From positions 527,717 to 591,716 of the forward strand of contig AP029158.1 of assembly GCA_037076615.1 (NCBI GenBank): a stretch of DNA of 64,000 nucleotides, read 5' to 3'. This document shows, in pieces, positions 1 through 64,000 of this stretch (the first letter of the stretch is position 1; every line of letters starts with the position of its first letter). This DNA comes from Candidatus Parcubacteria bacterium. GTDB taxonomy: Bacteria; Patescibacteriota; Patescibacteriia; Patescibacteriales; UBA12465. The notes below the pieces were generated by a model, which was given only the letters and a program-made list of their open reading frames with translations, was not told the origin of the DNA and searched no databases. A program made the translations under genes and the position numbers.

Positions 1-1050
1 TTTCCGTAACTGGGCAGCGCGATCTTTCTTCTCGGCCGCCGAAACTTTATTCGGCAATTTAAAAGCCGGAGTTTGTTCATGAGCCGAAAAAGGAAAAACA
101 TGAATTTTGCTAAAGCCCATCTCTCTGGCAAAGCTCAAAGTATCATTAAAATCTTCTTCATTCTCACCTGGAAAACCGACAATAATATCAGTGGAGATAG
201 CAATCTCGGGCATAGCCGCTCTCAATAGTTTTACGCGCTGTCGAAAATAATCAGTATTATAAGGGCGGTTCATCGTCTTCAAAATCTTATCGCATCCGGA
301 TTGCAACGAGATATGTAAGTGACGGCAAATCTGCGGTTGCGCCTTCATTAAAGCAATTAAAGACTCATCAACTTCATTTATTTCAATGGAGCTTAGACGC
401 AAACGGCCCAAATCCTTAATCTCTAATAATTTTTTCAAAAGGTTAACTAAAGAATTATCACCTTGTAAATCTTCACCGTAACGCCCCAAATGTATTCCCG
501 ATAAAACAATTTCCCCATAACCAGCTTCCGTCGCCGCCTCAGCTTCCGCAATTAACTCTGCGGTCGGGCGACTCTTGATGCGACCGCGAGCGTAAGGAAT
601 CACACAGTAAGTACAAAATTGGTTACAACCGTCGCCAACTTTCAAAAAATAGCGGGAACGATCGGAGGGCACTAAAAGACCACTTTCAGATACCGGCAAA
701 TCATTAAGACTGGGAAAAAGTGAAGCTAGTTTTTTTAAGAGTCCAGCATTATCGCCGACCCCCCAAAATATTAAATCATCCCCCTCGGCTGTTAAATCAA
801 GAGCGGTCTGCGGCCAGCAGCCCATCAGCAAAAAGCGCGCCTGCGGGTACAGATTTTTTAACTTATGATAAACTTGGCGATCCTTAGTGATGGCTTTTTT
901 TGTGACCGCGCAAGTATTGATAATTACTAGGGCCGGGTTATTTTTATCATGTCGCCAACCGCGATCCAAAAATTCTTTTTTGAGTAAAGCCAGGTCATAC
1001 TGATTGACTTTACAACCCAGCGCTAAGCTATAAAAATTAAGGTTTTTCAT
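1..1050 (-). CDS. mtaB: Radical-SAM methylthiotransferase, MtaB-like (3' end runs off window)
   Basis: Own translation from ATG at 1050..1048: MKNLNFYSLALGCKVNQYDL... The CNQFCTYC radical-SAM motif and ...HVFPFSAHEQTPA are present. No stop occurs before position 1, so the ORF is open at the window edge and absent from the ORF track. Confidence 0.8.
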   Translation of the reverse strand, partial: MKNLNFYSLALGCKVNQYDLALLKKEFLDRGWRHDKNNPALVIINTCAVTKKAITKDRQVYHKLKNLYPQARFLLMGCWPQTALDLTAEGDDLIFWGVGDNAGLLKKLASLFPSLNDLPVSESGLLVPSDRSRYFLKVGDGCNQFCTYCVIPYARGRIKSRPTAELIAEAEAATEAGYGEIVLSGIHLGRYGEDLQGDNSLVNLLKKLLEIKDLGRLRLSSIEINEVDESLIALMKAQPQICRHLHISLQSGCDKILKTMNRPYNTDYFRQRVKLLRAAMPEIAISTDIIVGFPGENEEDFNDTLSFAREMGFSKIHVFPFSAHEQTPAFKLPNKVSAAEKKDRAAQLRK

Positions 1051-1080
1051 ATTTTCTAGTATAAAGACCGGGGGCGACTC

Positions 1081-1109
1081 TTGTCAAAGATTAAAAATAT
1101 TGATAGTAT
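1081..1109 (+). promoter_or_regulatory. sigma70-type promoter for the tRNA-Lys/tRNA-Thr pair
   Basis: TTGTCA (1081-1086), 17-nt spacer, TAGTAT (1104-1109), about 15 nt upstream of the tRNA 5' end. Confidence 0.55.
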
Positions 1110-1124
1110 CAATTTTAGTTTGAC

Positions 1125-1197
1125 GCGCCTATAGCTCAGCTGGTAGAGCAGCTCCCTTTTAAGGAGAAGGTCGCAGGTTCGAATCCTGCTGGGCGCA
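1125..1197 (+). tRNA. tRNA-Lys (anticodon UUU)
   Basis: 73-nt cloverleaf folded by hand: acceptor GCGCCTA/TGGGCGC, D arm GCTC-AGCTGGTA-GAGC, anticodon loop CTTTTAA, T arm GCAGG-TTCGAAT-CCTGC. No encoded CCA. Confidence 0.9.
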
Positions 1198-1217
1198 CTT
1201 TTGTTTATTTGGTATTA

Positions 1218-1290
1218 GCCGACTTAGCTCAGCTGGTAGAGCAGCTGTCTTGTAAACAGCAGGTCGTCGGTTCGAGCCCGACAGTCGGCT
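1218..1290 (+). tRNA. tRNA-Thr (anticodon UGU)
   Basis: 73-nt cloverleaf: acceptor GCCGACT/AGTCGGC, anticodon stem GCTGT/ACAGC with loop CTTGTAA, T arm GTCGG-TTCGAGC-CCGAC. Confidence 0.9.
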
Positions 1291-1295
1291 CCCCT

Positions 1296-1320
1296 AAAAA
1301 CCGCTTTTTAGCGGTTTTTT
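1296..1320 (+). terminator. Intrinsic terminator after the tRNA pair
   Basis: AAAACCGC-TTTTTA-GCGGTTTT hairpin followed by a T-run. Confidence 0.7.
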
Positions 1321-1354
1321 CAATAAAGAGGGGATAAATTGTTAATAGTTTGGC

Positions 1355-1383
1355 TTGAATACCCTTACCTTTTCCCCTAAAAT
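1355..1383 (+). promoter_or_regulatory. sigma70-type promoter upstream of dnaB
   Basis: TTGAAT, 17-nt spacer, TAAAAT; sits 32 nt before the dnaB ATG. Confidence 0.5.
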
Positions 1384-1414
1384 AAAGAAACTAATTAGAG
1401 TTAATTAGAGTCTT

Positions 1415-2806
1415 ATGAGCTTAAATAAAGAAAACCAAATCTTAGAAAGAATCCCGCCGCACAGCCTGGAGGCGGAAGAATCTTTATTGGGGTGTCTGCT
1501 GATTGATAAGGACGCCATTATTAAAGTTGCTGACACTGTCCTCCCTCAAGATTTTTATAAAGAAGCTCACCAAACAATTTTTGAGGTTATCAAAGAGCTT
1601 TACGGCAACCAAGAATCCATTGATATTATTACCGTCTCTAACCGCTTGGAAGAAAAGAAAAAGCTAACGGCGATTGGCGGACGTTCTACTTTAGCCAGAC
1701 TTTCTAATTCCGTCGCCACCTCTGCCAATGTTTCCAACTATGCCGACATCATCCAACGCAAAGCTACGCTGCGGCGCCTACAACAAGCGTCTTCGGAGAT
1801 TATGACTTTAAGTTACGATGAAGAAAGAGACATTGACGATGTCTTAGATGAAACGGAAAAGAAAATTTTTGCAGTGAGCCGTAAATATTTAAAAAATGCT
1901 TTCTTGCCAATTGACAGCTTACTAAGCGAAGCTTTTGAACGTATTGACGATTTACATAAACGTTCCGGCAGCGGCTTACGCGGCTTAGCTACCGGCTTTA
2001 GCGATTTAGATAATTTATTAGCCGGCTTACAAAAATCGGATTTAATTATTTTAGCGGCCCGGCCATCGGTGGGAAAAACTTCCTTGGCTTTAGATGTTGC
2101 CCGCCAAGCAGCGATTAAGAATAAAGTCGGGGTCGGTATTTTTTCTTTGGAAATGAGTAAGGATCAATTAGTAGACCGTATGCTCTGCTCTCAAGCCGGT
2201 GTGAACCTTTGGAAGATGCGCACTGGCAATTTGAGCGACAGTGGTGAAAATAACGATTTTGAAAAAATTGCTGATGCGATGGGCAAGTTGGCGGAAGCGC
2301 AAATCTATATTGATGATTCCGGCTCACTTTCAATTATGGAAATTAGAGCCAAGTGTCGGCGCTTACAGATGGAAAAAGGTTTAGGTTTAATTATTATTGA
2401 CTACTTGCAGTTAATGGAAGGCAACGGCCGCTATGGCGACAACCGCGTCCAAGAAATTGCCGAAATCAGCCGTGGTTTAAAATCAATTGCCCGCGAACTT
2501 AATATCCCGGTGCTCGCCTTAGCCCAGCTCTCGCGCGCCGTGGAAGCAACATCACCGGCCATCCCTAAACTCTCTCACTTGCGCGACTCGGGCTCAATTG
2601 AGCAAGATGCCGATATTGTGATGTTTATTTACAGAAAAGCGGCGGACAGAAACTACAACCTCGCCGATCTCCCGGCCGATGAACGTTACAAGGCGGAAAT
2701 CCATGTGGCTAAACATCGCAATGGCCCAGTCGGCAAAATTGATTTATACTTTGAAGAGGCGACTGCCAGTTTCCATAACTTGTCGCACGCCCCTGAACAA
2801 CAGTAA
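1415..2806 (+). CDS. dnaB: Replicative DNA helicase DnaB
   Basis: 463 aa. N-terminal IPPHSLEAEESLLGCLL, Walker A AARPSVGKTS, and IIDYLQLM plus SRAVE motifs typical of DnaB. Confidence 0.95.
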   Translation: MSLNKENQILERIPPHSLEAEESLLGCLLIDKDAIIKVADTVLPQDFYKEAHQTIFEVIKELYGNQESIDIITVSNRLEEKKKLTAIGGRSTLARLSNSVATSANVSNYADIIQRKATLRRLQQASSEIMTLSYDEERDIDDVLDETEKKIFAVSRKYLKNAFLPIDSLLSEAFERIDDLHKRSGSGLRGLATGFSDLDNLLAGLQKSDLIILAARPSVGKTSLALDVARQAAIKNKVGVGIFSLEMSKDQLVDRMLCSQAGVNLWKMRTGNLSDSGENNDFEKIADAMGKLAEAQIYIDDSGSLSIMEIRAKCRRLQMEKGLGLIIIDYLQLMEGNGRYGDNRVQEIAEISRGLKSIARELNIPVLALAQLSRAVEATSPAIPKLSHLRDSGSIEQDADIVMFIYRKAADRNYNLADLPADERYKAEIHVAKHRNGPVGKIDLYFEEATASFHNLSHAPEQQ

Positions 2807-2835
2807 TCTTAAAATTAAATTTTTAAATAAAAATT

Positions 2836-3111
2836 ATGTTCAACAAATTAAAACAATTTAAAGACCTACGCCAACAAGCTAAGACGATGCAAGACGTTCT
2901 AGAAAAAGAGAGCATCACTGAAGAAAAAAATGGCATTAAAGTAGTAATGAACGGTAACATGGAAATTACCGAGTTAACTATCACCAGTGAGGCTGGTAAA
3001 GACGAGCTTGCTCGCCAAACCAAAACTGTTGTTAATGACGCGATTAAAAAAGTACAACGTTTGATGGCGAAGAAGATGCAAGAGATGGGTGGCATCCCGG
3101 GAATGAACTAA
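2836..3111 (+). CDS. ybaB: YbaB/EbfC nucleoid-associated protein
   Basis: 91 aa with MFNKLKQFKDLRQQAKTMQ... family-typical pattern, immediately upstream of recR as in most bacteria. Confidence 0.85.
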   Translation: MFNKLKQFKDLRQQAKTMQDVLEKESITEEKNGIKVVMNGNMEITELTITSEAGKDELARQTKTVVNDAIKKVQRLMAKKMQEMGGIPGMN

Positions 3112-3116
3112 AAATT

Positions 3117-3716
3117 ATGCGTTTCCCTCGCGCCATTAAAAGAGCGATTGAAGCTTTTTCAACTCTGCCCAGTGTCGGCCCAAAAACGGCTGAGCGCTAT
3201 GTTTTTTATTTGCTCAGTGGAAGACCGGAAAAAACGGAAGAGTTAATTCAAGCTTTAAGCGAACTCAGAAGTGGCGTCACCACCTGTCATGAGTGCCTGG
3301 CTCTCGCCGAACAAGATCCTTGTCCAATCTGCGTTGATTCTAAACGCGAGCAAACGCTTCTCTGTATTGTGGAAAATACCCAAGACCGAGAAGTGATTGA
3401 AGCGACCGGACAATATCACGGCCGTTATTTTATTCTTGGCGGTCTGATTGATACCATCACCAAAGTACAGCCATCTGATTTGAATGTGAGGGCGCTTGTT
3501 AAATCTTTAAAAGCGCAGCCGGTAAAAGAAATTATTCTGGGTTTGAATTTTACGCTCGAAGGGGAAACAACGGCGCTGTATTTAAAAAAATTGTTAGAAA
3601 ACTATCCGGCCAAAATTACACGCCTGGCCCGCGGCTTACCGGCCGGCTCCGATTTGGAATACGCCGATGAGATGACTTTAAAAAATGCTTTAGAATACCG
3701 AAACGAAATCAAATAA
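3117..3716 (+). CDS. recR: Recombination protein RecR
   Basis: 199 aa. LPSVGPKTAERY helix-hairpin-helix, C4 zinc finger CHEC...CPIC, and a Toprim region. Confidence 0.95.
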   Translation: MRFPRAIKRAIEAFSTLPSVGPKTAERYVFYLLSGRPEKTEELIQALSELRSGVTTCHECLALAEQDPCPICVDSKREQTLLCIVENTQDREVIEATGQYHGRYFILGGLIDTITKVQPSDLNVRALVKSLKAQPVKEIILGLNFTLEGETTALYLKKLLENYPAKITRLARGLPAGSDLEYADEMTLKNALEYRNEIK

Positions 3717-3745
3717 AAAAGAGGCTCAGTGAGCCTCTTTTTTTT
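3714..3745. terminator. Bidirectional intrinsic terminator (recR on +, rplU on -)
   Basis: AGAGGCTC-AGT-GAGCCTCT hairpin flanked by an A-run and a T-run, between convergent genes. Confidence 0.75.
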
Positions 3746-4055
3746 AAACGATTGTTTTTATTTTAACCATTGTCTGTAGTTGACGATGACCGGTAGTTTT
3801 CTTGTAACGGGTTTTGTTTTTATACTTTACGACCGTAACTTTATCATCTTTGAAAGTTTCTAGAACCTCACCGCTTACCTTCTCTCCTAAAGACGGCGTG
3901 CCTAACTCTAAATCTTCGGCATCTTCACCAGACACTAAGAGAGTGTCAAATTTAACCACCGTTCCCGGTGCGGCTTCCAATTTTTCAATTTTAATCGTTT
4001 GGCCTTCTTTAACGCAGTATTGTTTCCCGCCAGTTTTAATAATTGCAATTTTCAT
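3744..4055 (-). CDS. rplU: 50S ribosomal protein L21
   Basis: 103 aa, MKIAIIKTGGKQYCVKEGQTIKIEKL... typical L21. No rpmA follows. Confidence 0.93.
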   Translation of the reverse strand: MKIAIIKTGGKQYCVKEGQTIKIEKLEAAPGTVVKFDTLLVSGEDAEDLELGTPSLGEKVSGEVLETFKDDKVTVVKYKNKTRYKKTTGHRQLQTMVKIKTIV

Positions 4056-4121
4056 AATAATTTTATAATAAAAGGAGCCAAAGCGTCTTGGGCTGAGCCG
4101 CTACTGGCCAAATACCAATAA

Positions 4122-4149
4122 ATAGTAGCAAATTACTAAATTTTGTCAA
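4122..4149 (-). promoter_or_regulatory. sigma70-type promoter for rplU
   Basis: On the minus strand: TTGACA (4149-4144), 16-nt spacer, TACTAT (4127-4122). Leaves a structured leader of about 60 nt. Confidence 0.55.
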
Positions 4150-4189
4150 CTGAGCGCCGAAAATATTGATTTTTTTTTCTTAAAAAAGT

Positions 4190-4218
4190 TTGAATTTATC
4201 ATCTAAATAGATTATAGT
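4190..4218 (+). promoter_or_regulatory. sigma70-type promoter for murA
   Basis: TTGAAT, 17-nt spacer, TATAGT; sits 24 nt before the murA ATG. Confidence 0.55.
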
Positions 4219-4241
4219 TAAGATAAATTAACTGAAAAGAT

Positions 4242-5504
4242 ATGCCTAAATTTGTTATTAAGGGCGGCAATCGCTTGAGTGGGGAGATTGCTGTTTCAGG
4301 AGCCAAAAATTCGGCTTTAAAAATTATTCCCGCCGCGATTTTATCAAAAGAAACCTTAACGATTGAAAATCTTCCCCTAATTGAAGATGTGGATCGCTCT
4401 TTAGAGCTGCTCGAAACTTTAGGCGCCGAGATTGAAAGATCGGAACATCGGGCAATAATTAGTACTAAAAACATCAAGACTTCCCAGCTTGATGAAAAAA
4501 TGGCGGATAAATTTCGCGGTTCAATCATGTTTGTCGGCCCCTTATTAGCTCGTTTTGGCGAGGCTAAATTTCCTCACCCCGGTGGTTGTGTTATCGGTGC
4601 CGGCGAACGTCCGATTGATTTATTCTTAGCCGGCTACAAAGCTTTTGGTGCGGAAATTGATGAAAGCTCCGGTGAATACTATCACATCAAAGCGGAAAAA
4701 TTGGGTCCGGCTAATTATTTTTTCCCTTTAGTGAGTGTGACGGCAACCGAAAGTATGTTAATGACGGCGGCAATTGTCCCTGGTAAAACTGTACTAAAGA
4801 ATTGTGCGATGGAGCCAGAAATTGAAGCGCTCGCCGAATACTTAAACGGCCAGGGCGCTAAAATTACCGGTGCCGGATCACCAACCATAATTATTGAGGG
4901 TACTAAAAATTTAGGCGCCGGCACTTTTACAGTTATTCCCGATCGCATTGAGACCGGTTCGTTTGCGATTTTAGCGGCCGTCACCCAATCAGAGATTACT
5001 ATTACCCACTGCAACCCTGAACATGTTATGACCCTGCTCGTAATCTTAAAGGATGTGGGCGTGAATTTTGAATTCGGCCCCGACTGGATTAGAGTGAAGC
5101 CCAATGGCTACTTAAAGTCTCATAGCATTAAAACCCATGAATACCCCGGTTTTGCGACGGACTTACAATCACCCTATGTGGTTTTAATGACTCAAGCCGA
5201 AGGGACCTGCTTGGTTCACGAAACTATTTATGACCGCCGTTTGATTTGGACGGATATGTTGTCGCAGATGGGGGCCGATATTACGATGTGCGATCCGCAC
5301 CGAGTCGTTATTAACGGACCGACCAAGCTACGCGGTAAGCGCTTAATTTCTCCAGATTTACGGGCCGGAATCGCTTTAGTAATTGCCGGCCTGGTGGCCG
5401 AAGGGCAAACGGAAATTGATAATATTTACCAAATTGATCGCGGTTACGAAAAACTAGAAGAGCGTTTGGCTAAAATCGGCGCTGATATTAAGCGGGTTGA
5501 ATAA
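4242..5504 (+). CDS. murA: UDP-N-acetylglucosamine 1-carboxyvinyltransferase
   Basis: 420 aa with family-wide similarity: MPKFVIKGGNRLSGEIAVSGAKNSALKI, the active-site loop region, and LRAG...DRGYE. Confidence 0.95.
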   Translation: MPKFVIKGGNRLSGEIAVSGAKNSALKIIPAAILSKETLTIENLPLIEDVDRSLELLETLGAEIERSEHRAIISTKNIKTSQLDEKMADKFRGSIMFVGPLLARFGEAKFPHPGGCVIGAGERPIDLFLAGYKAFGAEIDESSGEYYHIKAEKLGPANYFFPLVSVTATESMLMTAAIVPGKTVLKNCAMEPEIEALAEYLNGQGAKITGAGSPTIIIEGTKNLGAGTFTVIPDRIETGSFAILAAVTQSEITITHCNPEHVMTLLVILKDVGVNFEFGPDWIRVKPNGYLKSHSIKTHEYPGFATDLQSPYVVLMTQAEGTCLVHETIYDRRLIWTDMLSQMGADITMCDPHRVVINGPTKLRGKRLISPDLRAGIALVIAGLVAEGQTEIDNIYQIDRGYEKLEERLAKIGADIKRVE

Positions 5505-5505
5505 T

Positions 5506-6816
5506 ATGAGCGCCAAATCTAGACACCTGATGTTTGTCATCGCCCTGATTTTGTTTATCGTCCTGACCACGGGATTATCAATTTTTGCTAGTGGCTACCG
5601 CTTCAACTGGAAAGCCGCCGGCGGCTGGCAGAATTTACTGGTTAAAACCGGGAGTTTATTAGTAGAGAGCGAGCCCAAAGGAGCGCTGGCCAGCCTGGAA
5701 CAGATCCATGGCCACCACTCGCCCCTGGAAAATAAAACCACCGAAGAAAGAAAGACCCCCTTAAAATTGAATAATATCTTGCCGGGAGAATATCTTTTAA
5801 CTTTGGAGCTCCAAGGCTACCTACCCTACCAGAAAAAAATAAGCATTACTCCATCAATGACCACCATTTTAAGTGAGGTGGTTTTATTTAAAAATTGTTT
5901 ACCCATGTTGGTGCTCCCAACGGAAAGTAATAATTTCAACTACCGCCCCGGCGGCCGCTATCTGGCTTTACCAGAAGAAGAAATGGTTTTTGATTTAAGC
6001 GCCGAAAAAACCTTAATAAAAATCAGTCGCGATTCGCAAATTAATTGGGCAAACGGCAATCAAGCTGCTGACGGAGCGAGGGTAATAAATCTGGATCAAG
6101 GCGTAGTCAGTGATTACACAGCCCGGCTAGGAAAAGTTGATAGCGGTTTAATGTCCGGTAATTTCCTAATTTATTCACAAGCCGGAAGACTAAGCAGTTT
6201 AGAGGTCAACACAAAAAAAGTTCGAGCTCTAAAAACCCAGGGGATGGTTAGTGGCTATGAAGTGCTTGGCGACACTTTAGTAGCTTTAAGTACACAAGAG
6301 GCCGACACCAGACTAGAATTTATTGATTATAAAAATAACACTTTATTAAAAGAGACCGCTCTTTTAAAAGCGGAAAAATGGAATTTAACCAAAAGCGAAG
6401 ATTTTTTAATTTTGAGCGACCAAGATCATAAAATTACTTATCTGGTTGATACTAAAGCTCAAGAGGTAAAACATTTGCTTAGAGATAGCACTCAAGCAGT
6501 CTTCTTAAAAAAAGAAGATTTAGTTTATGTCCGCGGCTCGGAAATTCATCTGTACCATTTAGGTTCGCAAAAGGATTTTCTGTTAACCCGCCTGGGGAGT
6601 GAGATAACTAGTTTGAGTGTGGGGCCGACCAGCTATCTGGTTTATGCCACTAATCAAGAAGTGGGGATTTTGAATTTGGATGACCCCAAAAAAGAAACAA
6701 CGATTCTCTTTAGCGGTGCCAATATCAGCCAATTAAGTTTTGAAAAGAGCGACAACTCCATTTTCTTCTATGCGGAAATTGGCGCCCATAAAGGTTTGTA
6801 TAAAATAGATCTTTAA
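5506..6816 (+). CDS. Membrane-anchored PEGA-domain protein with C-terminal beta-rich domain
   Basis: The ATG at 5506 is preferred to the TTG at 5497, which overlaps murA. An N-terminal TM helix is followed by SEPKGA...LPGEYLLTLELQGYLPYQKKISI (PEGA-like). The remainder is uncharacterised. Confidence 0.65.
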   Translation: MSAKSRHLMFVIALILFIVLTTGLSIFASGYRFNWKAAGGWQNLLVKTGSLLVESEPKGALASLEQIHGHHSPLENKTTEERKTPLKLNNILPGEYLLTLELQGYLPYQKKISITPSMTTILSEVVLFKNCLPMLVLPTESNNFNYRPGGRYLALPEEEMVFDLSAEKTLIKISRDSQINWANGNQAADGARVINLDQGVVSDYTARLGKVDSGLMSGNFLIYSQAGRLSSLEVNTKKVRALKTQGMVSGYEVLGDTLVALSTQEADTRLEFIDYKNNTLLKETALLKAEKWNLTKSEDFLILSDQDHKITYLVDTKAQEVKHLLRDSTQAVFLKKEDLVYVRGSEIHLYHLGSQKDFLLTRLGSEITSLSVGPTSYLVYATNQEVGILNLDDPKKETTILFSGANISQLSFEKSDNSIFFYAEIGAHKGLYKIDL

Positions 6817-6825
6817 GCTTTTAAA

Positions 6826-6860
6826 AGAAAAAGCCGCCCCCGCAGGGGCGGCTTTTTTTT
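6826..6860. terminator. Bidirectional intrinsic terminator
   Basis: GCCGCCCC-CGCA-GGGGCGGC hairpin with a flanking A-run and an 8-T run, between convergent genes. Confidence 0.8.
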
Positions 6861-6861
6861 A

Positions 6862-7749
6862 TTAGTCAGCTAACTCATTAATTAATTGTTTTAACTTATC
6901 TTTCACTTCCGGATTTTTTAAACCTAATTTAATATTGGCCTTCATCAAACCAAACTTGTCACCAGTGTCTAACCACTCCCCTTTTAATTTAACCCCATAT
7001 AGCGGCTGACCTTGCGATAATAGAATATCAAAGGCATCAGCCAAGCGAATCTCCCCAGAGCGCCCTTCTTTCATGGCGCTTAAAATTTCTAGGACCTCGG
7101 GAGTAATTACGTAAAGACCAACGGCCACTAAGTTAGAAGGGGCTTCACTGGCCGCCGGCTTTTCCACAAAACGATCAATTTTATACAAGCCGTTATCTTG
7201 ACGGGCGCCACCCATAACACCAAACTTAGAGACTTCCGTCGGTTTCACTTCGGCCAGACCCACCACCGGAGCGCCGCAGAGCTCATAAGCCTCAATTAAT
7301 TGCGTCACAGGTGATTCCGGCGAGTCATAGAGGGTATCACCAAACATCACTAAAATCGGCTCCTCATGAACCAAGTGCGCGGCGCAATTAATGGCGTGAC
7401 CATCTCCCAAAGGAATACTTTGGCGAACATAAGAAAATTTAGCCAAGCGCTCAATTGCCGCCACTTTTTCCACTAACTCCAATTTATTTTTTTCTACGAG
7501 TGTTTTTGAAAGTTCAAAAGAGTAATCAAAGTGGTCTTCAATCGCGCGCTTGCCGCGACCGGTGACAAAAATAATTTCCGTAATTCCCGCCTCCGTCGCC
7601 TGTTCCACTAAATACTGAATAACCGGCTTATCAACCACAGGCAACATCTCTTTCGGTTGAGCCTTAGTCGCCGGCAAAAAACGAGTGCCGAATCCAGCGA
7701 CCGGCAAAATCGCCTTATTAATAAGAACTTTTTTTTCTGGTTTAGACAT
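6862..7749 (-). CDS. galU: UTP--glucose-1-phosphate uridylyltransferase
   Basis: 295 aa. AILPVAGFGTRFLPATKAQPKEMLPVVDKP signature and the VEKP motif. Confidence 0.93.
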   Translation of the reverse strand: MSKPEKKVLINKAILPVAGFGTRFLPATKAQPKEMLPVVDKPVIQYLVEQATEAGITEIIFVTGRGKRAIEDHFDYSFELSKTLVEKNKLELVEKVAAIERLAKFSYVRQSIPLGDGHAINCAAHLVHEEPILVMFGDTLYDSPESPVTQLIEAYELCGAPVVGLAEVKPTEVSKFGVMGGARQDNGLYKIDRFVEKPAASEAPSNLVAVGLYVITPEVLEILSAMKEGRSGEIRLADAFDILLSQGQPLYGVKLKGEWLDTGDKFGLMKANIKLGLKNPEVKDKLKQLINELAD

Positions 7750-7759
7750 AGCATTAAAG

Positions 7760-8539
7760 TTAAGATTTTCTCCACTTTCTAAAATAACGAAAAGCGGATT
7801 TTAAATGTTCACGAGCAATTTTATCTTTTAGTAAAGATTGATACCAAGGTCTCTGGGCACTCTGGCGCAGATGATCATGGGTAACTTGAACCTCAGGGAA
7901 ATAAACGACTTTTTGGCCACGGGTTCTGATTTGGCGGCAAAGATCAACATCTTCAAAATACATAAAGTAGCGCTCATCAAATAAAAGATTATCTTTTATC
8001 TCGCAGCGGCGGACCATAAAACAAGCACCTAAAATCCAATCTACCACTTGGGTTTGGCTATGATCGGCATGCTTCATTAAATAATGATCAATGCGCCCCG
8101 GAAAAAACTGGCCGACAAAAGTGCGGCGCAGAAGTGGCGTATAGAACTTAGGGAAACGAACACAGGAATATTGTAAGGAGCCGTCCGGGTTCAAAAGTTT
8201 CGGCCCCACCAAACCAACCTCCGGATTATCTTTTAAATAATAGTAGAGTTTTTTAATTGCGTCGGCAGTAAAAACAATATCCGGATTAGAAATTAAAATT
8301 TGCTCGCCGCTAGACTGAACAATACCAAAATTATTTCCTCTTCCCATCCCTAAATTAGCGCCACTATTAATTATTCTTAACCAAGAATATTTTAAATCAC
8401 TTAAATCGTCACCGGAATCATTGTCCACCACTAACACTTCATAGTTTAAGCCGCTTAAATCTGATAAGTTAAGAGAGTTTAAACAATTAACCAATTTATT
8501 CTTACTGCGATAATTAACGATAATAATGGATAAGTCCAT
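7760..8539 (-). CDS. Glycosyltransferase family 2
   Basis: 259 aa. The MDLSIIIVNYRS N-terminus and VVDNDSGD (DxD region) are typical of GT2. Confidence 0.85.
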   Translation of the reverse strand: MDLSIIIVNYRSKNKLVNCLNSLNLSDLSGLNYEVLVVDNDSGDDLSDLKYSWLRIINSGANLGMGRGNNFGIVQSSGEQILISNPDIVFTADAIKKLYYYLKDNPEVGLVGPKLLNPDGSLQYSCVRFPKFYTPLLRRTFVGQFFPGRIDHYLMKHADHSQTQVVDWILGACFMVRRCEIKDNLLFDERYFMYFEDVDLCRQIRTRGQKVVYFPEVQVTHDHLRQSAQRPWYQSLLKDKIAREHLKSAFRYFRKWRKS

Positions 8540-8549
8540 AAATAAAAAA

Positions 8550-9623
8550 TTAAGAGCGTCGGCGCGGCTTAAAGATCGTCTTAATCAGCTGCCAATAAAA
8601 ATTAAAGACAGGATTAACCAAATATTTTAAAATCGGATTAGCAATTTCCTGAAACTCAATACGGCCGACAAAATTTTGACTAAGGGCTGCCCGCTGGATG
8701 CCACTTAAATGACGGTATTGCTGGCGTAAACTTTTTTGTAAGCGCCAGAATTTCGGTGTCAAAGTAGAAGCAGCAACTTGTAACCAGGTTTTAAACCAAC
8801 CGGAAAAAATCGCTACCAGCCCCATCCCCAAAGACATGATCCAAAAAGGCAAGGCGAGGAACACGAGGTATTTAACCGGATAAAAAGACCAAAAACAGAG
8901 GCGACGGTTGCGCTCCATAAAATAGAGCATCCGCACACTGCGGTCAAATTCGTAACGATGATAAACGATAGACTGGGGCGCAAGAATTATTTTAGAACCC
9001 AAAAGATGAACCTTCAAGCTCAATTCCAAGTCATCATGATACATGTAAAATTCTTCCCTGTAGCCACTAATCGCCTCAAAAATTTCCCGACGGATCATGA
9101 GCGAACAACCGGAGGCATAACCGTCAATTTCCGGATAGCCCTCCAGAGGGACTTCTGTTAAAGGACGATTGTAATCGCTCGTAAAACCAAAGAATAAAAA
9201 ATGAAGCCGGTTGCCGGTGCTGTTGATTAGATCGGCGCGACCAGCTCTAGTATCGGGATGTAAAAGAATTAAAGATTGCGCAATTCCGGCCTCCGGATTT
9301 TTTTCTAAAGCGGCCACCAAAAAAGCGAGCCAATTAGAATCAAACTCGGTATCCATGTTTGCGGCGACCAAATACTCACATCCGTCCGCAATCGCTTGGC
9401 GCATCCCTAAATTATTAGCGGCGCTATAATTACCGTCTTCACGAGGGATAATTACGGCTTCGGGGTAAGTCGTTTTTAAATATTCCTGAGATTCCGGCGA
9501 GGCCGCATTATCAACCAAATAAACTTTAAAATTTTGATCACTTTGGCGACGCAAAGAATCACGACAAACTTCTAAATATTTACGGGCGTAATCTTTATAA
9601 TTGACTAAAATAATCCCCGTCAT
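8550..9623 (-). CDS. Glycosyltransferase family 2 with C-terminal membrane segment
   Basis: 357 aa. GIILVNYKD...LVDNAS, YMYHDDLELS, and hydrophobic helices near residues 240-290. Confidence 0.8.
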   Translation of the reverse strand: MTGIILVNYKDYARKYLEVCRDSLRRQSDQNFKVYLVDNAASPESQEYLKTTYPEAVIIPREDGNYSAANNLGMRQAIADGCEYLVAANMDTEFDSNWLAFLVAALEKNPEAGIAQSLILLHPDTRAGRADLINSTGNRLHFLFFGFTSDYNRPLTEVPLEGYPEIDGYASGCSLMIRREIFEAISGYREEFYMYHDDLELSLKVHLLGSKIILAPQSIVYHRYEFDRSVRMLYFMERNRRLCFWSFYPVKYLVFLALPFWIMSLGMGLVAIFSGWFKTWLQVAASTLTPKFWRLQKSLRQQYRHLSGIQRAALSQNFVGRIEFQEIANPILKYLVNPVFNFYWQLIKTIFKPRRRS

Positions 9624-9626
9624 AGA

Positions 9627-10484
9627 CTAGTCATTTAATTTATTTAAAGTCGGCAATTTCACGCCCACTAAAAACCAAGCCGCGCGTAAAATTCGCGCTT
9701 GCCAGCGCGGCTGCCACTTCAAAAAATACTTCAACATCGACTCGGCAAAATAGGCTTGTTTTTTAGGACGATCCACCTGATTAAAACTGGCACCGACATA
9801 ATCTACGAGGGTCGCAGCCGGAGAGTACCAAATCTCACCACCACTAGTTTTTACTTGTCGGCAAAGATCAACCTCTTCAAACCAGATAAAATAACGTTCA
9901 TCTAAATAGGGTTTGTCCGCACCGGAAATCTTGGTCCACGACTGACGATTGATTAAAAAACAAGCGCCCCGCACCGAATCAACAGCGGCCGCTTGTTCAT
10001 AGTTAAAGTTTTTCTCTAAATAGCGATTTAAGAGCGCCGGCAAAAGATGCGGGAGTTTTAAAACAATAAACAATTGATCACAAAAATGAGGAAAACGTCT
10101 AATTTGTGGGATTATTTGGCCGTTTAGATTAGTTAATTTGTAGCCACTCACCGTCGCCTGCTGATTTTCTTCCGCCCAAGCCAACATCTTTTCTAAAGCA
10201 TCAGACCCAACTAACATGTCAGGATTAAGAAGCAGTAAGTAGCGACCGGAAGCCAACTTGAGTGCCTGGTTATTGGCCTTGGCAAAGCCCCGGTTATCAG
10301 TATTGGCAATCAGTTTGACGCTCGGGAATTCGGCGGCGACCATCGCCGCACTACCATCTTGAGAATTATTATCCACCACAAAAATTTCAGTTTGATATTT
10401 GGTCTGCGACTCTAAAAGCGCCTGCAAGTTAGCACGCAGTTTATCTTTGACATTCCAAGAAACAATAATGATTGATAAATCCAT
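9627..10484 (-). CDS. Glycosyltransferase family 2
   Basis: 285 aa. MDLSIIIVSWNV...VVDNNSQDGS...FEEVDLC motifs. Confidence 0.85.
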   Translation of the reverse strand: MDLSIIIVSWNVKDKLRANLQALLESQTKYQTEIFVVDNNSQDGSAAMVAAEFPSVKLIANTDNRGFAKANNQALKLASGRYLLLLNPDMLVGSDALEKMLAWAEENQQATVSGYKLTNLNGQIIPQIRRFPHFCDQLFIVLKLPHLLPALLNRYLEKNFNYEQAAAVDSVRGACFLINRQSWTKISGADKPYLDERYFIWFEEVDLCRQVKTSGGEIWYSPAATLVDYVGASFNQVDRPKKQAYFAESMLKYFLKWQPRWQARILRAAWFLVGVKLPTLNKLND

Positions 10485-10485
10485 A

Positions 10486-10752
10486 TTACTTACTTAAGCG
10501 AACTAACTTGCGGCGGCTGGTCGCTCCGGAAACTATTTTGACTTGGACTGGAGGCACCTTAAACTCCGCCGCCAAAAATTTTATCAGAGCTTGATTGGCA
10601 GCACCATCTTCGGGGACCGCTTTTACGGCCAACTTCCAAGAGCCGTCAGCTAAAGAATTGAGCCATTTATTTTCCGGCCGCCGGGGGCTGAGGCGTAAAT
10701 CTAGGGTGAGCTCGCCATCCTGAACTAATTGTTGGCGTAAAGATTCAATCAT
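10486..10752 (-). CDS. DUF167/YggU family protein
   Basis: 88 aa. VKAVPEDGAANQALIKFLAAEFKVPPVQVKIVSGATSRRKLVRL matches the YggU pattern. Confidence 0.8.
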   Translation of the reverse strand: MIESLRQQLVQDGELTLDLRLSPRRPENKWLNSLADGSWKLAVKAVPEDGAANQALIKFLAAEFKVPPVQVKIVSGATSRRKLVRLSK

Positions 10753-10818
10753 TTTTAGGGCTAAGAATTAAGAAAAACAGCCTAATTTGACGGTTTTTAA
10801 TCATTTTAGGCTAACTTT

Positions 10819-10847
10819 AGTGTAGCGTTTTTTAAAGATAAAATCAA
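10819..10847 (-). promoter_or_regulatory. sigma70-type promoter for the DUF167-GT2x3-galU operon
   Basis: On the minus strand: TTGATT, 17-nt spacer, TACACT. The leader contains an AGCCTAA/TTAGGCT hairpin followed by GTTTTT. Confidence 0.45.
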
Positions 10848-10858
10848 TCCACTTTTAT

Positions 10859-10886
10859 TTGAAAATAATCGAAAATAACCTATACT
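10859..10886 (+). promoter_or_regulatory. sigma70-type promoter for dCMP deaminase
   Basis: TTGAAA, 16-nt spacer, TATACT. Confidence 0.5.
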
Positions 10887-10911
10887 TAAAGAAATAATTA
10901 TAAAAAATCTT

Positions 10912-11391
10912 ATGTCTGAAAACACCGCCCGCCCTTCGTGGGATGAGTACTTTAGTCAGTTAGCAATCATGGTTGGCCAGCGCGGCACCTGCGATCGTGG
11001 TTATTGCGGCGCCATAATCACCAAAGATCGCCGCATTGTTTCTACTGGTTACGCCGGCTCGCCGGTTGGTTGCCAGCATTGCGATGAAATTGGTCACGAA
11101 ATGCATACTATTATTCACGAAGATAATTCTCAGAGTAACCACTGTATCAGAACAGCCCATGCTGAGCAGAATGCTATTTGCCAAGCCGCTCGTTTTGGCA
11201 TTGCTTTAGAAGGCGGGACTATTTACGTAAAAATGGCCCCTTGCTATACCTGCGCAAAAATGATTATTAATGCCGGCATTAAAAGAGTGGTTTGCAATCA
11301 AGACTATCACGCCTCCAAACGCAGTAAAGAAATTTTTAAAGAGGCCGGGATAGAGTTTGTTTTATTAGATGATACGATTGCGTCTTATTAA
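10912..11391 (+). CDS. comEB: dCMP deaminase (ComEB family)
   Basis: 159 aa. WDEYF...RGTC, the HAEQNAI zinc motif and PCYTCAKMIINAG (PCxxC). Confidence 0.9.
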   Translation: MSENTARPSWDEYFSQLAIMVGQRGTCDRGYCGAIITKDRRIVSTGYAGSPVGCQHCDEIGHEMHTIIHEDNSQSNHCIRTAHAEQNAICQAARFGIALEGGTIYVKMAPCYTCAKMIINAGIKRVVCNQDYHASKRSKEIFKEAGIEFVLLDDTIASY

Positions 11392-11392
11392 T

Positions 11393-11420
11393 TTGACTAT
11401 TAACCCAAATGTTGTAGAGT
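11393..11420 (+). promoter_or_regulatory. sigma70-type promoter for thyA
   Basis: TTGACT, 16-nt spacer, TAGAGT. Confidence 0.5.
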
Positions 11421-11462
11421 GATAATAGTTATTTAAAAACATTAATCACTAAAAATAGGGGT

Positions 11463-12257
11463 ATGAAAAATTATTTAGAGATGTTAAACCACATCATGGA
11501 AAATGGTGTAGATAAGGGTGACCGGACCGGCACCGGGACGCGCAGCGTTTTTGGTTATCAATTGCGTTTTAACCTGGCCGATGGTTTTCCGCTCTTAACA
11601 ACGAAAAAAGTTCATTTGCGATCAATTATCCATGAGTTGCTCTGGTTCTTGCAAGGCAGCACTAACATTAAGTATTTAGTGGATAATGGCGTCAGTATTT
11701 GGAATGAGTGGGCCGATGAGAATGGAGAGCTGGGACCGGTTTATGGGAGCCAATGGCGCTCCTGGCCAACCCCGGATGGCGAAAAGATTGATCAAATTGC
11801 CAATGTGGTCAACACCATCAAGAATAACCCGAATTCGCGCCGGATTATTGTCTCGGCCTGGAATGTCGCGGAAGTTGATAAGATGGCCTTGCCGCCATGC
11901 CACTGTTTATTCCAACTTTATGTGGCCAATAGGAAACTGTCTTGTCAGCTTTACCAAAGAAGTTGTGACACCTTCTTGGGAGTTCCCTTTAATATCGCCT
12001 CTTATGCTCTGCTCACAATGATGATAGCCCAAGTTTGTGATTTAGAACCAGGTGAGTTTGTCCATACGTTTGGCGATTTGCATATTTACAAAAATCATTT
12101 TGATCAAGTAAAAGAGCAGCTAAGCCGCGAACCGCGCGCTTTGCCAAAAATGAAAATCAATCCGGCGGTCAAAGATATCTTTGGCTTTAAGTATGAGGAC
12201 TTTGAGCTGGTGGGTTACAATCCGCACCCGAGCATCAAAGCGCCAATTGCCGTTTAA
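11463..12257 (+). CDS. thyA: Thymidylate synthase (ThyA type)
   Basis: 264 aa. DRTGTGT, the LPPCH active-site Cys region, and the ...[11 protein letters not shown]-terminus. Confidence 0.96.
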
Positions 12258-12263
12258 AAATTT

Positions 12264-12296
12264 AGCCCGCCTCGCCAATAGCGACCGGGCTTTTTT
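12264..12296 (+). terminator. Intrinsic terminator/attenuator after thyA
   Basis: AGCCCG...CGGGCT stem with a 15-nt loop followed by TTTTTT, 12 nt before the next ATG. Confidence 0.55.
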
Positions 12297-12307
12297 ATAA
12301 AAATATT

Positions 12308-12811
12308 ATGATTCCCGTTACCCTAATGATGGCGATCTCCGCGGACGGAAGAATCGCTAAAGATAGCAAACAGCTAGCCGACTGGACTAGCCCAGAGGAT
12401 AAAAAGTTATTTGTCTCCGAATCAGAAAAACACGGCGTAATTTTGATGGGCGAAAATACTTTTAAGACCTTGCCAAAAGCCTTACCTCGCCGTTTAAATG
12501 TGGTTTTTTCTGAAAACGAAAACCCTGGACAAGATGGAGTCCGTTTTGTCAGCAGCGAACCAGAAATCGTTTTAGCGGATTTAGAAGCTGGGGGCTACCA
12601 CTCGGCTCTCTTAGGTGGCGGCTGTTATCTAAACTCCCAATTTTTAAAAAGAAAACTGATCAGCGAAATAGTGCTAACAGTTGAACCTTGTTTATTCGGC
12701 AGCGGCCTGCCTCTATTTGATGTGGACTTCCCCCTAAAACTAAATTTATTAGAGTTAAAAAAAATTAATGAGCACGCGTTTGTCGTTCGCTACCGTGTTT
12801 GTTACGATTAA
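12308..12811 (+). CDS. Dihydrofolate-reductase-like protein (RibD C-terminal domain family)
   Basis: 167 aa. AISADGRIA, ILMGENTFKTLPKALPRRLNVVFS and LTVEPCLFGSGLPLF fit the RibD_C/DHFR-like fold rather than canonical FolA. It occupies the FolA position next to thyA. Confidence 0.7.
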   Translation: MIPVTLMMAISADGRIAKDSKQLADWTSPEDKKLFVSESEKHGVILMGENTFKTLPKALPRRLNVVFSENENPGQDGVRFVSSEPEIVLADLEAGGYHSALLGGGCYLNSQFLKRKLISEIVLTVEPCLFGSGLPLFDVDFPLKLNLLELKKINEHAFVVRYRVCYD

Positions 12812-12819
12812 TTAAATTT

Positions 12820-13392
12820 ATGGCGAAATTAATTATTGGCTTGAGCGGCCAAATTGCCAGCGGTAAAGAAGTAGTTAAAAAATATTTAGAAGGCCGTTGC
12901 GGCGGGGTTAGTTTTAAATTTTCTGATATTTTGAGAAATATTTTAAGTGATCTTGAGATTCCTGCTGAGCGCGACAACATTATTAAATTGTCGACTTTTT
13001 TAAGACAAGCTTATGGCGAGGATTTGCTCGCCAAGGCGTTAACAAAAAAAGTTTCTGAGGCTGAAGATGATTTGGTGATTGTTGATGGCATCCGCCGTTT
13101 AGCAGATATTGAATATTTAAAAGATTTAAGCAATTTCCATCTTATTGCTATCACTGCTGATCTAGAAATTCGTTATCAAAGAGTTTTATCGCGCAACGAA
13201 AACCCCGGCGATGCCGAAAAAACTTGGGAAGATTTTTTGGCTGACGAAGCTAAAGAGACGGAAGTGAGTATTGCCTCCGTTGTCGCCAAAGCCGACTATG
13301 TACTAGAAAATAACGGTACTTTAGAAGAGCTTAAAGAACAAATTGACAAAACTTTAACTCTCATCCAAAATGAGCAGAAGGATAAAAATTAA
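12820..13392 (+). CDS. P-loop nucleotide kinase, CoaE/dNMP-kinase-like
   Basis: The ATG at 12820 is preferred to the TTG at 12799, which overlaps the upstream gene. P-loop GLSGQIASGKE; about 190 aa; substrate cannot be told from sequence. Confidence 0.6.
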   Translation: MAKLIIGLSGQIASGKEVVKKYLEGRCGGVSFKFSDILRNILSDLEIPAERDNIIKLSTFLRQAYGEDLLAKALTKKVSEAEDDLVIVDGIRRLADIEYLKDLSNFHLIAITADLEIRYQRVLSRNENPGDAEKTWEDFLADEAKETEVSIASVVAKADYVLENNGTLEELKEQIDKTLTLIQNEQKDKN

Positions 13393-13401
13393 TTTTTAAC
13401 T

Positions 13402-14664
13402 ATGGCCAACTACTCAGGAAAATTAATTGTCATTGATGGAACCGATGGCTCTGGGAAAACAACCCAATTAAACTTGCTCGCCGAGCGCTTAAAGCAAGAG
13501 GGTTTTCTGGTGGAGATTGCTGATTTTCCGCAATACAACACGAAGTCAGCGGGCCCAGTTGAAGAGTATTTATCCGGTAAATATGGCGGCCCGGGAGAAG
13601 TTACTCCTTACCAAGCCTCAATTTTTTACGCCGTTGACCGTTTTGATGCCAATTTTAAAATTAAAAAATGGTTACAAGCCGGAAAAATTGTCTTATCTAA
13701 CCGCTACGTCTCCGCCAACATGGGGCACCAAGGCGCGAAAATAAGCAATTCGCTGGAGCGCAAGGTATTTTTTAACTGGCTTAATAATTTAGAATATAAA
13801 TTATTTAATATTTCCCAACCTGATTTATCATTAATTCTTCACGTTCCGGCAGCAGTGTCTTTTGAGCTAGCAAAATCTAGAGCGCGTGAAGATTGGGTGG
13901 GCAAAACCAAAGATATTCATGAAAATGATATCAATCATCTCCGTTCGGCCGAAGAAGTCTATTTAGAAATTGCCAAGACTATCCCGGGCTTTACTTTAAT
14001 TGAGTGCGCCGCTGGCAATAATATTTTAGCTCGGGAAGAAATTAGTGAATTGATTTGGTTGCAAGTCCGCCGTTTACTAAACGGCAGCCTAAGTAAAAAG
14101 GAGAGCAGCTTTAAAGCGGTTGGCGAAATTATTAGTAAAAATAAACAGATTCAAAGCCATAAAGATTTTTTCTTTAAAAAAGAAGAAACCGTCGCACCAA
14201 TAGCAGAAACGGAGACAGAAAAACCGGTAATCGCGGAATTAGCGGTATTAAAAGTAGAGCGCTTAAGCGGCGAAGCAAAGTTGCCGACCAAGGCTTACGC
14301 TCATGACGCCGGTTTGGATTTATACGCCGCCGAAACTGTCTCTATTGCCCCCTACGGTCAAGCGGCCGTCAAAACCGGAATCAGAGTCGCTATTCCCGAA
14401 AACCAAGTGGGGCTGATTTGGGATAAAAGTGGCGTGGCAAAAAATGGTTTAAGCACTTTAGGCGGAGTAATTGATGCCGGCTATCGCGGGGAAATTTTAG
14501 TTTTACTTAAAAATTTAGGTGAAGATATTTATCATATTTTACCGGGGCAGAAAATTGCTCAATTAATTATTCAACCGCTCACGACTTTTAAGCTAGAAGA
14601 GGGGCCGGTATCGCAAGGGACGGACCGCGGCCAAGGCGGCTTTGGTAGCAGTGGCCAGTTTTAA
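13402..14664 (+). CDS. tmk-dut: Thymidylate kinase fused to dUTP diphosphatase (Tmk::Dut)
   Basis: 420 aa. The N-terminal part (LIVIDGTDGSGKTTQ, ...DRFD..., about 215 aa) is Tmk. The C-terminal roughly 140 aa carry dUTPase motifs AGLDLYA, GVIDAGYRGEI and RGQGGFGSSG. Confidence 0.88.
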   Translation: MANYSGKLIVIDGTDGSGKTTQLNLLAERLKQEGFLVEIADFPQYNTKSAGPVEEYLSGKYGGPGEVTPYQASIFYAVDRFDANFKIKKWLQAGKIVLSNRYVSANMGHQGAKISNSLERKVFFNWLNNLEYKLFNISQPDLSLILHVPAAVSFELAKSRAREDWVGKTKDIHENDINHLRSAEEVYLEIAKTIPGFTLIECAAGNNILAREEISELIWLQVRRLLNGSLSKKESSFKAVGEIISKNKQIQSHKDFFFKKEETVAPIAETETEKPVIAELAVLKVERLSGEAKLPTKAYAHDAGLDLYAAETVSIAPYGQAAVKTGIRVAIPENQVGLIWDKSGVAKNGLSTLGGVIDAGYRGEILVLLKNLGEDIYHILPGQKIAQLIIQPLTTFKLEEGPVSQGTDRGQGGFGSSGQF

Positions 14665-14667
14665 CTA

Positions 14668-14696
14668 TTGACATTATTTTACTTTTATACTAGAAT
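14668..14696 (+). promoter_or_regulatory. sigma70-type promoter for the 115-aa orphan gene
   Basis: TTGACA, 17-nt spacer, TAGAAT. Confidence 0.6.
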
Positions 14697-14737
14697 AAAG
14701 CTCCAATAAGCGCACATTAACAATAAAATATTAAAAA

Positions 14738-15085
14738 ATGAGAGAAATCAGTCACAACCAACGAGAAGTTGGGATTTTGTTGTTGGAGTTTTTAAAAAAC
14801 CGACACAATATCAAACCCCAACAAAGAAACATCTTTGGGACGAGTGGTTTTTTCCATCAGACAACTTTAGTGTCAATCGGAAAAAAATTTTTACTACCAT
14901 TGAACCGGGATGATGACCAGGAGATAGAATTAAAGAAGTTAATTGAAAAAGACTTCTTTAATGATGGCGGCATCAAACGTTTTGAAAATTACCGACAAAC
15001 CCTGCAGCTAGAAAAGAGGAATGGTTTTCAAAATCTAGCATTACTGTTTTTAAATCTCCAAAAAAAACAACAAAACCTAAACTGA
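14738..15085 (+). CDS. Hypothetical protein (115 aa)
   Basis: ATG-initiated ORF bracketed by its own consensus promoter and a hairpin terminator. No recognisable motif. Confidence 0.55.
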   Translation: MREISHNQREVGILLLEFLKNRHNIKPQQRNIFGTSGFFHQTTLVSIGKKFLLPLNRDDDQEIELKKLIEKDFFNDGGIKRFENYRQTLQLEKRNGFQNLALLFLNLQKKQQNLN

Positions 15086-15094
15086 AAAACAAAA

Positions 15095-15130
15095 AAAGAG
15101 GGCCTCAGAAAAAATCTGCTGGCCCTTTTA
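15095..15130. terminator. Bidirectional hairpin terminator between convergent orphan genes
   Basis: AAGAGGGCC...GGCCCTTTT stem (9 bp including G-U) with a flanking A-run and T-run. Confidence 0.55.
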
Positions 15131-15147
15131 ATTTAGGAAAGATATCT

Positions 15148-16047
15148 TTAAAGATTGAGCTCCGCTGACGACCCATGATTATTCATAAAGTTTCCCGCGC
15201 GTCCGGTCGCCGGAAGATAATCGGAAAAACCAGCCCCCAAAGCGTCAAGAATCTCTTTTTGCTTGCCGCCGGGTTGGTCAAAATCATAAATACTAATTTT
15301 ATCACTAATGGGCTGGCTAGTACCGCTAGCCCTTAAACGGCCAAAGCAATCTAAAGCGCCATATTTTGAATTGGCCACTTGATCAGCCGGGAGGCGAAAA
15401 GCGTAAAGATAGCGCGCTCCAGGTGCTTTAAATAATCTTTTGATATCGGTACTAAAATAGACATCCCCTTTTAGACCTTCTTTAAAATCAATATCAGCCG
15501 GACTGGTATGATAAACAATCACCGAGCCACCAAGGCGCCGAACCAAAAGATTTTTAGCTACTTCCAAGGTAAGGTTATTGCGACGGGCAAAAACAAATTC
15601 CCGGGTATCTTTATCTAAATTTTTTAAAATATCACCTAAATCTTCAACATCTACTTTTCCTATAACCAGGTTTTCATCATAAAGTTTAGTGGTCTGAATC
15701 TCGTTAACCCGCTTGAGAGGGTCTAGACGAAACTCTTCTCTTTCGTCTTCGGGTAAATTTTTATTTTTCTCTTCATTCTTGATTAAGGACTTAAAAATAT
15801 CGGTCGAGGGGCCGCCGGCAGTTCGCTCAACTAAGCGGCTAAAATTAGCTAACTCCTCCGCTCCACCCCGGCTATTTTTCTTTTTTTGTACCCAATGATC
15901 AAAAGCATCGCGACTGGCAAAAGAAGGGGCGGCGTCAATTTCTTCGCGCGTCGGCAAATCAAGGCGGTTTTCTTGAGACTCCACTTCTTTCGCTGCGGCC
16001 CCCCTCTCCTCAGCTTTAAAATTGGTAAATTTTTGTTCAAAATTCAT
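15148..16047 (-). CDS. Hypothetical cytosolic protein (299 aa)
   Basis: Start moved to the ATG at 16047 (MNFEQKF...) because a promoter lies inside the longer track ORF. Charged N-terminal half; C-terminal domain contains VIVYHTS...DVYFSTD. No confident family assignment. Confidence 0.6.
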   Translation of the reverse strand: MNFEQKFTNFKAEERGAAAKEVESQENRLDLPTREEIDAAPSFASRDAFDHWVQKKKNSRGGAEELANFSRLVERTAGGPSTDIFKSLIKNEEKNKNLPEDEREEFRLDPLKRVNEIQTTKLYDENLVIGKVDVEDLGDILKNLDKDTREFVFARRNNLTLEVAKNLLVRRLGGSVIVYHTSPADIDFKEGLKGDVYFSTDIKRLFKAPGARYLYAFRLPADQVANSKYGALDCFGRLRASGTSQPISDKISIYDFDQPGGKQKEILDALGAGFSDYLPATGRAGNFMNNHGSSAELNL

Positions 16048-16072
16048 AAAGATTTTTATTTCTATAAGCTTG

Positions 16073-16101
16073 ATAATAATACAAAATAGCCTAAAAGTCA
16101 A
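16073..16101 (-). promoter_or_regulatory. sigma70-type promoter for the 299-aa orphan gene
   Basis: On the minus strand: TTGACT, 17-nt spacer, TATTAT. Confidence 0.5.
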
Positions 16102-16155
16102 AAGAAGAACTTTTTAACTTCCCTTACCGTCTTTTTTTCGCTAAACTGCTAGTAT

Positions 16156-17655
16156 ATGAACTATGACGTTATTATCGGCCTCGAAATTCATGCCGAATTG
16201 CTCACCAAAAGTAAGATGTTTTGTGCTTGTGATAATGATGCTACCCTAAAAGCGCCAAATAAGACCGTTTGCCCCATCTGTTTAGCTCACCCGGGCACCC
16301 TGCCACAACCGAATAAGCGGGCCATTGAATTGGTAATTTTAGCCGGTTTGGCCACCGGTTGTGAAATTAGCACTTACTCCAAATTTGATCGGAAAAATTA
16401 TTTCTATCCCGATTTACCCAAAGGTTACCAGATATCTCAGTATGACCAACCCTTATGTCGTAACGGTCGTTTAGAAACAGCCGCGGGGCCAGTGGCGATT
16501 ACGCGCCTTCATCTTGAAGAAGATACCGGTAAGTCCAGCCACCCGGCGGGTAAGGATTATTCTTTATTAGATTTTAATCGCGCTGGAACCCCGCTCTTGG
16601 AATTAGTCAGCGAACCCGTGATTAGAAGTGCCGAGCAAGCAAAAGATTTTTGTCAGCGCTTTCAGCAACTGCTGCGCTACTTAAAAATTTCTCAAGCGGA
16701 TATGGAAAAAGGTCAGATGCGCTGCGAGGCCAACATTAGTTTACAAGAACCGGGGACTTGGGAATATCAAGGTGGGGCGATAATTTCTTTAACTAAAAAG
16801 AAAAAACTAAACCCAAAAGTTGAAGTTAAAAATATCAATTCTTTTAAGGCGGTTGAGAAAGCGATTAACTACGAAATTGAGCGCCAAGAAAAATTATTGG
16901 CCAAGGGAGAGGAAATTAAAGCGGAGACGCGCGGTTGGGATGACAAAAAGAATCAAACCAAGTCGCAACGGTTAAAAGAAAGTGCCGCGGATTATCGCTA
17001 CTTCCCCGAACCCGATATTCCACCGTTAGAAATTAGTCCTGAGTGGATTAAAAAAATTGCTCAAGAAATTGGCGAATTACCGGAAGAAAGAATTAACCGT
17101 TTTATTAAACAATACGGCTGGCGCCGCGATCAAGCCGAACTAATTGCCGCCGACGAAGACTTGTCCGATTTTACCGAGCAAGCAATCTCGGAGGCCGAAG
17201 CTTGGCTAGTCGCCCATCAAGACAGCAGTAATCGCGCTGACAAAAAGCTAGCGGGAGCCGTTGTTAATTGGGTGAGCAGCGAATTGCTCAAATTCTTGCG
17301 CGCCGATAATAAAAAAGTGTCTGAGCTGTTAATTACTCCGGAGAATTTTGGCCAGCTCGTTTGCCTAATCCAGCAAGGAAAAATTAATTCCTCAACGGGT
17401 CAGAAAATCTTAGAAAAAATGTATCAGCAAGGCGGCGATCCGGTCCAAATCATGACTGATTTAGGTTTAGAACAAGTTGATGACGAAGCCCTCATTAAAG
17501 AAACGATTGCTAAAGTTTTAAATGATTATCCGGAACAGGTGGCTGATTATAAAAACGGTAAAACTGCCCTCCTCCAGTTTTTTATCGGCAAGGTCATGGC
17601 GGAAACGCGTGGCCGCGCCAATCCGGAAAAAGTAAAAGCGTTATTGGAGAAGTAG
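16156..17655 (+). CDS. gatB: Asp/Glu-tRNA(Asn/Gln) amidotransferase subunit B
   Basis: 499 aa. YDVIIGLEIHAEL, ITRLHLEEDTGK, and a C-terminal GatB/YqeY domain. Confidence 0.95.
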   Translation: MNYDVIIGLEIHAELLTKSKMFCACDNDATLKAPNKTVCPICLAHPGTLPQPNKRAIELVILAGLATGCEISTYSKFDRKNYFYPDLPKGYQISQYDQPLCRNGRLETAAGPVAITRLHLEEDTGKSSHPAGKDYSLLDFNRAGTPLLELVSEPVIRSAEQAKDFCQRFQQLLRYLKISQADMEKGQMRCEANISLQEPGTWEYQGGAIISLTKKKKLNPKVEVKNINSFKAVEKAINYEIERQEKLLAKGEEIKAETRGWDDKKNQTKSQRLKESAADYRYFPEPDIPPLEISPEWIKKIAQEIGELPEERINRFIKQYGWRRDQAELIAADEDLSDFTEQAISEAEAWLVAHQDSSNRADKKLAGAVVNWVSSELLKFLRADNKKVSELLITPENFGQLVCLIQQGKINSSTGQKILEKMYQQGGDPVQIMTDLGLEQVDDEALIKETIAKVLNDYPEQVADYKNGKTALLQFFIGKVMAETRGRANPEKVKALLEK

Positions 17656-17662
17656 ATAAGCG

Positions 17663-17690
17663 AAAAGCCATTCTTGCGAATGGCTTTTTT
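17663..17690. terminator. Intrinsic terminator after gatB
   Basis: GCCATTC-TTGC-GAATGGC hairpin with an A-run before and a T-run after. Confidence 0.75.
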
Positions 17691-17707
17691 GTTTCTTTTA
17701 ATCAGGC

Positions 17708-18238
17708 TTAAACCCGAGTTTCCTCCTGTAATTCAGTTTTCCAATCCCAGCCATTTTGGCTGTATTCGTGTGATTGCGGCTGTCTAAAAACATAGCCGAA
17801 GCAACTTTCTCTTAAATAATCGGGGACATCATCAATTGTCCGGAAGTGACCATCGCCAAAGATGGCTAAAGATGGTTTTCCGGGGATGATTACTCTTTGA
17901 AGATTCAGGCGATTAAGCCAATAAAGAGTAAGCTCTTCCCTAAGTAAACAAGCAAATTCTAAATTCACCGGCAGTAAATGAAAAGAAAGGGCCTCTGCCA
18001 AAAGCTCGTCTTCAGTTAAGGCTAAAGCTTTTGTCAGAGTTTTTTTTAGAATCACGAGATTCAATTTTTGTCCTTTGGTAATTTCAAACTTTGGTGACTT
18101 TAAAAGATGTTGAACTTCAATACTTAAAATTTTACCTTGACCTTCCAATCTATCAACCCATTGTTCGCCAGTGGTGCCATCGGAAGCCAAGCTAAGATAA
18201 ACCGCATGGTTTTTTTCTAGGAATTTTCCATTGGCCAT
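17708..18238 (-). CDS. Hypothetical protein (176 aa)
   Basis: ATG-initiated ORF with its own upstream promoter and long leader. No recognisable motif. Confidence 0.55.
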   Translation of the reverse strand: MANGKFLEKNHAVYLSLASDGTTGEQWVDRLEGQGKILSIEVQHLLKSPKFEITKGQKLNLVILKKTLTKALALTEDELLAEALSFHLLPVNLEFACLLREELTLYWLNRLNLQRVIIPGKPSLAIFGDGHFRTIDDVPDYLRESCFGYVFRQPQSHEYSQNGWDWKTELQEETRV

Positions 18239-18289
18239 TTGTTATCTTTTTTAAAATTACTCTTTCCGAGTCGGAACTGCACTCTCGTA

Positions 18290-18336
18290 GTCGCAGCTAA
18301 AAAACGACTAGCGCTTAATCATTTTTTAGTTGCGAC
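18290..18336 (-). promoter_or_regulatory. 15-bp leader hairpin in the 5' UTR of the 176-aa gene
   Basis: GTCGCAGCTAAAAAA (18290-18304) pairs with TTTTTTAGTTGCGAC (18322-18336) with one G-U pair and a 17-nt loop. It lies between the predicted TSS and the ATG. Confidence 0.5.
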
Positions 18337-18369
18337 CACCTTATTTTTGTTAAAGATCTAAGGATTATC

Positions 18370-18397
18370 ATTATATTATTTCCGCCGCCTTTGTCAA
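18370..18397 (-). promoter_or_regulatory. sigma70-type promoter (TTGACA-16-TATAAT)
   Basis: On the minus strand: perfect TTGACA (18397-18392) and perfect TATAAT (18375-18370). Confidence 0.65.
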
Positions 18398-18438
18398 CTA
18401 TTATTTTGGCTTTTTTAATCTAATTTAAGGCTAACTTC

Positions 18439-19371
18439 TTAAGCTTTTAACCATTTTTGTACAATCGCGGCCGCCTCCTCTTCAGTACTCACTTCAATTA
18501 GTTCGCGCCCCTGCTTCGCCCACCGCTTGAACCAAGTTTTTTGTCGCTTCGCAAAACGATAAATTGCCGTACTTAACTTTTCCACCATGGTCTCATAATC
18601 TATTTTTTCCTGGAGATACCAAGAGATGTAGCGATATTCCAAACCAAAAGAATTTAAGCGGGCCGAGGTGACGCCACTGTCTAATAAACGCTCCACCTCA
18701 GCCACTAGACCTTCTTTTTGCAGACGTTCTTTTAAGCGTTTCTCGATGCGGGCCCGCATCATCTCATCGTCCGGATTTAAACTGAGAATCAAAAAATCAT
18801 AAGCTGGTTTCTCTATTTTGGGGGCTGCTGCTTGTTGATTTAGAGTAATTTCCAAATAACGAACGAGTCGACGCGGATTATTCCGATCGCTATTATTTAA
18901 ACGCGCGGCAAAATCAGGCTTTAGAGACTGAAGTTTTTGATAAAGTTCCGTTACTGACATTTTTTCTAAGGACGCTCGAGTCTCAGGATTAGGAGCCGTC
19001 GGCGACAAGACATAACCGTCAACAATCGCCTGGAGATAAAGCCCGGAACCACCAACCAGTAAAGGCAACTTCTCGCGGGCGATAATTTCGTTGATGGCTT
19101 TACTGGCATCAACCTGATAGCGAGCGAGATTGTAATCTTCCATAGGCGCGCAGACATCAATCAGATGACAAGGAATAGTCTGACCAGGAAGAACATATTC
19201 GGCCAAATCTTTACCGGTGCCAATATCCATACCTCGAAAAACCTGACGACTGTCGGCAGAAACAATCTCCCCGTCAAAACGAGCGGCGAGTTTGACCCCC
19301 AAAGAAGTCTTGCCGGAGGCGGTGGGGCCAATAATTACTAAAACTTTAGGATCTTTGTTGCTAATTGACAT
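18439..19371 (-). CDS. miaA: tRNA dimethylallyltransferase
   Basis: 310 aa. P-loop GPTASGKTSL, DSRQVFRGMDIGT, and the family-typical remainder. Confidence 0.95.
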   Translation of the reverse strand: MSISNKDPKVLVIIGPTASGKTSLGVKLAARFDGEIVSADSRQVFRGMDIGTGKDLAEYVLPGQTIPCHLIDVCAPMEDYNLARYQVDASKAINEIIAREKLPLLVGGSGLYLQAIVDGYVLSPTAPNPETRASLEKMSVTELYQKLQSLKPDFAARLNNSDRNNPRRLVRYLEITLNQQAAAPKIEKPAYDFLILSLNPDDEMMRARIEKRLKERLQKEGLVAEVERLLDSGVTSARLNSFGLEYRYISWYLQEKIDYETMVEKLSTAIYRFAKRQKTWFKRWAKQGRELIEVSTEEEAAAIVQKWLKA

Positions 19372-19393
19372 ATCTTTGTAAGAATGCTAATAT
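19365..19393 (+). promoter_or_regulatory. Orphan sigma70-type promoter antisense to flanking genes
   Basis: TTGACA (19365-19370), 17-nt spacer, TAATAT (19388-19393). It points into the miaA-miaB spacer on the opposite strand to both genes. Confidence 0.6.
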
Positions 19394-19399
19394 AACTGC

Positions 19400-19588
19400 C
19401 GCTAGCATGACTTGTTCCTTATTGTTTTGTGGTTATCTGGCGCTTCCTCCAACGCCGAAAAAATAAAACAATTCCACAAGAACAAGCCCAACGCCGCTAG
19501 CGGCGCAAAAGCAGCACCGCCAAAAGTTCTTTTGCCAAATACCTAAGGCGACTGCTTTAGGGGTTCAAGTAATTTGAACCCCTTTTTT
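19400..19588 (+). ncRNA. Candidate structured small RNA (about 190 nt), class unknown
   Basis: Bounded by a consensus promoter and a strong + strand intrinsic terminator. Hairpins seen by eye: CTTGTTC..TTGTGG/CCACAAGAACAAG, CGCCG-CTAG-CGGCG, and GCAG..CGCC/GGCGACTGC. Only peptides of 23 aa or fewer are possible. Confidence 0.45.
19560..19588 (+). terminator. Intrinsic terminator of the candidate sRNA
   Basis: GGGGTTCAA-GTAAT-TTGAACCCC followed by TTTTTT. There is no T-run on the opposite strand, so it is + oriented. Confidence 0.8.
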
Positions 19589-19631
19589 ATTTGTACTAAT
19601 TTTTTAGACACTTAAAAAACAAGGGGGATAA

Positions 19632-20939
19632 TTACTCAACCAGAGCGCCATTAAGACCAAAGGGCAAAGCTTCAGTTATTAAAACGGTAACGAAATTGCC
19701 AATTAAATCAGGGGCCTTGGCACTGGCGGTGAAAAAGACTGTTTTATAATCCGCGCTTTTACCATAGTAACGACCGGCCTTATTTTGACCGTCAACTAAA
19801 ACAGTTACGGCCGTGCCAATTTTTTGCTGACTATTTTTCAAACTGCTCGCAATTAACTGGTCATTAAGAATTTTTTCCCGCCGCTTTTTTTCAATTGAGG
19901 AAACATTATCTTTCATCTTCCAAGAAGCGGTGCCTGGCCGCGGACTATAACGAGAAATATAGACTAGATCAAAATCAACTTCCGTAAATAATTTAACGGT
20001 GTTATTAAACTGCGCTTCCGTCTCCCCCGGGAAACCAACAATCACATCGGTAGTAATCGCCATCTCAGAGCGAGCCGCTCGTAACTGAGCGATTAAGTCT
20101 TTAAAATGGGCCACGGTATAATTACGGTTCATCGCTTTTAAAATTCCATCATCACCCGACTGAACGGCTAAATGTAAATGATTAACCACTTTTTCGGAAG
20201 CAGCGATAACCTCAATTAACTCCGGGCTTAAATCTTTGGGATGACTGGAAGAAAAGCGCACCCAGAAATCACCGGGTAAATCCGCGATCTCTTTTAGGAG
20301 GCGCGGAAAACTATAAACGCCACTGCGGTAGCTGTTTACATTCTGAGCAATTAAATTTATTTCTTTATAGCCAGCGCTTAAAAGTTTTTTTACTTCTGTC
20401 AAAACCTCAGCGGCCGGCCGATAAACTTCACGGCCGCGGGCGTAAGGCACAACACAATAAGAACAAAAGTTATCACAACCATTGCCGATTGGAACATAAG
20501 CACGATAAGTACTCTGGTGGCGAGCCGGAATCTTTAAATACTCTTCCCCACAATCTTGGCGCTCCGTTTCATAATCAGAATCTTCGGGACGCACCCCTTT
20601 AGCGGCCAAGAGCGCCACTAGCTCTGGCAAGCGGTTAATGTTCATAAACAGATCCACCTGCCCCTTAAGGCGACGCTGGACGTCAGGGCGGTAAGCTAAG
20701 CAGCCGGTAATAACCACCAAAGCTTGAGGATTCTTTTTACGCAACTGATTAACCCGGCCATAAACCCGATCTTCGGCCGATTGCCGCACCCCGCAAGTAA
20801 TAAAAACTACCAGCTGAGCGGTTTCTGCTTGAGCACTTTCGCTGTAACCCTGGCCATCTAAATAAGAGGCCAGACGTTCACTGTCGGCCTTATTCATCTG
20901 ACACCCGAGCGTGATTAAATGATAAGTATTGTTAGTCAT
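19632..20939 (-). CDS. miaB: tRNA-2-methylthio-N6-dimethylallyladenosine synthase
   Basis: 435 aa. TLGCQMNKADSE, radical-SAM CDNFCSYC, and a TRAM C-terminus. Confidence 0.93.
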   Translation of the reverse strand: MTNNTYHLITLGCQMNKADSERLASYLDGQGYSESAQAETAQLVVFITCGVRQSAEDRVYGRVNQLRKKNPQALVVITGCLAYRPDVQRRLKGQVDLFMNINRLPELVALLAAKGVRPEDSDYETERQDCGEEYLKIPARHQSTYRAYVPIGNGCDNFCSYCVVPYARGREVYRPAAEVLTEVKKLLSAGYKEINLIAQNVNSYRSGVYSFPRLLKEIADLPGDFWVRFSSSHPKDLSPELIEVIAASEKVVNHLHLAVQSGDDGILKAMNRNYTVAHFKDLIAQLRAARSEMAITTDVIVGFPGETEAQFNNTVKLFTEVDFDLVYISRYSPRPGTASWKMKDNVSSIEKKRREKILNDQLIASSLKNSQQKIGTAVTVLVDGQNKAGRYYGKSADYKTVFFTASAKAPDLIGNFVTVLITEALPFGLNGALVE

Positions 20940-22692
20940 GATTTAAAGATTTTAATTGATACAAGGTAAAGTCGCGACCAATAAATTCTACCGGCTCTAA
21001 CTGCAAACCAAATTCAGGCAGGCGGCTGGCATTTAAATAGTTTAAATCTTTATCCGGATAAGTAAAGTTTAGATAATAGACCGGATAATGAGCCAGTAGT
21101 TTTCTTAAATAAGGATAATAGGGTGGCTCATGCATTAAGCCCATAATCACTGACCTTTGTGGGAACAATACTTTGTCGTGATACTGAGTCAAGATAATGG
21201 CCTCGGGCGGAGTTAATTCTAAAACAGTTTTACCAATCTGGCGATCAGCAGCCATATTATAAGACAAATTCGTTAGACTTTCTTCACCAGAAAAAACGAG
21301 AAAATTAAAAGAGTAAGCCGCCACCGCCAAGTAAGCAATTAGTAAAGTCGTGCCGACCAGCCATTTATAAACCCGATAGCGCCGGCAGAAAAAGAAGAGG
21401 CCGCGCGCTAGCAATTCCCAACTCAGGGCAACTAAGGGCAAGGCCATTAAATAAATCGGCAACCAATACCGGGTATAAGAATTACCAATTGTATGGCTGG
21501 CGGCGTTAGGGTTATCGGTAAACCGCCAAGAGCCGTAATATAAAACTAAGACCACCGATAAAAAAAGCCAGCACAAAAGGTAAACTAAATATTTCTTGGC
21601 CGGCTTTTTTATATTTAACAATAATAAAATTAAACAGCCCAGGGCAGCGAAAACGGTCAGCCAAGGAAACATTTGGACCACATAATAATTAAACATGTCC
21701 AAAGACTGGTGCGGCTTAAAACCAAAATAGAAAACCGTGTCTTTTACTGTTTGCCCGAAATTAGTTAAAGCGGTTTTAAAAGCGGCTCCTGATTGAACGA
21801 CAAAAGTGTTGCCGGCGGCCGACAAAGTTTCGAGCGACCGATTCATTTCATTATAGCCGCCGTAAAAAGGAGAATTATATAGGAGTTGGTTATAATAAAA
21901 AGTGGGCAGAAGTGCCAAAACTAAACCAACTAAAAAGAGTAAAATACGACTAAAGCCGAGCCGGCGCCAATAAAATAAAGCGATAATTCCTAAAACTGGC
22001 AACAGCCATATTATTTCTGAGGTGCGCGTGGCAATCGCTCCACCAAAGAAAAACCCCGATAAAATTATCAAAAACCAACCCTTAATAGTGAATTTATTCG
22101 GTTTACTCTTAAAAAAGTTTTGTTTTAGAGGCTTATAGCGACGACTGAGAGCTAAGGCCAGAAAGTAAGCACCGATAATTAACATTACTAAAAACAAAAC
22201 ATTGTGAAACATACTCCTTAGGGAGTAATAAAAATAAACCGGAAAAACTGCCAGTAGGCCCGCCGAAAGTGCCGCAATTCGTTCCGAAAAAATCCGCCGC
22301 AAGAAGAGGAAGAAAAAAATAATCCCCAGGGCTCCGAAAAATGGTGTTAAATAAGGGATGATAATCGGACTAATTAAGGCCCCTAAATGGCCATAAAGAA
22401 TAATTAAACCTAAGAAGCTGACCGGTTTTAGCCAACCGGCATCACTCCGCATGCTCCGAGGCATGACCAGATCAGAAGCGACCACATTAGCCTCCTCAAA
22501 CTGCGCAATCTCCCCGGTGGTCGCCAAGCGATAAACGAAGAAATAATTAGCCGTTTCGTCAGGAGAGTTCCATTTTACGAGACTTTCATGCTGGGTAGTA
22601 TAATTAAAGTAAGAGGTGCCAATAAAAAAAGCGACCGCCAGAAGAAGGACAGTAACAAAATAAGCGCTCGGAGTTTTCAGTCGCTTGGCCAT
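20932..22692 (-). CDS. GT-C fold glycosyltransferase (ArnT/PMT-like, family 39/83-like)
   Basis: 586 aa with more than 10 predicted TM helices. The first-loop SPDETANYF resembles the DE(x)RY loop motif of ArnT/PMT enzymes. Confidence 0.6.
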   Translation of the reverse strand: MAKRLKTPSAYFVTVLLLAVAFFIGTSYFNYTTQHESLVKWNSPDETANYFFVYRLATTGEIAQFEEANVVASDLVMPRSMRSDAGWLKPVSFLGLIILYGHLGALISPIIIPYLTPFFGALGIIFFFLFLRRIFSERIAALSAGLLAVFPVYFYYSLRSMFHNVLFLVMLIIGAYFLALALSRRYKPLKQNFFKSKPNKFTIKGWFLIILSGFFFGGAIATRTSEIIWLLPVLGIIALFYWRRLGFSRILLFLVGLVLALLPTFYYNQLLYNSPFYGGYNEMNRSLETLSAAGNTFVVQSGAAFKTALTNFGQTVKDTVFYFGFKPHQSLDMFNYYVVQMFPWLTVFAALGCLILLLLNIKKPAKKYLVYLLCWLFLSVVLVLYYGSWRFTDNPNAASHTIGNSYTRYWLPIYLMALPLVALSWELLARGLFFFCRRYRVYKWLVGTTLLIAYLAVAAYSFNFLVFSGEESLTNLSYNMAADRQIGKTVLELTPPEAIILTQYHDKVLFPQRSVIMGLMHEPPYYPYLRKLLAHYPVYYLNFTYPDKDLNYLNASRLPEFGLQLEPVEFIGRDFTLYQLKSLNHD

Positions 22693-22766
22693 ACCCTAAA
22701 AGCTTATAAAAAAATACCCTTTTTAGCAAGAATTTGCTATATTTAGGCTTAGACACTTTTAATTTT

Positions 22767-24671
22767 ATGAAAAAGATAAAAAAAGTTATTTCGGAAAAGA
22801 ATTTATTGGCTATTTTAAGCTTAATCATGATTTTTGGGAGCTTAATCTATTTTTTCTATAAACTTAATGGATTTGGGGTCGCCCTAACTTTAATTCTTAG
22901 TGCCGGGACCTTCTACTTTATCCGCCCCTACTTAAAAATTAACCCCTGGCCAGTCTTAAGTCGGGAGCCCGAAGGAAAAATTGACTATTTATCTTTGCTT
23001 ATTTTTATACTAGCCACGGCCACGGCCTGGGCTTTTTTAATTAAGGGGCGAAGCGGCGCCGCTCTCATTTCTCCTTGGCAAACCGTTTCTCCTGGGCTCT
23101 TTCTCGCTTACGCCCTTGCAACCTTTGCTCTCCTCACTTTACTTCTTCGTGCCAAAGCCAATAATCGGAACCGGTGGCTGCTCTGCGCTCATTACGCCCT
23201 TAGTTTCTCTGTTGCCGCCACCGTTTATAAAATTGGTTATGGGTTTGATCCTTTTATCCATCAGGCCAGCATGGAGATGATTATCCATCAGGGCTTTATT
23301 TTACCTAAAACCCCAATCTACTTAGGAGAATATTCCCTAATCACCATTATTTCTCGGTTTACCGGCCTTAGCGTTTATCTCTTAAATAAATTTTTAGTTC
23401 CCGTAACGGCCGCCTTACTACTTCCCGGAGCGATTAAAACTTTAGGAGATAGTCGCGGGCGCACAGTGGCCGCCCTCTTGAGCGGCTTACTGATTTTAAT
23501 CTTCCCTTTTAGTTTCTTAACCGTGAGCACGCCGCAAAATTTTGCTTATTTGTTTTTGATTTTAGCCTTGATCTACTCTCTGTCGGGACAACGTTTTCTA
23601 TCACTTCTTTTAGCCTTGGCCACCTTCGCGATTCATCCGATTGCCGGCCTACCGATTCTAAGTTTTTGGGCTTTCAGAGAGCTTAATTACCGGCGCCCCT
23701 TGTTAAGCACCCGTACTTACAAGCGGCGGCGCCTGATTACTTTTTTAGGCAGCTTATTATCTCTCCCCCTCGCTTTTGCAATCATCAACAACCAATCATT
23801 GCTAAAGTTGCGACTGTCACTTAACGGTTTGAAGTCTTTAGATTTTTGGCCGGCCTATAGTGGCAACCTTGCCTCTTTCTATTTAAACTTCCCTTACCTA
23901 TTCACTTTTTTGCTCTGGCCCAGCTTTATCGCTTTAGCAATTTATGGCGCCTATAGATGGCGAAACTTTGAAAATGAAAAATCCGACACTTGGTTAACGA
24001 TTGGCGCTTTAGCCGGGGCGTGGATGATGACCGCCTCCCTATCTTTTGATTTTTTAATTGACTACGAACAAGCCGACTATCTCAACCGGCTTGTTTTAAT
24101 GATCGCTCTTTTTGCGTCACCCTGGGTATTAGCGGCCTTGGGCGATTTGGTGTCCCGAACCCGAGAAAAGAGCACCCCCGCAAAGATTGCCTTTACCTTG
24201 GCCGGGGCCTTAATTATTACCAGCAGTTTTTATCTTTCCTATCCCCGCCAAGACCAGTTTGTTAATTCGCGCGGCTACAGTGTCTCCGAAGCTGATTTGG
24301 AAGCCGTACGCCTAATTAATGACGATGCTGCTGGCGCTGATTATGTCGTTTTAGCGAACCAACAAACCAGTGTCGCCGCCCTAAAAGAGTCCGGCTTTGG
24401 CCATTACTTTAACACTCCTTCTGGCCCAGTTTTCTTTTACCCCATTCCCACCGGCGGTCCGCTCTATCAATATTATTTAGCTTGGGTTAACGACGGTCCA
24501 CAAACAGCAATAATTGAGGGCGTTAAAGACTTAACCCAAGCAGAAAAAATCTATTTAGTAATTAATCGCTATTGGTACCGCAGTGATCGCTTAATTGGAG
24601 AGACAAGCTTAAAAGCCCTAGACTCTTGGGTAACGGGCGACAAAGAAGTCTATATTTTTCGCCTCCAATAA
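22767..24671 (+). CDS. Polytopic membrane protein, function unknown
   Basis: The ATG at 22767 (MKKIKKV...) is preferred to the TTG at 22734. Many hydrophobic helices plus a soluble C-terminal domain of about 150 aa. Confidence 0.6.
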   Translation: MKKIKKVISEKNLLAILSLIMIFGSLIYFFYKLNGFGVALTLILSAGTFYFIRPYLKINPWPVLSREPEGKIDYLSLLIFILATATAWAFLIKGRSGAALISPWQTVSPGLFLAYALATFALLTLLLRAKANNRNRWLLCAHYALSFSVAATVYKIGYGFDPFIHQASMEMIIHQGFILPKTPIYLGEYSLITIISRFTGLSVYLLNKFLVPVTAALLLPGAIKTLGDSRGRTVAALLSGLLILIFPFSFLTVSTPQNFAYLFLILALIYSLSGQRFLSLLLALATFAIHPIAGLPILSFWAFRELNYRRPLLSTRTYKRRRLITFLGSLLSLPLAFAIINNQSLLKLRLSLNGLKSLDFWPAYSGNLASFYLNFPYLFTFLLWPSFIALAIYGAYRWRNFENEKSDTWLTIGALAGAWMMTASLSFDFLIDYEQADYLNRLVLMIALFASPWVLAALGDLVSRTREKSTPAKIAFTLAGALIITSSFYLSYPRQDQFVNSRGYSVSEADLEAVRLINDDAAGADYVVLANQQTSVAALKESGFGHYFNTPSGPVFFYPIPTGGPLYQYYLAWVNDGPQTAIIEGVKDLTQAEKIYLVINRYWYRSDRLIGETSLKALDSWVTGDKEVYIFRLQ

Positions 24672-24705
24672 AAAAACCGCGCTCCTTAAAAGACGCGGCT
24701 TTTTC
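24672..24705. terminator. Hairpin terminator between convergent genes
   Basis: AAAAACCGCG...CGCGGCTTTTT. Confidence 0.55.
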
Positions 24706-24717
24706 GCAGAAAAAATA

Positions 24718-27111
24718 TTAGTGCCTTTTTTCTTGATAGGAAAAAACTGGCCCCACCGATAAATACTTACCGGAATCTAGTTCATAAATTAAGGCCAAAA
24801 AATCAACACCAATAGTCTGACTTAAGTGGCCACTCGGGACACTCAAGCGAAAACTATTTTCGTTAGGTTCAACTAATTTATACTGCCGAGCAAAGGAGCT
24901 AATAAAATCTTGATCCCGACTACTTAAAGCTTCATTATTTAATTCCTTGGTAATAATACCGGCAATCTGCGTTAATTTACTATTCTCTTCTTTTAAAGTG
25001 ACACCCACCGACGGAACTTTTTTATTAATCCCCATGCCGGCAAAAAGCCCATTAATCATTTCGTTATCAGCAATAATTTTCTTGATTAAAGAATAGTTAG
25101 GCTCAATATAAAAATCATCATTTAAAACGACATCAGTATTTAAGCCGCTGCGATTCTCCGACAATCCGGCCGGCGTCAGGTTGGCGAGCGGTAATTGCAA
25201 GTCCACCCAAGCCCCGGCAGCGGTATTTACTAAGCGTTCTGACCAAGCGGGCGTGCTCGCATAGGCCTGCATTTGGTTGTTGTTGGTGGAAAAAAGCGAT
25301 TGAATTGTTTCTAAAGTTGACCAATAATTATTGTCATGCCAAACCGGCCAAGACTTTAAATCCGTCTGCAAGGCCGCGAGCGCGAAAGGATATTTTTCAT
25401 ATTGAGAATTGACTTGCCAATGATTAGAAAGAGAAACCTTGTCGGTAACTAAGGCAATTACATCAAGGCCGCTGCCATTGCAGCGTTCACTTCGGTCGCG
25501 ACACGAAGTCACATTGTTTTTATCTTCATTTCTGATGCTCTGGGCGCCGGTAAAAGCACCTAAGTCCTGACCACTTAAACGTTTAAAAATATAATCGTTG
25601 GGCCAATAATAATCGGCTAATAATTTAAAGCCCAGTTGCGGACGCTGCTCATTTTTATCTAAAGCGCCTAAAGAAGGATTAAAGTTTAAACTCAAAAGTT
25701 CTTGGCGCAGAGTTTCTAAATTCGCTTCACTGTCTTTATTCTCCCAAGCGAATAAAGTGGCGGGGTCGTAATCAGTACCAAATAAATGTTGCATCGCCTC
25801 ATCGTATTGGCGATAGGTTAGATCATCACGTAAGCCACGATAAAAAGACAGAAGTTTATAAACCAAGGCCCAGCGATTCTTTAACTCCTGGTCATTAGAA
25901 AAATCCTTAGTAATAAAAGTGACTGCAGTTAAACTAATGCGAGCATCATCTTTATCTAGAAAACAGTTAGGACAAGACTCATCTTTAACCACTAAAGGAA
26001 AGACTGAATTAAGCCAGCGACTGGCGAGATAGAAATTTTTTAATTTTTCCGTGCGCTGATACTCAGCGGGGACAGTAAATTCTTGATAATCACGTTCATA
26101 GAGCAAGACCGGCGACTTGGTTTTTTCCCGCCCCTGGCGAATCAAAGCTACTTCGCGACCGGCGTCTTTCTGCAAATAAGGCAGAATGGTAAAAGCAAAA
26201 GTGTTGGCTTCTGTAGCGCCAAATTTAGTGGCGCTTTTACTATCAGGATCGACTTGCTCCGCCTCAGGTTCTAATAGTTCTAAGGCCACGGCGAAGTAAG
26301 CCATGGCGAGGCGCTGCGACTCTAAAATTGGATCGTTAATGTTGCCCAGTTCAGAAAGACGATTCTCATAACGATGGCGCGCTTGCTCATAAAGAGATTT
26401 AGAAATCCCGTGAAGACTGTCATAAAAAATAGTTTCTTCAATATCTTTAAAAACCTGCTGAATGGTATTTTGATGATAATATAATAAAAAATCACTAGTA
26501 ATTAAAAGGGGTATACCTTTTTGCGACAACCAATCATAGGCGCCATAAAAATCCTTAATTTCCGAGTCAGGATTAGGTAAAACGGAAAAACCATTTTGAT
26601 TCAAATTCTCAAGAGCGTTATCTAGCTCTAGACGCCGAGACACATCATAATAATTTAAAACATCAATTTTAACATTAAGTGGTAGCGAATAATCAACTAA
26701 AGAGAACTCCGGGATCGCCGTCGGAGCCTCATAAAAATCACGAAAATTATATTTCTCTAAGGCCCCCGAAAGTAAAGACTCGTTCCACTCATCAGTGACT
26801 GCTGGTGTCTCATCGGTCGGCAAGTGGGTTTCTGTGCTCGTTGCTTCCCCGGTACCAACCTCACTGCCATTGCGATCAATAATCACTAGTGGATTTTTTT
26901 CCGGCGTAGGCACCAAAATCTTTATTACCAAAAAAAGCCCTAAACCAAAAACGACTAACAGGCCTAATCCAATTAAAATTTTCCGTTTATTTTTTTCCCA
27001 AAAAGACGGGTCATCGTCGGGATTATAAACCAAGGGCACTCCCAGTGCCACTGGCGCTTGCGAATCGCTAGGTAAGATGGGGCCATTGTTTTGATCAAGG
27101 TCGGAAAACAT
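24718..27111 (-). CDS. Large membrane-anchored extracytoplasmic protein (797 aa), possibly DUF3160-like
   Basis: One N-terminal TM helix (ILIGLGLLVVFGLGLFLVIKILV), then about 730 aa with no catalytic motif I recognise. The family name is a guess from size and architecture. Confidence 0.55.
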   Translation of the reverse strand: MFSDLDQNNGPILPSDSQAPVALGVPLVYNPDDDPSFWEKNKRKILIGLGLLVVFGLGLFLVIKILVPTPEKNPLVIIDRNGSEVGTGEATSTETHLPTDETPAVTDEWNESLLSGALEKYNFRDFYEAPTAIPEFSLVDYSLPLNVKIDVLNYYDVSRRLELDNALENLNQNGFSVLPNPDSEIKDFYGAYDWLSQKGIPLLITSDFLLYYHQNTIQQVFKDIEETIFYDSLHGISKSLYEQARHRYENRLSELGNINDPILESQRLAMAYFAVALELLEPEAEQVDPDSKSATKFGATEANTFAFTILPYLQKDAGREVALIRQGREKTKSPVLLYERDYQEFTVPAEYQRTEKLKNFYLASRWLNSVFPLVVKDESCPNCFLDKDDARISLTAVTFITKDFSNDQELKNRWALVYKLLSFYRGLRDDLTYRQYDEAMQHLFGTDYDPATLFAWENKDSEANLETLRQELLSLNFNPSLGALDKNEQRPQLGFKLLADYYWPNDYIFKRLSGQDLGAFTGAQSIRNEDKNNVTSCRDRSERCNGSGLDVIALVTDKVSLSNHWQVNSQYEKYPFALAALQTDLKSWPVWHDNNYWSTLETIQSLFSTNNNQMQAYASTPAWSERLVNTAAGAWVDLQLPLANLTPAGLSENRSGLNTDVVLNDDFYIEPNYSLIKKIIADNEMINGLFAGMGINKKVPSVGVTLKEENSKLTQIAGIITKELNNEALSSRDQDFISSFARQYKLVEPNENSFRLSVPSGHLSQTIGVDFLALIYELDSGKYLSVGPVFSYQEKRH

Positions 27112-27114
27112 AAA

Positions 27115-27975
27115 TTAATCAGGTAAATATTTACTCTTATTGGCTAAATGCTGCTCATAAGTAACGGCGTAAACTAAATCTTTGGTGCCCGCTGGAGTCA
27201 GAAAATAATTATAATTCGTGTCACTAGGGTAAATAGCCGCCTCAATAGCTAGGATGCCGGGATTAGAGATCGGGCTCGGAGTTAGACCCCGATGGAGATA
27301 AGTGTTGAATGGTGAAGGGGTTTGTGTGTCAGCGGTGGTGTACTGGGGCTTATTAACCCCCAAGATATAAGCTAAGGAGGCACAAGATTGAAGGGCCTGA
27401 TTATTTTCTATTCGACGCCAAAAAATACCGGCCACAATTTTAGCATCGGCATTATCGTTTTGCGCATAAAAAATCGGGGCTTCTTTTTCTACTAAGGAAG
27501 CCATAGTGACTATTTCGCTAATTGTTTTTCCCTGAGCGGAAATCTCGGCGCGCAAATCGGCACTTAATTTTCTATCAAAATTACTTAACATTCTCGTTAA
27601 AATATCCTCAGGTGTACTGGAGGCAAAAAAGCGGTAAGTGTCAGGATAGAGGTAACCTTCTAAATCGGTACCGGCCGGACGATCCGCTAAAAAATCAAAA
27701 CGTTCACTAGGATAATTCCACTGCGCCTCAAGAAATTCTTCTTCGGTTAATAGCCCGGCGGCCGCCAAAATTTTCGCCACCTCTTTATTGTTAGCCCCCT
27801 CGGGAATGCGCACGGTTTTTTCTTCCTGATAAACAACTGGCTCGGGCTCCGGTTCACGCCCCAAAATATTGTCAAAAAAAACTTGCGATCGCGTTGGCGC
27901 CACCTGATAAATAATTACTCCACCGACCAGTAAGAAGGCGATCAGTGCTAAAATTATTTTACTAACTGAACTCAT
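27115..27975 (-). CDS. mltG: Endolytic murein transglycosylase MltG (YceG family)
   Basis: 286 aa. N-terminal TM, ASLVEKEA motif, and ...NTYLHRGLTPSPISNPG typical of YceG/MltG. Confidence 0.88.
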   Translation of the reverse strand: MSSVSKIILALIAFLLVGGVIIYQVAPTRSQVFFDNILGREPEPEPVVYQEEKTVRIPEGANNKEVAKILAAAGLLTEEEFLEAQWNYPSERFDFLADRPAGTDLEGYLYPDTYRFFASSTPEDILTRMLSNFDRKLSADLRAEISAQGKTISEIVTMASLVEKEAPIFYAQNDNADAKIVAGIFWRRIENNQALQSCASLAYILGVNKPQYTTADTQTPSPFNTYLHRGLTPSPISNPGILAIEAAIYPSDTNYNYFLTPAGTKDLVYAVTYEQHLANKSKYLPD

Positions 27976-27995
27976 ATTTTTAGGAGGCGGTCTCC

Positions 27996-28475
27996 TTAAA
28001 GCTTAACTTCCTTCGCGGCCGCGGCTCGTTTTATGAGCTCGGAGCTGGCGCGAATTTTTTTGCCTAAACCATCAACCATCGTAATATTTAATTGCTGACA
28101 AATATCATATTCCGGCACGTCGCCTAAACTTTTACGATCGCCACCGTTAGCAAAAATATCGGGTTTTACCTGAGCGAGCGAGCGACAAACTGTTTTGTCG
28201 CGATCAATAGAAACAAAGACCTCATCAACAGCTCTTAAAGCGCCAATAATTTTAACGCGATCAGCGAGGCTCATAAACGGGACACGGCCCTTTAACTTTA
28301 CTTGATGATCATTGTTAACAATGACGACCAGCTTATCACCGAGCTTTTTCGCCCGTTCAATCATTTCCAGGTGCCCCACATGAAGGGGGTTGAAATAACC
28401 AGAAACGGCGACTACCGTTTTTTTTCGAGTAGGAGTTGAGGCTTTTTTCTTTATTACTTTTTGGATTTCCGCCAT
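27996..28475 (-). CDS. Cytidylyltransferase-family nucleotidyltransferase (RfaE domain II/TagD-like)
   Basis: Start set to the ATG at 28475 (MAEIQKV...). The track's longer ORF overlaps the uppP start and promoter region. SGYFNPLHVGHLEMIE carries the HxGH motif. Confidence 0.8.
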   Translation of the reverse strand: MAEIQKVIKKKASTPTRKKTVVAVSGYFNPLHVGHLEMIERAKKLGDKLVVIVNNDHQVKLKGRVPFMSLADRVKIIGALRAVDEVFVSIDRDKTVCRSLAQVKPDIFANGGDRKSLGDVPEYDICQQLNITMVDGLGKKIRASSELIKRAAAAKEVKL

Positions 28476-28569
28476 ATTAATTTTTATTAAACTGTTTTTA
28501 TTATACCAAAAAATGGGCGACTTTAGAAACCCTTTATTTTTTAGGGCGTCTAGGTTAGAATAGGGACAT

Positions 28570-29352
28570 ATGACTATTTGGCAAAGCTTAATCATGGGCA
28601 TTGTTGAAGGGTTCACCGAATTTCTGCCCATCTCCTCAACCGCCCACCTGATCATCACGAGCGAACTCTTAAAAATTCCGACGACGGATTTTTTAAAAAC
28701 CTTTAACATCTCCATTCAACTCGGAGCCATTCTCGCCGTGGTGATTCTTTATTGGAAAAAAATCTGGTCTTCTTGGAGCTTAATCGGTAAAATTATCGCC
28801 GCGACAATCCCCACCGCTATTCTAGGCCTAGCTTTATACGAAGTGGTAAAAAACTTTTTAATGGAGAGCTTGCCCTTGATTGCCGGCTCTTTGTTTATCG
28901 GCGGCATTATTATTATTTTATTTGAACGCTGGTATGCTCGCAAAAAACCAACTCCTCAAAGTCAATCAAAAGAAGTAAATGACATTAGCTACAAGCAGGC
29001 CGTGATTTTAGGCGCCACTCAATCACTAGCGATGGTGCCCGGAGTGTCACGCTCTGGCGCCACCATTATCGGCGGTTTAGTGCTGGGTATTAGCCGTCAC
29101 AACATTGTGGAATTTTCTTTCCTGTTAGCCATTCCAACCATGATTGGCGCGACTGCCTTAGATATTTACAAGAGCCCGAGCTTATTTACCAGTGATCAGT
29201 TAGTTGTTTGGCTAGTTGGTTTTATAACCGCTTTTATTACGGCAGTGATTGGCGTTAAATTTTTAATCCGTTATGTCCAGCGTAATGATTTTCAAGGCTT
29301 TGCCTGGTACCGAATAATTTTCGGCGCCTTAATTTTTCTCTTCTTAATTTAA
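28570..29352 (+). CDS. uppP: Undecaprenyl-diphosphate phosphatase
   Basis: 260 aa. GIVEGFTEFLPISSTAHL and PGVSRSGATI motifs; polytopic. Confidence 0.93.
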   Translation: MTIWQSLIMGIVEGFTEFLPISSTAHLIITSELLKIPTTDFLKTFNISIQLGAILAVVILYWKKIWSSWSLIGKIIAATIPTAILGLALYEVVKNFLMESLPLIAGSLFIGGIIIILFERWYARKKPTPQSQSKEVNDISYKQAVILGATQSLAMVPGVSRSGATIIGGLVLGISRHNIVEFSFLLAIPTMIGATALDIYKSPSLFTSDQLVVWLVGFITAFITAVIGVKFLIRYVQRNDFQGFAWYRIIFGALIFLFLI

Positions 29353-29364
29353 AGTCTTTTTTTA

Positions 29365-29394
29365 AAAAAACCACCCGGCGCGGTGGTTTTTTAT
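29365..29394. terminator. Bidirectional intrinsic terminator (uppP / tatD)
   Basis: ACCACC-CGGCGC-GGTGGT hairpin with a flanking A-run and T-run. Confidence 0.7.
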
Positions 29395-29397
29395 TTT

Positions 29398-30249
29398 TTA
29401 AAGGCGGAAAAATTTACGAGCGGTTTCGGTGGTAATTTCCGCGACGCGCTCCACTTTCATATTTTTAATCTCGGCAATTCTTTGAGCGACATACTGAACT
29501 AAGACCGGCTCATTACGCTGCCCCCGGTAAGGCTCAGGCGTCATATAAGGAGAATCGGTTTCAATCATAATTCGATCAATGGGCACTTTGCGAATCAGGG
29601 AATCCCAGCTCTGACTAAAAGTAATTAAGCCGGTAAAAGAAATAATTAAACCAAGGTTAAAATACTTCCAAGCTAAATCCTCATCGCCGGAAAAACAATG
29701 AAGCACCCCCCAGGGGCGATCACCGGGAATTAAACTAGTGTAAACTTTACGGAATTCCTGCAGTAAAGCGAGCAAGTCATCATGGGCCTGGCGACAATGA
29801 ATAATGACCGGCAAGTCTAACTGCCGCGCCAAGAGTAATTGCTGCAAGAGCACCGCCTGTTGTCGCTCTTTAACAGTTTTTTGATCTTCATTGGGCGGTA
29901 AATGATAATAATCTAGGCCGATTTCGCCAATCGCGACCACTTTTTCAAACTTCGCCAGTTTTTCATAATTATCATAATAAAAATCTTCACTGCGAGTGGA
30001 AAAATTATAGTTCCCCTCATCACCGCTGTTACTTAAGTGCCCACTGGTTAAATGAACGGGGTGAAGGCCAACGGCCGCATAAACACCTTTCTGATATTTA
30101 TTAGCATAGTTTAAGGCCCGACTGGAGGTCTTATAATCAGAGCCAACTAAAACCATCCAAGTATCATTATCTAAAGCCCGGCGAATCACTTCGTCAGCAT
30201 CCTCCTTAAAATCGGAGAAGTTAATATGAGCGTGAGTATCAATTAACAT
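29398..30249 (-). CDS. tatD: TatD family metal-dependent hydrolase
   Basis: Start set to the ATG at 30249 (MLIDTHAHINF...). The TTG-extended track ORF runs through the upstream gene's terminator. HxH, ...EIGLDY..., ...IIHCR... and ...ETDSPY motifs are present. Confidence 0.88.
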   Translation of the reverse strand: MLIDTHAHINFSDFKEDADEVIRRALDNDTWMVLVGSDYKTSSRALNYANKYQKGVYAAVGLHPVHLTSGHLSNSGDEGNYNFSTRSEDFYYDNYEKLAKFEKVVAIGEIGLDYYHLPPNEDQKTVKERQQAVLLQQLLLARQLDLPVIIHCRQAHDDLLALLQEFRKVYTSLIPGDRPWGVLHCFSGDEDLAWKYFNLGLIISFTGLITFSQSWDSLIRKVPIDRIMIETDSPYMTPEPYRGQRNEPVLVQYVAQRIAEIKNMKVERVAEITTETARKFFRL

Positions 30250-30254
30250 TTTTT

Positions 30255-30282
30255 TCAAAAAAGACACGCTAAGCGTGTCTTT
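30255..30282 (-). terminator. Intrinsic terminator after the Cys-rich protein gene
   Basis: On the minus strand: AGACACGC-TTA-GCGTGTCT followed by TTTTTTG. Confidence 0.7.
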
Positions 30283-30319
30283 AAAGTTATTTAAATCACT
30301 TTTAAAGAGGGACGCCAAA

Positions 30320-30766
30320 TTATTTTTGTTCCTCAGCTTTTTTCTCGTGGCCAGTAATAGTGGTGCGGGCCTGCTCCGCGCGCTCCTTAATTTCGGCGGC
30401 GGTTTCAGAAAAATTTTCTTTTAAATCAACGCTGGTTTTTAGGGCCTCGGTCTTTAATTCTGTTAATTTGTCCTTAGTTTCTGCCAAGGTCTCACTGATT
30501 GTCTCTTTGCTCTCTGACCAAGCCTCATCTGCTTCCGCTCTTACCTCTTGCCAAGATTTTTTCAAATGTTCGGTCGCCTCTTTTAAACCCTCAGTTAACT
30601 CCTCTTTAATCTCCGAAGTAGCCTCAGTTAACTCTTCTTTAACTTCCGATAAGGCCCCTTTAGCCGCTTTAGCCGCAGCGTCTAAATGCTCGGCGGCCGA
30701 CGATTTTTCTTCACAATGACAGCTGCCGAATAATTTTTTATACCACGGACAATTGCACTTTGACAT
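30320..30766 (-). CDS. Cys-cluster / acidic helical-repeat protein (148 aa), function unknown
   Basis: MSKCNCPWYKKLFGSCHCEEK is followed by about 120 aa of low-complexity E/K/A/T helix with repeated (V/I)KEELTE units. It has its own promoter and terminator. Confidence 0.65.
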   Translation of the reverse strand: MSKCNCPWYKKLFGSCHCEEKSSAAEHLDAAAKAAKGALSEVKEELTEATSEIKEELTEGLKEATEHLKKSWQEVRAEADEAWSESKETISETLAETKDKLTELKTEALKTSVDLKENFSETAAEIKERAEQARTTITGHEKKAEEQK

Positions 30767-30796
30767 AATTTTAGAGCTTATTTTAAAAACATTAAA

Positions 30797-30824
30797 ATTA
30801 TAGCATTCTCAGGAAAATTTTCAA
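30797..30824 (-). promoter_or_regulatory. sigma70-type promoter (TTGAAA-16-TATAAT)
   Basis: On the minus strand: TTGAAA (30824-30819) and perfect TATAAT (30802-30797). Confidence 0.6.
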
Positions 30825-30862
30825 TTAAAATTTACTGGCCAAAACATTTTATTAACGGCCTT

Positions 30863-31918
30863 TTAAACCTTAAGCTCCTTGATAATTTTTTCATCCTGAC
30901 GGCTAATATTCTTCGGGATTTCCACTTTGACGGTGACAAAATGCTCTCCTTGACCAAAGCCATTAAGCTTGGGGAAGCCCTTATTTCGAAGTTTGAAAAC
31001 TGTCCCCGGCTGAGTGCCGGCCGGAATTTTCAAGATTACCGGACCGTAAACAGTTTCCACCTCCACCTTATCCCCTAAAATGGCCTGCTTAATGTTAATT
31101 TTGAGGTCAGTTCTAATATCATAACCATCCCTTTTGAATTTCTTATCCGGAGCCACTTGGACCTGTAAGTAAAGATCGCCAGCCGAGCCGCCTAAATAAC
31201 CATCATCGCCGTAACCGGAAAGACGAATTGTTTCACCGTCCGAGATCCCCGCCGGAACCCGCACCTTTACTTTAATATCCTTTTTAACTAAACCATCGCC
31301 GCCACACTGAGAACATTTCTGACTATAGATTTTCCCTTCGCCCTGGCATTGGGGGCAGGAATTTTTTGTTTGGATATTACCCAAAACGGTGCGGGAGATG
31401 CCAATAACGTAGCCCTTGCCTTGGCAAGTAGGACAATTTTCCACTTTAGAACCCGGCTCCGCGCCGTCACCGTGACAATGGGCGCAAGTGGTCTGCTTAC
31501 TAAAAGAGACTTCCTTTTCTAAACCAAAAACCGATTCTTTGAAACTTAAATTAAGGGTCAACTCCAGGTCGCGGCCGCGCTGGGGCTGCCGCCGTCCACC
31601 ACCACGTGCATTACCAAAGCCAAAAATATCAGAGAAGCCCCCGAATAAATCATCCATATTAATACCGCCTTGAAAGTCCGACCAGTTGAAGCCGCCGCCG
31701 CCACCACCAGAAAAGGCCGCGTCCCCAAATTGGTCATATTTGCGACGCCTATCTTGATCTTTTAAAACCTGATAAGCCTCATTGACTTCTTTAAATTTCT
31801 CTTCATCACCACCTTTATCGGGGTGATATTCATGAGCCTTTTTGCGAAAAGCATTTTTAATTTCCGCTTCACTGGCGTTTTTTTCAACCCCTAAAATTTT
31901 GTAATAATCTTTTGCCAT
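30863..31918 (-). CDS. dnaJ: Molecular chaperone DnaJ
   Basis: 351 aa. J-domain with HPD, a G/F region, and four CxxCxG(x)G zinc repeats. Confidence 0.96.
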   Translation of the reverse strand: MAKDYYKILGVEKNASEAEIKNAFRKKAHEYHPDKGGDEEKFKEVNEAYQVLKDQDRRRKYDQFGDAAFSGGGGGGFNWSDFQGGINMDDLFGGFSDIFGFGNARGGGRRQPQRGRDLELTLNLSFKESVFGLEKEVSFSKQTTCAHCHGDGAEPGSKVENCPTCQGKGYVIGISRTVLGNIQTKNSCPQCQGEGKIYSQKCSQCGGDGLVKKDIKVKVRVPAGISDGETIRLSGYGDDGYLGGSAGDLYLQVQVAPDKKFKRDGYDIRTDLKINIKQAILGDKVEVETVYGPVILKIPAGTQPGTVFKLRNKGFPKLNGFGQGEHFVTVKVEIPKNISRQDEKIIKELKV

Positions 31919-31983
31919 AAATTTCTTTAGCGAATAAAGCGCCCCAGCAAAGAAGGCTGCGGCGCTCTAACGCTCAAGAATAA

Positions 31984-33882
31984 TTATTTCTTATCCTCAA
32001 CTTCACCCTCCACCACTGGCTCTTCACCGTCAGTTTTAGGCTCTGACTGATTTTGGTTGTCATCAGTCTTGGCTTCAGTCGCGGACTGCTCATACATCGC
32101 CGCCCCAATTTTTTGGGCGACCCGATTAACTGCTTCTAACTGCTTCTTAATTCCCTCAACATCATTAGCCTCTTTTGCTTTTTTAAGTTCACCGACTTCT
32201 TTTTCTAATTCGGTTTTATCTTCGGCCTTCATCTTGTCCCCGGATTCTTTAAGCATTTTCTCGGTAGAGAAAACGACAGAGTCCGCTTGATTATTTAATT
32301 CTACACTTTCTTTTTTCTTTTTATCTTCTTCAGCGTGGACTTCGGCCTCATGCTTCATTTTTTCCACTTCTTCCTTGGACAAACCAGAAGAAGCCGTAAT
32401 AGTAATTTTTTGTTGTTTGTTCGTTGCCTTATCAGTCGCACTGACATTCAAAATCCCATTGGCATCAATATCAAACTTAACTTCAATTTGCGGAACACCT
32501 CGAGGAGCGGTCGGAATGCCGTCTAAAATAAAGCGGCCGAGAGTTTTGTTATCAGCGGACATTGGCCTTTCTCCTTGAACAATGTGAATTTCAACACTAG
32601 TCTGGCCGTCAGCGGCAGTAGAGAAAATTTGCGACTTAGAGGTCGGGATCGTCGTGTTGCGATCAATTAAAGGCGTCGCGACCCCGCCCATCGTTTCAAT
32701 TCCTAAGGTTAAAGGCGTTACATCTAAGAGCAGAACATCTTTAACATCACCCTGTAAAACTCCGGCTTGAACCGCGGCCCCTAAAGCTACAACTTCATCA
32801 GGATTAACACTGAGGTTTGGCTCTTTGCCAAAGAATTCTTTAACTTTTTTCATCACCAAAGGCATCCGAGTCATGCCGCCAACTAAAATTACTTCTTCAA
32901 TATCGCTAACTTTAAAACCAGCGTCAGCTAAAGCTTTCTTACAGGGCTCTAAAGTTTTATCAACCAAATCTTCAACTAAAGATTCTAGTTCAGCACGGGC
33001 GATTTTCTTGACTAAGTGCTTCGGACCGTTTTCATCGGTAGCAATAAAAGGTTGATTAATTTCGGTTTCCTGCGCGGTGGAGAGTTCAATCTTCGCTTTT
33101 TCCGCTGATTCTTTAATTCGCTGTAGAGCGAGCGGATCTTTAGAAAGGTCAATCCCTTCATCCTTTTTAAAACTTTCAATAATCCAATCAATAATGCGCT
33201 TATCAAAATCTTCCCCGCCTAAATGGGTGTCGCCATTAGTGGCTTTTACCTCAACAGTGTCCGAAGAAATATCTAAGACAGAAACATCAAAAGTCCCGCC
33301 GCCTAAATCATAGACGACCGCTTGCTGCCCTTGTTTTTTATCAAAACCATAAGCTAAGGCCGCAGCGGTGGGCTCATTGATAATTCTCTTCACTTCTAAA
33401 CCAGCAATGGTGCCGGCATCTTTAGTGGCTTGTCTTTGCGCATCATCGAAATAAGCCGGAACGGTAATAATCGCCTCGGTAATTTTTTCACCAATCTTGG
33501 CCTCCGCATCCGCCTTCAATTTACTTAAAATCATCGCCGAAACCTCTTGTGGTGTATATTCTTTATCACCGAGCTTAATTTTGACGCCAGAGCCGGATTG
33601 AACAATCTTATAAGAAGTTGTTTTTAAATCGTTTTGGACGTCGGCATCATCAAACTTGCGGCCCATTAAACGCTTAACGGCGTAAACGGTCTGCTCTGGG
33701 TTAATGACCGCTTGGCGTTTAGCCGCAGCACCGACTAAGCGCTCACCAGCTTTAGAATTTGCTACCACTGATGGAGTGGTGCGCATACCTTCAATGTTTT
33801 CTAAGATTTTAGGACTGCCGCCTTCCATGATGGCCATGGCACTATTGGTAGTACCCAAATCAATTCCTAGTATTTTGCTCAT
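31984..33882 (-). CDS. dnaK: Molecular chaperone DnaK (Hsp70)
   Basis: 632 aa. [17 protein letters not shown] and the remaining Hsp70 signatures. Confidence 0.98.
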
Positions 33883-33923
33883 ATTTTTCTTTAATCAGTC
33901 CCAAAAAAGAACCGAATTACAAA

Positions 33924-34355
33924 TTATTTTTTAGTTTCAATTTTAATATTTTTAGTTTCGCTAGTCGCAGCCTTGGGAATCGTAATCTTCAAGACGCCAT
34001 CACTAGCGGTCGCTTTGGCACTACTGCTATCAACCTTAGCCGGCAAAGCGATGGAGCGGTAAAAAGAGCCGCGGCGAATCTCTTTGCGGTAATAATTTTT
34101 ATCATCAACTTCACTACGTTTCTCACTCTCGCCTTTAATAGAAAGCGTATCATTCTCAATTGAAACCTGAACTTGCTCCGGATCAATGCCCGCGAGTTGG
34201 GTTTCCACAATAATATTGTCTTTATCTTCATAGATATCGACAGCCGGCGTAAAGCCTTCTTGTTGACTGCGAATCGCCGGTAAAAAATCTCCGAACGCTT
34301 TATCAAATTCATCAAAGGGGTCGGCAAATAAGGGTGTCCATTTTATTAATGACAT
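33924..34355 (-). CDS. Small heat-shock protein, Hsp20/alpha-crystallin family
   Basis: 143 aa. PAVDIYEDKDNIIVETQLAGI...GVLKITIPK alpha-crystallin pattern. Confidence 0.9.
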   Translation of the reverse strand: MSLIKWTPLFADPFDEFDKAFGDFLPAIRSQQEGFTPAVDIYEDKDNIIVETQLAGIDPEQVQVSIENDTLSIKGESEKRSEVDDKNYYRKEIRRGSFYRSIALPAKVDSSSAKATASDGVLKITIPKAATSETKNIKIETKK

Positions 34356-34410
34356 ATTTTTGGGAGGCGGTCCTAGAATCTTGCGACGCCAGGCCTAACC
34401 TATTTAATTA

Positions 34411-35268
34411 TTAATTATTTTTTAATTCTGGCTCTAAGTCAGCGGGAGGTGGAGTTGGGCCGACAATTACTTTGGCGGCCTTGATTAAGCGGCCATTTAA
34501 CTGATAACCAGGAATAACTTCCTTAACGACAATATCGCCAGCGCCTTCAATCGCTTCCATGGTATTGGCATCAAAGGCTTGGCCGACGGTGACAATCTCG
34601 GAAACGCCCTCGGTATTTAGCAATTCTTTAAATTGTTTGAGAACATGCCCAACACCCACTACCCAGGCACTCTTAGTTTCGGTGTTCGGTAAATTTACTA
34701 AGGACAGTTTTAAATGATCATAAACGGGCAATAAATCCTCAATTAAGCGGCTGTTAGCGTATTTAATAAATTCCGTTTTTTCCTGAGCCGTTTGCTTAAC
34801 TAAGTTTTGATAATCGGCTAAAGAACGGTGGTACTTATCTTTATAGTGACTTTGCTCTAAATAGTTTTGGGCCAGCGTGTTAACGGCAACCACGAAAGGA
34901 CAAACTTTTTTATTATCACCAAGCTCCTCTTTAGAGAACCATTCTAACTGACTATATTTTTCAGAATTAAGTTTTGCTGCGCCAGAAAAATCAGTGATTA
35001 AAAAACGGAGCAAATAAACATCGTCAATTAAATCGCCAGCGACAAGTTGGGGGGTGACAATATTTAAATTCAAGATGGTTTTTATTTGACGAACTAAATA
35101 TTCCTCCGGGGCGACCACTTCTTTGACAGAAAAAGAAGGCGCCCGCCACTGTTGGCTCTTTTTATCCAGAGCTAATAAAATTTTTCCATCTTCCCTAATA
35201 ATTAGGGCGCTGACCGCCAGCCGAGGAGCGGCCGAGTTTAGACTTTGAGAATTATCGGTTTTAGGCAT
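34411..35268 (-). CDS. grpE: GrpE nucleotide-exchange factor with N-terminal degenerate Nudix-like domain
   Basis: 285 aa. Residues from about 140 to 270 (SLADYQNLVKQ...LLPVYDHLKLSL...GYQLNGRLIKAAKV) are GrpE. Residues from about 15 to 125 follow a Nudix-fold pattern (AVSALIIREDGKILLA...W..P...LEWFSKEEL), but the Nudix box reads RQIKTI instead of REUxEE. Confidence 0.85.
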   Translation of the reverse strand: MPKTDNSQSLNSAAPRLAVSALIIREDGKILLALDKKSQQWRAPSFSVKEVVAPEEYLVRQIKTILNLNIVTPQLVAGDLIDDVYLLRFLITDFSGAAKLNSEKYSQLEWFSKEELGDNKKVCPFVVAVNTLAQNYLEQSHYKDKYHRSLADYQNLVKQTAQEKTEFIKYANSRLIEDLLPVYDHLKLSLVNLPNTETKSAWVVGVGHVLKQFKELLNTEGVSEIVTVGQAFDANTMEAIEGAGDIVVKEVIPGYQLNGRLIKAAKVIVGPTPPPADLEPELKNN

Positions 35269-35277
35269 AGGAAAATT

Positions 35278-35967
35278 TTAACGATTAAATTTATTTTTTA
35301 AATAAGAAACCAGGGCGAGGTTATGGCCGTAATCCATTCGCAGTGGCCCTATGAGTCCAAAGACTCCGGCCTGATTTTGGTCTTTATACTTAACCAAAGC
35401 CGTGCTGAGAAAGGATCCAAACGGGTTTTTAGAACCGATTAAAACATGTTCCTTGTAGTCCAGGCGCTCAAAAACTTGAGCAATGATTTCTTCTAACTGG
35501 TCTATTACTACCGAAATATCATAAACGGTTTCTAACTGTTTAAACTCCGGATGCGAAAAGAGGTTAGCGAGTCCGGTGTGATAAACATTGTTCTTGCTAA
35601 AAGCCCAAAAAACAGCACTGTTAGATAACTCAGCGACCCGCTTCGCAAAAACTCGATAAGCATCTTCATCTTTAGCAAATAGGCGATCAAACTCGGCCTC
35701 TTCACTTTCTTTTAGCCGGGGCGGGTTCTTCTTGAGATCGGCCAACCAGAGGTTATAAGCCTTCTCGGTCGGAATGCGTCCGGCCGAAGTATGAGGCTGA
35801 ACAATGTAGCCCGCCTCTTCTAGTTCTGCCATTTCGTTCCGAATAGTAGCCGAAGAGACGCCAATACGTGAAGTTTTAGCTAACATGCCTGATGAAACCG
35901 GCTGAGCCGTCTTCAAGTATTCTTTAATTAACGCTTTTAAAAGAGTTAGCTTACGGGAATCCAACAT
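35278..35967 (-). CDS. hrcA: Heat-inducible transcription repressor HrcA (short form, 229 aa)
   Basis: N-terminal wHTH LLKALIKEYLKTAQPVSSGMLA...SSATIRNEMAELEEAGY. About 110 aa shorter than typical HrcA. Confidence 0.88.
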   Translation of the reverse strand: MLDSRKLTLLKALIKEYLKTAQPVSSGMLAKTSRIGVSSATIRNEMAELEEAGYIVQPHTSAGRIPTEKAYNLWLADLKKNPPRLKESEEAEFDRLFAKDEDAYRVFAKRVAELSNSAVFWAFSKNNVYHTGLANLFSHPEFKQLETVYDISVVIDQLEEIIAQVFERLDYKEHVLIGSKNPFGSFLSTALVKYKDQNQAGVFGLIGPLRMDYGHNLALVSYLKNKFNR

Positions 35968-35989
35968 AAAAAAAACTTATTACAACTCC

Positions 35990-36018
35990 ATTATATACAA
36001 ACTTAGCAGTCTTGTCAA
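35990..36018 (-). promoter_or_regulatory. Perfect sigma70 promoter TTGACA-17-TATAAT for the hrcA operon
   Basis: On the minus strand: TTGACA (36018-36013) and TATAAT (35995-35990). The -35 lies inside the CIRCE spacer. Confidence 0.7.
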
Positions 36019-36029
36019 TAGACTGCTAA
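36003..36029. promoter_or_regulatory. CIRCE-like HrcA operator (variant)
   Basis: Perfect inverted repeat TTAGCAGTC-N9-GACTGCTAA. The consensus is TTAGCACTC-N9-GAGTGCTAA; both arms carry the same compensating swap. Confidence 0.85.
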
Positions 36030-36076
36030 GTTAAACAGATAATCCTTATTTTTTGGCTAATTAACAAGAAAAAAAA

Positions 36077-38188
36077 TTAATCACTAGTGGAGGCAGGTGG
36101 AAGGTGTTCACTAAAATACCAAGTCAAAATTTCGCGAGCAACCGCAGCCCCAACAGCACTACCCTCCTTGCCTTCTTCAACTAAAACCGTAAGCACAATT
36201 GACGGTTCTTCATAAGGAGCAAAGCTAGTAAACCAAGCATGCGGTTCTTTTTGGGTGGACCACTGCGCGGTACCAGTTTTTGCCGCCACCGGAACCGGAA
36301 CAACTTGCAAACTCCGCGCCGACCCAACAGTAACGGCTTGCCGCATTCCTTCGCGAACAATTTCTAAATTGTTATCATCAATAAAATCTTGCCGGATAAT
36401 ACTAGGCTCAATATTCTTAGTAACTTCATTATTAGAATTTAATAAGGCGCTCACTAAATGCGGTTTATAAAACCTGCCACCATTGGCAATCGTCGCGGTG
36501 TAGTTGGCAACTTGTAAAGGAGTAACGACGACATCGCCCTGCCCGATCGAAACATGGTAAGTATCCCCTATATACCAACGCTCCTTCTTGGCCTCCAATT
36601 TCCAATCGGCGCTCGGGAAAAAGCCGGGGGCTTCGCCTGGTAAATCAAGGCCACTAACTTCGCTGAGGCCAAAGAGTTGGGCATATTTACCTAAACGATC
36701 AATGCCTAAGCCGGTAAAGTTATCGTATCCGCCACCAATATAATAAAAGAAGGTATTAACGGAATCAGCAATGGCTTTCTTGACGTTGGTGGTGCCATGA
36801 CCACCGCTGCGCCAATCAGGAAAAAACCACTGACCAACCTGAAGCCCGCCTGTTGATAAAAAACTAGTAGCGGTATTAATAATTTTCTCTTGCAAAGCGG
36901 CGGCCGCGACCACGATTTTAAAAGTGGAGCCGCTAGGAAAACCGCCCGAGATGGCGCGATTAAGCAGTGGGCGATCAGGATCATTTAAATATTTATCATA
37001 ATCACCCTGGCTAATACCGGTAGCAAAAAGACGGTTGTCATAAGAGGGCAAGGAAACGAGCGCCAAGACTTCGCCATTTCTGGGATTTAAAGCCACGACG
37101 GCGCCCCGCCTTAAGTTCATCGTTTCTAAATGCTTACTTAAAACTTCCTCGGCATAGCCTTGCAGAGCAACATCTAAAGATAACTGCAAGCTCGCCCCAT
37201 CTTGCGCCGGGGTTTCGCTGATGATTTTTTTCTGCCGCCCCAAAGCATCAACTTCAATATTTTTCTGACCAGAAACACCGCGCAATTCTTTTTCCCAAGA
37301 AGCTTCTAGCCCGGTTTTGCCTAAATAATCAATCAAGGAATAGTCATCGCCCCATTTTTCTAACTCGGCCCGATTGATTTTGCCGGTATAACCAAGAATA
37401 TGAGATAAACTAGTAATTGTCTCTTCACTGCTAGCCGATTGGAGCGGAAATATATATTCACGCCGAATTTTATTGGAGAGGAAAACCCCGGGCGCCTCCG
37501 GCAACTTAAGAGCTAACAGCAAAGCCCGATCATAATCTAGATTATCCTTAACAAACAAGGGCTGATAAGACTCAAGCGAACCAATGACAACCTCATCTAA
37601 AAGATTTTTAATTAAAAAGTATGAGGGGTAGTCCTTAACTAGAGTTAAGTCGCCCAGCTGTTCCGTCGGGATATCATCCTCCCCCCGACTAAGGGTTTCT
37701 AAATCGCCATCAAGCCAATAAGCCAAGCGGCGAATCAACTGATCGCGCGTTTCCTCGTCACGAGGCAGTTCAATTGGCCGCAAGTAGAGAACAAAATTCG
37801 CAGCATTATTAACCAACTGAACCAGATTGCGGTCATAAATAATACCGCGCCGAGCTTCAACGGTCTCGGTTCTTAAGCGATTCCCCTCCGCTAAAGAATA
37901 ATAATAATCTCCTTTAACCACTTGAAGCCAAAAAGAGCGCCCCGCTAAGATTGAGAAAAAAATAATCAAGGCGATAGCAATAATTGGCAATCTAGCAAAA
38001 TCAAAAGTCTGGCCAACAAATTCTTTGCTGCCGCTATCCGCCAAAAAAGAGCGCTCCGTCCAATCGGAATAATAATAATTATCTTCCAGCTGGCCAAAAG
38101 AATACTCGCCTTCTTGAGTTACAAAGGGGTTGTTACCATCCCTCGAACCCTTTTTCTTATTTTGAAAACGATGTCTTAAAAACCTCAT
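36077..38188 (-). CDS. mrdA: Penicillin-binding protein 2 (class B transpeptidase)
   Basis: 703 aa. N-terminal TM, dimerisation domain, and transpeptidase motifs STFK, SVN and KTGTA. Confidence 0.9.
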   Translation of the reverse strand: MRFLRHRFQNKKKGSRDGNNPFVTQEGEYSFGQLEDNYYYSDWTERSFLADSGSKEFVGQTFDFARLPIIAIALIIFFSILAGRSFWLQVVKGDYYYSLAEGNRLRTETVEARRGIIYDRNLVQLVNNAANFVLYLRPIELPRDEETRDQLIRRLAYWLDGDLETLSRGEDDIPTEQLGDLTLVKDYPSYFLIKNLLDEVVIGSLESYQPLFVKDNLDYDRALLLALKLPEAPGVFLSNKIRREYIFPLQSASSEETITSLSHILGYTGKINRAELEKWGDDYSLIDYLGKTGLEASWEKELRGVSGQKNIEVDALGRQKKIISETPAQDGASLQLSLDVALQGYAEEVLSKHLETMNLRRGAVVALNPRNGEVLALVSLPSYDNRLFATGISQGDYDKYLNDPDRPLLNRAISGGFPSGSTFKIVVAAAALQEKIINTATSFLSTGGLQVGQWFFPDWRSGGHGTTNVKKAIADSVNTFFYYIGGGYDNFTGLGIDRLGKYAQLFGLSEVSGLDLPGEAPGFFPSADWKLEAKKERWYIGDTYHVSIGQGDVVVTPLQVANYTATIANGGRFYKPHLVSALLNSNNEVTKNIEPSIIRQDFIDDNNLEIVREGMRQAVTVGSARSLQVVPVPVAAKTGTAQWSTQKEPHAWFTSFAPYEEPSIVLTVLVEEGKEGSAVGAAVAREILTWYFSEHLPPASTSD

Positions 38189-38319
38189 AAGTCTTATAAT
38201 AATAGCGAGGGGGTTTTAAAAAAGCAATTATCTAAAAATTAACAAGGCTTAATCTTTAACTTTTATTAAGCGTAATTGTTTTATAATAAAGGAGGAATGT
38301 TAAATTATTAGCGGAGCCT

Positions 38320-39021
38320 ATGAAAATACTTTTAATCGAAGATGATTTTTTTGTTGCGAAAAATTTAACCTTATTTTTAAAAGAAAAAGGACATTACTTA
38401 AATTGGGCTAAAGATGGGAAAATCGGCTTAGAGTTAGCCCAAAAAGAAAACTATCATTTAATTATTACCGACTATTTGCTTCCCGGATTAAACGGCCAAG
38501 AGCTAATCAGTCGCTTGCGCGCGGAGGGTTATAATCAGCCAATTATGGCAATCTCGGTCTGCAAAGAAGCGGAAGATAAAGCTAAGCTTTTAAACGAGGG
38601 CGCTGATGATTATCTGGTCAAGCCCTTCCTTTTGACTGAATTAGAAGCGAAAATCGGCTCTTTAGCGAGGCGGCAAGCGGCGGCGGAAGCTAATCTTTGC
38701 TATGACTCCGAATTAGAATTAAACCCCGCCAAAAGAGAGCTGCGTTGCCGAAACCAAAAAACCACGCTCACTAATAAAGAGTTTTTACTGTTGAAATTTT
38801 TAATGACTAATCCAGGGCGGATATTATCCTACCAAGAAATCTGTGAACAAGCCTGGGAAGAAGAAAGTTTTTGCCGCCATAATTTAGTCGAGGTATACAT
38901 TTTAAAACTACGAAAAAAATTAAAACAAAAAAAACCATCTCCAATTGAGACGGTTTCTGCCCGGGGCTATCGCTGGCGCGAAAAAAACTCAGAAAAAATT
39001 AACCCTTTTCAATTTTACTAA
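38320..39021 (+). CDS. OmpR-family response regulator (canonical receiver)
   Basis: 233 aa. EDD, ITDYLLPG (phospho-acceptor Asp) and LVKPF are present, with a winged-helix C-terminus ...RGYRW. Confidence 0.9.
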   Translation: MKILLIEDDFFVAKNLTLFLKEKGHYLNWAKDGKIGLELAQKENYHLIITDYLLPGLNGQELISRLRAEGYNQPIMAISVCKEAEDKAKLLNEGADDYLVKPFLLTELEAKIGSLARRQAAAEANLCYDSELELNPAKRELRCRNQKTTLTNKEFLLLKFLMTNPGRILSYQEICEQAWEEESFCRHNLVEVYILKLRKKLKQKKPSPIETVSARGYRWREKNSEKINPFQFY

Positions 39022-39960
39022 TTACCGACAATCAAGACCCATTCTTAAGGATTGTAAATTATTATGCATTAAGCTTAAAAATGTCACCCCGGAAATGGGG
39101 TCAAAACGACCAACATTATGAGCCGCATTTAGAGCCAGTAGCTCCACCCCCGCCCCACGTCGCATTAGCGAACCTAAATAAGGCATAATCAACTCCTCAA
39201 AAAAAATGTAAGGCTGACCACTAGTTTTTAATTGATTACTGAGAGTTAGAATAAGTTCGGCATTGACACTATCATCAGGAACAAAGCCTTGCAGCGCTTG
39301 ATAATTTAAATTATAACGTCGGGCCAAGTAAGCGAAAGTATCATGGCCGGCAATAACCAGGTCGCGCCAGTGGCAATCACTTAAACCAGCAGCAAATTCT
39401 TGATCTAACTCTTCTAATTCTTTCTGGTAAGCCACCGCTCGGGTCTCATAATTAGCCGCGAAGGCCGGATCAAGTTCCTGATAGGCGTCTTTGATTCTTT
39501 CAACCATCTTAGACGCCAAAGAGAAGTCTAGCCAGACATGAGGATCATTATCGGAAGACTCCAAGCCCGCCCCGACCGCTACCTTATTAACAGTTTTTAA
39601 TTCACTAGCCCAGGGCTCTAAAATGTCTGAGGTGTAGAAAAATAGAGCCGATTGCTTAATCGCTGCCAGTGTTTCGGCGGTCGGTCTAAAACTATGAAGC
39701 TCAACACTGGGAGGCAGAACCAAACTAACGACCGCCTGATCACCGCCGACGACACGGGCAAATTCAAAAACTGGGAAAGAGGCGGTAGTGACGACCAGGC
39801 GCCCGGAAGCATCTCTGGCAACGGTAATCTCTGCTACCGGCGAATTAGTTTTTTTTAAAAAAAATAAATAAGCAAAAAGAATTAATAAAATTAAAAAAAC
39901 AAAAGCTAAAAACCAAAATAGTCGTCGCTTAGTTTTATTTTTTCCAATTTCAATTGCCAT
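39022..39960 (-). CDS. TM-anchored metal ABC-type substrate-binding protein (ZnuA/TroA family)
   Basis: 312 aa. N-terminal TM helix; ELHSFRP, DPHVWLD and AGHDTFAYL metal-ligand contexts. No permease or ATPase genes are adjacent. Confidence 0.75.
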   Translation of the reverse strand: MAIEIGKNKTKRRLFWFLAFVFLILLILFAYLFFLKKTNSPVAEITVARDASGRLVVTTASFPVFEFARVVGGDQAVVSLVLPPSVELHSFRPTAETLAAIKQSALFFYTSDILEPWASELKTVNKVAVGAGLESSDNDPHVWLDFSLASKMVERIKDAYQELDPAFAANYETRAVAYQKELEELDQEFAAGLSDCHWRDLVIAGHDTFAYLARRYNLNYQALQGFVPDDSVNAELILTLSNQLKTSGQPYIFFEELIMPYLGSLMRRGAGVELLALNAAHNVGRFDPISGVTFLSLMHNNLQSLRMGLDCR

Positions 39961-39962
39961 AA

Positions 39963-41057
39963 TTACTTAAGATCAAAAACCGGAATTTCTGATCGGTTAA
40001 AAGTTCGTAAGGGCGGCCCCCAAGTACCAACTCCGGAACTAGTATAGAGCTTTAAATCGCCAACCTTATGCCAACCGTAATGATAGGGGCCAAACACCAA
40101 GCGCGTCAGGATATTTAGAGGAAAGAGTTGCCCCCGATGAGTGTGTCCCGATAACTGCCAATCCACGCCCAATAACTGGGCGGCCTCAATATCTTCCGGG
40201 ACATGTTTTAATAATAAGCGGGGCTGTCCGTCATCAGGAGCTAAATTATTTATTTCTGGACGAACATAAACATCAGCGGCCCCCTGATTATAAGACCAGC
40301 CAATAACTTCCAAGCCATCAAGCATCACCGCCCGATTGTTTAAAACAATAATTCCCTCCTCTTGCAGCATTTTTTCCAAAGTAGCCTCGGACACATTTAA
40401 ATAATGCTCATGATTACCAAAAACAAACAAAACGCCATCGATTGCCTCCAATTTTCCTAACTGTTTAATAAAACTGGCAATATCCACCGGCTTACCATCA
40501 AAAATATCACCGGTTAAAACTAAGAGATCGGGCTCAAGATTATTAACACGTTCCACTAGATCAGCTAAAAAGCGCGGTCCATAGACACCATCATCTAAAT
40601 GGATATCGGATAATTGGACAATTCTTTTTCCCTGCCAATACGAAGGAAGATTATCTAAAGCGACTTCAAAATGGACGACTTTAGGAGACAGGGCCTGGAA
40701 GAGGCCAATTAAGGAAATAATTAAAGCCACCAAAAAACCGAGGCCAGAGAGCAAACGCCAATTAGCTTTTAGAGGAGTTTTTTTCAAAAGCGCCAGCAGG
40801 ATAGCCACTCCCAGTAAATAAAAAAGTAAGCCTGCCCAAAGGGAAAAAAATACTGATAGCCATTGTATCAGATAAGAATCACTGACCCGAGACCAAGGGA
40901 AAAAAATAAAAAAACCAGCAACTAAAAGAAAAATTAGGCTGGCGGCAATAATTTTCCCAAAACGAGCCAGTTTTAATAAATCGACAAATAGTAAAGCCAC
41001 CAAATAAACACCAAACAGAATCAGGACCGCAGATAAGACTAAAAAAGGAAAAGGCAT
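39963..41057 (-). CDS. Membrane-anchored metallophosphoesterase
   Basis: 364 aa. Four to five N-terminal TM helices, then calcineurin-like motifs QLSDIHLD, TGDIFDG, GNHE and GHTH. Confidence 0.85.
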   Translation of the reverse strand: MPFPFLVLSAVLILFGVYLVALLFVDLLKLARFGKIIAASLIFLLVAGFFIFFPWSRVSDSYLIQWLSVFFSLWAGLLFYLLGVAILLALLKKTPLKANWRLLSGLGFLVALIISLIGLFQALSPKVVHFEVALDNLPSYWQGKRIVQLSDIHLDDGVYGPRFLADLVERVNNLEPDLLVLTGDIFDGKPVDIASFIKQLGKLEAIDGVLFVFGNHEHYLNVSEATLEKMLQEEGIIVLNNRAVMLDGLEVIGWSYNQGAADVYVRPEINNLAPDDGQPRLLLKHVPEDIEAAQLLGVDWQLSGHTHRGQLFPLNILTRLVFGPYHYGWHKVGDLKLYTSSGVGTWGPPLRTFNRSEIPVFDLK

Positions 41058-41117
41058 AAAGACTAGAGATTAGTAACAATAAATCTATTATAACAAAATC
41101 TTTAAATAATAACATCT

Positions 41118-41762
41118 ATGCATTTAACGGTTTTTAGCTTCGGCGGCTGGCCTGATTTTCTAGAAAAACTAGAGGCGACTTTGAAGCGCGGCGACCCCAA
41201 TAAAAGCGAGATTTTTATTCCTCCCGAAAGCGAAGTGCTAATAATTATTCCGGGAAAAAAGCGGGCGGCCGCCGGTAGTTTGTGCCGGCACCTGAGGAGA
41301 GCTAAGATATTTTTGCCAATAATGGTGATTGGCGAAAAAATCAGTTTAGCGCAGGGGGAAAATTTTCTTAAATCTGGGGCCGATGATTATTTGTCAGGCG
41401 ACTGGGAGTTAATTGAGCTTCAAGCGCGCCTCGAGGCCCTACGAAGGCGACCGCAAGTCTTTATTAACTCTCCTTTAAAAATAAAAAATCTGAAAATTGA
41501 TTTTTTTAAACGACAGGCCAGCGTCAATCAAAAATCTTTACTTCTGACGCCTAAAGAATTTGATATTTTAGAATACCTAGGCAAGAACCAGCATCGCCTG
41601 GTTAACCGAGAAGAATTAAGTCTTGAACTTTGGACTAGTAATTTCAACGATTTATCACAAACGGTTAACAGCCACCTTTCTAATTTGCGGTCAAAGCTAA
41701 AGAATAGCGCTGCTGAGGTTCAAATCACCACCGTTTTCGGGGGCGGTTATTTTTTAAAGTAA
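41118..41762 (+). CDS. OmpR-family regulator with degenerate (pseudo-)receiver domain
   Basis: 214 aa. The winged-helix C-terminus is intact (LTPKEFDILEYL...GGGYFL). The receiver lacks the acidic pair (LTVFSFGG), the acceptor Asp (LIIIPGKK) and the conserved Lys (DDYLSGDW). Confidence 0.8.
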   Translation: MHLTVFSFGGWPDFLEKLEATLKRGDPNKSEIFIPPESEVLIIIPGKKRAAAGSLCRHLRRAKIFLPIMVIGEKISLAQGENFLKSGADDYLSGDWELIELQARLEALRRRPQVFINSPLKIKNLKIDFFKRQASVNQKSLLLTPKEFDILEYLGKNQHRLVNREELSLELWTSNFNDLSQTVNSHLSNLRSKLKNSAAEVQITTVFGGGYFLK

Positions 41763-41772
41763 GCTTAAAAAT

Positions 41773-42654
41773 ATGAAATTTTTTGCTCTTTATTTTTTCG
41801 CCAGCAGCCTTACCATCCTCGCCACTTTATTTTTTCAGCGCCAGCATTTTCAGAAAAAACTCTTTAAGAAAGAGGCGACCTTAAAAGACCAAATAAATCA
41901 GTCTTTATTAGATTTTAAAAGAAATAAGGCTAAGGAATTAGAAAATTATCACTGCCTGGTTGAGGTCGGTCGCTTAGCCAGTGGAATTCTTCATGATCTC
42001 GTCAACCCCCTAACCGCGCTAACTCTAAATCTAGAACAAACCCGCTTTTCCAATTTAAGCGACATCAAGGCGGACGAATGGGAACAAAAACTAAATGAGG
42101 GTAGCATTTTATGCGACCGGATGACCCGACTCATCAAAGCCGCCAGCAAACAGCTTAACGCGAAAACGGAACAGAAAAACTGGTTCTTAATCGATGAAGA
42201 AATAATTAATGTTTTAAATCTTCTTAATTATAAAGCCCAGCTCCATCAGGTAAGCTTACGGAGAGATTTAGAAAAAGATTTATTTTTAAATAATAACGCG
42301 ATAAAGTTTAGCCGTATTATCTCTAATCTGGTTAGCAATGCGATTGAAGCAGCCGATACTAATAAAAAATCTTCTTGGGTAGAAATAAAAACTCGCGCGG
42401 CTGCTGGTCGTTTGCTAATAACTATTACCGACAATGGCTTTGGGTTTCCTAATCACCTCAAAGATAAATTATTTGAACCATTTTTTAGCACTAAAGACGG
42501 CGGCCACAATTTAGGCTTAGGACTAGCAATTGTTTCGGATTTAGTCAAAAAAGATTTTTCCGGCGATTTACGCGTTGTCAGTGCAGCGGGGAAATTTACC
42601 AGCTTCACGGCCGATCTGCCCCTAAACAAAAAAGACCTCAGCGTAGAGGTCTAG
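41773..42654 (+). CDS. Sensor histidine kinase (single TM, no obvious sensor domain)
   Basis: 293 aa. H-box GILHDLVNPLTAL; N, G1 and G2 boxes (NLVSNAIEA, DNGFGF, GLGLGLA). Confidence 0.88.
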   Translation: MKFFALYFFASSLTILATLFFQRQHFQKKLFKKEATLKDQINQSLLDFKRNKAKELENYHCLVEVGRLASGILHDLVNPLTALTLNLEQTRFSNLSDIKADEWEQKLNEGSILCDRMTRLIKAASKQLNAKTEQKNWFLIDEEIINVLNLLNYKAQLHQVSLRRDLEKDLFLNNNAIKFSRIISNLVSNAIEAADTNKKSSWVEIKTRAAAGRLLITITDNGFGFPNHLKDKLFEPFFSTKDGGHNLGLGLAIVSDLVKKDFSGDLRVVSAAGKFTSFTADLPLNKKDLSVEV

Positions 42655-42682
42655 TTACTTAATTACTTAGAAAACGGTTGTT

Positions 42683-43453
42683 TTAATTCGGTAAAGATTT
42701 ATGCTTTTTTTTGGCACTCATAAACACCAGCCCGCCCAAAAATATTAAGAGCGCGATAACCGCGGCAACAATAACAGCGGGATACTCACCCTTAAAGCCG
42801 CTCTCCGCTAGATGTCTGTAAAGAATCGCGCCGTAGGCCCAAATCAGCACTAGACCGTAAGCAAGGGAGCGATCCTTGAGCATTCGCCAGGAGCCAATAA
42901 GTGCCCCCACGAGTAAAATTGCGACTGTCCAAAAAACTTCAGAAGGACCAAATCTGTTCCAGCCGATTTTTACCAAAAAAACAGTAATATTGGCAATGGT
43001 GGCGACCGTAATCCAGCCGAAATAAACACTAAAGGGTAAACGCAGCCGCCAACCCTCTGACGGCGTGAGCTTAGCCGACCTTAAAACATCAGCAATTTTT
43101 ATTAGCGTAATTAGTAAGCCGATAATTAGTAGGACGGAGAGCCAAATAACTTCATAATGCCAAGCGAATATCCAGGCGGCATTTAAAAGCGCATTAATAA
43201 TAAACAAGCGATTAACGAAGGCGACCTCTTTTTTGCTCTGTCGAAACTGGTAAACAACATAAACTCCTAAAAGAATGTAGATTAAGCTCCAAATAGAAAA
43301 AGCATAACCAGCGGGGGCAAAAAGATTCGGGTAACTATCAGAAATATCGCCAGTTTTCCGGCCAGCCAAGGGCAGTAAGACTGCTAAGGCGTTGACCATT
43401 ACCATAGTAAGGTAAGCGCCCAAGGTGGAAATTTTTAAAAACTTGTTGTTCAT
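42683..43453 (-). CDS. TspO/MBR-related tryptophan-rich membrane protein (long form)
   Basis: 256 aa, 7-8 TM helices, Trp-rich. LFAPAGYAFSIWSLIYILLG resembles TspO-family motifs. Assignment is tentative. Confidence 0.55.
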   Translation of the reverse strand: MNNKFLKISTLGAYLTMVMVNALAVLLPLAGRKTGDISDSYPNLFAPAGYAFSIWSLIYILLGVYVVYQFRQSKKEVAFVNRLFIINALLNAAWIFAWHYEVIWLSVLLIIGLLITLIKIADVLRSAKLTPSEGWRLRLPFSVYFGWITVATIANITVFLVKIGWNRFGPSEVFWTVAILLVGALIGSWRMLKDRSLAYGLVLIWAYGAILYRHLAESGFKGEYPAVIVAAVIALLIFLGGLVFMSAKKKHKSLPN

Positions 43454-43498
43454 AAAATCCTCTTTAATTAATATTCTTTTATAAGCTCCTCCTCATCT

Positions 43499-43766
43499 TC
43501 AATAACGCGATAAGCGGAAATATTGCCACTCGGTAAAAGTTTTGGTGGGCACAAAATAATCATTACCTGAAGTGTTCTCAATGGCCAGCCGAGGGAACGA
43601 TTCGCTCCCACTAGAATTAGTATAAACCACTCCGGTTATCGTCCTGTTTGCTGGCACCCGGTATCCACTTAAACGCGCATCAATAGCCAGCGCTAAAACG
43701 GGAATAATCAAAACAATAAAAACTAAAAAATTTTAAAAAACTATTGGTTTCGTTAAAAAATTTCAT
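43499..43766 (-). CDS. Possible small secreted/anchored protein, reading frame interrupted in a T6 run
   Basis: The track ORF (43499..43711) starts at TTG inside a hydrophobic helix. An ATG at 43766 opens MKFFNETNSFLKFF... in the adjacent frame, and removing one T from the run at 43725-43730 joins them into an 87-aa signal-anchor protein. An extended -10 promoter (TGCTATAAT) lies at 43815-43823. Confidence 0.3.
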
Positions 43767-43845
43767 AGTTTTAAAAAAAATAAAAAACTATTTTAAAAAA
43801 GTAAATTTAAAATAATTATAGCAAGTCTTTAATGTAATGTATATT

Positions 43846-43877
43846 AAAAAAGGATGCTTAGCCTAAGCATCCTTTTT
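43846..43877. terminator. Bidirectional intrinsic terminator downstream of the FISUMP lipoprotein gene
   Basis: AGGATGCTTA-GCC-TAAGCATCCT hairpin flanked by an A5 run and a T5 run. Confidence 0.75.
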
Positions 43878-43896
43878 AAGTTGAGATTACCTCTAC

Positions 43897-45219
43897 TTAT
43901 TTATCACTTTTTTTCAGCAAGCGTAAGCCGCAATACATTTTTTGGCTATAAAAACGGCCGAGCGTTAAATGGTTTAAATCATTAGAGATTTCAACCATGT
44001 GTCCATAAGCTGAGCCTTCGGAGGTAGCGGTCCACCAAGTGGCGCTTTCTCTTAAGTTCATATAAACCCACTGATTATCGGTGTTTTCAGCAAAAGCACC
44101 ATTACCTACGGCCGTAAAACCGGAAGAATTAGTCGGGGGGTTATAAGAATTAGGATTTTTCCAATACGTTTCTCCCTTAGCCATCATCAATGGTCCGGCT
44201 TTCCAAGCCTCCTTGCTGCCGGCCAAATACTCTCCTAAATCCCAAAATTCCGATAGTGTTGGAGTGGCCCAACCAATTATTAACTCCCGCTCATCGTTGC
44301 CCACGTAGAAATTGTAAAGGTTGCCATAGAGCTCACCATTTTTTGGATCATTATCGTATTGGCAATAAGCGCCAGTACTCAGATCGCCCCAATTGCCAGC
44401 ACTGCCCACATTTGGAATGGGATCACCATTGGCATAATGCGTTGTTCTCAAATTTTCCCGCAACCAAACCTGATCGCCGATGGTAACGGCATGATACAAA
44501 TTACCGTCATAATCAATGACCGCAAAAGTCTCAAACTCACTCATGTCACTTATCACAATTCCAGCCTGGTTATCGAGCTCCACTTGATAATAAATTTTAG
44601 TACCCAGTGGCAACTCACTAAGACCAACCGAAACTTCAAGGCTATCAGCCCCCTGATAAAGGGTCGTTAGCGTTTTTGCTTTTGGTGTTTTTTCGGCATC
44701 GGTCCAATACTTAAAAGTTACTTTAGTTTCTGGTTGATAAGGAATAATCGTCGCATTCAAAGTGGCTTCAAAACGAGTCACTTCGGTGGCGGGCTTAACC
44801 AGCACTCCTGCTTTAGTTAAAGAGAGCGTTTTAAAAGTACCGGTTTTAGCATCCGAACCGCCGTCATTCACAATCATGACTCTAAAGTCGTAGGAAGTAT
44901 TGGGTTTTAACTTAGACAAAGGGATAGATATACTAACAGCATCTGCGCCTTTATCTGGAAGTGATAAAAGCTTGTTCTCTTTTACTTCCTGATGAAGAGC
45001 TTCAAAATACTCTAGAGAAATGTTCGCTGCTCCATTAGTAAATACGGAAAAAACGATTACCGCTTCAGTGGTGGCGACATCTTTAACGCTCGTAATAGAA
45101 ACTGACGGTTTAAGTAAAACGGGGTCAGGATCAGAACAAGCAAAAAATGAAACTAAGAAAAAGACGCTGGCAAGAAAAACTATCGTTTTCCACAGCCCCG
45201 ATTTACAATTTGTTCTCAT
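43897..45219 (-). CDS. Lipoprotein with tandem Ig/Fn3-like repeats and a C-terminal Fibrobacter succinogenes major paralogous (FISUMP) domain
   Basis: The ATG at 45219 (MRTNCKSGLWKTIVFLASVFFLVSFFAC|SDPD) gives a lipobox; the track start at 45264 is TTG. The C-terminus carries DYDGNLYHAVTIGDQVWLRENL, GNLYNFY, NSSGFTAVGNG, WWTAT and ...CGLRLLKK, matching the FISUMP pattern. Confidence 0.75.
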   Translation of the reverse strand: MRTNCKSGLWKTIVFLASVFFLVSFFACSDPDPVLLKPSVSITSVKDVATTEAVIVFSVFTNGAANISLEYFEALHQEVKENKLLSLPDKGADAVSISIPLSKLKPNTSYDFRVMIVNDGGSDAKTGTFKTLSLTKAGVLVKPATEVTRFEATLNATIIPYQPETKVTFKYWTDAEKTPKAKTLTTLYQGADSLEVSVGLSELPLGTKIYYQVELDNQAGIVISDMSEFETFAVIDYDGNLYHAVTIGDQVWLRENLRTTHYANGDPIPNVGSAGNWGDLSTGAYCQYDNDPKNGELYGNLYNFYVGNDERELIIGWATPTLSEFWDLGEYLAGSKEAWKAGPLMMAKGETYWKNPNSYNPPTNSSGFTAVGNGAFAENTDNQWVYMNLRESATWWTATSEGSAYGHMVEISNDLNHLTLGRFYSQKMYCGLRLLKKSDK

Positions 45220-45394
45220 TATCTTTGTTTTTTGTTTTTTATTTTTAAGGTACCTTTTACTCAATTATTTGGCCTTTTAGCCTAATTAAGTATAAGCCAA
45301 CAATAACCTTATTATTGGAATTTGTCAAGTGGTTCGTAGTAGCTCAATGGCCTGGCAACGCCTGCCCCCAAAACCATATCAACCTGTTTAAAGT

Positions 45395-45425
45395 ATAAAA
45401 AAACAAGCTAAAAGCTTGTTTTTTG
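45395..45425. terminator. Hairpin terminator downstream of tRNA-Gln
   Basis: AAAAAACAAGC-TAAAA-GCTTGTTTTTT. Confidence 0.65.
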
Positions 45426-45432
45426 TGGGGTG

Positions 45433-45503
45433 CTCGGGGACAGGGATTCGAACCCCGATAGCCAGGACCAAAACCTGGAGTCCTACCATTAGACGATCCC
45501 CGA
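45433..45503 (-). tRNA. tRNA-Gln (anticodon UUG)
   Basis: 71-nt cloverleaf on the minus strand: acceptor TCGGGGA/TCCCCGA, anticodon stem CCAGG/CCTGG with loop TTTTGGT, T arm CGGGG-TTCGAAT-CCCTG, and a 4-nt variable loop. Confidence 0.85.
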
Positions 45504-45514
45504 ATTGCTTTCTT

Positions 45515-45543
45515 ATATTAAACTAGAGCGAAAATGAAGTCAA
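45515..45543 (-). promoter_or_regulatory. sigma70-type promoter for tRNA-Gln
   Basis: On the minus strand: TTGACT, 17-nt spacer, TAATAT; 11 nt before the tRNA 5' end. Confidence 0.6.
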
Positions 45544-45554
45544 CTGATAAGCCT

Positions 45555-46463
45555 CTAAACGCGAGCATATTTCCGGACCGCTAACCAGGTGGCAATCAAA
45601 GTAACGGCAAAAACCGCACCAAATTGAGCGCCAAAAATGGACCAAGCATTATCAGTATAGAAAGAAATAATATTTACTGTATAGCCGGTAAAGAAAACCT
45701 CGAGATAGGGCTGCACGATTGATAAGAGCGGGAACAGAGAAACCGCCACAATCAGCGTTGCCACCAGGGCATAGAAAAAAGCCGAAAAAACATAGGGCAT
45801 GTAGATGAAAAAGTTAGAGGCCCCGACGAGACGCATAATCTCAATTTCCTGACGGTGGGTATAGATGGCCACCCTAATCGCATTATAAGCGACCAACAAG
45901 CCGATCAAAATAAAAATAACAATCAAAATTATACCAATTTCATTAAGCTTGTAAGTGATCTGATTAATCTTTTCTAAAATAACCGAGTTATCAGAGAAAT
46001 CTCGTGACTCCAGGGCATCACTTTCTAAAGCTTTTAAAGAAGTTATTAGGGCTTCGGAATTATCGAAATCAGCTGGGGTAATAATTAAGGAGGGTGAGAG
46101 CGGATTTTTTCCAATCTCCTTTAGAGCGTTTAAAATTTCCGGATTATTTTGGTTTTTGCTGCGAAAGTTTTCTAAAGCCTCGGCTTTAGAAATAAAAATA
46201 ACTTCTTTGACGTCCGCCAAACTCTCAACGCGCTGCTTGGTTTCTATAATCTGCGCTTCAGAGGCATCCGGTTTAAAATACAAACTGATATTGATTCTTT
46301 CTTTGACGGCCTCAACCGCATTTTCGCTAATCAATTTTACCGTGAATAAAGCATTCATGGAAAACAAGGCGAGCGCCAGAATGGTGACCGTCACAATCGA
46401 TAACCAAACATTACGGAAGATGTCTTGAAAACTAAATTTCAACGCGCGAATTAAAGAAATCAT
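45555..46463 (-). CDS. ftsX: Cell-division ABC transporter permease-like protein FtsX
   Basis: 302 aa. Four TM helices with a large first extracytoplasmic loop; follows ftsE. Confidence 0.88.
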   Translation of the reverse strand: MISLIRALKFSFQDIFRNVWLSIVTVTILALALFSMNALFTVKLISENAVEAVKERINISLYFKPDASEAQIIETKQRVESLADVKEVIFISKAEALENFRSKNQNNPEILNALKEIGKNPLSPSLIITPADFDNSEALITSLKALESDALESRDFSDNSVILEKINQITYKLNEIGIILIVIFILIGLLVAYNAIRVAIYTHRQEIEIMRLVGASNFFIYMPYVFSAFFYALVATLIVAVSLFPLLSIVQPYLEVFFTGYTVNIISFYTDNAWSIFGAQFGAVFAVTLIATWLAVRKYARV

Positions 46464-46468
46464 AAATT

Positions 46469-47149
46469 TTAGAGAAAATATTTGCCTCGTTCTTTATCAC
46501 TAATAATTACCCCTCGGTCCATGGTAATGACCCGGTGGCGCAATTGATTAACTATTTCTTTATTATGGGTAACCAAAACAACTGTCGTCCCAAATTGATT
46601 TATTTTTAAAAGCAAATTAATAATTTCATTGGCATTAATCGCATCCAGATTTCCGGTCGGCTCATCAGCTAATAAAATTTTCGGCTGGTGAACTAAAGCC
46701 CGAGCAATCGCTGCCCGCTGTTTTTCTCCGCCGGAAACTTCTCGCGGATAACGCCCCCCCTTGCCTTCCAAGCCGACAATTTTTAAAACACTGGGAACAA
46801 TCTTTTTTATTTTGGCACTGGAAGCCCCGCAGGCTTCAAGAGCAAAAGCGATATTTTCCGATAAAGTTTTTTTGGGTAATAATTTAAAGTCTTGAAAAAT
46901 AACACCAATTTGCCGACGCAAAAAAGAAACATCGCCACGACCAATTCTGGTAATATCCCAATCACCAACTAAAACCCGCCCCGAATCTACACGCTCCTCA
47001 CCAATTAAAATGCGCGAGAGGGTTGTTTTTCCGGCTCCTGACTGCCCGACAATAGAAACAAATTCACCAGGCTTAATATGAAGATTAATATCTCGCAAAA
47101 CCGGATTTTTATGACCGTAAGATTTATAAACTTTTTCAAAAGTAATCAT
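46469..47149 (-). CDS. ftsE: Cell-division ATP-binding protein FtsE
   Basis: 226 aa. Walker A GQSGAGKTT, ABC signature VSGGEKQR, Walker B ILLADEPT. Confidence 0.93.
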   Translation of the reverse strand: MITFEKVYKSYGHKNPVLRDINLHIKPGEFVSIVGQSGAGKTTLSRILIGEERVDSGRVLVGDWDITRIGRGDVSFLRRQIGVIFQDFKLLPKKTLSENIAFALEACGASSAKIKKIVPSVLKIVGLEGKGGRYPREVSGGEKQRAAIARALVHQPKILLADEPTGNLDAINANEIINLLLKINQFGTTVVLVTHNKEIVNQLRHRVITMDRGVIISDKERGKYFL

Positions 47150-47155
47150 ATCGGA

Positions 47156-48709
47156 TTATTGGCTTAATAAGCGTGTTCCGTATTGAATAAGTTGATCATT
47201 ATCAGTAAAACTAGCAGCCCGAGTGGGCGAACCAAAATTAACAGCGATCAGCTCGGCACCCGACTTAGTTGTAACCTTATTCATTAAGCAGTATAAAGAC
47301 TCGTGCAAATAACCAGTCTTGGTTCCTCCTAAATTATAAAGATTTTGCCCCACCCAAGGATTAGTATTTTTTAAACGATGACTTTCTTTAGTGTTTAAAG
47401 TAGAGAAATTATAATTAGCGGTGGTTGAAATTTTCTGAATTAAAGGATTCTTTAAAACCTCTTTGCTTATTATAGCATAATCATAAGGAGAGCTCACATT
47501 AGCCGGGGCAAGGCCAGTCGGCTCAATAAAACTCGTGCTAGCTGCTCCCCAAGCAGAGACTTTTTCGTTCATGCGTTTAATAAACTCCAACCGACTTACG
47601 CCACTATAGCGAACTAAAGTTTCAACCGCATTGTTCGCTGATCCAACTAATGCCGAATAAAGTAAATCTTTTAATGTCAAAGTATCCCCTTCTTTAAGGC
47701 GCAGACGCGCGGACTCCCAAGGCTCGCAATGCTCATAGTTATATTCTTCGTCTTGGAGTTTATAAGTGGCCACTGCTTCTAAATCAGGATTGGTATCTAA
47801 AAAAACTTGCGCCGCGACCAATTTGGATAAAGAGGCTAGCGGTTTTACCGTCTGACTATCTTTCTCCCACAAGACTTCTCCGGTTTTGGCATCCATCACA
47901 ATCCCTGACCAGCCCGCTAGAAGCGGTTCACCACCAGCCGGCCGGACAAGACTAATTACTGGGTCTAGAGATTTTAGCGGCTCAACTTTAACGTTAGTTA
48001 AGCCCTCACTTAAAAAAGCAATTTTTTGGAAAGCTTGTTTATCTAAATCAATTACCCGATTGGGGTGCAAGGCACGATTAGGGCCATAGTCATTAACAGT
48101 CACGTCAACAAACTTGCCATTATCTAAATTGTGAACCCGCAAAACACTGCCTTTGGCATAATCTGGTGAAGCCGCAAACATCCCGCCTTTATAGGCGTAC
48201 CAACTAGCCTGACCCGTAGCTAAAACTTTTTCATTAGCTAAAACTGCCAAGCGCACAAAAGTAAAAGGAACTTGAGCGCGCACCACTCGCCTCTGCGGAT
48301 TTTCAATGGTCGGCAACGGGTGCCAATTATTAGTAAAACGATCAAAGAAAAAAACTTGCTTATAGAGGTTGTCGGTTTCCGGGTTAGCCGGATAATCTAA
48401 TTCCACGCCATAGGTTTCGCCCGGTTTTAATTTTCCCTCCGGCAAACTGACTTGATAAATTGGCGTGAGAGGGACAAAATCCCAAGGAGGAGTTAAAGGA
48501 CCAATTTGAGCGAGAACAGAAATTGGTTTTTCATCAGAGCGAACAAAATCGGCAGCAATGAAAGAATCGTCCGGGCCAGCGACGGTAAGCGCCGCGCTGA
48601 TTTGAGGGTTAGCGGCGACCGGTAGTGGTGATAAAATATAAATACCAAAGAGCGAAACCAATATTATTAATAAAGTAGATTTTTTTAAGGCTGATTTATT
48701 TTTCATCAT
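47156..48709 (-). CDS. Secreted RlpA-like DPBB domain fused to S11 D-alanyl-D-alanine carboxypeptidase
   Basis: Start set to the ATG at 48709 (MMKNKSALKK... signal peptide); the longer track ORF reads through tRNA-Thr. The DPBB domain has ASWYAYKGG...VTVNDYGPN...VIDLDKQAF. The peptidase has SLSK (SxxK), SAN (SxN) and KTG. Confidence 0.82.
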   Translation of the reverse strand: MMKNKSALKKSTLLIILVSLFGIYILSPLPVAANPQISAALTVAGPDDSFIAADFVRSDEKPISVLAQIGPLTPPWDFVPLTPIYQVSLPEGKLKPGETYGVELDYPANPETDNLYKQVFFFDRFTNNWHPLPTIENPQRRVVRAQVPFTFVRLAVLANEKVLATGQASWYAYKGGMFAASPDYAKGSVLRVHNLDNGKFVDVTVNDYGPNRALHPNRVIDLDKQAFQKIAFLSEGLTNVKVEPLKSLDPVISLVRPAGGEPLLAGWSGIVMDAKTGEVLWEKDSQTVKPLASLSKLVAAQVFLDTNPDLEAVATYKLQDEEYNYEHCEPWESARLRLKEGDTLTLKDLLYSALVGSANNAVETLVRYSGVSRLEFIKRMNEKVSAWGAASTSFIEPTGLAPANVSSPYDYAIISKEVLKNPLIQKISTTANYNFSTLNTKESHRLKNTNPWVGQNLYNLGGTKTGYLHESLYCLMNKVTTKSGAELIAVNFGSPTRAASFTDNDQLIQYGTRLLSQ

Positions 48710-48721
48710 ATATATTTTTAG

Positions 48722-48750
48722 TTGACTAAGGGAGGCCTTCCTTTTATAAT
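48722..48750 (+). promoter_or_regulatory. sigma70-type promoter TTGACT-17-TATAAT for tRNA-Thr(CGU)
   Basis: TTGACT (48722-48727) and TATAAT (48745-48750); 9 nt before the tRNA 5' end. Confidence 0.65.
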
Positions 48751-48759
48751 CAAGGCAGT

Positions 48760-48832
48760 GCCGAGGTGGCTCAGTTGGTAGAGCAGCGCACTCGTAACGC
48801 GCAGGTCGTGGGTTCGATCCCCATCCTCGGCT
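48760..48832 (+). tRNA. tRNA-Thr (anticodon CGU)
   Basis: 73-nt cloverleaf: acceptor GCCGAGG/CCTCGGC, D arm GCTC-AGTTGGTA-GAGC, anticodon loop CTCGTAA, T arm GTGGG-TTCGATC-CCCAT. Confidence 0.88.
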
Positions 48833-48839
48833 CATTTTT

Positions 48840-48863
48840 AAAACCGGTAAGCCCGGTTTTTTT
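48840..48863 (+). terminator. Intrinsic terminator after tRNA-Thr(CGU)
   Basis: AAACCGG-TAAGC-CCGGTTT followed by a T-run. Confidence 0.7.
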
Positions 48864-49290
48864 AATGGAAGAAATAGGCCAACCAACGATTCCAATTAGC
48901 GGTTCGGGTATCAGCAACGGCCACTTCGGTATTTTTTAGGGGGGCTTCAGGGATATTTACGACCACGACAGTTTCATTCGGCTTTTTTAAGCCCTGGTTT
49001 AAGCGCGCGCGCTCCTCCAAACTATCACTGGACTGCAAATAATCAACCAATTCTTTTAGCTCCTCGCTTTTAGAAAGATAAGCTTCATTCTGCTCTTTTA
49101 AGGCTGCAATCTCTTTATCAATCGCCTGATTTTGGGTGACGGTTTTTAAAAGCGGTATGGAAACAGCGATTAAAACAAGCAAAAAAACTAACGCGAGAAG
49201 ACGCTGGCTGCTGAAAAATTGCTGCCAGATAGACTGTTTTTTGGGTCGCCTGGACAAGCGAGAAGATGTATATTTATTTAACTTACCCAT
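48862..49290 (-). CDS. ftsB: Septum formation initiator FtsB/DivIC family
   Basis: 142 aa. One TM helix, then a coiled coil (IAALKEQNEAYLSKSEELKE) and ...EERARLNQGLKKPNE. Confidence 0.75.
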   Translation of the reverse strand: MGKLNKYTSSRLSRRPKKQSIWQQFFSSQRLLALVFLLVLIAVSIPLLKTVTQNQAIDKEIAALKEQNEAYLSKSEELKELVDYLQSSDSLEERARLNQGLKKPNETVVVVNIPEAPLKNTEVAVADTRTANWNRWLAYFFH

Positions 49291-49331
49291 GACTGTAAAA
49301 AGTATTTTTATGATAGCAAATTTTTAAAAAT

Positions 49332-50924
49332 CTAACCATTTTCTTCGTTAAGCCTAGTTTTAGGAGTCACCCAAAAACCCATGTATTTACCGAGCATTAA
49401 GCGAATTTGCGCATCAAGACAAGGAACAGCTCCGAAAATAACGATATTAACCGGCACAAAAACCCATTCCAAGACTAAGCCGACTTTCTTTAAGCGAGAA
49501 TAACCTTTTGGTCTTGGGGGTAGGAGCAAACTAGAGACAAGCGCGGAGAGAATCATTCCGACCATTGCCAAGTTCATTAAAAATGAGGTCACCGCCGGCA
49601 AATTACCAGACAAAACTGTGCCATCAAATCTGGCCCCGCCTAAAAACACTGGCAGCCAGCCAATAACACCGATGATTAAAGCGCTGGTGCCCCAAGAATG
49701 AAAACCGTATAATTGAACCCAAATTTGTTTAAAAACTTTTTTACGTTGCGGTGTCTTTTTTGGTAATTTAGAATAATTAAATACCAGATAGGCAACATTT
49801 TCGGCGCCCCAAGCCCAACGTCGCTGTTGTTTATACAAACTAACGGCGGTTGATTTAAAATCTTTGTCGGCCGTAATATCCATGGAGATGGTGGTATATA
49901 AAGGCTCGGTGCGATAATCACCTTCATAGTGCATTAAACAGTGGAAGAAAATCCGTGAATCTTCGCTCACCATCTTCGGCGACCAAAAATCAATATCGGT
50001 TAAGGCGCGCCAAGTCATGGAGTGGGAAGAATAAGTAACTAACTTGTCTTGACGAACCTGCATCATCATTTGCCAAAAAGTATTTGAAGCAGCAGAAACA
50101 CGGGAGAAAAAAGGAGCCGACCAAATATTATTATGATACAAAGGTACCGGTTGATAAGAAGCGCGATGCGGGCGAGAAACGGTTAAAAATTTATAAGTCA
50201 GTAGGAAAAAATAATCGGGGCTAATGACGGTATCAATATCAAAAACTGAAACTAAAATATCGTCATAAGGAATATTTTGCGGATCAATAATATCTTTTTT
50301 TACTTGACGGCCAGCCCAAGCTTGATTGGCGCCCTTCCCCTTAATCTCGCCAACAATTCCATCAGGATGGAAAGTAATAATAAAATTGCCAAAACTATCG
50401 CCGTATTCTGCCTGAATTTGCCCAGCGCGTTCTCGCGCCGCTTCCCCGGCCCTTTCTTCCATGGCCAAAGCAACAATCATTTTGTTTTTTGGCCAAGACG
50501 CCCTTTTTATAGAATCTAAGGCAGTTCTAATAATGCCAATATCCTCATTATAGGTAGGCAGAATAATTAACTGATAAACATCCGTCCAAAGAAGACCTTT
50601 TTTAGTTAAACAGTCGGCCGGCAAATCTGGTCTATTCACACTGAGCGTTTGACAACGCTCGGACCAATTAATTTTTTTATTTTTCTGAACGTTGCGATAA
50701 GAAACAATTAAATAAATCGCCATGTACAAAACCTGAATCAACCAATAAGTGTCAAAGGCGATCATAAAATAAGCCACCCAGCTCGGCCGGAAATAAGACA
50801 AAACCGTTAAAATTAAAAGTGTCCCTAAAGATAAAATTCCCGGCAAAGATTCTAAGAATCGATAGAAACGATAGTCGCGACCGGTCAGTTCAGTGGCTCG
50901 GCCAATTTTTAAATAATCAGTCAT
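49332..50924 (-). CDS. Processive family-2 glycosyltransferase (CesA/chitin/hyaluronan-synthase-like)
   Basis: 530 aa. TM helices flank a cytosolic GT2 domain with VFDIDT (DxD) and QQRRWAWG (QxxRW). Confidence 0.75.
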   Translation of the reverse strand: MTDYLKIGRATELTGRDYRFYRFLESLPGILSLGTLLILTVLSYFRPSWVAYFMIAFDTYWLIQVLYMAIYLIVSYRNVQKNKKINWSERCQTLSVNRPDLPADCLTKKGLLWTDVYQLIILPTYNEDIGIIRTALDSIKRASWPKNKMIVALAMEERAGEAARERAGQIQAEYGDSFGNFIITFHPDGIVGEIKGKGANQAWAGRQVKKDIIDPQNIPYDDILVSVFDIDTVISPDYFFLLTYKFLTVSRPHRASYQPVPLYHNNIWSAPFFSRVSAASNTFWQMMMQVRQDKLVTYSSHSMTWRALTDIDFWSPKMVSEDSRIFFHCLMHYEGDYRTEPLYTTISMDITADKDFKSTAVSLYKQQRRWAWGAENVAYLVFNYSKLPKKTPQRKKVFKQIWVQLYGFHSWGTSALIIGVIGWLPVFLGGARFDGTVLSGNLPAVTSFLMNLAMVGMILSALVSSLLLPPRPKGYSRLKKVGLVLEWVFVPVNIVIFGAVPCLDAQIRLMLGKYMGFWVTPKTRLNEENG

Positions 50925-50928
50925 GTCT

Positions 50929-51504
50929 TTAATTGATAATGCCTTCTTTTTTTAAAGCAAAAAAACAGCGGGCGGTCGCCTCAACATCGACCAGCGCATC
51001 ATGAGCGTCTTCAAAGCCTTTATTAAATAAACGATTATGGAGCTCATTTAAATTAGGCCATTTATACCCACCACGACCATTAGCGATGGCGCAGAAATTA
51101 ACACTACTTTTCATAGTACAAATTTGCGTCGCGTTGTCTAAAGGATTTTTTTCACCCAAACGATAATATTCAGCACCCAGAATGTGGTAGTCAAAATCAA
51201 TATTATGGCCAATAACAAAACCGGCCTTATTAACCTCTTCAGTAAAAAAATCCAAGACCTCTTCTAAGGGGCGCCCCTCTTTTAAAGCCCGCTCTTGGCT
51301 AATGCGATGAATTTTAGACGCCTCTTCGGGAATCACAAAGCCTTCGGGTTTAATAATAAAATCGTAACTCTCCCATTTATTACCCTCGGCGTCATACCAA
51401 AGCCAGGCCAACTGCACCAGCCGCGGCCAATTATCCGAGTCGGAAACCGGAGCTTTATAATTTTTCGGCAAACCAGTTGTTTCGGTATCAAAAAATAAAT
51501 ACAT
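50929..51504 (-). CDS. DEDDh 3'-5' exonuclease (DnaQ/PolIII-epsilon-like)
   Basis: 191 aa. ExoI FFDTETTG, ExoII GHNIDFDYHIL, ExoIII HDALVDVEATARC. Confidence 0.85.
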   Translation of the reverse strand: MYLFFDTETTGLPKNYKAPVSDSDNWPRLVQLAWLWYDAEGNKWESYDFIIKPEGFVIPEEASKIHRISQERALKEGRPLEEVLDFFTEEVNKAGFVIGHNIDFDYHILGAEYYRLGEKNPLDNATQICTMKSSVNFCAIANGRGGYKWPNLNELHNRLFNKGFEDAHDALVDVEATARCFFALKKEGIIN

Positions 51505-51529
51505 AAAATTTTCGGGCGCTCAGTCAGCT

Positions 51530-53461
51530 TTATTTTTTAGTAAAATCAATTTCTTCGCCGGCCTCTAAATCCTCGCCGCTCGGCCACTTATCTAAAATTG
51601 GCGAGTCTAAATAAGAACTTTTTTTGAGAGAAGCGGACGCTGGTTTTTCGGTTGGCTTCTGTGGCTGTCCTTTAAAATCGCGTAAAGCCGCCTGCGCTAA
51701 ATCGGAGAGGGATAAAGCGGGGCCGCTCGCCGACTGATCGGCAAAGGGCTCCATGGCGGAGGGCGTAAAAGGGCGGACCTTCATCGGATTAGACTTCTTG
51801 GCGGGAGCTGTTCCAGTTGAGGCTTTCTGATAATTAACCGCTTTATTTTTAACAGGAGCTGCGGCTGGTCGCCTCGGTGAGCGCGGTGCCGGTGCCAGGG
51901 GCGGGGCTGATTGGGGGGCACTGACACTTAGTTTAGGAGTATTAATAGGTGGAGCCTTTTGCTCTAACTCTTGGCGACGCTCTTCCTTTTTCTTACTTAA
52001 ACACTGTTTACAAAAAACTGGTCGCACCCCATCGGGCTCAAAAGGAGTATAGGTGGTCGTGCCGCAAAGAGCACAAATTGAAGGAAATCCTTCCGGCGTA
52101 GAAGTTTCTTTGGGGCGAGGAGAAGCATGAACCGCCCGTTCACGAATAATGCGTTGCTCATTTAAAGCTGTCTCTTCCGCGTTAGCTTGATACCAACGTA
52201 CAATTTGCTCCTCAACCTCTTCGCGAGGAGTGGCGTAATGATCTCTGGACCAATTAATCGCGGCTTCTTCTTGACCGGTACGTTCGACTTTAGATAAAGG
52301 CGGTAGTCCTCGCGCTGAAAATGGCGTTGAAGCCACCCCGTCAATCATTAACTTGAGGTACATTTCGTATTTTGGCAAATTGACCAAATCTTCCTCGTTA
52401 AAAGTTGGTAAAAATTCCCTGGCTAATTCTTCAGCATCAGAGGCACCAACTCTAAAAGCAATCATCGTGCCGACGTTACCAAAAACCGCCGGTTTAACTT
52501 TTTCATTTAGCTGCTCAATATATTGATGAGCCAAAATCAAATTAAGTCTATACTTACGAGCCTCTGATAAAATATTAGCAAAGGAATCGGTAGAAAAATT
52601 CTGGAACTCATCAATATATAAATAGAAATCTCGACGCTGCTCCTCAGGAATATCGACGCGACTCATCGCCGCTAACTGAATCTTAGTAATCATCATTGCT
52701 CCCAGTAGAGCAGAATTATCTTCACCAATGCGGCCTTTAGATAAATTTAATATTAAAATCTTTCCTGTATCCATTACTTCGCGCAAATCAATAGAGGATT
52801 TTATTTGGCCAACAATATTACGCATCAAAGAACTGGATAGAAATTGACCAACCTTATTTTGAATTGGTGAAACCGCTTCCGAGGCAAATTTATCGGCATA
52901 GCCGGTAAACTCATTTTCCCAGAAAGCTTTAACAACCGGATCTTTGATATTAGCGACTACTCTTTTGCGGTAGGGCTTATCACTCAGCATGCGCACTACC
53001 CCCAGAAGAGTAGAACCAGGGTAATCTAAAATCGCTAAAATAGCATTACGCAAAATATACTCTAAGCGTGGCCCCCAAGAATCAGCCCACAATTTTTGAA
53101 AAACACCAATTAGACCAGAGGCAACTAAATGCTGCAGCCGACTGTCAACTTGTTCCACGACGTTAAAAGCAATCGGATAATCAATATCCGCCGGATTAAA
53201 ATAAATTACATCCTTAATCCTCTCCTCAGGAATATAGGCCATTACTTTTTCTGCTAAGTCGCCATGAGGATCGACGACCGCGACGCCACGACCAGCGCGA
53301 ATGTCATCAATAATCATATTTTCCAAAACTGTGGATTTCCCCATGCCGGTCTTCCCAATTAAATACATATGCCGGCGGCGATCGTCGGATTTAATACCAA
53401 ACTTTTTTCGTTGATTACGGAAAGTCGTTTCGGCAAAAACCGCAATTTCTGAATTAGACAT
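51530..53461 (-). CDS. TraD/VirD4-like (DUF87-type) P-loop ATPase with C-terminal CxxC-x17-CxxC zinc ribbon
   Basis: 643 aa with no TM. Walker A GKTGMGKST, Walker B FYLYIDEFQNF, CALCGTTTYTPFEPDGVRPVFCKQC (exactly CxxC-x17-CxxC), then a Pro/Ala-rich tail. Confidence 0.7.
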   Translation of the reverse strand: MSNSEIAVFAETTFRNQRKKFGIKSDDRRRHMYLIGKTGMGKSTVLENMIIDDIRAGRGVAVVDPHGDLAEKVMAYIPEERIKDVIYFNPADIDYPIAFNVVEQVDSRLQHLVASGLIGVFQKLWADSWGPRLEYILRNAILAILDYPGSTLLGVVRMLSDKPYRKRVVANIKDPVVKAFWENEFTGYADKFASEAVSPIQNKVGQFLSSSLMRNIVGQIKSSIDLREVMDTGKILILNLSKGRIGEDNSALLGAMMITKIQLAAMSRVDIPEEQRRDFYLYIDEFQNFSTDSFANILSEARKYRLNLILAHQYIEQLNEKVKPAVFGNVGTMIAFRVGASDAEELAREFLPTFNEEDLVNLPKYEMYLKLMIDGVASTPFSARGLPPLSKVERTGQEEAAINWSRDHYATPREEVEEQIVRWYQANAEETALNEQRIIRERAVHASPRPKETSTPEGFPSICALCGTTTYTPFEPDGVRPVFCKQCLSKKKEERRQELEQKAPPINTPKLSVSAPQSAPPLAPAPRSPRRPAAAPVKNKAVNYQKASTGTAPAKKSNPMKVRPFTPSAMEPFADQSASGPALSLSDLAQAALRDFKGQPQKPTEKPASASLKKSSYLDSPILDKWPSGEDLEAGEEIDFTKK

Positions 53462-53466
53462 AGTAA

Positions 53467-53736
53467 TTAATAATAAAGCTTATCCGGCAAAGAAGCGATT
53501 AATTCTTTTAAATAGCCGGGTAAAAAAATAATTCCTAGAATAATGGGGATAGCTATTATCAACGCCTGGACTACAAACCAGACCTGTCGCCACTTGATAA
53601 AGCGCTTAATAAGCTTTAAATCATTAGAAATTTTTTTCTGATCTTCTTTTATTTTTGTTAACTCTAAAAGAAGCCGAGATGGAGAATCTGAGGAAAAATT
53701 TTCTTTTTTTTCTAAATCTAAGGTCTCATTTGACAT
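53467..53736 (-). CDS. Small tail-anchored membrane protein (89 aa)
   Basis: Charged N-terminus plus one TM helix (VWFVVQALIIAIPIILGIIFL). Overlaps the nrdG 3' end by 19 nt. Confidence 0.5.
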   Translation of the reverse strand: MSNETLDLEKKENFSSDSPSRLLLELTKIKEDQKKISNDLKLIKRFIKWRQVWFVVQALIIAIPIILGIIFLPGYLKELIASLPDKLYY

Positions 53737-54440
53737 AATTTAACATATTTTTTTCCCACGGCGGCCATAGCGATCATTTCTTCGTCCTTAAAAGGTGGGG
53801 CCGACTCTAATTGCTGGTCCACCAAAGGGGTATCAGATTTAAATTTCTGTAAATACCAAGCATCTGCCCCGGAAATCATAGAACCCATTTCGCTAATATC
53901 AGCTAATTCTATAAATCCAGGAACTAAAGTAGTGCGGAATTCATGAGGCAAACCACTATTAATTACTAGTTTAGCACTTTTTTGAATCTTCTTACAGTCA
54001 AACAGCACCCCAACTAGACGAGAATATTTTTGTAAAGGGGCTTTTAAATCCATCGCTAGATAATCAATTAAACCCGCAGCTAACAATTCTTTGAGCATCT
54101 GCGGATTAGTGCCATTGGTGTCCAATTTTACCACAAATCCTAAAGCTCTAATTTTTTTAATGAAATCCGGTAGATCGGCGTGTAGGGTCGGCTCCCCGCC
54201 AGTAATTACTACTCCATCTAATTTTCCTCGCCGACTCTCTAAAAAAAGAAAAAACTCATTCTCGGAAATCTGAGAATCAGTTTTTTCATATTTTTTCCGC
54301 TTCGCTTCCGCCGCCGGTATAACTAATAAAGGATTGTAACAAAAATGACAGCGAAAATTACATCCTTGAGTAAAAACAATCGCCGCCACTTTATCGGGAA
54401 AATCTAAGAGCGTAATTTTTTCCAGGCCACCAATAATCAT
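53718..54440 (-). CDS. nrdG: Anaerobic ribonucleoside-triphosphate reductase activating protein
   Basis: 240 aa. LLDFPDK...GCNFRCHFCYNP radical-SAM motif and VVITGGEPT. Confidence 0.9.
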   Translation of the reverse strand: MIIGGLEKITLLDFPDKVAAIVFTQGCNFRCHFCYNPLLVIPAAEAKRKKYEKTDSQISENEFFLFLESRRGKLDGVVITGGEPTLHADLPDFIKKIRALGFVVKLDTNGTNPQMLKELLAAGLIDYLAMDLKAPLQKYSRLVGVLFDCKKIQKSAKLVINSGLPHEFRTTLVPGFIELADISEMGSMISGADAWYLQKFKSDTPLVDQQLESAPPFKDEEMIAMAAVGKKYVKLCQMRP

Positions 54441-54499
54441 AGCTTCTAAGGGAAGGGCCGGAAAGAGAAAACGCTCAGCGGCGACTCCCTATTTAAAAA

Positions 54500-54652
54500 T
54501 TAACAAGATTTTTTTTCAACTTCCAACTCATAATAACGACGATCAATATACTCGGAAGCTTTACCGGGGTTAAAATTTCTGACTGGCGTTAACCAACCGA
54601 CTACTCGGCTATAAACAATACATTCCTGTCTTTTAGTTTTAATGTTTTCCAT
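54500..54652 (-). CDS. nrdD: Stand-alone glycyl-radical module of class III RNR (50 aa)
   Basis: Own translation: MENIKTKRQECIVYSRVVGWLTPVRNFNPGKASEYIDRRYYELEVEKKSC. SRVVGW..FNPGK..E..R matches the NrdD C-terminal glycyl-radical consensus (RVxGY...FNxGKxxE). It falls below the 60-aa ORF-track cutoff and is in frame with nrdD across TAA TAA. Confidence 0.7.
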   Translation of the reverse strand: MENIKTKRQECIVYSRVVGWLTPVRNFNPGKASEYIDRRYYELEVEKKSC

Positions 54653-54670
54653 ATAATTTAATTTAAATTA

Positions 54671-56722
54671 TTATTTGGCGTTAGACTCTGAGGCCGTAAC
54701 GGAGGGGATATAACCAATTTCTTCATCACATTTAGGACAATATTTATGTTCACCTGATAAATAACCATGCTTGGGGCAAACCGAAAAAGTTGGCGTTAGA
54801 GTAAAGTAAGGCAAGCCGTAATTATTAACAATTTTTTTAACTAAATTTTTAGCGGCTTGTCCATTAGGCAGCCTTTCGCCCAAAAAGCCATGCAAAACCG
54901 TGCCTCCCGTATATTTAGATTGTAACTCATTTTGTAAATCCAAAGCTTCAAAAAGGTCGCTTGTAAAACCAACCGGTAAGTGAGTGGAGTTAGTGTAATA
55001 GGGAGCGGCAGACAACTCTTTAACTGCCTTATCATTGGCAAAAATAATCTCCGGATAAAGCTCTTTATCTTTTTTAGCAAAACGGTAAGTGCAGCCTTCT
55101 CCCGGTGTCGCCTCTAAATTATATAAATTATTAGTCTCTTCCTGAAAAGCTAAAAGGCGATCACGCATATAATCCAAAATTTCTAAAGCAAATTCTTGCC
55201 CCTCGGGACTGGCTATGCTTTTGCCTAATAAATTAAGAGTCGCCTCATTCATACCATTAATGCCAATGGTATTAAAATGGTTTTTCCAATAAGAACCGAA
55301 ACGGTCAAAAATATCTCGGAGATAAAAACGGGAGTAAGGATAAAGGCCATCTGAAGTAAACTTTTCTATCACTTTCCGTTTTGCCTCTAAACTATCTTTG
55401 GCTACCTCCATTAACCGGTCTAGGCGCCTCTTAAACTCTTCTTTATCTTTAGATAAATAACCAAGACGCGCTAAATTAATAGTTACCACCCCCAAAGAAC
55501 CGGTTAAAGGATTGGCGCCAAATAAGCCACCACCGCGTTTACGCAATTCCCGGTTATCTAAACGTAGACGACAACACATAGACCGCGCATCATCGCGATT
55601 CATATCTGAATTAACAAAATTGGAAAAATAAGGAATACCATACTTAGCAGTCATCTCCCACATCGGTTCTAAAGAGGGCCGATCCCAGTCAAAATTTTTA
55701 TCGATTTGATAGGTGGGAATCGGGAAGCCAAAAACGCGACCATTAGAATCGCCAGCCAGCATAACCTCGGCAAAAGCTTGATTAAAAAGATCCATCTCTT
55801 CTTGAAAGTCTTTATATTTTTCCGGCATTACCTGGCCGCCAATAATTACATTTTCCTCACCCACCTGCTTAGAAGGAGTAACATCTAAAGTGATGTTGGT
55901 AAAAGGGGTCTGAAAACCGACTCGGGTTGGCACATTAACGTTGAAGATAAACTCCTGTAAACATTGCTTAACCTCATTGTAGGAAAGCTGATCATAGCGA
56001 ATAAAAGGCGCTAGATAAGTATCAAAATTAGAAAAAGCCTGAGCGCCAGCTGCCTCGCCCTGAAGAGTGTAGAAAAAATTAATAACTTGCCCAAGGGCAG
56101 TGCGAAAATGTTTAGGCGGTTTGCTTTGAACTTTTTCGTCCACCCCCCTAAACCCTCTAATCAGCAAATCTTTTAAATCCCAGCCACAACAGTAGGGGGC
56201 TAGTAGGCCTAAGTCATGAATATGTAAGTCACCGCCAACATGAGCTTGGCGAATTTTTTCCGGATAAAGTTTATTCAGCCAATATTGAGAAGAAACCGCC
56301 GAAGCAATATAATTATTTAAACCCTGAACCGAAAAACTCATATTACTGTTCTCCTTGAGGCGCCAATCAGCTCGTCCTAAATAATCTTCCATCAGCTTTT
56401 CGCCGGAAGTAGTTTGATTAATATCACGCAATTGACGACGTTGATCGCGATAAATAATATAAGCCTTGGCCAAGGCCGGCTCGTTACTCTCAATAAGTGT
56501 TGACTCCACTAAATCTTGGACTTCTTCCACGGCTGGAATAGTGTGTTTGTGAAATTTTTTGGAAATTTTTTCCAAAACCTTAGTAGTTAGTTCATCGGCT
56601 CGCCTTAAATCAGCTCCACCAACCGCTTCTTGAGCTTTACAAATAGCAGTCACAATCTTATTGCGATCAAAAGGAACTATCTCTCCTGATCGTTTGCGAA
56701 TTTGTGTAATTATTTCTGTCAT
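54671..56722 (-). CDS. nrdD: Anaerobic ribonucleoside-triphosphate reductase, large (catalytic) part lacking the glycyl-radical tail
   Basis: 683 aa. N-terminal ATP-cone, SMCCRLRLD, and zinc ribbon CPKH...CPKC near the end. It terminates with TAA TAA before any RVxGY motif. Confidence 0.93.
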   Translation of the reverse strand: MTEIITQIRKRSGEIVPFDRNKIVTAICKAQEAVGGADLRRADELTTKVLEKISKKFHKHTIPAVEEVQDLVESTLIESNEPALAKAYIIYRDQRRQLRDINQTTSGEKLMEDYLGRADWRLKENSNMSFSVQGLNNYIASAVSSQYWLNKLYPEKIRQAHVGGDLHIHDLGLLAPYCCGWDLKDLLIRGFRGVDEKVQSKPPKHFRTALGQVINFFYTLQGEAAGAQAFSNFDTYLAPFIRYDQLSYNEVKQCLQEFIFNVNVPTRVGFQTPFTNITLDVTPSKQVGEENVIIGGQVMPEKYKDFQEEMDLFNQAFAEVMLAGDSNGRVFGFPIPTYQIDKNFDWDRPSLEPMWEMTAKYGIPYFSNFVNSDMNRDDARSMCCRLRLDNRELRKRGGGLFGANPLTGSLGVVTINLARLGYLSKDKEEFKRRLDRLMEVAKDSLEAKRKVIEKFTSDGLYPYSRFYLRDIFDRFGSYWKNHFNTIGINGMNEATLNLLGKSIASPEGQEFALEILDYMRDRLLAFQEETNNLYNLEATPGEGCTYRFAKKDKELYPEIIFANDKAVKELSAAPYYTNSTHLPVGFTSDLFEALDLQNELQSKYTGGTVLHGFLGERLPNGQAAKNLVKKIVNNYGLPYFTLTPTFSVCPKHGYLSGEHKYCPKCDEEIGYIPSVTASESNAK

Positions 56723-56762
56723 ACAAAGAAATTAAGAGCCACATTCAAAGAGGCAGATTTTA

Positions 56763-57221
56763 TTATTTTTTATCTTTTACCAATTTATTTAATTCCCTTC
56801 TAAATTCGTTAGCATCTTTAAACTGTTCATAAACCGAGGCGTAGCGGATGTAGGCAACTTGATCAACTCTCTTAAGTTGTTTCATGACTACTTGGCCTAC
56901 TTGCTGGGAAGTAATTTCATTCTTCCGAAACTTTTGCAATTCACGCTCAATAGAATGAATTAGACGTTTAAATTTATCTTCAGTAATCGCCCTTTTTTCT
57001 AAAGCTTTTTTTAGACCGGAAACTAGTTTCTCTCGATTGTAAGACTCCCGCCGACCATCGCGTTTTACAATCATTAAATCTAAAATTTCTACTTCTTCAT
57101 AAGTAGAAAAACGAAAGCCACATTTTAAACACTCGCGACGACGACGAATAGAAAGACCATCACTAGCCGCTCGAGAATCAACAACTTTGGTGTCATCAAA
57201 GTAGCAAATTGGACATTTCAT
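56763..57221 (-). CDS. nrdR: Transcriptional repressor NrdR
   Basis: The ATG at 57221 gives the canonical MKCPICYFDDTKVVDSR zinc ribbon plus ATP-cone; the track start at 57227 is TTG. Confidence 0.93.
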   Translation of the reverse strand: MKCPICYFDDTKVVDSRAASDGLSIRRRRECLKCGFRFSTYEEVEILDLMIVKRDGRRESYNREKLVSGLKKALEKRAITEDKFKRLIHSIERELQKFRKNEITSQQVGQVVMKQLKRVDQVAYIRYASVYEQFKDANEFRRELNKLVKDKK

Positions 57222-57265
57222 AGGCAAAAAATTAATAAAAAATCAATAATTCGTCAAATCTAAAG

Positions 57266-57281
57266 CAACAAGATGTGGTGG
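57266..57281. promoter_or_regulatory. NrdR box (proximal)
   Basis: CAACAAGATGTGGTGG compared with the consensus acaCwAtATaTwGtgt; the conserved C, A, AT, T and G positions are kept. Confidence 0.55.
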
Positions 57282-57298
57282 TTAATTACATATTTAAG

Positions 57299-57314
57299 GC
57301 CCTATATCTTGTAA
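57299..57314. promoter_or_regulatory. NrdR box (distal)
   Basis: On the minus strand TTACAAGATATAGGGC matches 11 of the 16 positions (12 if the leading lower-case a is counted) of acaCwAtATaTwGtgt. Centre-to-centre distance to the other box is 33 bp. Confidence 0.6.
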
Positions 57315-57323
57315 TTATTTTCT

Positions 57324-57352
57324 ATTGTAGCAAAAAAAATCGCCCCTGCCAA
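57324..57352 (-). promoter_or_regulatory. sigma70-type promoter for nrdR-nrdD-nrdG
   Basis: On the minus strand: TTGGCA, 17-nt spacer, TACAAT. The NrdR boxes start 9 nt downstream of the -10. Confidence 0.55.
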
Positions 57353-57392
57353 ACTGCTAAAAGCACCTACTCTAGGGCTTAAAAATTGAGGA

Positions 57393-57421
57393 TAAAAAAA
57401 CGCCCCCGGTTTCCCGGGGGT
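57393..57421 (-). terminator. Intrinsic terminator after ftsZ
   Basis: On the minus strand: CCCCCGG-GAAA-CCGGGGG followed by CGTTTTTTT. Confidence 0.8.
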
Positions 57422-57435
57422 GTTAACTAATTTTC

Positions 57436-58650
57436 TTATAACATTTTCTTGCGAATAAAAGCGGGAACACTTAAATCGTCATCCTCGTCATCTTTTTCAA
57501 CCGGGCGCTCCATCTTTTTTTCCAAAACGGGTTTTAGGGGCGTGTTTTTAAAAGCGGCTAATTTTGATTTACTCTTTTCCTCCCCTTTTACCGGATGAGA
57601 ACTTAAATCATCGCGCAAATCGTCATCAAAATCAGGAGTTAAAGATCCAACTGGCTTAACTGAGTCTAGGCGACTAATTGATGACGGCGCCGGCGCGGTA
57701 CCATCAAAACCAGTGGCCACAACTGTTACCTTAATTTCGTCTTTTAATTTTTCATCAATCACGGCTCCAAAAATAATCTTTGCTTCTTCATCGGCCGCCG
57801 CGGTAATCACTTTAGCGGCTTCACTAACCTCGGTCATAGATAAATCCTGACCTCCGGTAATAGTAAAGACAATACCCCTAGCACCATCAATAGAAACATC
57901 GAGCAGACTGGAATTAATTGCACCTTTGGCCGCCTCAATCGCTCTGTTTTCGCCGCTCGCCTGGCCAATACCCATCAGAGCAGAGCCAGCGTTAGACATA
58001 ACCGCCTTAACGTCAGCAAAGTCAGCGTTAATGGCTCCTGGGGTAGTAATAATTTCCGCAATCCCCTGAACGCCCTGTCTTAGAACATCATCGGCTACTT
58101 TAAAAGCGTCTAGAAGAGAAGTTTTTTTATCAATCACCTGCAATAATTTGTCATTGGAAATAGTAATGATTGTATCAACATTGTCCGCTAATTCGGTAAA
58201 GGCTCGTTCAGCAATATTTTTCCTTTGGCCGCCTTCAAAGGCAAACGGCTTAGTCACCACCGCGACCGTTAAGGCACCGAGCTCTTTAGAGATTTTTGCC
58301 ACCACTGGCGAGGCGCCGCTACCAGTGCCGCCACCCATGCCGCAAGTAATAAAAACCATATCGCAGCCCTGAAGAGCTTCTCTAATCTCATTTTCTGATT
58401 CCTCGGCGGCCGCCTTCCCTAAATCCGGGTTCATGCCGGCGCCTAAGCCACGCGTAACTGTTTTACCAATATGAATTTTTTCGCCCGCCTTATTATAATG
58501 AAGGGCTTGCATATCAGTATTGATGGCTAGGAATTCAACGCCTTTAATGCCGTTGTTAACCATGCGGTTGACAGCACTGCCGCCACCGCCGCCAACACCG
58601 ACGACTTTTATCTTTGCGAAAGTCTCTATTTCCGGTTTTACTTCTGCCAT
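57436..58650 (-). CDS. ftsZ: Cell division protein FtsZ
   Basis: 404 aa. GVGGGGGSAVNRM and GMGGGTGSGASPV tubulin signatures, plus a C-terminal VPAFIRKK peptide. Confidence 0.97.
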   Translation of the reverse strand: MAEVKPEIETFAKIKVVGVGGGGGSAVNRMVNNGIKGVEFLAINTDMQALHYNKAGEKIHIGKTVTRGLGAGMNPDLGKAAAEESENEIREALQGCDMVFITCGMGGGTGSGASPVVAKISKELGALTVAVVTKPFAFEGGQRKNIAERAFTELADNVDTIITISNDKLLQVIDKKTSLLDAFKVADDVLRQGVQGIAEIITTPGAINADFADVKAVMSNAGSALMGIGQASGENRAIEAAKGAINSSLLDVSIDGARGIVFTITGGQDLSMTEVSEAAKVITAAADEEAKIIFGAVIDEKLKDEIKVTVVATGFDGTAPAPSSISRLDSVKPVGSLTPDFDDDLRDDLSSHPVKGEEKSKSKLAAFKNTPLKPVLEKKMERPVEKDDEDDDLSVPAFIRKKML

Positions 58651-58707
58651 ATTTTCAAATCTTTAAATTATTTTAAACCTATTAAAAACTGGGGTAACTG
58701 ACCATAA

Positions 58708-59964
58708 TTATTTAGGAATAATCCTCTTAGCCCAGCCCTTAAATTTGCCAAAAAATTTATTTATCTTCCGGAAACCATCACTAGATTGCCCCCCGGTAGC
58801 ATTATTACTACCCCAAATGACCAAGCCCAGGGCGGTCATAAACTCTGGATTTTTTACCTTATCAATCACGACATTTAAGTTTCGGGGTGTGCCCACAGAG
58901 GCCGGTAACCGTAATCGCCTCTTAGCTAAATCCACTAAGCCATCCAGTTCGGCGCCCGAGCCAACAAAAACGGTGCCCGCCGGTAACATTCCCGAACGAT
59001 CAATGTATTTTAACTCATTATCAACTTTATCCAAAATTTCTTCAACCCGCGCTTCAATTATTTCGGCCACATAATGCCGAGAAACTGTTTCAATGTCATC
59101 ATTAACATCTTCCTCTTTAACCAAATTCCTTACATCCACTTCTTCCTCGCGATCAACTAAGGCTGGGTTACAAGTGCCGTATTCACGCTTAATGCGCTCA
59201 GCTAAGTTAATCGGGCAGCGCAAGCCAATGGCAATGTCGGCAGTAATATGTTCAGAGCCAATCGGCAAAATCGCGGCGTGTAATAGATTGCGCTCCTCGT
59301 AAACCGCTAAAGAGGTTGTCGACGAACCAATATTGACTAAGGCCACGCCCAACTCTTTCTGTTTTAATGTTAAAACCGCCTCGGCGGAAGCCAAAGGCGA
59401 CAAAACTAACTCATCTATTTCTAAACCGGTGCGATAAATCGCTTTAGTAAGATTTTTAATTTGCGTAGAAAGTCCTTGAATAATGAGAGTTTCCACCTCT
59501 AAGCGAATACCCGACATCCCGACCGGATTTTTAATATCAGTTTGGCTATCAACAGTAAAGCTAATCGGAATGACGTGTAAAATTTCATAATTCACCGGCA
59601 CAGCTAAAGCCTGAGCAGCTTCTACCGCCCGACTAACATCAACCTCATTAATTTCGCCATCCCCTTTAGAGACGGCAACCACACCTTTACTGCGCTCACA
59701 TTTAATATGCGGGTCATTAATACTCACCCAAACACTAGAAATCGGAACGCCAATTAAACGCTCCGCCTTTTCTAAGCAAGCCGAAATAGAGGAAGTGGTC
59801 TCCTCAATACTGCTTACCACTCCTTTATTTACACCAGCGGTTGGCGAAGAAACGGCGCCAATAATTTGGAGCTCTTCCCCCGTCGGGGTGTCAATTTTTT
59901 GACCAATAACTAAACGAATCGCCGTTGATCCAACATCAAGGCCGGCAATAATTTCTTCTTTCAT
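58708..59964 (-). CDS. ftsA: Cell division protein FtsA
   Basis: The ATG at 59964 (MKEEIIAGLDVGS...) is preferred to the upstream alternative start. Actin-like ATPase motifs are present throughout. Confidence 0.93.
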   Translation of the reverse strand: MKEEIIAGLDVGSTAIRLVIGQKIDTPTGEELQIIGAVSSPTAGVNKGVVSSIEETTSSISACLEKAERLIGVPISSVWVSINDPHIKCERSKGVVAVSKGDGEINEVDVSRAVEAAQALAVPVNYEILHVIPISFTVDSQTDIKNPVGMSGIRLEVETLIIQGLSTQIKNLTKAIYRTGLEIDELVLSPLASAEAVLTLKQKELGVALVNIGSSTTSLAVYEERNLLHAAILPIGSEHITADIAIGLRCPINLAERIKREYGTCNPALVDREEEVDVRNLVKEEDVNDDIETVSRHYVAEIIEARVEEILDKVDNELKYIDRSGMLPAGTVFVGSGAELDGLVDLAKRRLRLPASVGTPRNLNVVIDKVKNPEFMTALGLVIWGSNNATGGQSSDGFRKINKFFGKFKGWAKRIIPK

Positions 59965-60049
59965 AATTATGAAGAGTAACAAGTCAACACTAAAAATAAA
60001 AAAATTTTACTATTTCTGGCTAATACTAAAATATTTAGTGTTTAAAGTT

Positions 60050-60078
60050 ATTATACAAGATTTTTATTTTTTTAACAA
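60050..60078 (-). promoter_or_regulatory. sigma70-type promoter for ftsA-ftsZ
   Basis: On the minus strand: TTGTTA, 17-nt spacer, TATAAT; leader of about 85 nt. Confidence 0.5.
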
Positions 60079-60091
60079 CCAATACTAATGC

Positions 60092-60862
60092 TTATAAAAG
60101 CCCTAAATACCAAGTACTGATCGCTTTTCCAAAAAACCAAGCGACCAGAGCGCCGATAACCAAAAAAACTCCCAGCGGTAAGCGGCTACTCCACTTCTTT
60201 TTGCCCGTCAATAATAGAAAAATACTCACTAAGGCGCCAACAAAATAAGCTAATATTAAGGCAACAAAAAGCTGGACGAGATCAGCGAAGGCGCCCCCCA
60301 AAAATGCTCCTAGCCAAATATCGCCCTCCCCCAAGCCCCGCCCCCGGGTCAAAATATACTGCAAGGCAAAAAAAAGAGCGGCGACTACAGCACTCAACAG
60401 GAAGGCGCCGAAATAGCCCCAAAATCCTAGAGAAGAGCCTAAATAACCGAACAGAAAAACAAAAATAAGGCCACCAATCAAAACGTTAACGGGAATTAAG
60501 AGCCAACGGGCGTCAAAAACTAACACCAAGATTAAAATCGTAATCACGAACAAACTTTGAAGAAAAAGCCAAATGTCAGCGCCAAAAAATAGCCAAGCGG
60601 TAGTAAAAAGGAGAGCGGTTAGTAACTCAACCGCTGGATATTGCCAAGAAATAGTCTTTTTACAATCACGACAGCGCCCTTTAAGCAGCAAGAAGGAAAG
60701 GAGAGGAATATTATCGTACCACCGAATTTGGTGCCGACACCGGGGACAATAAGAACGATTCATTAAACTTTCTTCTTGATAAAGACGCCAAGCCCAACAG
60801 TTAATAAAACTGCCGATTAAGAGGCCAAAAATAAAAGTGAAGATGGCACCAAATATTAACAT
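60092..60862 (-). CDS. pilD: Prepilin peptidase (A24 family, PilD-like)
   Basis: 256 aa. CPRCRHQI...CRDCKK zinc-binding region and polytopic peptidase A24 core. Confidence 0.88.
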   Translation of the reverse strand: MLIFGAIFTFIFGLLIGSFINCWAWRLYQEESLMNRSYCPRCRHQIRWYDNIPLLSFLLLKGRCRDCKKTISWQYPAVELLTALLFTTAWLFFGADIWLFLQSLFVITILILVLVFDARWLLIPVNVLIGGLIFVFLFGYLGSSLGFWGYFGAFLLSAVVAALFFALQYILTRGRGLGEGDIWLGAFLGGAFADLVQLFVALILAYFVGALVSIFLLLTGKKKWSSRLPLGVFLVIGALVAWFFGKAISTWYLGLL

Positions 60863-60866
60863 AGTT

Positions 60867-62798
60867 TTATTCTGTCGCCGCCAGAATTTCCTGACGAGCG
60901 CTTAACATATTTTGATATTGCGCCAAACGCCCCTTCTGATCTTCTCCCCAGTGAGGCTCAAATTCGGGAATTAGCTGAGCGGCTAATGTCCAATTTTCCG
61001 TCGCGGCGCTTAAGTTTTTATTGTAACAATTTACATCACCTAATACCAAATAAATTTTCGGAAGAGTCGGCACCGCCAGTAAAAGATTATTTAGCTCCTC
61101 TTGAGCTTTTTCTTCTTCGCCTTTAAAGCCGGAAATGGCGGCCGTAAATAAACGATTGTCAAAAGTTTGGGTTTTTTCATTTTCCGGATTAGCAACCACT
61201 CGCCCTAAAACAACTTTCTTGTCGGCTAGCGGCAAATCGTAAAGAACTAGATGATCAATTAAACCCCAAGTAAAATTCTGTCGGTAATAACGAGCGCCAA
61301 TCGGATCAATTTTTTTCTCTTGAACATAAGAATCTAAAACCAGCGCCTTAAAATAATCCCCCTGACCCAAAGAATTGAAGGCGGCGTAGTAATAATAATC
61401 AGCTTGCAAACGCGCTCCAGAAAAAAGACCAAAACCTAAAGTGAACGGAATTAAAAGTGCCAATGGCGCAAAACATAATCGTGAAACTTTTTTTTGTTCC
61501 CGCTCGACTGGTAAACCCAGAGAAAGATAAATCGTTAATAATAAACTGCTGTAGAAAAAGGTGCTAACAACCGAAAAATTAAAAAGTAAAAATAAAAAAT
61601 AAGTCAGCCCGGACAATAGAAGGCCACAAGCTAGTGGTCGCTCCTGGCTAGGTAAACGACGCCAATGCCGCACGAGAAAAATGATAACAAGCAAGAGTAA
61701 AAAACAACCAACAATTCCGGCACTTAGAGCCGTGTCTAAAATTATATTATGTGCCCGGTCGGTCGAAACATCAGGCCGCAGATATTGCATCAGCCGGGCA
61801 TCATAGTGATAGATGTAGGCTTCGCGCTGATTTTCTAAGCCGTAACCGAGCCAAGGCTTTTCTCTAATGGCGGCGACCCCCTCTCGCCAAAGTTCGCCGC
61901 GCAAGCCCAAGCTGCCGGAGCGCAAATTATTAAGTTCTTGCCAGCGGTCCGGATTACTAAGAGCTAAGGCACCAATCAATAGAAAGATGATTAAAAAAAC
62001 TAAACCAATTTTTTTAAATAGACTTCGGTTTAATTTTTGTGGCGAGCTAAAAACTTTAATCGCCGAAAATATTAAGAGCGCGCCAACCAAAGCGAAGAGG
62101 GCGGAACGGGTGCCGGTGGCCACTAAACCTAATAACTGTAAGACTAAGAGGATTAAAAATAAATAGCGTCGCCCGGCAGAGCTTTGTAAGCCTAGGGTAA
62201 GAGTGACCGGAATTGTTAAAAGAAGAAGACCGGCGAAATAAGTCGGTTGCCCCAGACTGGCGAAGGCTCGTCTTGTTTGCCAAGCGGGTTCAGCCCAACG
62301 AACAATATCAAAACCAGCAAGCTGAAAGAGGGCATAAACAGAGAGTAAGCTGGCCACGACCACCACCCCTAAAAGATAAGCTTTTTGGCGCCTTCTTCGC
62401 TCCGACGCCGGACTTAAAGCCAGACTAATCAATAAGAAAAAGGCGCCCAATAAACCAACTAAGTAGGTTAGCCCACCTAACTGCCGCTCGTAAGATCCCC
62501 ACCAAGACTGAGCCGGATCAACGGAAAAAATCAGCGCGCTGACTAAAAATAAGCCACTAAATAATAAAGGGTAAAAACTTTTTCCGAGGCGCGGCCTAAA
62601 TTTAGAAAAGGCCAACTGACAAGCCACTAGCAAACAAAAAATTATTACCCCGTTTTGAAAAAAAATCGCCTTAATTAAATCTAAGCTGGCAATCGCTAAA
62701 AAGTTAAAGACTAACGGCACTAGCGCTAATAAAAATAAACCCCAAGCATCAATGAGGTTGCCCCAACTGAAAGAAGGGTGCTGGTTTCTATTTTTCAT
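60867..62798 (-). CDS. O-antigen ligase (Wzy_C)-like polytopic protein with C-terminal TPR-like domain
   Basis: 643 aa with more than 10 TM helices. ATGTRSALFALVGALL and ...DRAHNIILD loop motifs are typical of the O-antigen ligase family, with a soluble helical C-terminus. Confidence 0.7.
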   Translation of the reverse strand: MKNRNQHPSFSWGNLIDAWGLFLLALVPLVFNFLAIASLDLIKAIFFQNGVIIFCLLVACQLAFSKFRPRLGKSFYPLLFSGLFLVSALIFSVDPAQSWWGSYERQLGGLTYLVGLLGAFFLLISLALSPASERRRRQKAYLLGVVVVASLLSVYALFQLAGFDIVRWAEPAWQTRRAFASLGQPTYFAGLLLLTIPVTLTLGLQSSAGRRYLFLILLVLQLLGLVATGTRSALFALVGALLIFSAIKVFSSPQKLNRSLFKKIGLVFLIIFLLIGALALSNPDRWQELNNLRSGSLGLRGELWREGVAAIREKPWLGYGLENQREAYIYHYDARLMQYLRPDVSTDRAHNIILDTALSAGIVGCFLLLLVIIFLVRHWRRLPSQERPLACGLLLSGLTYFLFLLFNFSVVSTFFYSSLLLTIYLSLGLPVEREQKKVSRLCFAPLALLIPFTLGFGLFSGARLQADYYYYAAFNSLGQGDYFKALVLDSYVQEKKIDPIGARYYRQNFTWGLIDHLVLYDLPLADKKVVLGRVVANPENEKTQTFDNRLFTAAISGFKGEEEKAQEELNNLLLAVPTLPKIYLVLGDVNCYNKNLSAATENWTLAAQLIPEFEPHWGEDQKGRLAQYQNMLSARQEILAATE

Positions 62799-62811
62799 CT
62801 TTTAATTATAA

Positions 62812-62842
62812 CACAAAAACAAGACCCCAATCGGGGTCTTGT
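62812..62842 (-). terminator. Intrinsic terminator after secF
   Basis: On the minus strand: CAAGACCCC-GATT-GGGGTCTTG followed by TTTTTG. Confidence 0.75.
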
Positions 62843-62863
62843 GGAAAAATTAAATTCTTAAAA

Positions 62864-63781
62864 TTAATTCTTTTGCCGGTGTCGTCTTTGTCTTTTTTCC
62901 GTTAACACTAGTAACGGAGCTGCTAAAAATAAAGAGCTGTAAGCACCGCAGAAAATACCGATCACTAAAGCGAGAACAAAATCTTTAATTGATCCTCCAC
63001 CAAAAATTAAGATGGAGAGCAAAGCTAATACTGTGGTCGCCGTCGCATTCACCGAGCGAACAAAAGTTTGATTTAAACTATCATTAACGGTTTCCGCAAA
63101 ACTTAAGTGGCTCTTAGGCAAGTTCTCCCGAACACGATCAAAAACAACAATCGTATCGTTAATACTGTAGCCGAGGACGGTTAGCAAAGCGACAATAAAA
63201 GTGGTATTAACCTCCGTTCCTAAAAAGTGTCCAAGGACAGCAAAAACACCACAAGTTAATAAAATGTTGTGAGCGAGTGAAACAATAGAAATCAAACCAT
63301 ACTTCCAAGATGGCACCGGCTTAGACACCGCCCTAAAAGCAAAAGTGATGTAGATAATAATAATTAAGAGGGCAAAGAAAACTAACCAAAAAGCTCGACT
63401 TCTAAGTTCGGCCCCAACCGAGGAGCCAATCGATTCAAAGCGAATTTCTGTTAAACCTGCCTCGGCTTGCTCCAAACTTTCAAGGGCGGTAATTGCTTGG
63501 TCATGCTTTTCTAGAGAAGTTTCTTGAAAACGTAAAATAATGGTATTGCTACCAGTCGGCTGAATTACTAGGTTACCAAAGTCGGTCTGAGCAAAAACTT
63601 CATTAATTTCGACGACCGTCGGTTGGGCCCCAGCAAATTTCACCTCCAATAAACTGCCACCAGTAAAATCTAAGCCTGGTTTTAGCCCCCAAAGAAAGAG
63701 AGCAATAACGGACAGGGTCACTAAAATAGTAGATAACGACAACCAGATTTTACTATTCTTTATAATTTTATAATTTCTCAT
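62864..63781 (-). CDS. secF: Protein translocase subunit SecF
   Basis: 305 aa. LDFTGGSLLEV, six TM helices, and ...GYSINDTIVVFDRVRE. Confidence 0.93.
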   Translation of the reverse strand: MRNYKIIKNSKIWLSLSTILVTLSVIALFLWGLKPGLDFTGGSLLEVKFAGAQPTVVEINEVFAQTDFGNLVIQPTGSNTIILRFQETSLEKHDQAITALESLEQAEAGLTEIRFESIGSSVGAELRSRAFWLVFFALLIIIIYITFAFRAVSKPVPSWKYGLISIVSLAHNILLTCGVFAVLGHFLGTEVNTTFIVALLTVLGYSINDTIVVFDRVRENLPKSHLSFAETVNDSLNQTFVRSVNATATTVLALLSILIFGGGSIKDFVLALVIGIFCGAYSSLFLAAPLLVLTEKRQRRHRQKN

Positions 63782-63808
63782 ATAGTATTATAGGTTACTG
63801 ATAACTTA

Positions 63809-64000
63809 TTAGTCCTCCTGCCCCTCCGGGCTTTTCTTAGCTCCTAAAAGCCAGGGATTACGTTCTAGCCACTTACCAGCGGTCCATTTCATTAAAATGC
63901 TGGTAATAACAATATTGCTGAGCATTGAAATCCCTACCCCTAAAAATAGCGTGGCTCCAAAACCCTTAACCAGACCGGTGCCAAAACTCATTAAGACGAA
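63809..64000 (-). CDS. secD: Protein translocase subunit SecD (C-terminal part; 5' end beyond window)
   Basis: The frame stays open to position 64000 (...FVLMSFGTGLVKGFGATLFLGV...). Typical SecD C-terminus immediately upstream of secF. Confidence 0.85.
   Translation of the reverse strand, partial: FVLMSFGTGLVKGFGATLFLGVGISMLSNIVITSILMKWTAGKWLERNPWLLGAKKSPEGQED

Follow-up and report, generated by a model that had tools for sequence, protein, structure and literature searches.

The analysed window is a stretch of 64,000 nt from Candidatus Parcubacteria bacterium (GCA_037076615.1, contig AP029158.1, positions 527,717 to 591,716 of the forward strand). At the locus described here, miaB lies upstream of miaA, both on the minus strand and separated by a 260-bp spacer; MiaA and MiaB are the enzymes that build ms2i6A37 on tRNA. 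The start codon of miaA is the ATG at 19371-19369 of the minus strand, sequence inspection found no Shine-Dalgarno (SD) sequence upstream of it, and a promoter/terminator scan of the spacer gave neither a minus-strand promoter-like site nor a minus-strand terminator. In most other Patescibacteria miaB and miaA are neighbours with gaps of 13 to 90 nt, which suggests an operon, and the two genes appear to be co-transcribed. A first-pass annotation of the window had placed in this spacer, on the plus strand, TTGACA and TAATAT 17 nt apart (19365-19393) and a terminator downstream, and had read them as the ends of a candidate small RNA (sRNA) antisense to both neighbors. The orientation of the two genes, the spacer length and the positions of the promoter elements were all found again; the features of the locus are collected in Table 1.

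Table 1. Genes and predicted features of the miaB-miaA spacer, with positions in the window
Feature	Position	Strand	Basis or remark
miaA (tRNA dimethylallyltransferase)	18439..19371	-	Pfam IPPT, E = 4e-60; context gene
Predicted -35 hexamer, TTGACA	19365..19370	+	same in 13/13 aligned relatives; overlaps miaA start codon
Predicted extended -10, TG-C-TAATAT (TG 19385-19386, TAATAT 19388-19393)	19385..19393	+	scan and relatives
Predicted sRNA body and terminator, ~190-195 nt	19396..19590	+	covariance model, full length: 215.5 bits, E = 4e-58
P1, long-range helix, GACUUGUUC (19409-19417) with GAACAAGCC (19480-19488)	19409..19488	+	closes the long hairpin
P2, helix, AUUGUUUUGU (19421-19430) with AUAAAACAAU (19463-19472)	19421..19472	+	minimum free energy (MFE) fold and covariation
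Conserved GGUUAUCU segment, junction of P2 and apical stem	19431..19438	+	in 13/13 sequences
Pa, apical hairpin, GGCG/CGCC, loop CUUCCUCCAA	19439..19456	+	CCUCC at 19446-19450
P3, local hairpin CGCCG-CUAG-CGGCG (palindrome)	19492..19505	+	compensatory G-C to A-U change
P4, helix, AAAGCAG-CACC (19508-19518) with GGCG-A-CUGCUUU (19547-19558)	19508..19558	+	loop of ~28 nt
UUUUGCC motif in P4 loop	19530..19536	+	otherwise identical, UAUUGCC in L093 group
Intrinsic terminator, stem 19559-19583 (GGGGUUCAA-GUAAU-UUGAACCCC) and T-run 19583-19588	19559..19588	+	
miaB (methylthiotransferase)	19632..20939	-	Pfam UPF0004, Radical_SAM and TRAM; context gene

Relatives were gathered via MiaA homologues and their contigs. 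In every fetched relative with a MiaA identity of 68% or more, a homologue of the unit occupies this spacer, arranged alike with respect to the two genes, and 14 distinct sequences were obtained. At 50+ other Patescibacteria miaA loci two covariance models detected no credible homologue (the best, locus L053 with E = 0.07, lies in the same gap), and they detected no second copy in the whole window. A metagenome scan with the pattern TTGACAT-N7-TAAGAATGCTAA recovered near-identical copies of the unit only (L086/L090, and L088, which equals L003), together with eight unrelated loci in which this promoter sequence also occurs. The predicted RNA is confined to one Falkowbacteria-like clade of Patescibacteria.

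By number, promoter-like matches are not significant (15 seen vs 9.3 expected), and the case for the promoter therefore depends on its conservation in relatives. The -35 and -10 elements are 17 nt apart in the window and in every aligned relative. The TG and -10 positions 1, 2 and 6 are unchanged across the aligned relatives, in which the hexamer reads TAATAT, TAAAAT, TAAACT or TAAATT, such that positions 3 to 5 alone vary; variation in the predicted promoter is of the kind that obeys sigma-70 logic. Part of the -35 hexamer coincides with the start codon of miaA, as the opposite strand of TTGACAT reads ATGTCAA, and for this reason invariance of the hexamer is by itself weak proof. TTGACAT is also found at miaA starts in loci without the RNA, and the miaA start codon and 5' untranslated region could account for part of the promoter conservation. 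At the other end of the unit, the terminator had been described earlier as strong and as lacking a T-run on the other strand, and both points hold: it is the top-scoring terminator-like site within the 6 kb scanned, and on the minus strand no T-run follows the hairpin. The T-run downstream of the stem is kept in all sequences. In the model-fitted alignment the terminator stems covary and every cell in them (100%) is paired, G.U cells number 16 and A.C cells 0, and in 10 of the 13 sequences the plus strand gives the more stable hairpin. Judging from these features, the predicted terminator is functional on the plus strand only.

For the predicted transcript of 197 nt the computed folding energy is -64.3 kcal/mol (z = -4.84), and 0 of 200 shuffles are equally stable; the actual 5' end of the RNA probably lies close to 19399-19401. 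The first-pass annotation had proposed covariation in the miaA-miaB spacer of related genomes as a check on its structured non-coding RNA, and compensatory changes are present there in both kinds of alignment. RNAalifold on an unfitted MAFFT alignment predicts 45 pairs, eight of them compensatory, and recovers P1. With 13 distinct sequences in a model-fitted alignment, 92% of cells pair; sliding the partners lowers this to 38-51%, and 0 of 500 shuffles match the observed score. Both sides have changed in 27 of the 51 pairs; the count was made on this model-fitted alignment, and its sequences represent about four sub-lineages only, with independent events modest in number.

The hairpins drawn in the earlier annotation survive in large part. 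CUUGUUC/GAACAAG (P1), the palindrome (P3) and GCAG..CGCC with GGCGACUGC (P4) covary, whereas the proposed UUGUGG/CCACAA pairing does not persist in relatives, and the helix conserved at that site is P2. Changes on both sides are seen in eight of nine pairs of P1 (96.6% of cells paired), in six of ten pairs of P2 (80.5%) and in six of 11 pairs of P4 (93.7%). At the base of the Pa stem a G-C pair has become A-U in the L002 group, and G.U pairs occur in L003 and L097. P3, which reads CCGC-GUGCU-GCGG in the L002 group, has 95.4% of cells paired, and G.U appears in it three times independently and A.C never; in the L002 group, too, GCAG/CUGC of P4 is UAAG/CUUA, and the bulged base of P4 varies among A, C and U. 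The single-sequence MFE instead pairs the palindrome with the 5' end (GCCGCUAGC). This was rejected for the local hairpin P3, which covaries, since the 5' complement is missing from L003 and the L097 group. Three conserved motifs are unpaired, namely CCUCC in the apical loop (the same in 13/13 sequences), UUUUGCC and GGUUAUCU, the last of which overlaps the P1/P2 junction in the L002/L107/L110 group.

Identity of the RNA unit to the window is 89, 79, 71 and 58-60% in successive comparisons, far above that of the third codon positions of miaA and miaB in the matching comparisons (76, 58-65, 51 and 45-49%), and the predicted unit is, on this measure, under purifying selection. This bears directly on the idea that the unit is what is left of a small gene or mobile element once inserted here, now decaying and functionless. 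Turnover of that kind is suggested by the non-homologous antisense units that occupy the gap in other lineages of Patescibacteria, and L053 has a 14-nt stretch of the L002-type RNA in a different arrangement. However, a remnant should not hold its identity well over the synonymous-site level, keep five helices besides the terminator through compensatory changes and have promoter and terminator intact in all 14 distinct sequences, and we regard decay as very unlikely. Even less probable, to the point of being nearly negligible, is that the unit encodes a small protein. The first-pass annotation had allowed for peptides of 23 aa or fewer, which is right for ATG and GTG starts (19 aa, MTCSLLFCGYLALPPTPKK, and 23 aa from GTG) but overlooks an unconserved 44-aa ORF with a TTG start at 19412-19546, all on the plus strand. 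The 19-aa peptide is common to the window, L086 and L001, and the same gap elsewhere in Patescibacteria has genuine-looking small ORFs with an SD. Here, none of the three ORFs is preceded by an SD, the ATG is missing in the L093, L097, L003 and L002 groups, a 1-nt insertion shifts the frame in L003, and the lineages differ in ORF length and frame, while substitutions are compensatory in helices and show no codon periodicity. That annotation had set its non-coding RNA against a conserved translated small ORF, and no ORF is conserved across relatives on either strand.

The strand on which the body acts needs a closer look. G.U and A.C cells in the body helices are 18 and 17, respectively, and do not distinguish the strands, the A.C cells being G.U on the minus strand. 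The minus-strand fold is the more stable in 12 of 13 sequences (z = -4.55). These counts and the MFE are uninformative as to strand, and its assignment depends on promoter and terminator only. The body could be an intercistronic element of the miaB-miaA mRNA acting on the minus strand, the plus-strand promoter and terminator being incidental or secondary. Such an element might serve in mRNA processing or stability, act as a protein operator, or be a standby site where a loop displays GGAGG to ribosomes. Besides the counts and the fold, this reading has in its favor that on the minus strand all three G-to-A changes of L086/L090 are tolerated, two giving G.U and the third restoring a Watson-Crick pair, and that miaA is without its own SD. 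The lower minus-strand MFE, however, is expected from the G/U-rich composition, and the GGAGG loop, at a distance of ~75 nt from the AUG of miaA, is not followed by a start codon at 4 to 12 nt. Moreover, an mRNA element leaves unexplained both the covarying, plus-only terminator with its conserved T-run and its 16 G.U to 0 A.C cells, and the TG-N-TAnnnT variation at a fixed 17 nt from TTGACA; P3, with G.U variants and zero A.C, likewise points to the plus strand. We therefore consider a minus-strand element rather unlikely.

No described RNA family matches the unit. The first-pass annotation could not fit it to 6S, SRP, tmRNA or RNase P RNA and had proposed an Rfam search, which, run on the spacer, found no family. 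At gathering thresholds Rfam reports four tRNAs only in the whole window; at E up to 10 between 19300 and 19700 it gives terminator-like noise only (such as BjrC68 and mir-3051), and at E up to 5 the same holds for L093, L097, L110 and L003, without any family. ARAGORN found no tmRNA between 19200 and 19800, and tmRNA was set aside on this result and on Rfam. 6S RNA (SsrS; RF00013 and related) resembles the predicted RNA in length (~190 nt) and in having a strong promoter as well as an intrinsic terminator. It was rejected since it has no Rfam match in the window, the spacer or the four relatives; 6S is a single double-stranded rod with a central bubble, in contrast to the long hairpin P1-P2-Pa, P3, P4 and terminator predicted here, and its range is unlike the narrow phylogenetic one of this RNA. 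Bacterial SRP RNA was rejected for want of an Rfam match and of a GNRA-capped helix 8, the loops here being CCUCC (6-10 nt) and CUAG or GUGCU instead of the GNRA tetraloop. RNase P RNA, also without an Rfam match, has a core of about 330-400 nt compared with ~190 nt.

A protein-binding or housekeeping-type RNA, that is, a diverged 6S-like or SRP-like RNA or a sponge in place of a base-pairing regulator, would suit the ~190-nt length and the near-consensus promoter, and an elaborate multi-helix fold with invariant loops is typical of RNAs recognised by proteins. Nevertheless, it seems unlikely to us: Rfam is blank in the window and in the four relatives, ARAGORN is negative, and the fold consists of separate hairpins, lacking the 6S rod with its bubble and an SRP helix 8. 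Occurrence only where MiaA is 68% or more identical is unexpected for a housekeeping RNA, and the gap elsewhere holds unrelated sequence. The unit is, as a prediction, a new clade-restricted structured sRNA gene that matches no described RNA family.

Patescibacteria/CPR bacteria are uncultured, with genomes of about 1 Mb. To our knowledge their regulatory RNAs are almost undescribed and few regulators are known, and a literature search on sRNAs or structured RNAs of CPR/Patescibacteria found nothing relevant. We propose, with a probability of roughly 0.6, that the unit is a free-standing plus-strand gene for a structured non-coding RNA of ~190 nt that pairs through its invariant single-stranded motifs. 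Transcription would start at the extended -10 sigma-70-type promoter, with its -35 on the miaA start codon, and end at the intrinsic terminator just short of the miaB stop codon, giving an RNA predicted to fold into the long hairpin P1-P2-Pa followed by P3, P4 and the terminator. It would act by base pairing via CCUCC of the apical loop, the P4-loop motif UUUUGCC and GGUUAUCU. Such an RNA is bound to be antisense to any mRNA reading through from miaB into miaA. As miaB and miaA are apparently co-transcribed, that mRNA would contain a perfectly complementary copy of it, in which the corresponding loop shows GGAGG, and a loop-loop kiss followed by a duplex could steer processing or shift miaA versus miaB expression. 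An antisense RNA in the ms2i6A37 operon could in this way shift the MiaA:MiaB ratio and hence decoding.

This logic is modelled on GadY of Escherichia coli, an sRNA reportedly encoded in cis and antisense to the region between gadX and gadW. Like GadY, the predicted RNA has, at the level of sequence, its own promoter and terminator opposite two co-oriented genes and inside their intercistronic gap, and would be a perfect complement of a bicistronic mRNA, if miaB and miaA are indeed co-transcribed. The two share no homology in sequence or structure (no Rfam RF00122 match), the RNA described here is about twice as long, and mRNA processing is for it an analogy only. A purely cis antisense RNA would also have no need of the five helices that covary here or of the three unpaired motifs that are invariant; fixed loops and covarying stems suggest at least one more sequence-specific partner in trans, for which purine-rich GGAGG-like sites or a protein are candidates.

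The trans-acting C-rich-loop sRNAs of Firmicutes include RsaE/RoxS and the hairpins of RNAIII. With these the predicted RNA has in common a pyrimidine-rich, C-containing hairpin loop complementary to GGAGG-type purine tracts; it differs in having a single CCUCC loop in place of several CCCC/UCCC motifs, and has no Rfam match. The genome seems to be SD-poor and GGAGG-like sites rare: over about 59 crude gene calls intergenic GGAGG turns up just a few times, and few window genes have GGAGG upstream. A general anti-SD role is doubtful because the host seems to use SD sequences rarely. A duplex-energy scan of start regions in the window gave no outstanding candidate for a trans target.

Whatever its partners, an sRNA family with clear comparative support, a defined structure and two covariance models is directly searchable in metatranscriptomes. 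A more far-reaching reading, which we hold to be possible yet doubtful, is that of a clade-specific trans riboregulator whose CCUCC reads rare GGAGG mRNAs or mimics the 16S anti-SD, in a miaB-miaA gap that carries interchangeable antisense cargo, sRNAs as well as micro-proteins, expressed from an antisense promoter that makes use of the miaA start codon. If so, small antisense genes would arise in this gap again and again across Patescibacteria, with antisense orientation alone tolerated because a sense terminator would cut off miaA. Unrelated antisense units, present in this gap in many lineages, form a natural series for the study of small-gene origin and turnover in reduced genomes. Antisense promoter-to-terminator units were found in the same gap at L004, L014, L017, L022, L027, L031, L033, L035, L036, L053, L119 and L122. 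None of these fits the covariance models and their cargo is unrelated, some having an SD and a small ORF of 18-70 aa and others different hairpins. What they share with the predicted RNA is position and antisense orientation, with a terminator that abuts the miaB stop codon and, in many of them, TGnTAnnnT downstream of a -35 that lies at or close to the start codon of miaA.

The 260-bp spacer between miaB and miaA carries three features on the plus strand (Table), and by sequence comparison the predicted sRNA gene within it is real, conserved and structured, matching no described family. The first-pass annotation had placed both genes on the minus strand around a spacer of this length, with a plus-strand TTGACA-17 nt-TAATAT promoter (19365-19393) and a terminator of the same orientation; all of this is confirmed, the promoter both in the sequence and in the scan. 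The hairpin at 19559 is the top terminator-like site in the 6 kb scanned; inspection of the minus strand found no T-run after it, and the spacer scan of that strand found no promoter-like or terminator-like sites. The -35 element overlaps the miaA start codon, since TTGACAT is the reverse complement of ATGTCAA, and the miaA start has no SD. The PMT_2-like glycosyltransferase gene upstream overlaps miaB by 8 nt (20932-20939), so the operon probably comprises three genes or more. The miaB-miaA order is the reverse of the pathway, in which MiaA is the earlier step. The miaB product has 435 aa in the window and in L001 (L numbers denote miaA loci or contigs of other genomes or metagenomes) and 444-446 aa in the L093, L097 and L003 groups; with the shorter gene, the sRNA T-run and the miaB stop codon are 41 nt apart in the window (region 19590-19634), and this stretch has a second promoter-like site.

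Features of the miaB-miaA locus in the window, and of related units in other loci
Feature	Coordinates	Strand	Remark
miaA	18439-19371	minus	flanks spacer
-35, TTGACA	19365-19370	plus	17 nt before -10
-10, TAATAT	19388-19393	plus	preceded by TG
Predicted sRNA	19396-19590	plus	
CCUCC			apical loop; unpaired, unchanged
UUUUGCC			P4 loop; unpaired; UAUUGCC in one group
GGUUAUCU			unpaired, unchanged
Terminator, 11-pair hairpin then TTTTTT	from 19559	plus	sequence and terminator scan
Second promoter-like site, TAGACA-16-GATAAT	19605-19632	plus	
miaB	19632-20939	minus	upstream of miaA
PMT_2-like glycosyltransferase gene	20932-22692		
Small-ORF units	L017:2564-3000, L031:2546-3000, L027:2669-3000, L036:2591-3000, L022:2320-3000	antisense	
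Two tandem units	L119:857-1500	antisense	
Single unit	L122:1360-1500	antisense	

Judged by MiaA, the source belongs to the Patescibacteria (CPR), its closest named relatives being 'Candidatus Falkowbacteria' MAGs. A genome scan collected 53 Patescibacteria miaA loci. Almost every one has miaB immediately upstream in the same orientation, mostly at a distance of only 13-90 nt, which argues for a miaB-miaA operon. The first loci to show similarity to the window spacer were L001, L003 and L002, and a DNA-pattern scan of metagenomes gained near-identical copies only. Contigs were then fetched for MiaA homologues of 84-68% identity, and every one of them has a homologous spacer, of 215-240 nt. The 14 distinct unit sequences fall into about four sub-lineages; in most relatives about 13 nt separate the end of the T-run from the miaB stop codon, so that the unit fills the gap almost exactly. 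The source gene caller's 90-aa protein at L099:557-829 (minus strand of the locus) spans the sRNA region; no counterpart was found in the other contigs, and the prediction is probably spurious, made over the RNA gene.

The spacer is under purifying selection, because in each sub-lineage the identity of the RNA to the window exceeds that of third codon positions in miaA and miaB: 89% against 76% in L001, 79% against 58-65% in L093, 71% against 51-53% in the L097 group and 58-60% against 45-49% in L107/L110. Among the relatives no conserved ORF was found on either strand; a conserved small ORF was one of the outcomes that the first-pass annotation had named as refuting its non-coding RNA. Its statement that only peptides of 23 aa or fewer can be encoded is true of ATG and GTG starts, but a 44-aa TTG ORF exists (19412-19546), likewise not conserved. 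A 19-aa ATG ORF is limited to the window, L086 and L001, the start codons being absent elsewhere, a 1-nt insertion shifts the frame in L003, and no SD was found before any ORF of the unit.

None of the relatives departs from TTGACAT, the TG or the 17-nt spacing. The -10 reads TAATAT, TAAAAT, TAAACT or TAAATT, with positions 1, 2 and 6 fixed and variation limited to 3-5, the pattern that a functional sigma-70 -10 element should show. Taken by itself, the -35 is weak evidence, because TTGACAT also stands at miaA starts of loci lacking the RNA; TG-TAnnnT is the stronger part of the case for the predicted promoter. The exact string TTGACAT-N7-TAAGAATGCTAA recurs in unrelated metagenome contigs (L083, L084, L085/L087, L089, L092), where an SD and start codon always follow at about 20-60 nt; it seems to represent a strong promoter type of the extended -10 class that is widespread, TAAGAA spacer included. 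The terminator stem covaries (e.g., GGGGUUCAA/UUGAACCCC, GGGGGCUCAA/UUGAGCCCC, GGGGGAGGUUCAA/UUGAAUCCUCCCC, AAGGGUCUAA/UUAGACCCUU), with the T-run kept in all sequences and 100% of stem cells paired, a cell being one base-pair position in one aligned sequence.

For the predicted 197-nt transcript the folding energy is -64.3 kcal/mol (z = -4.84 against shuffles), and the complement does about equally well relative to shuffles (z = -4.55). Given a plain MAFFT alignment of ten sequences, RNAalifold returned helices P1, Pa, P3, P4 and the terminator, 45 pairs in total, 8 of them with compensatory changes. A covariance model built from this alignment gives full-length matches to the diverged L002/L107/L110 group (E about 1e-15 to 1e-16). 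For the pair counts, 13 distinct sequences were aligned to the model; in this alignment, whose fitting favours the structure, standard pairs occupy 92% of cells, a share that drops to 38-51% once the 3' partners are shifted by 1-3 columns, both sides change in 27 of 51 pairs, and none of 500 column shuffles reached the observed covariation. The unfitted alignment and the changes read straight from the sequences agree with these counts, so that the covariation which the earlier annotation had proposed to seek in related spacers is present with and without fitting. In P1, CUUGUUC/GAACAAG becomes CUUGUCU/AGACAAG, GGAUUGUCUC/GGAGACAAUCC or ACUUAGGUU/AACCUAAGU, and a G.U pair is G-C in the L114 variant; in P4, GCAG/CUGC becomes UAAG/CUUA; in P3, CGCCG/CGGCG becomes CACCG/UGGUG and CCGC/GCGG. 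The UUGUGG/CCACAA pairing proposed by eye is not the conserved one. While the stems vary, three unpaired motifs stay constant (Table).

Promoter and terminator fix the predicted transcript on the plus strand. The terminator stem has 16 G.U cells and no A.C cells (an A.C on the plus strand is a G.U on the minus), and it is the more stable on the plus strand in 10 of 13 sequences, the two strands being about equal for the other three. The body helices, with 18 G.U versus 17 A.C cells, leave the strand undecided. In P3, three G.U variants without any A.C speak for the plus strand; P4, like the three L086/L090 changes from G to A, fits the minus strand at least as well as the plus. The MFE is lower on the minus strand in 12 of 13 sequences, probably because this is the G/U-rich strand. 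Should miaB and miaA share one transcript, the two RNAs would be in the cell as mirror images, and the structure may matter on both strands.

Rfam 15 gave no match for the window and four relatives, even at permissive E-values, and ARAGORN found nothing in the unit region. The architecture is neither a 6S rod nor SRP helix 8, and the earlier failure to fit the RNA to 6S, SRP, tmRNA or RNase P is borne out. Two covariance models found no second copy in the 64-kb window and no homologues at miaA loci of more distant Patescibacteria (MiaA at most 63% identical) or of other phyla; a wider range would be expected of a housekeeping RNA. L053 (MiaA 55% identical; 2762-3000) shares with the L002-type RNA a 14-nt stretch, GGTTATCTAGTAAG, lying between -35 and -10 beside the miaA start and followed by two unrelated tandem antisense units. 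The covariance-model match there is weak (E = 0.07), and the stretch may be a rearranged remnant.

We infer that the RNA most likely acts as a regulator through base pairing. The partner with perfect complementarity would be read-through miaB-miaA mRNA, the CCUCC loop facing a GGAGG loop, in an arrangement like that of GadY, a small RNA antisense to the intercistronic region of gadX-gadW. Since a purely cis-acting antisense RNA needs no fixed loops, the constancy of the three unpaired motifs speaks for an additional, sequence-specific trans partner. A role of CCUCC as a general anti-SD is unlikely, because the genome seems to use SD sequences rarely: an SD-like motif precedes the first start codon in only 7 of 78 crude ORFs in the window, and intergenic GGAGG lies upstream of genes at only about four sites (38291 plus; 43488, 63814 and 63823 minus; about 59 crude gene calls). 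It could instead select a small number of mRNAs; a simple scan for duplexes in the window found no clear target. Nearly identical sequences, GACCGCCUCC(U/C)AAAAAUAUG, precede two minus-strand genes (27983 and 34363), with a CCUCC tract rather than GGAGG just upstream of AUG. To our knowledge, hardly any work exists on regulatory RNAs of CPR bacteria, and the predicted sRNA matters as one that is ready for testing.

Wherever the miaB-miaA gap of Patescibacteria exceeds about 100 nt, it was seen to hold antisense-strand content, often with an antisense promoter whose -35 lies on or near the miaA start codon (TT[GA]NCAT ... TGCTAATAT) and, in nearly every long-gap case, with a plus-oriented terminator adjoining the miaB stop codon. 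The cargo is another hairpin RNA in L004, L014, L033, L035, L053 and L122, and an SD with a small ORF of 18-70 aa in L017, L031, L027, L036, L022 and L119. A simple reading is that only antisense units survive there, because the terminator of a unit in sense orientation would cut miaA off; if so, position alone is no proof that the RNA regulates miaA. In the units of L017, L031, L027, L036 and L022 the promoter sits where miaA starts; they also carry a 5' hairpin that is conserved (GGTTCTTTCTA...GGGAACC), a strong SD, a terminator and an ORF of about 50-70 aa (e.g., MRAQNNLSFSLQTAFPAHDS... in L017), and these ORFs may form an undescribed small-protein family. L119-L121 have a 644-nt gap with two tandem units, the second encoding an 18-aa hydrophobic peptide (MKKVLLFSLLICAFAIVF), and L122 has an unrelated unit of about 110 nt; in all of L119-L122 the start is from TTGACAT on the miaA start codon.

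Follow-up and report, generated by a model that had tools for sequence, protein, structure and literature searches.

Class III ribonucleotide reductase genes of Patescibacteria with the predicted glycyl-radical segment encoded as a separate small peptide

All coordinates given here are positions in the window, the whole 64,000-nt stretch of DNA that was analyzed (contig AP029158.1); the operon genes are on its minus strand. The upstream ftsZ gene ends in a rho-independent terminator (57420-57403). A consensus scan shows a promoter-like site, TTGGCA-17-TACAAT with a TG, 5' of nrdR (57324..57352, minus strand). Recognized by its match to the consensus alone, this putative site is likely the operon promoter. 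The first gene, nrdR (56763..57227, minus strand), encodes a 154-aa repressor of ribonucleotide reductase (RNR) genes with the zinc ribbon and ATP-cone domains (Pfam PF22811 and PF03477). It is followed by the gene for the 683-aa large (catalytic) subunit NrdD (54671..56722, minus strand), a short junction (54653..54673, minus strand), the gene for a 50-aa glycyl-radical peptide (54500..54652, minus strand), and nrdG (53718..54440, minus strand). The latter encodes a 240-aa radical-SAM activase of the NrdG2 type, which scores 212.9 bits against TIGR02495 (cutoff, 131 bits).

The large subunit contains an ATP-cone (residues 7 to 96), a barrel with the finger-loop cysteines Cys383 and Cys384 (SMCCRLRL; codons at 55571..55576, minus strand), and a zinc site, C649-x2-H652...C662-x2-C665 (CPKH...CPKC; codons at 54728..54778, minus strand). 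It ends in a variable tail of 16 to 18 residues, its C terminus (ORF 56722-54671) being ...IPSVTASESNAK. Profile searches assign this protein to the NrdD family with scores above the curated cutoffs of NCBIfam NF006126 (1032 bits; cutoff, 548; positions 2 to 652 of 684) and TIGR02487 (530 bits; cutoff, 326). It also matches the Pfam domain NRDD (PF13597) with an E value of 1.5e-186 and a score of 622 bits, with coverage from position 1 to position 532 of 562. Across aligned split and fused NrdDs, residues C383, C384, E537, P540, E542, G607, and H611 are invariant, as are the zinc-site cysteines C649, C662, and C665. The Cys383/Cys384 finger loop presumably receives the radical from the glycine, as in the class III RNR structures of T4 and Thermotoga maritima. 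The radical loop itself, searched for as the motifs RxxG[YFW] and RVxG[YFW]...NxGK, is not found in the large ORF, and the glycyl-radical motif is likewise not found in its 120 closest large-subunit relatives.

The large ORF is closed by a TAA codon (54673-54671), with another TAA in frame directly behind it (54670-54668). Next come five sense codons (TTT AAA TTA AAT TAT) and an ATG at position 54652, so that an A/T-rich spacer of 18 nt separates the large ORF from the start of the peptide gene. The two ORFs share a frame by chance, and the stops between them close all three frames. There is no room for a promoter within this spacer and none is found there; the scan yields fewer promoter-like sites than shuffled sequence. 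The peptide ORF (54652-54500) reads MENIKTKRQECIVYSRVVGWLTPVRNFNPGKASEYIDRRYYELEVEKKSC. Its predicted radical residue is Gly19 (codon 54598-54596), found in the motif YSRVVG19W, which is followed by FNPGK..E..DR. Among 42 split and fused sequences, R16, G19, P23, N28, E34, and R38 are invariant.

The peptide covers the very part of NrdD that is missing from the large ORF. It matches positions 530 to 562 of the 562-position Pfam NRDD profile, the last ~33 positions, and positions 648 to 683 of 684 in NF006126. Thus, the two ORFs together tile both profiles without a gap (Pfam, 1 to 532 plus 530 to 562; NF006126, 2 to 652 plus 648 to 683). The Pfam score of the peptide, 26.1 bits, is slightly below the NRDD gathering threshold of 26.2, as expected for a fragment that spans 33 profile positions. 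The peptide aligns to residues 615 to 645 of T. maritima NrdD, which places the break between residues 610 and 615 of that protein. In a Pfam scan (E ≤ 1), NRDD is its only match, and the Gly_radical domain (PF01228; IPR011140) is not among the hits. The initial annotation, made from the DNA alone, had described an NrdD ORF without the RVxGY/FNxGK motifs, the tandem TAA TAA, the five codons, the ATG and short ORF beyond them, and intact nrdG and nrdR genes. Each of these statements is borne out by rereading the sequence and by the profile matches, including its expectation that the large ORF ends before the glycyl-radical region and the small one covers it.

The same annotation underestimated how widespread the split is: rather than being confined to one genome, the arrangement represents a large family distributed across Patescibacteria and phages. 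The junction is identical base for base in 8 independent assemblies from different samples. The order nrdR-nrdD (large)-peptide-nrdG is found in all 77 GTDB species-level genomes with readable downstream DNA; among 80 related loci, 77 have nrdR 5' of nrdD and 77 have nrdG 3' of the peptide gene. With 8 identical assemblies and recurrence in every related genome examined, the arrangement far exceeds what chance would produce. The peptide gene in bacteria is strictly tied to an nrdD gene without the radical domain and to nrdG. Protein identity across the 77 species genomes is 66 to 90%, and synonymous sites are saturated. At a saturated pS of ~0.80, pN is 0.228 for the peptide versus 0.193 for the large subunit; in unsaturated pairs, dN/dS is ~0.11 for the peptide versus ~0.14 for the large subunit. 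Purifying selection on the peptide is as strong as on the large subunit. The split is genuine and ancient, and it is both conserved and under selection. Both the search for the same split in related genomes and the search for selection on the small ORF, proposed with the initial annotation, gave positive results. Its view of the stops as genuine and of the locus as a functional split rather than decay is now strongly supported by the assemblies, conservation, selection, and profile tiling.

Free-standing homologues of the peptide range from 44 to 75 residues. A cluster search returned 63 such clusters at first and at least 120 later, with no full-length protein among the listed matches. In the GTDB species loci, the peptide genes open with their own ATG, and an MSP N terminus is conserved in 62 of 74; a Shine-Dalgarno-like 4-mer is present before only 12 of the 74. 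The radical glycine is followed by Trp in 72 of the 76 split forms and by Tyr in the fused forms. Directly 5' of the peptide gene, the sequence TTGTAA-N17-TATAAT is conserved in 27 of 76 genomes, in a Falkowbacteria-like subclade; it is a candidate internal promoter of that gene, judging by its sequence. ORFs of this size are easily overlooked or are annotated as the full enzyme or the "large subunit," and the main nrdD gene therefore appears truncated.

The split state is also found outside the immediate relatives. The radical segment is missing from about half of the 150 nearest NrdD clusters at 50% identity. In each of three such clusters from other clades, a small radical-peptide gene is found nearby, with different gene orders: large-DUF7487-nrdG-peptide in L086, large-peptide in L088, and large-ORF-peptide-dcd-tk-nrdG in L089. 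In L086, the DUF7487 ORF (353 aa), which contains repeated modules, occupies the exact position of the break and is possibly endonuclease-like. Intein-like insertions are common in the NrdDs of this group, as seen in representatives 800 to 1800 aa long with 2 to 4 matched stretches. A neighbor-joining tree places split NrdDs in at least two separated clades; its coverage filter was passed by only 60 of 128 representatives because the intein-bearing sequences trimmed badly. Two break points are seen, one after and one before the zinc ribbon. In the nearest fused relatives, the radical glycine, in the C terminus of the chain, follows the zinc site by 3 to 5 residues.

Stand-alone copies of the peptide gene are found on many viral contigs. 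Among 80 viral loci that the peptide profile retrieved, 76 carry the peptide without a barrel or NrdG within ±4 kb, and one of these orphan genes adjoins terminase genes. The split is also seen in about 10 of 80 viral NrdD loci. In the GenBank phage collection, a viral peptide used as the query retrieves 7 records, two of which were inspected: phage phiCTP1 encodes a fused NrdD, and the 38.5-kb virus ANMV-1 encodes only a protein with the zinc ribbon and the Gly loop. In the PHROGs database, some viral peptides match phrog_4132 ("unknown function") alone and weakly, and the window peptide matches no family.

Structure modeling was performed on a restored fusion, an artificial covalent chain modeled with an alignment of fused relatives. 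The re-fused sequence models confidently as NrdD, with a mean AlphaFold pLDDT of 91.3 and values of 86 to 94 for the peptide part, which forms a hairpin and a helix. The best Foldseek matches of this model are class III RNRs (TM scores, 0.6 to 0.76). As the chain is artificially fused and the alignment comes from fused relatives, the model shows compatibility of the two parts, not their assembly. A concatenate that keeps the natural tail and head, modeled with close large-subunit homologues in the alignment, has a mean pLDDT of 59, with the peptide part below 30, and was set aside as uninformative. MAFFT alignments of the concatenate with short peptides or fused relatives were left out of the modeling: they misplace the Gly loop, which ends up either in mid-barrel or aligned with the "EEIGY" tail of the large subunit itself.

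As judged from its sequence, the locus probably encodes a working class III (anaerobic) RNR built from two polypeptides instead of one (probability, about 0.8). In such an enzyme, NrdG, encoded just downstream, would activate the peptide, free or bound, by abstracting a hydrogen from its Gly19. The charged peptide would then dock into the barrel non-covalently, as a β-hairpin plus a helix, in the place taken by the covalent C terminus of an ordinary NrdD. From there, the radical would move to Cys383/384, and the usual catalysis would follow. Because the radical-bearing segment is a separate small peptide, oxygen damage would be cheap: cleavage at the glycine would cost ~47 residues instead of a 730-residue enzyme, and a fresh peptide could substitute. 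Exchange of the peptide after damage would then be the selective advantage of the split.

By analogy with GrcA/YfiD, it is plausible that the peptide serves as a replaceable, consumable radical cofactor. The more specific proposal, that it is a diffusible, NrdG-charged cofactor that fits into a catalytic subunit lacking the glycine and is discarded and replaced after O2 damage, and that copies in phages of these bacteria and of archaea, as orphan Gly-loop or zinc-ribbon plus Gly-loop genes, sustain host dNTP synthesis during infection, is tentative, with odds clearly below even. Such a peptide would be an obligatory component instead of a backup, because the adjacent large subunit lacks a radical loop. 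The orphan phage peptide genes and the candidate internal promoter of the subclade make this replaceable-part rationale more attractive.

A stable gene fission is explicable without a replacement advantage. In a neutral fission, nrdD would have been cut in the linker after the zinc site, either through a mobile element (by a homing endonuclease or in an event tied to an intein) or by a simple nonsense-plus-restart mutation, leaving the Gly loop, if bound tightly enough, as a permanent small subunit. The split would then persist as a harmless state rather than for the sake of a replaceable peptide. The structure and chemistry would be the same as in the preferred two-polypeptide reading, from which this one differs solely in the selective reason. 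The intein-like insertions that crowd the NrdD genes of this group and the DUF7487 ORF exactly at the L086 break are in line with such an event, which also has precedents: the nrdA gene of Aeromonas phage Aeh1 is split by mobE yet functional, and class II RNRs include the two-piece NrdJa/NrdJb. The 18-nt spacer of the window suggests simple co-translation from one mRNA. However, neutral fission leaves unexplained the peptide-only phage contigs, the conserved candidate internal promoter in 27 of 76 genomes, and the presence of at least two separated split clades with two break points. It appears unlikely.

Joining of the two parts into one chain, by read-through, bypassing, frameshifting, RNA splicing, or split-intein trans-splicing, might be suggested by the window, where only two stops and five codons intervene between ORFs that share a frame, and by the frequency of inteins in the relatives. 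The comparison of loci speaks against it. Relative frames 0, 1, and 2 are all found across 76 loci, and the spacers range from 0 to 249 nt, the longer ones with many stops. The stop codon ending the large ORF varies among TAA, TAG, and TGA. Other genes lie between the two parts in some loci, and translation of the peptide has a conserved start of its own, with ATG and MSP. Rfam searches show no intron, riboswitch, or other RNA family in the window operon or in five long-spacer loci. The HINT fold of inteins needs more than about 120 residues in total and conserved splice-junction blocks; the tail (~16 residues) and head (~8 residues) amount to ~25 to 30 variable residues in all, too few for this fold, and the Pfam intein domain is absent from both ORFs. 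With spacers, frames, and stop codons so varied, read-through, frameshifting, introns, and split inteins are largely refuted. Programmed read-through, frameshifting, or bypassing was rejected for want of a fixed frame and because of the stop-rich variable spacers and intervening genes, and a split intein was rejected on the size of the tail and head and the lack of intein domains. A joined product is accordingly highly improbable.

Just as improbable is a peptide that serves another partner as a radical carrier or regulator, for example, as a decoy titrating NrdG, next to a truncated NrdD that is non-catalytic or has a different role. The orphan viral copies do demonstrate that the peptide can occur with no NrdD beside it. 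In bacteria, however, its gene is strictly linked to nrdG and to an nrdD without the radical domain; the large subunit keeps all the invariant catalytic residues of active NrdDs, with its own radical site missing, and the peptide supplies exactly what is missing, by both profile and model. Assembly or sequencing error, or a recent pseudogene with a leftover small ORF, would account for stops inside a normally continuous gene and nothing more, and has a negligible chance of being correct, being refuted by the comparative data: the same junction in 8 assemblies, the split in 77 of 77 species genomes with saturated synonymous sites, a small-ORF dN/dS of ~0.11, and invariant catalytic residues.

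The two-polypeptide arrangement suggests that an RNR can work with its radical domain as a separate subunit, or at least that selection has long maintained the domain in this form. The peptide could offer experimenters a minimal natural NrdG substrate, and the split could offer a clean system for studying the entry of the radical loop into the barrel and its exit, now thought to be central to the allosteric regulation of class III RNRs. It also suggests a cheap strategy of oxygen-damage repair in the Patescibacteria, which have small genomes and account for a large share of bacterial diversity. The orphan radical peptides might represent a new class of phage auxiliary genes. If true, the consumable-cofactor reading would make this the first glycyl-radical enzyme of an obligate two-component kind and would bring spare-part logic to RNRs for the first time.

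To our knowledge, all characterized glycyl-radical enzymes carry the radical glycine on the catalytic chain, with GrcA as the only in-trans exception. Open-access papers and bioRxiv contain no description that we could find of a separately encoded NrdD radical peptide, in agreement with the statement in the initial annotation that no such natural split had been described. By sequence and model, the window locus belongs to the same family as the canonical class III NrdD/NrdG systems of T4, Escherichia coli, T. maritima, and Prevotella copri. It shares with them the ATP-cone, barrel, finger-loop cysteines, zinc site, RVxG[YW]...NxGK..E..R loop, adjacent radical-SAM activase, and nrdR. In canonical NrdD, however, the radical glycine is in the C terminus of the same chain, whereas here it is on a separate ~47-aa gene product.

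A natural split is known for the class II RNR NrdJa/NrdJb of Pseudomonas aeruginosa and Thermus phage phiYS40. According to the passages of PMC9669993 and PMC3653736 that cite it, the catalytic chain is likewise encoded in two consecutive ORFs with a short spacer and is active as a complex. That enzyme is of another RNR class, and its second piece is a large C-terminal domain (IscU-like plus a zinc finger, with redox cysteines) that does not bear the radical. Among phages, the Aeh1 nrdA gene is broken by the mobE homing endonuclease with the enzyme remaining functional, and the nrdD genes of T4 and phiAS4 carry interruptions due to group I introns, inteins, or events of unknown kind (PMC3653736). 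These RNR genes were broken by mobile-element traffic, to be compared with the possibly endonuclease-like ORF in L086. Their breaks, however, are in the gene body or are spliced out; no such break releases the Gly loop as an independent conserved peptide or has been kept throughout a radiation of phylum level, unlike the split described here.

A functional parallel is GrcA/YfiD (and T4 Y06I), which, like the peptide, is a small free-standing protein with a glycyl-radical loop. GrcA is activated by the cognate activase and supplies the radical segment in trans to a large catalytic protein, a spare-part rescue demonstrated for pyruvate formate-lyase (PFL) only (PMC8683613). However, GrcA is homologous to the C terminus of PFL (Pfam Gly_radical) and not to NrdD, whereas the small ORF of the window matches NRDD only. 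Furthermore, the PFL that GrcA serves as a backup carries a glycine itself and needs the spare part only after damage, whereas the large subunit encoded here has no glycine of its own.

The nrdR-nrdD-small ORF-nrdG operon is located on the minus strand and preceded by a promoter-like site (57352-57324, minus strand) just past the ftsZ terminator. It consists of a complete nrdR (57227-56763), nrdD encoding a 683-aa large subunit (56722-54671), a 50-aa small ORF (54652-54500), and nrdG (54440-53718), which encodes an NrdG2-type activase (TIGR02495, 213 bits). Pfam and NCBIfam profiles bear out the statement of the initial annotation that nrdG and nrdR are intact. The large ORF ends in ...CPKCDEEIGYIPSVTASESNAK, followed by TAA TAA, and the ATG of the small ORF, MENIKTKRQECIVYSRVVGWLTPVRNFNPGKASEYIDRRYYELEVEKKSC, lies five codons further on, exactly as described earlier; a stop is present in all reading frames between the two ORFs. 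Past the -10 element of the promoter-like site and ahead of nrdR are two partly palindromic stretches, ACAAGATAT... and ...ACCACATCTTGT, about 30 nt apart (57270-57320, minus strand), which could be NrdR boxes. Two genes downstream of nrdG is a gene (51530-53461, minus strand) whose 643-aa product resembles the TraG/VirD4/TrwB coupling-protein ATPases and has a zinc-finger-like CxxC...CxxC segment at its C terminus; this gene is found beside the operon in other assemblies of the same organism, too.

The two ORFs are complementary pieces of NrdD. In the Pfam NRDD family (562 positions), the large ORF covers positions 1-532 (E = 1.5e-186) and the small ORF covers positions 530-562 (E = 4.2e-6). 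In NCBIfam NF006126 (684 positions), they cover positions 2-652 (1032 bits, versus a cutoff of 548) and 648-683, and in the alignment with the structurally characterized Thermotoga maritima NrdD, residues 99-610 and 615-645, respectively. The break therefore falls within the few residues that join the zinc site to the strand leading to the radical glycine. The zinc ligands C649, H652, C662, and C665 are all on the large subunit, and the peptide carries the RVVG19W...FNPGK..E..DR loop. Among the NrdD-family features tested, the large subunit lacks only one, a radical loop in cis; the profile matches agree with the earlier reading that the large ORF, devoid of the radical motif, stops before the glycyl-radical region and that the small ORF covers it.

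The natural concatenation of the two products, modeled with a shallow alignment, has a pLDDT of 59. A restored fusion, comprising the large subunit through CPKC and the peptide from Thr6, with a joint that mimics the spacing in the nearest fused relatives (CPKC-TIKQPC-EVYSR), was modeled with an alignment of 50 fused relatives and has a mean pLDDT of 91.3 and a pTM of 0.85. Its peptide-derived residues score 86-94 and are predicted to form a β-hairpin (672-677 and 680-683) and a helix (689-697). The top Foldseek matches are the class III ribonucleotide reductases (RNRs) of Prevotella copri, Streptococcus thermophilus, T. maritima, and T4 (TM, 0.6-0.76). This prediction, which represents a covalent fusion and not a non-covalent assembly, shows a peptide sequence fully compatible with the normal position of the radical domain.

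The split is real and conserved. The identical 50-aa protein is encoded on 21 contigs, and 60 bases over the junction, including TAATAA, match the window in 8 independent assemblies (JGI, ENA, and Logan) from different samples. Searches with the small ORF yield 63 protein clusters, all of 40-75 aa and none full length. Of the 120 large-ORF relatives that are nearest in sequence (675-703 aa, 76-100% identity), every one stops shortly after CPKC-DEE(I/M)G(Y/F), with a variable tail, and none contains an RxxG[YFW] motif. Among 80 loci, one genome per GTDB species, 3 stop at a contig edge; in all 77 others (one partly N-masked), the small ORF lies between the large ORF and nrdG, in the form MSPIxTxRQECxVYSRVVGWLTPxxNxNxGKxxEYxDRKT. 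The spacer between the two ORFs varies from 0 to 249 nt (median, about 79), the relative frame of the small ORF is 0, 1, or 2, the stop codon of the large ORF is TAA, TAG, or TGA, and 62 of 74 small ORFs start with their own ATG and the tripeptide MSP. Synonymous sites are saturated between species (pS, ~0.80), with non-synonymous differences of 0.228 in the peptide and 0.193 in the large subunit; dN/dS in the 20 pairs short of saturation is 0.11 for the peptide and 0.14 for the large subunit. Six peptide residues (R16, G19, P23, N28, E34, and R38) do not vary across 42 aligned split and fused sequences. The reproducible junction, conserved layout, and purifying selection sustain the initial proposal of a two-piece RNR, almost certainly functional as judged from these sequence comparisons, rather than decay.

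Trp follows the radical glycine in 72 of 76 split peptides (RVVGW), with Tyr or Phe in the listed fused relatives (RVVGY), and may mark the free-standing form. The large-ORF tail past the zinc site (54674-54727 in the window; also in the 120 relatives, P0064-P0183) has a conserved DEE(I/M)G(Y/F) start and is otherwise variable. MAFFT pairs its EEIGYIPSV with RVVGYLRPV of fused relatives, which could reflect either a vestige of the ancestral Gly loop, left by duplication and decay, or a chance resemblance. Cysteine-rich C-terminal tails (e.g., CSTC, SCCRD, NPAGC, SCC, GGGCGSCGCDK, and NCNCNSNC) are found in 17 of 76 large subunits (P0097, P0106, P0110, P0138, P0141, and P0162 among them) and 10 of 76 peptides (as in loci L003, L027, L043, L059, and L075) and are reminiscent of the tails that serve as redox shuttles in class I and II RNRs. 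Most of the 80 records are titled Patescibacteria, Falkowbacteria, Parcubacteria, or Paceibacterota, and some titles are evidently wrong: the Patescibacteria-type locus also appears in many public MAG records titled “uncultured Gammaproteobacteria bacterium,” “Planctomycetota,” “Nanoarchaeia archaeon,” or “Methylomirabilis” (loci L002-L005, L008-L010, and others, L027, and L064; protein P0059), which are likely mislabeled or mis-binned. Annotations of the 44- to 50-aa peptides vary among full reductase, “large subunit,” and hypothetical protein.

The split is far more widespread than seen from the window alone and has an unexpected viral dimension. Among the best 150 matches of the large ORF in a library of 50%-identity representatives, about 62 are fused, with 3-5 residues from CxxC to (E)VYSRVVGY, about 66 are loop-less, ending 16-60 residues past TPTFSxC, the start motif of the zinc site, and 22 are unclassified. 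In each of three loop-less representatives from other clades, a small ORF of the NRDD family lies close by; the surroundings are phage-like and the gene orders differ: large subunit, DUF7487 ORF, activase, and 61/66-aa peptide (L086); large subunit and 50-aa peptide (L088); and large subunit with an insertion, 64-aa ORF, 46-aa peptide, dcd, tk, and activase (L089). Searching with a profile built from the Gly loops of both split and fused forms yields 7987 significant proteins; the top 120 are without exception free-standing and 44-71 aa long, with identity to the window peptide down to 47%. The canonical order is found in two more contexts, one of them a 2015 Parcubacteria genome (GCA_000997945.1). 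In a rough neighbor-joining tree, split NrdDs fall into no fewer than two separate clades, among which fused forms are interspersed.

In 76 of 80 IMG/VR viral loci (L090-L169) retrieved with the peptide profile, the peptide gene has neither an NrdD barrel nor NrdG within ±4 kb; in L115, it adjoins the small and large terminase genes. Viral peptides nearest that of the window (62-70% identity, RVVGW/LTPV signature) are on none of the best 80 viral NrdD contigs. The archaeal virus ANMV-1 (38.5 kb, KP703175.1) encodes only a 144-aa zinc-ribbon and Gly-loop protein (L172, 25525-25959), which is annotated as the reductase. Such orphan proteins may be phage auxiliary “radical parts.” Some free-standing viral modules of 99-144 aa (L115, 3809-4108; L141, L145, and L167; L172, 25525-25959) carry their own CxxC...CxxC zinc ribbon before the Gly loop. 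Their break point lies before the zinc site, versus after it in the window, and suggests independent fission events.

In class III RNRs, NrdG generates a radical on the loop glycine, the loop faces the finger loop within the barrel, catalysis is initiated by a thiyl radical, and the glycine is where oxygen breaks the chain. The split enzyme would be a heteromer with a dissociable peptide as its radical loop: NrdG would radicalize the peptide glycine, a thiyl radical in the barrel of the large subunit would begin catalysis, and oxygen damage would cost a 47-residue peptide and spare the whole enzyme, an attractive consequence already put forward in the initial annotation. This idea of a replaceable peptide fits with three observations, none of them proof: the viral peptide genes that have no NrdD barrel or NrdG within ±4 kb, the lone zinc-ribbon and Gly-loop protein of ANMV-1, and a promoter-like sequence in some relatives. 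This last, a sigma-70-like TTGTAA-N17-TATAAT directly upstream of the peptide gene, is conserved in 27 of 76 genomes, which form a Falkowbacteria-like subclade without the window (spacers of L005, L006, L008, L009, L011, L015, L016, L019-L023, L025, L035, L037-L041, L044, L069, L078, and others). Many of these genomes have, after it, a leader (~40-45 nt) that forms one long hairpin (z-scores of -1 to -3) and differs in sequence from genome to genome. This arrangement suggests separate transcription, and perhaps regulation, of the peptide gene together with nrdG.

The main rival is neutral fission, perhaps caused by mobile-element traffic, which would leave the same enzyme with no replacement advantage. 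It draws on the heavy load of intein-like insertions in these nrdD genes and on L086, in which a DUF7487 ORF occupies the break. A very large number of close NrdD relatives (P0184-P0333) are 800-1880 aa long with 2-4 matched stretches, and their insertions, which look like inteins, recur near query positions of about 170, 220, 270, 384, and 545. An intein/LAGLIDADG gene lies next to the loop-less nrdD in L088, and the family appears to be a mobile-element hotspot. The 353-aa DUF7487 ORF of L086 (5116-6177) begins 7 nt past nrdD, stands between it and the activase and peptide genes, and contains six xxKYGVxN repeats and, C-terminally, the segment ...CDFYIP...FIEYNG...; this ORF is possibly a homing-endonuclease-like element at the break point. 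Read-through, frameshifting, and bypassing are ruled out by the variable frames, the long stop-filled spacers, and the loci with other genes between the parts. An intron is ruled out by the 18-nt spacer and by Rfam, which matched no intron or other RNA family in the window operon or five long-spacer loci, and split-intein trans-splicing by a tail and head of only about 25-30 variable residues with no intein domain. Being reproducible in the 8 assemblies and under selection on its ORFs, the split is neither an assembly error nor a pseudogene.

The replaceable-cofactor mechanism of the two-piece enzyme is, if true, the most interesting reading of the split. A separately encoded NrdD radical peptide is not described in the open-access papers and bioRxiv preprints searched, in agreement with the initial annotation, which was aware of no natural split of this kind. 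Split RNRs are known from class II, as NrdJa/b (cited in PMC9669993 and PMC3653736), and from phage class I, as Aeh1 nrdA (PMC3653736); interruptions of phage nrdD, by introns or by unknown events, have also been reported (PMC3653736). According to a paper on GrcA, which speculates about other glycyl-radical enzymes, spare-part rescue has been demonstrated for pyruvate formate-lyase (PFL) alone (PMC8683613). The window peptide may be likened to GrcA/YfiD in its working, as a radical loop provided in trans, and lies outside that family: it is homologous to NrdD and obligatory, whereas GrcA/YfiD is homologous to PFL and serves as a backup. The split NrdD is a variant of a known enzyme class.
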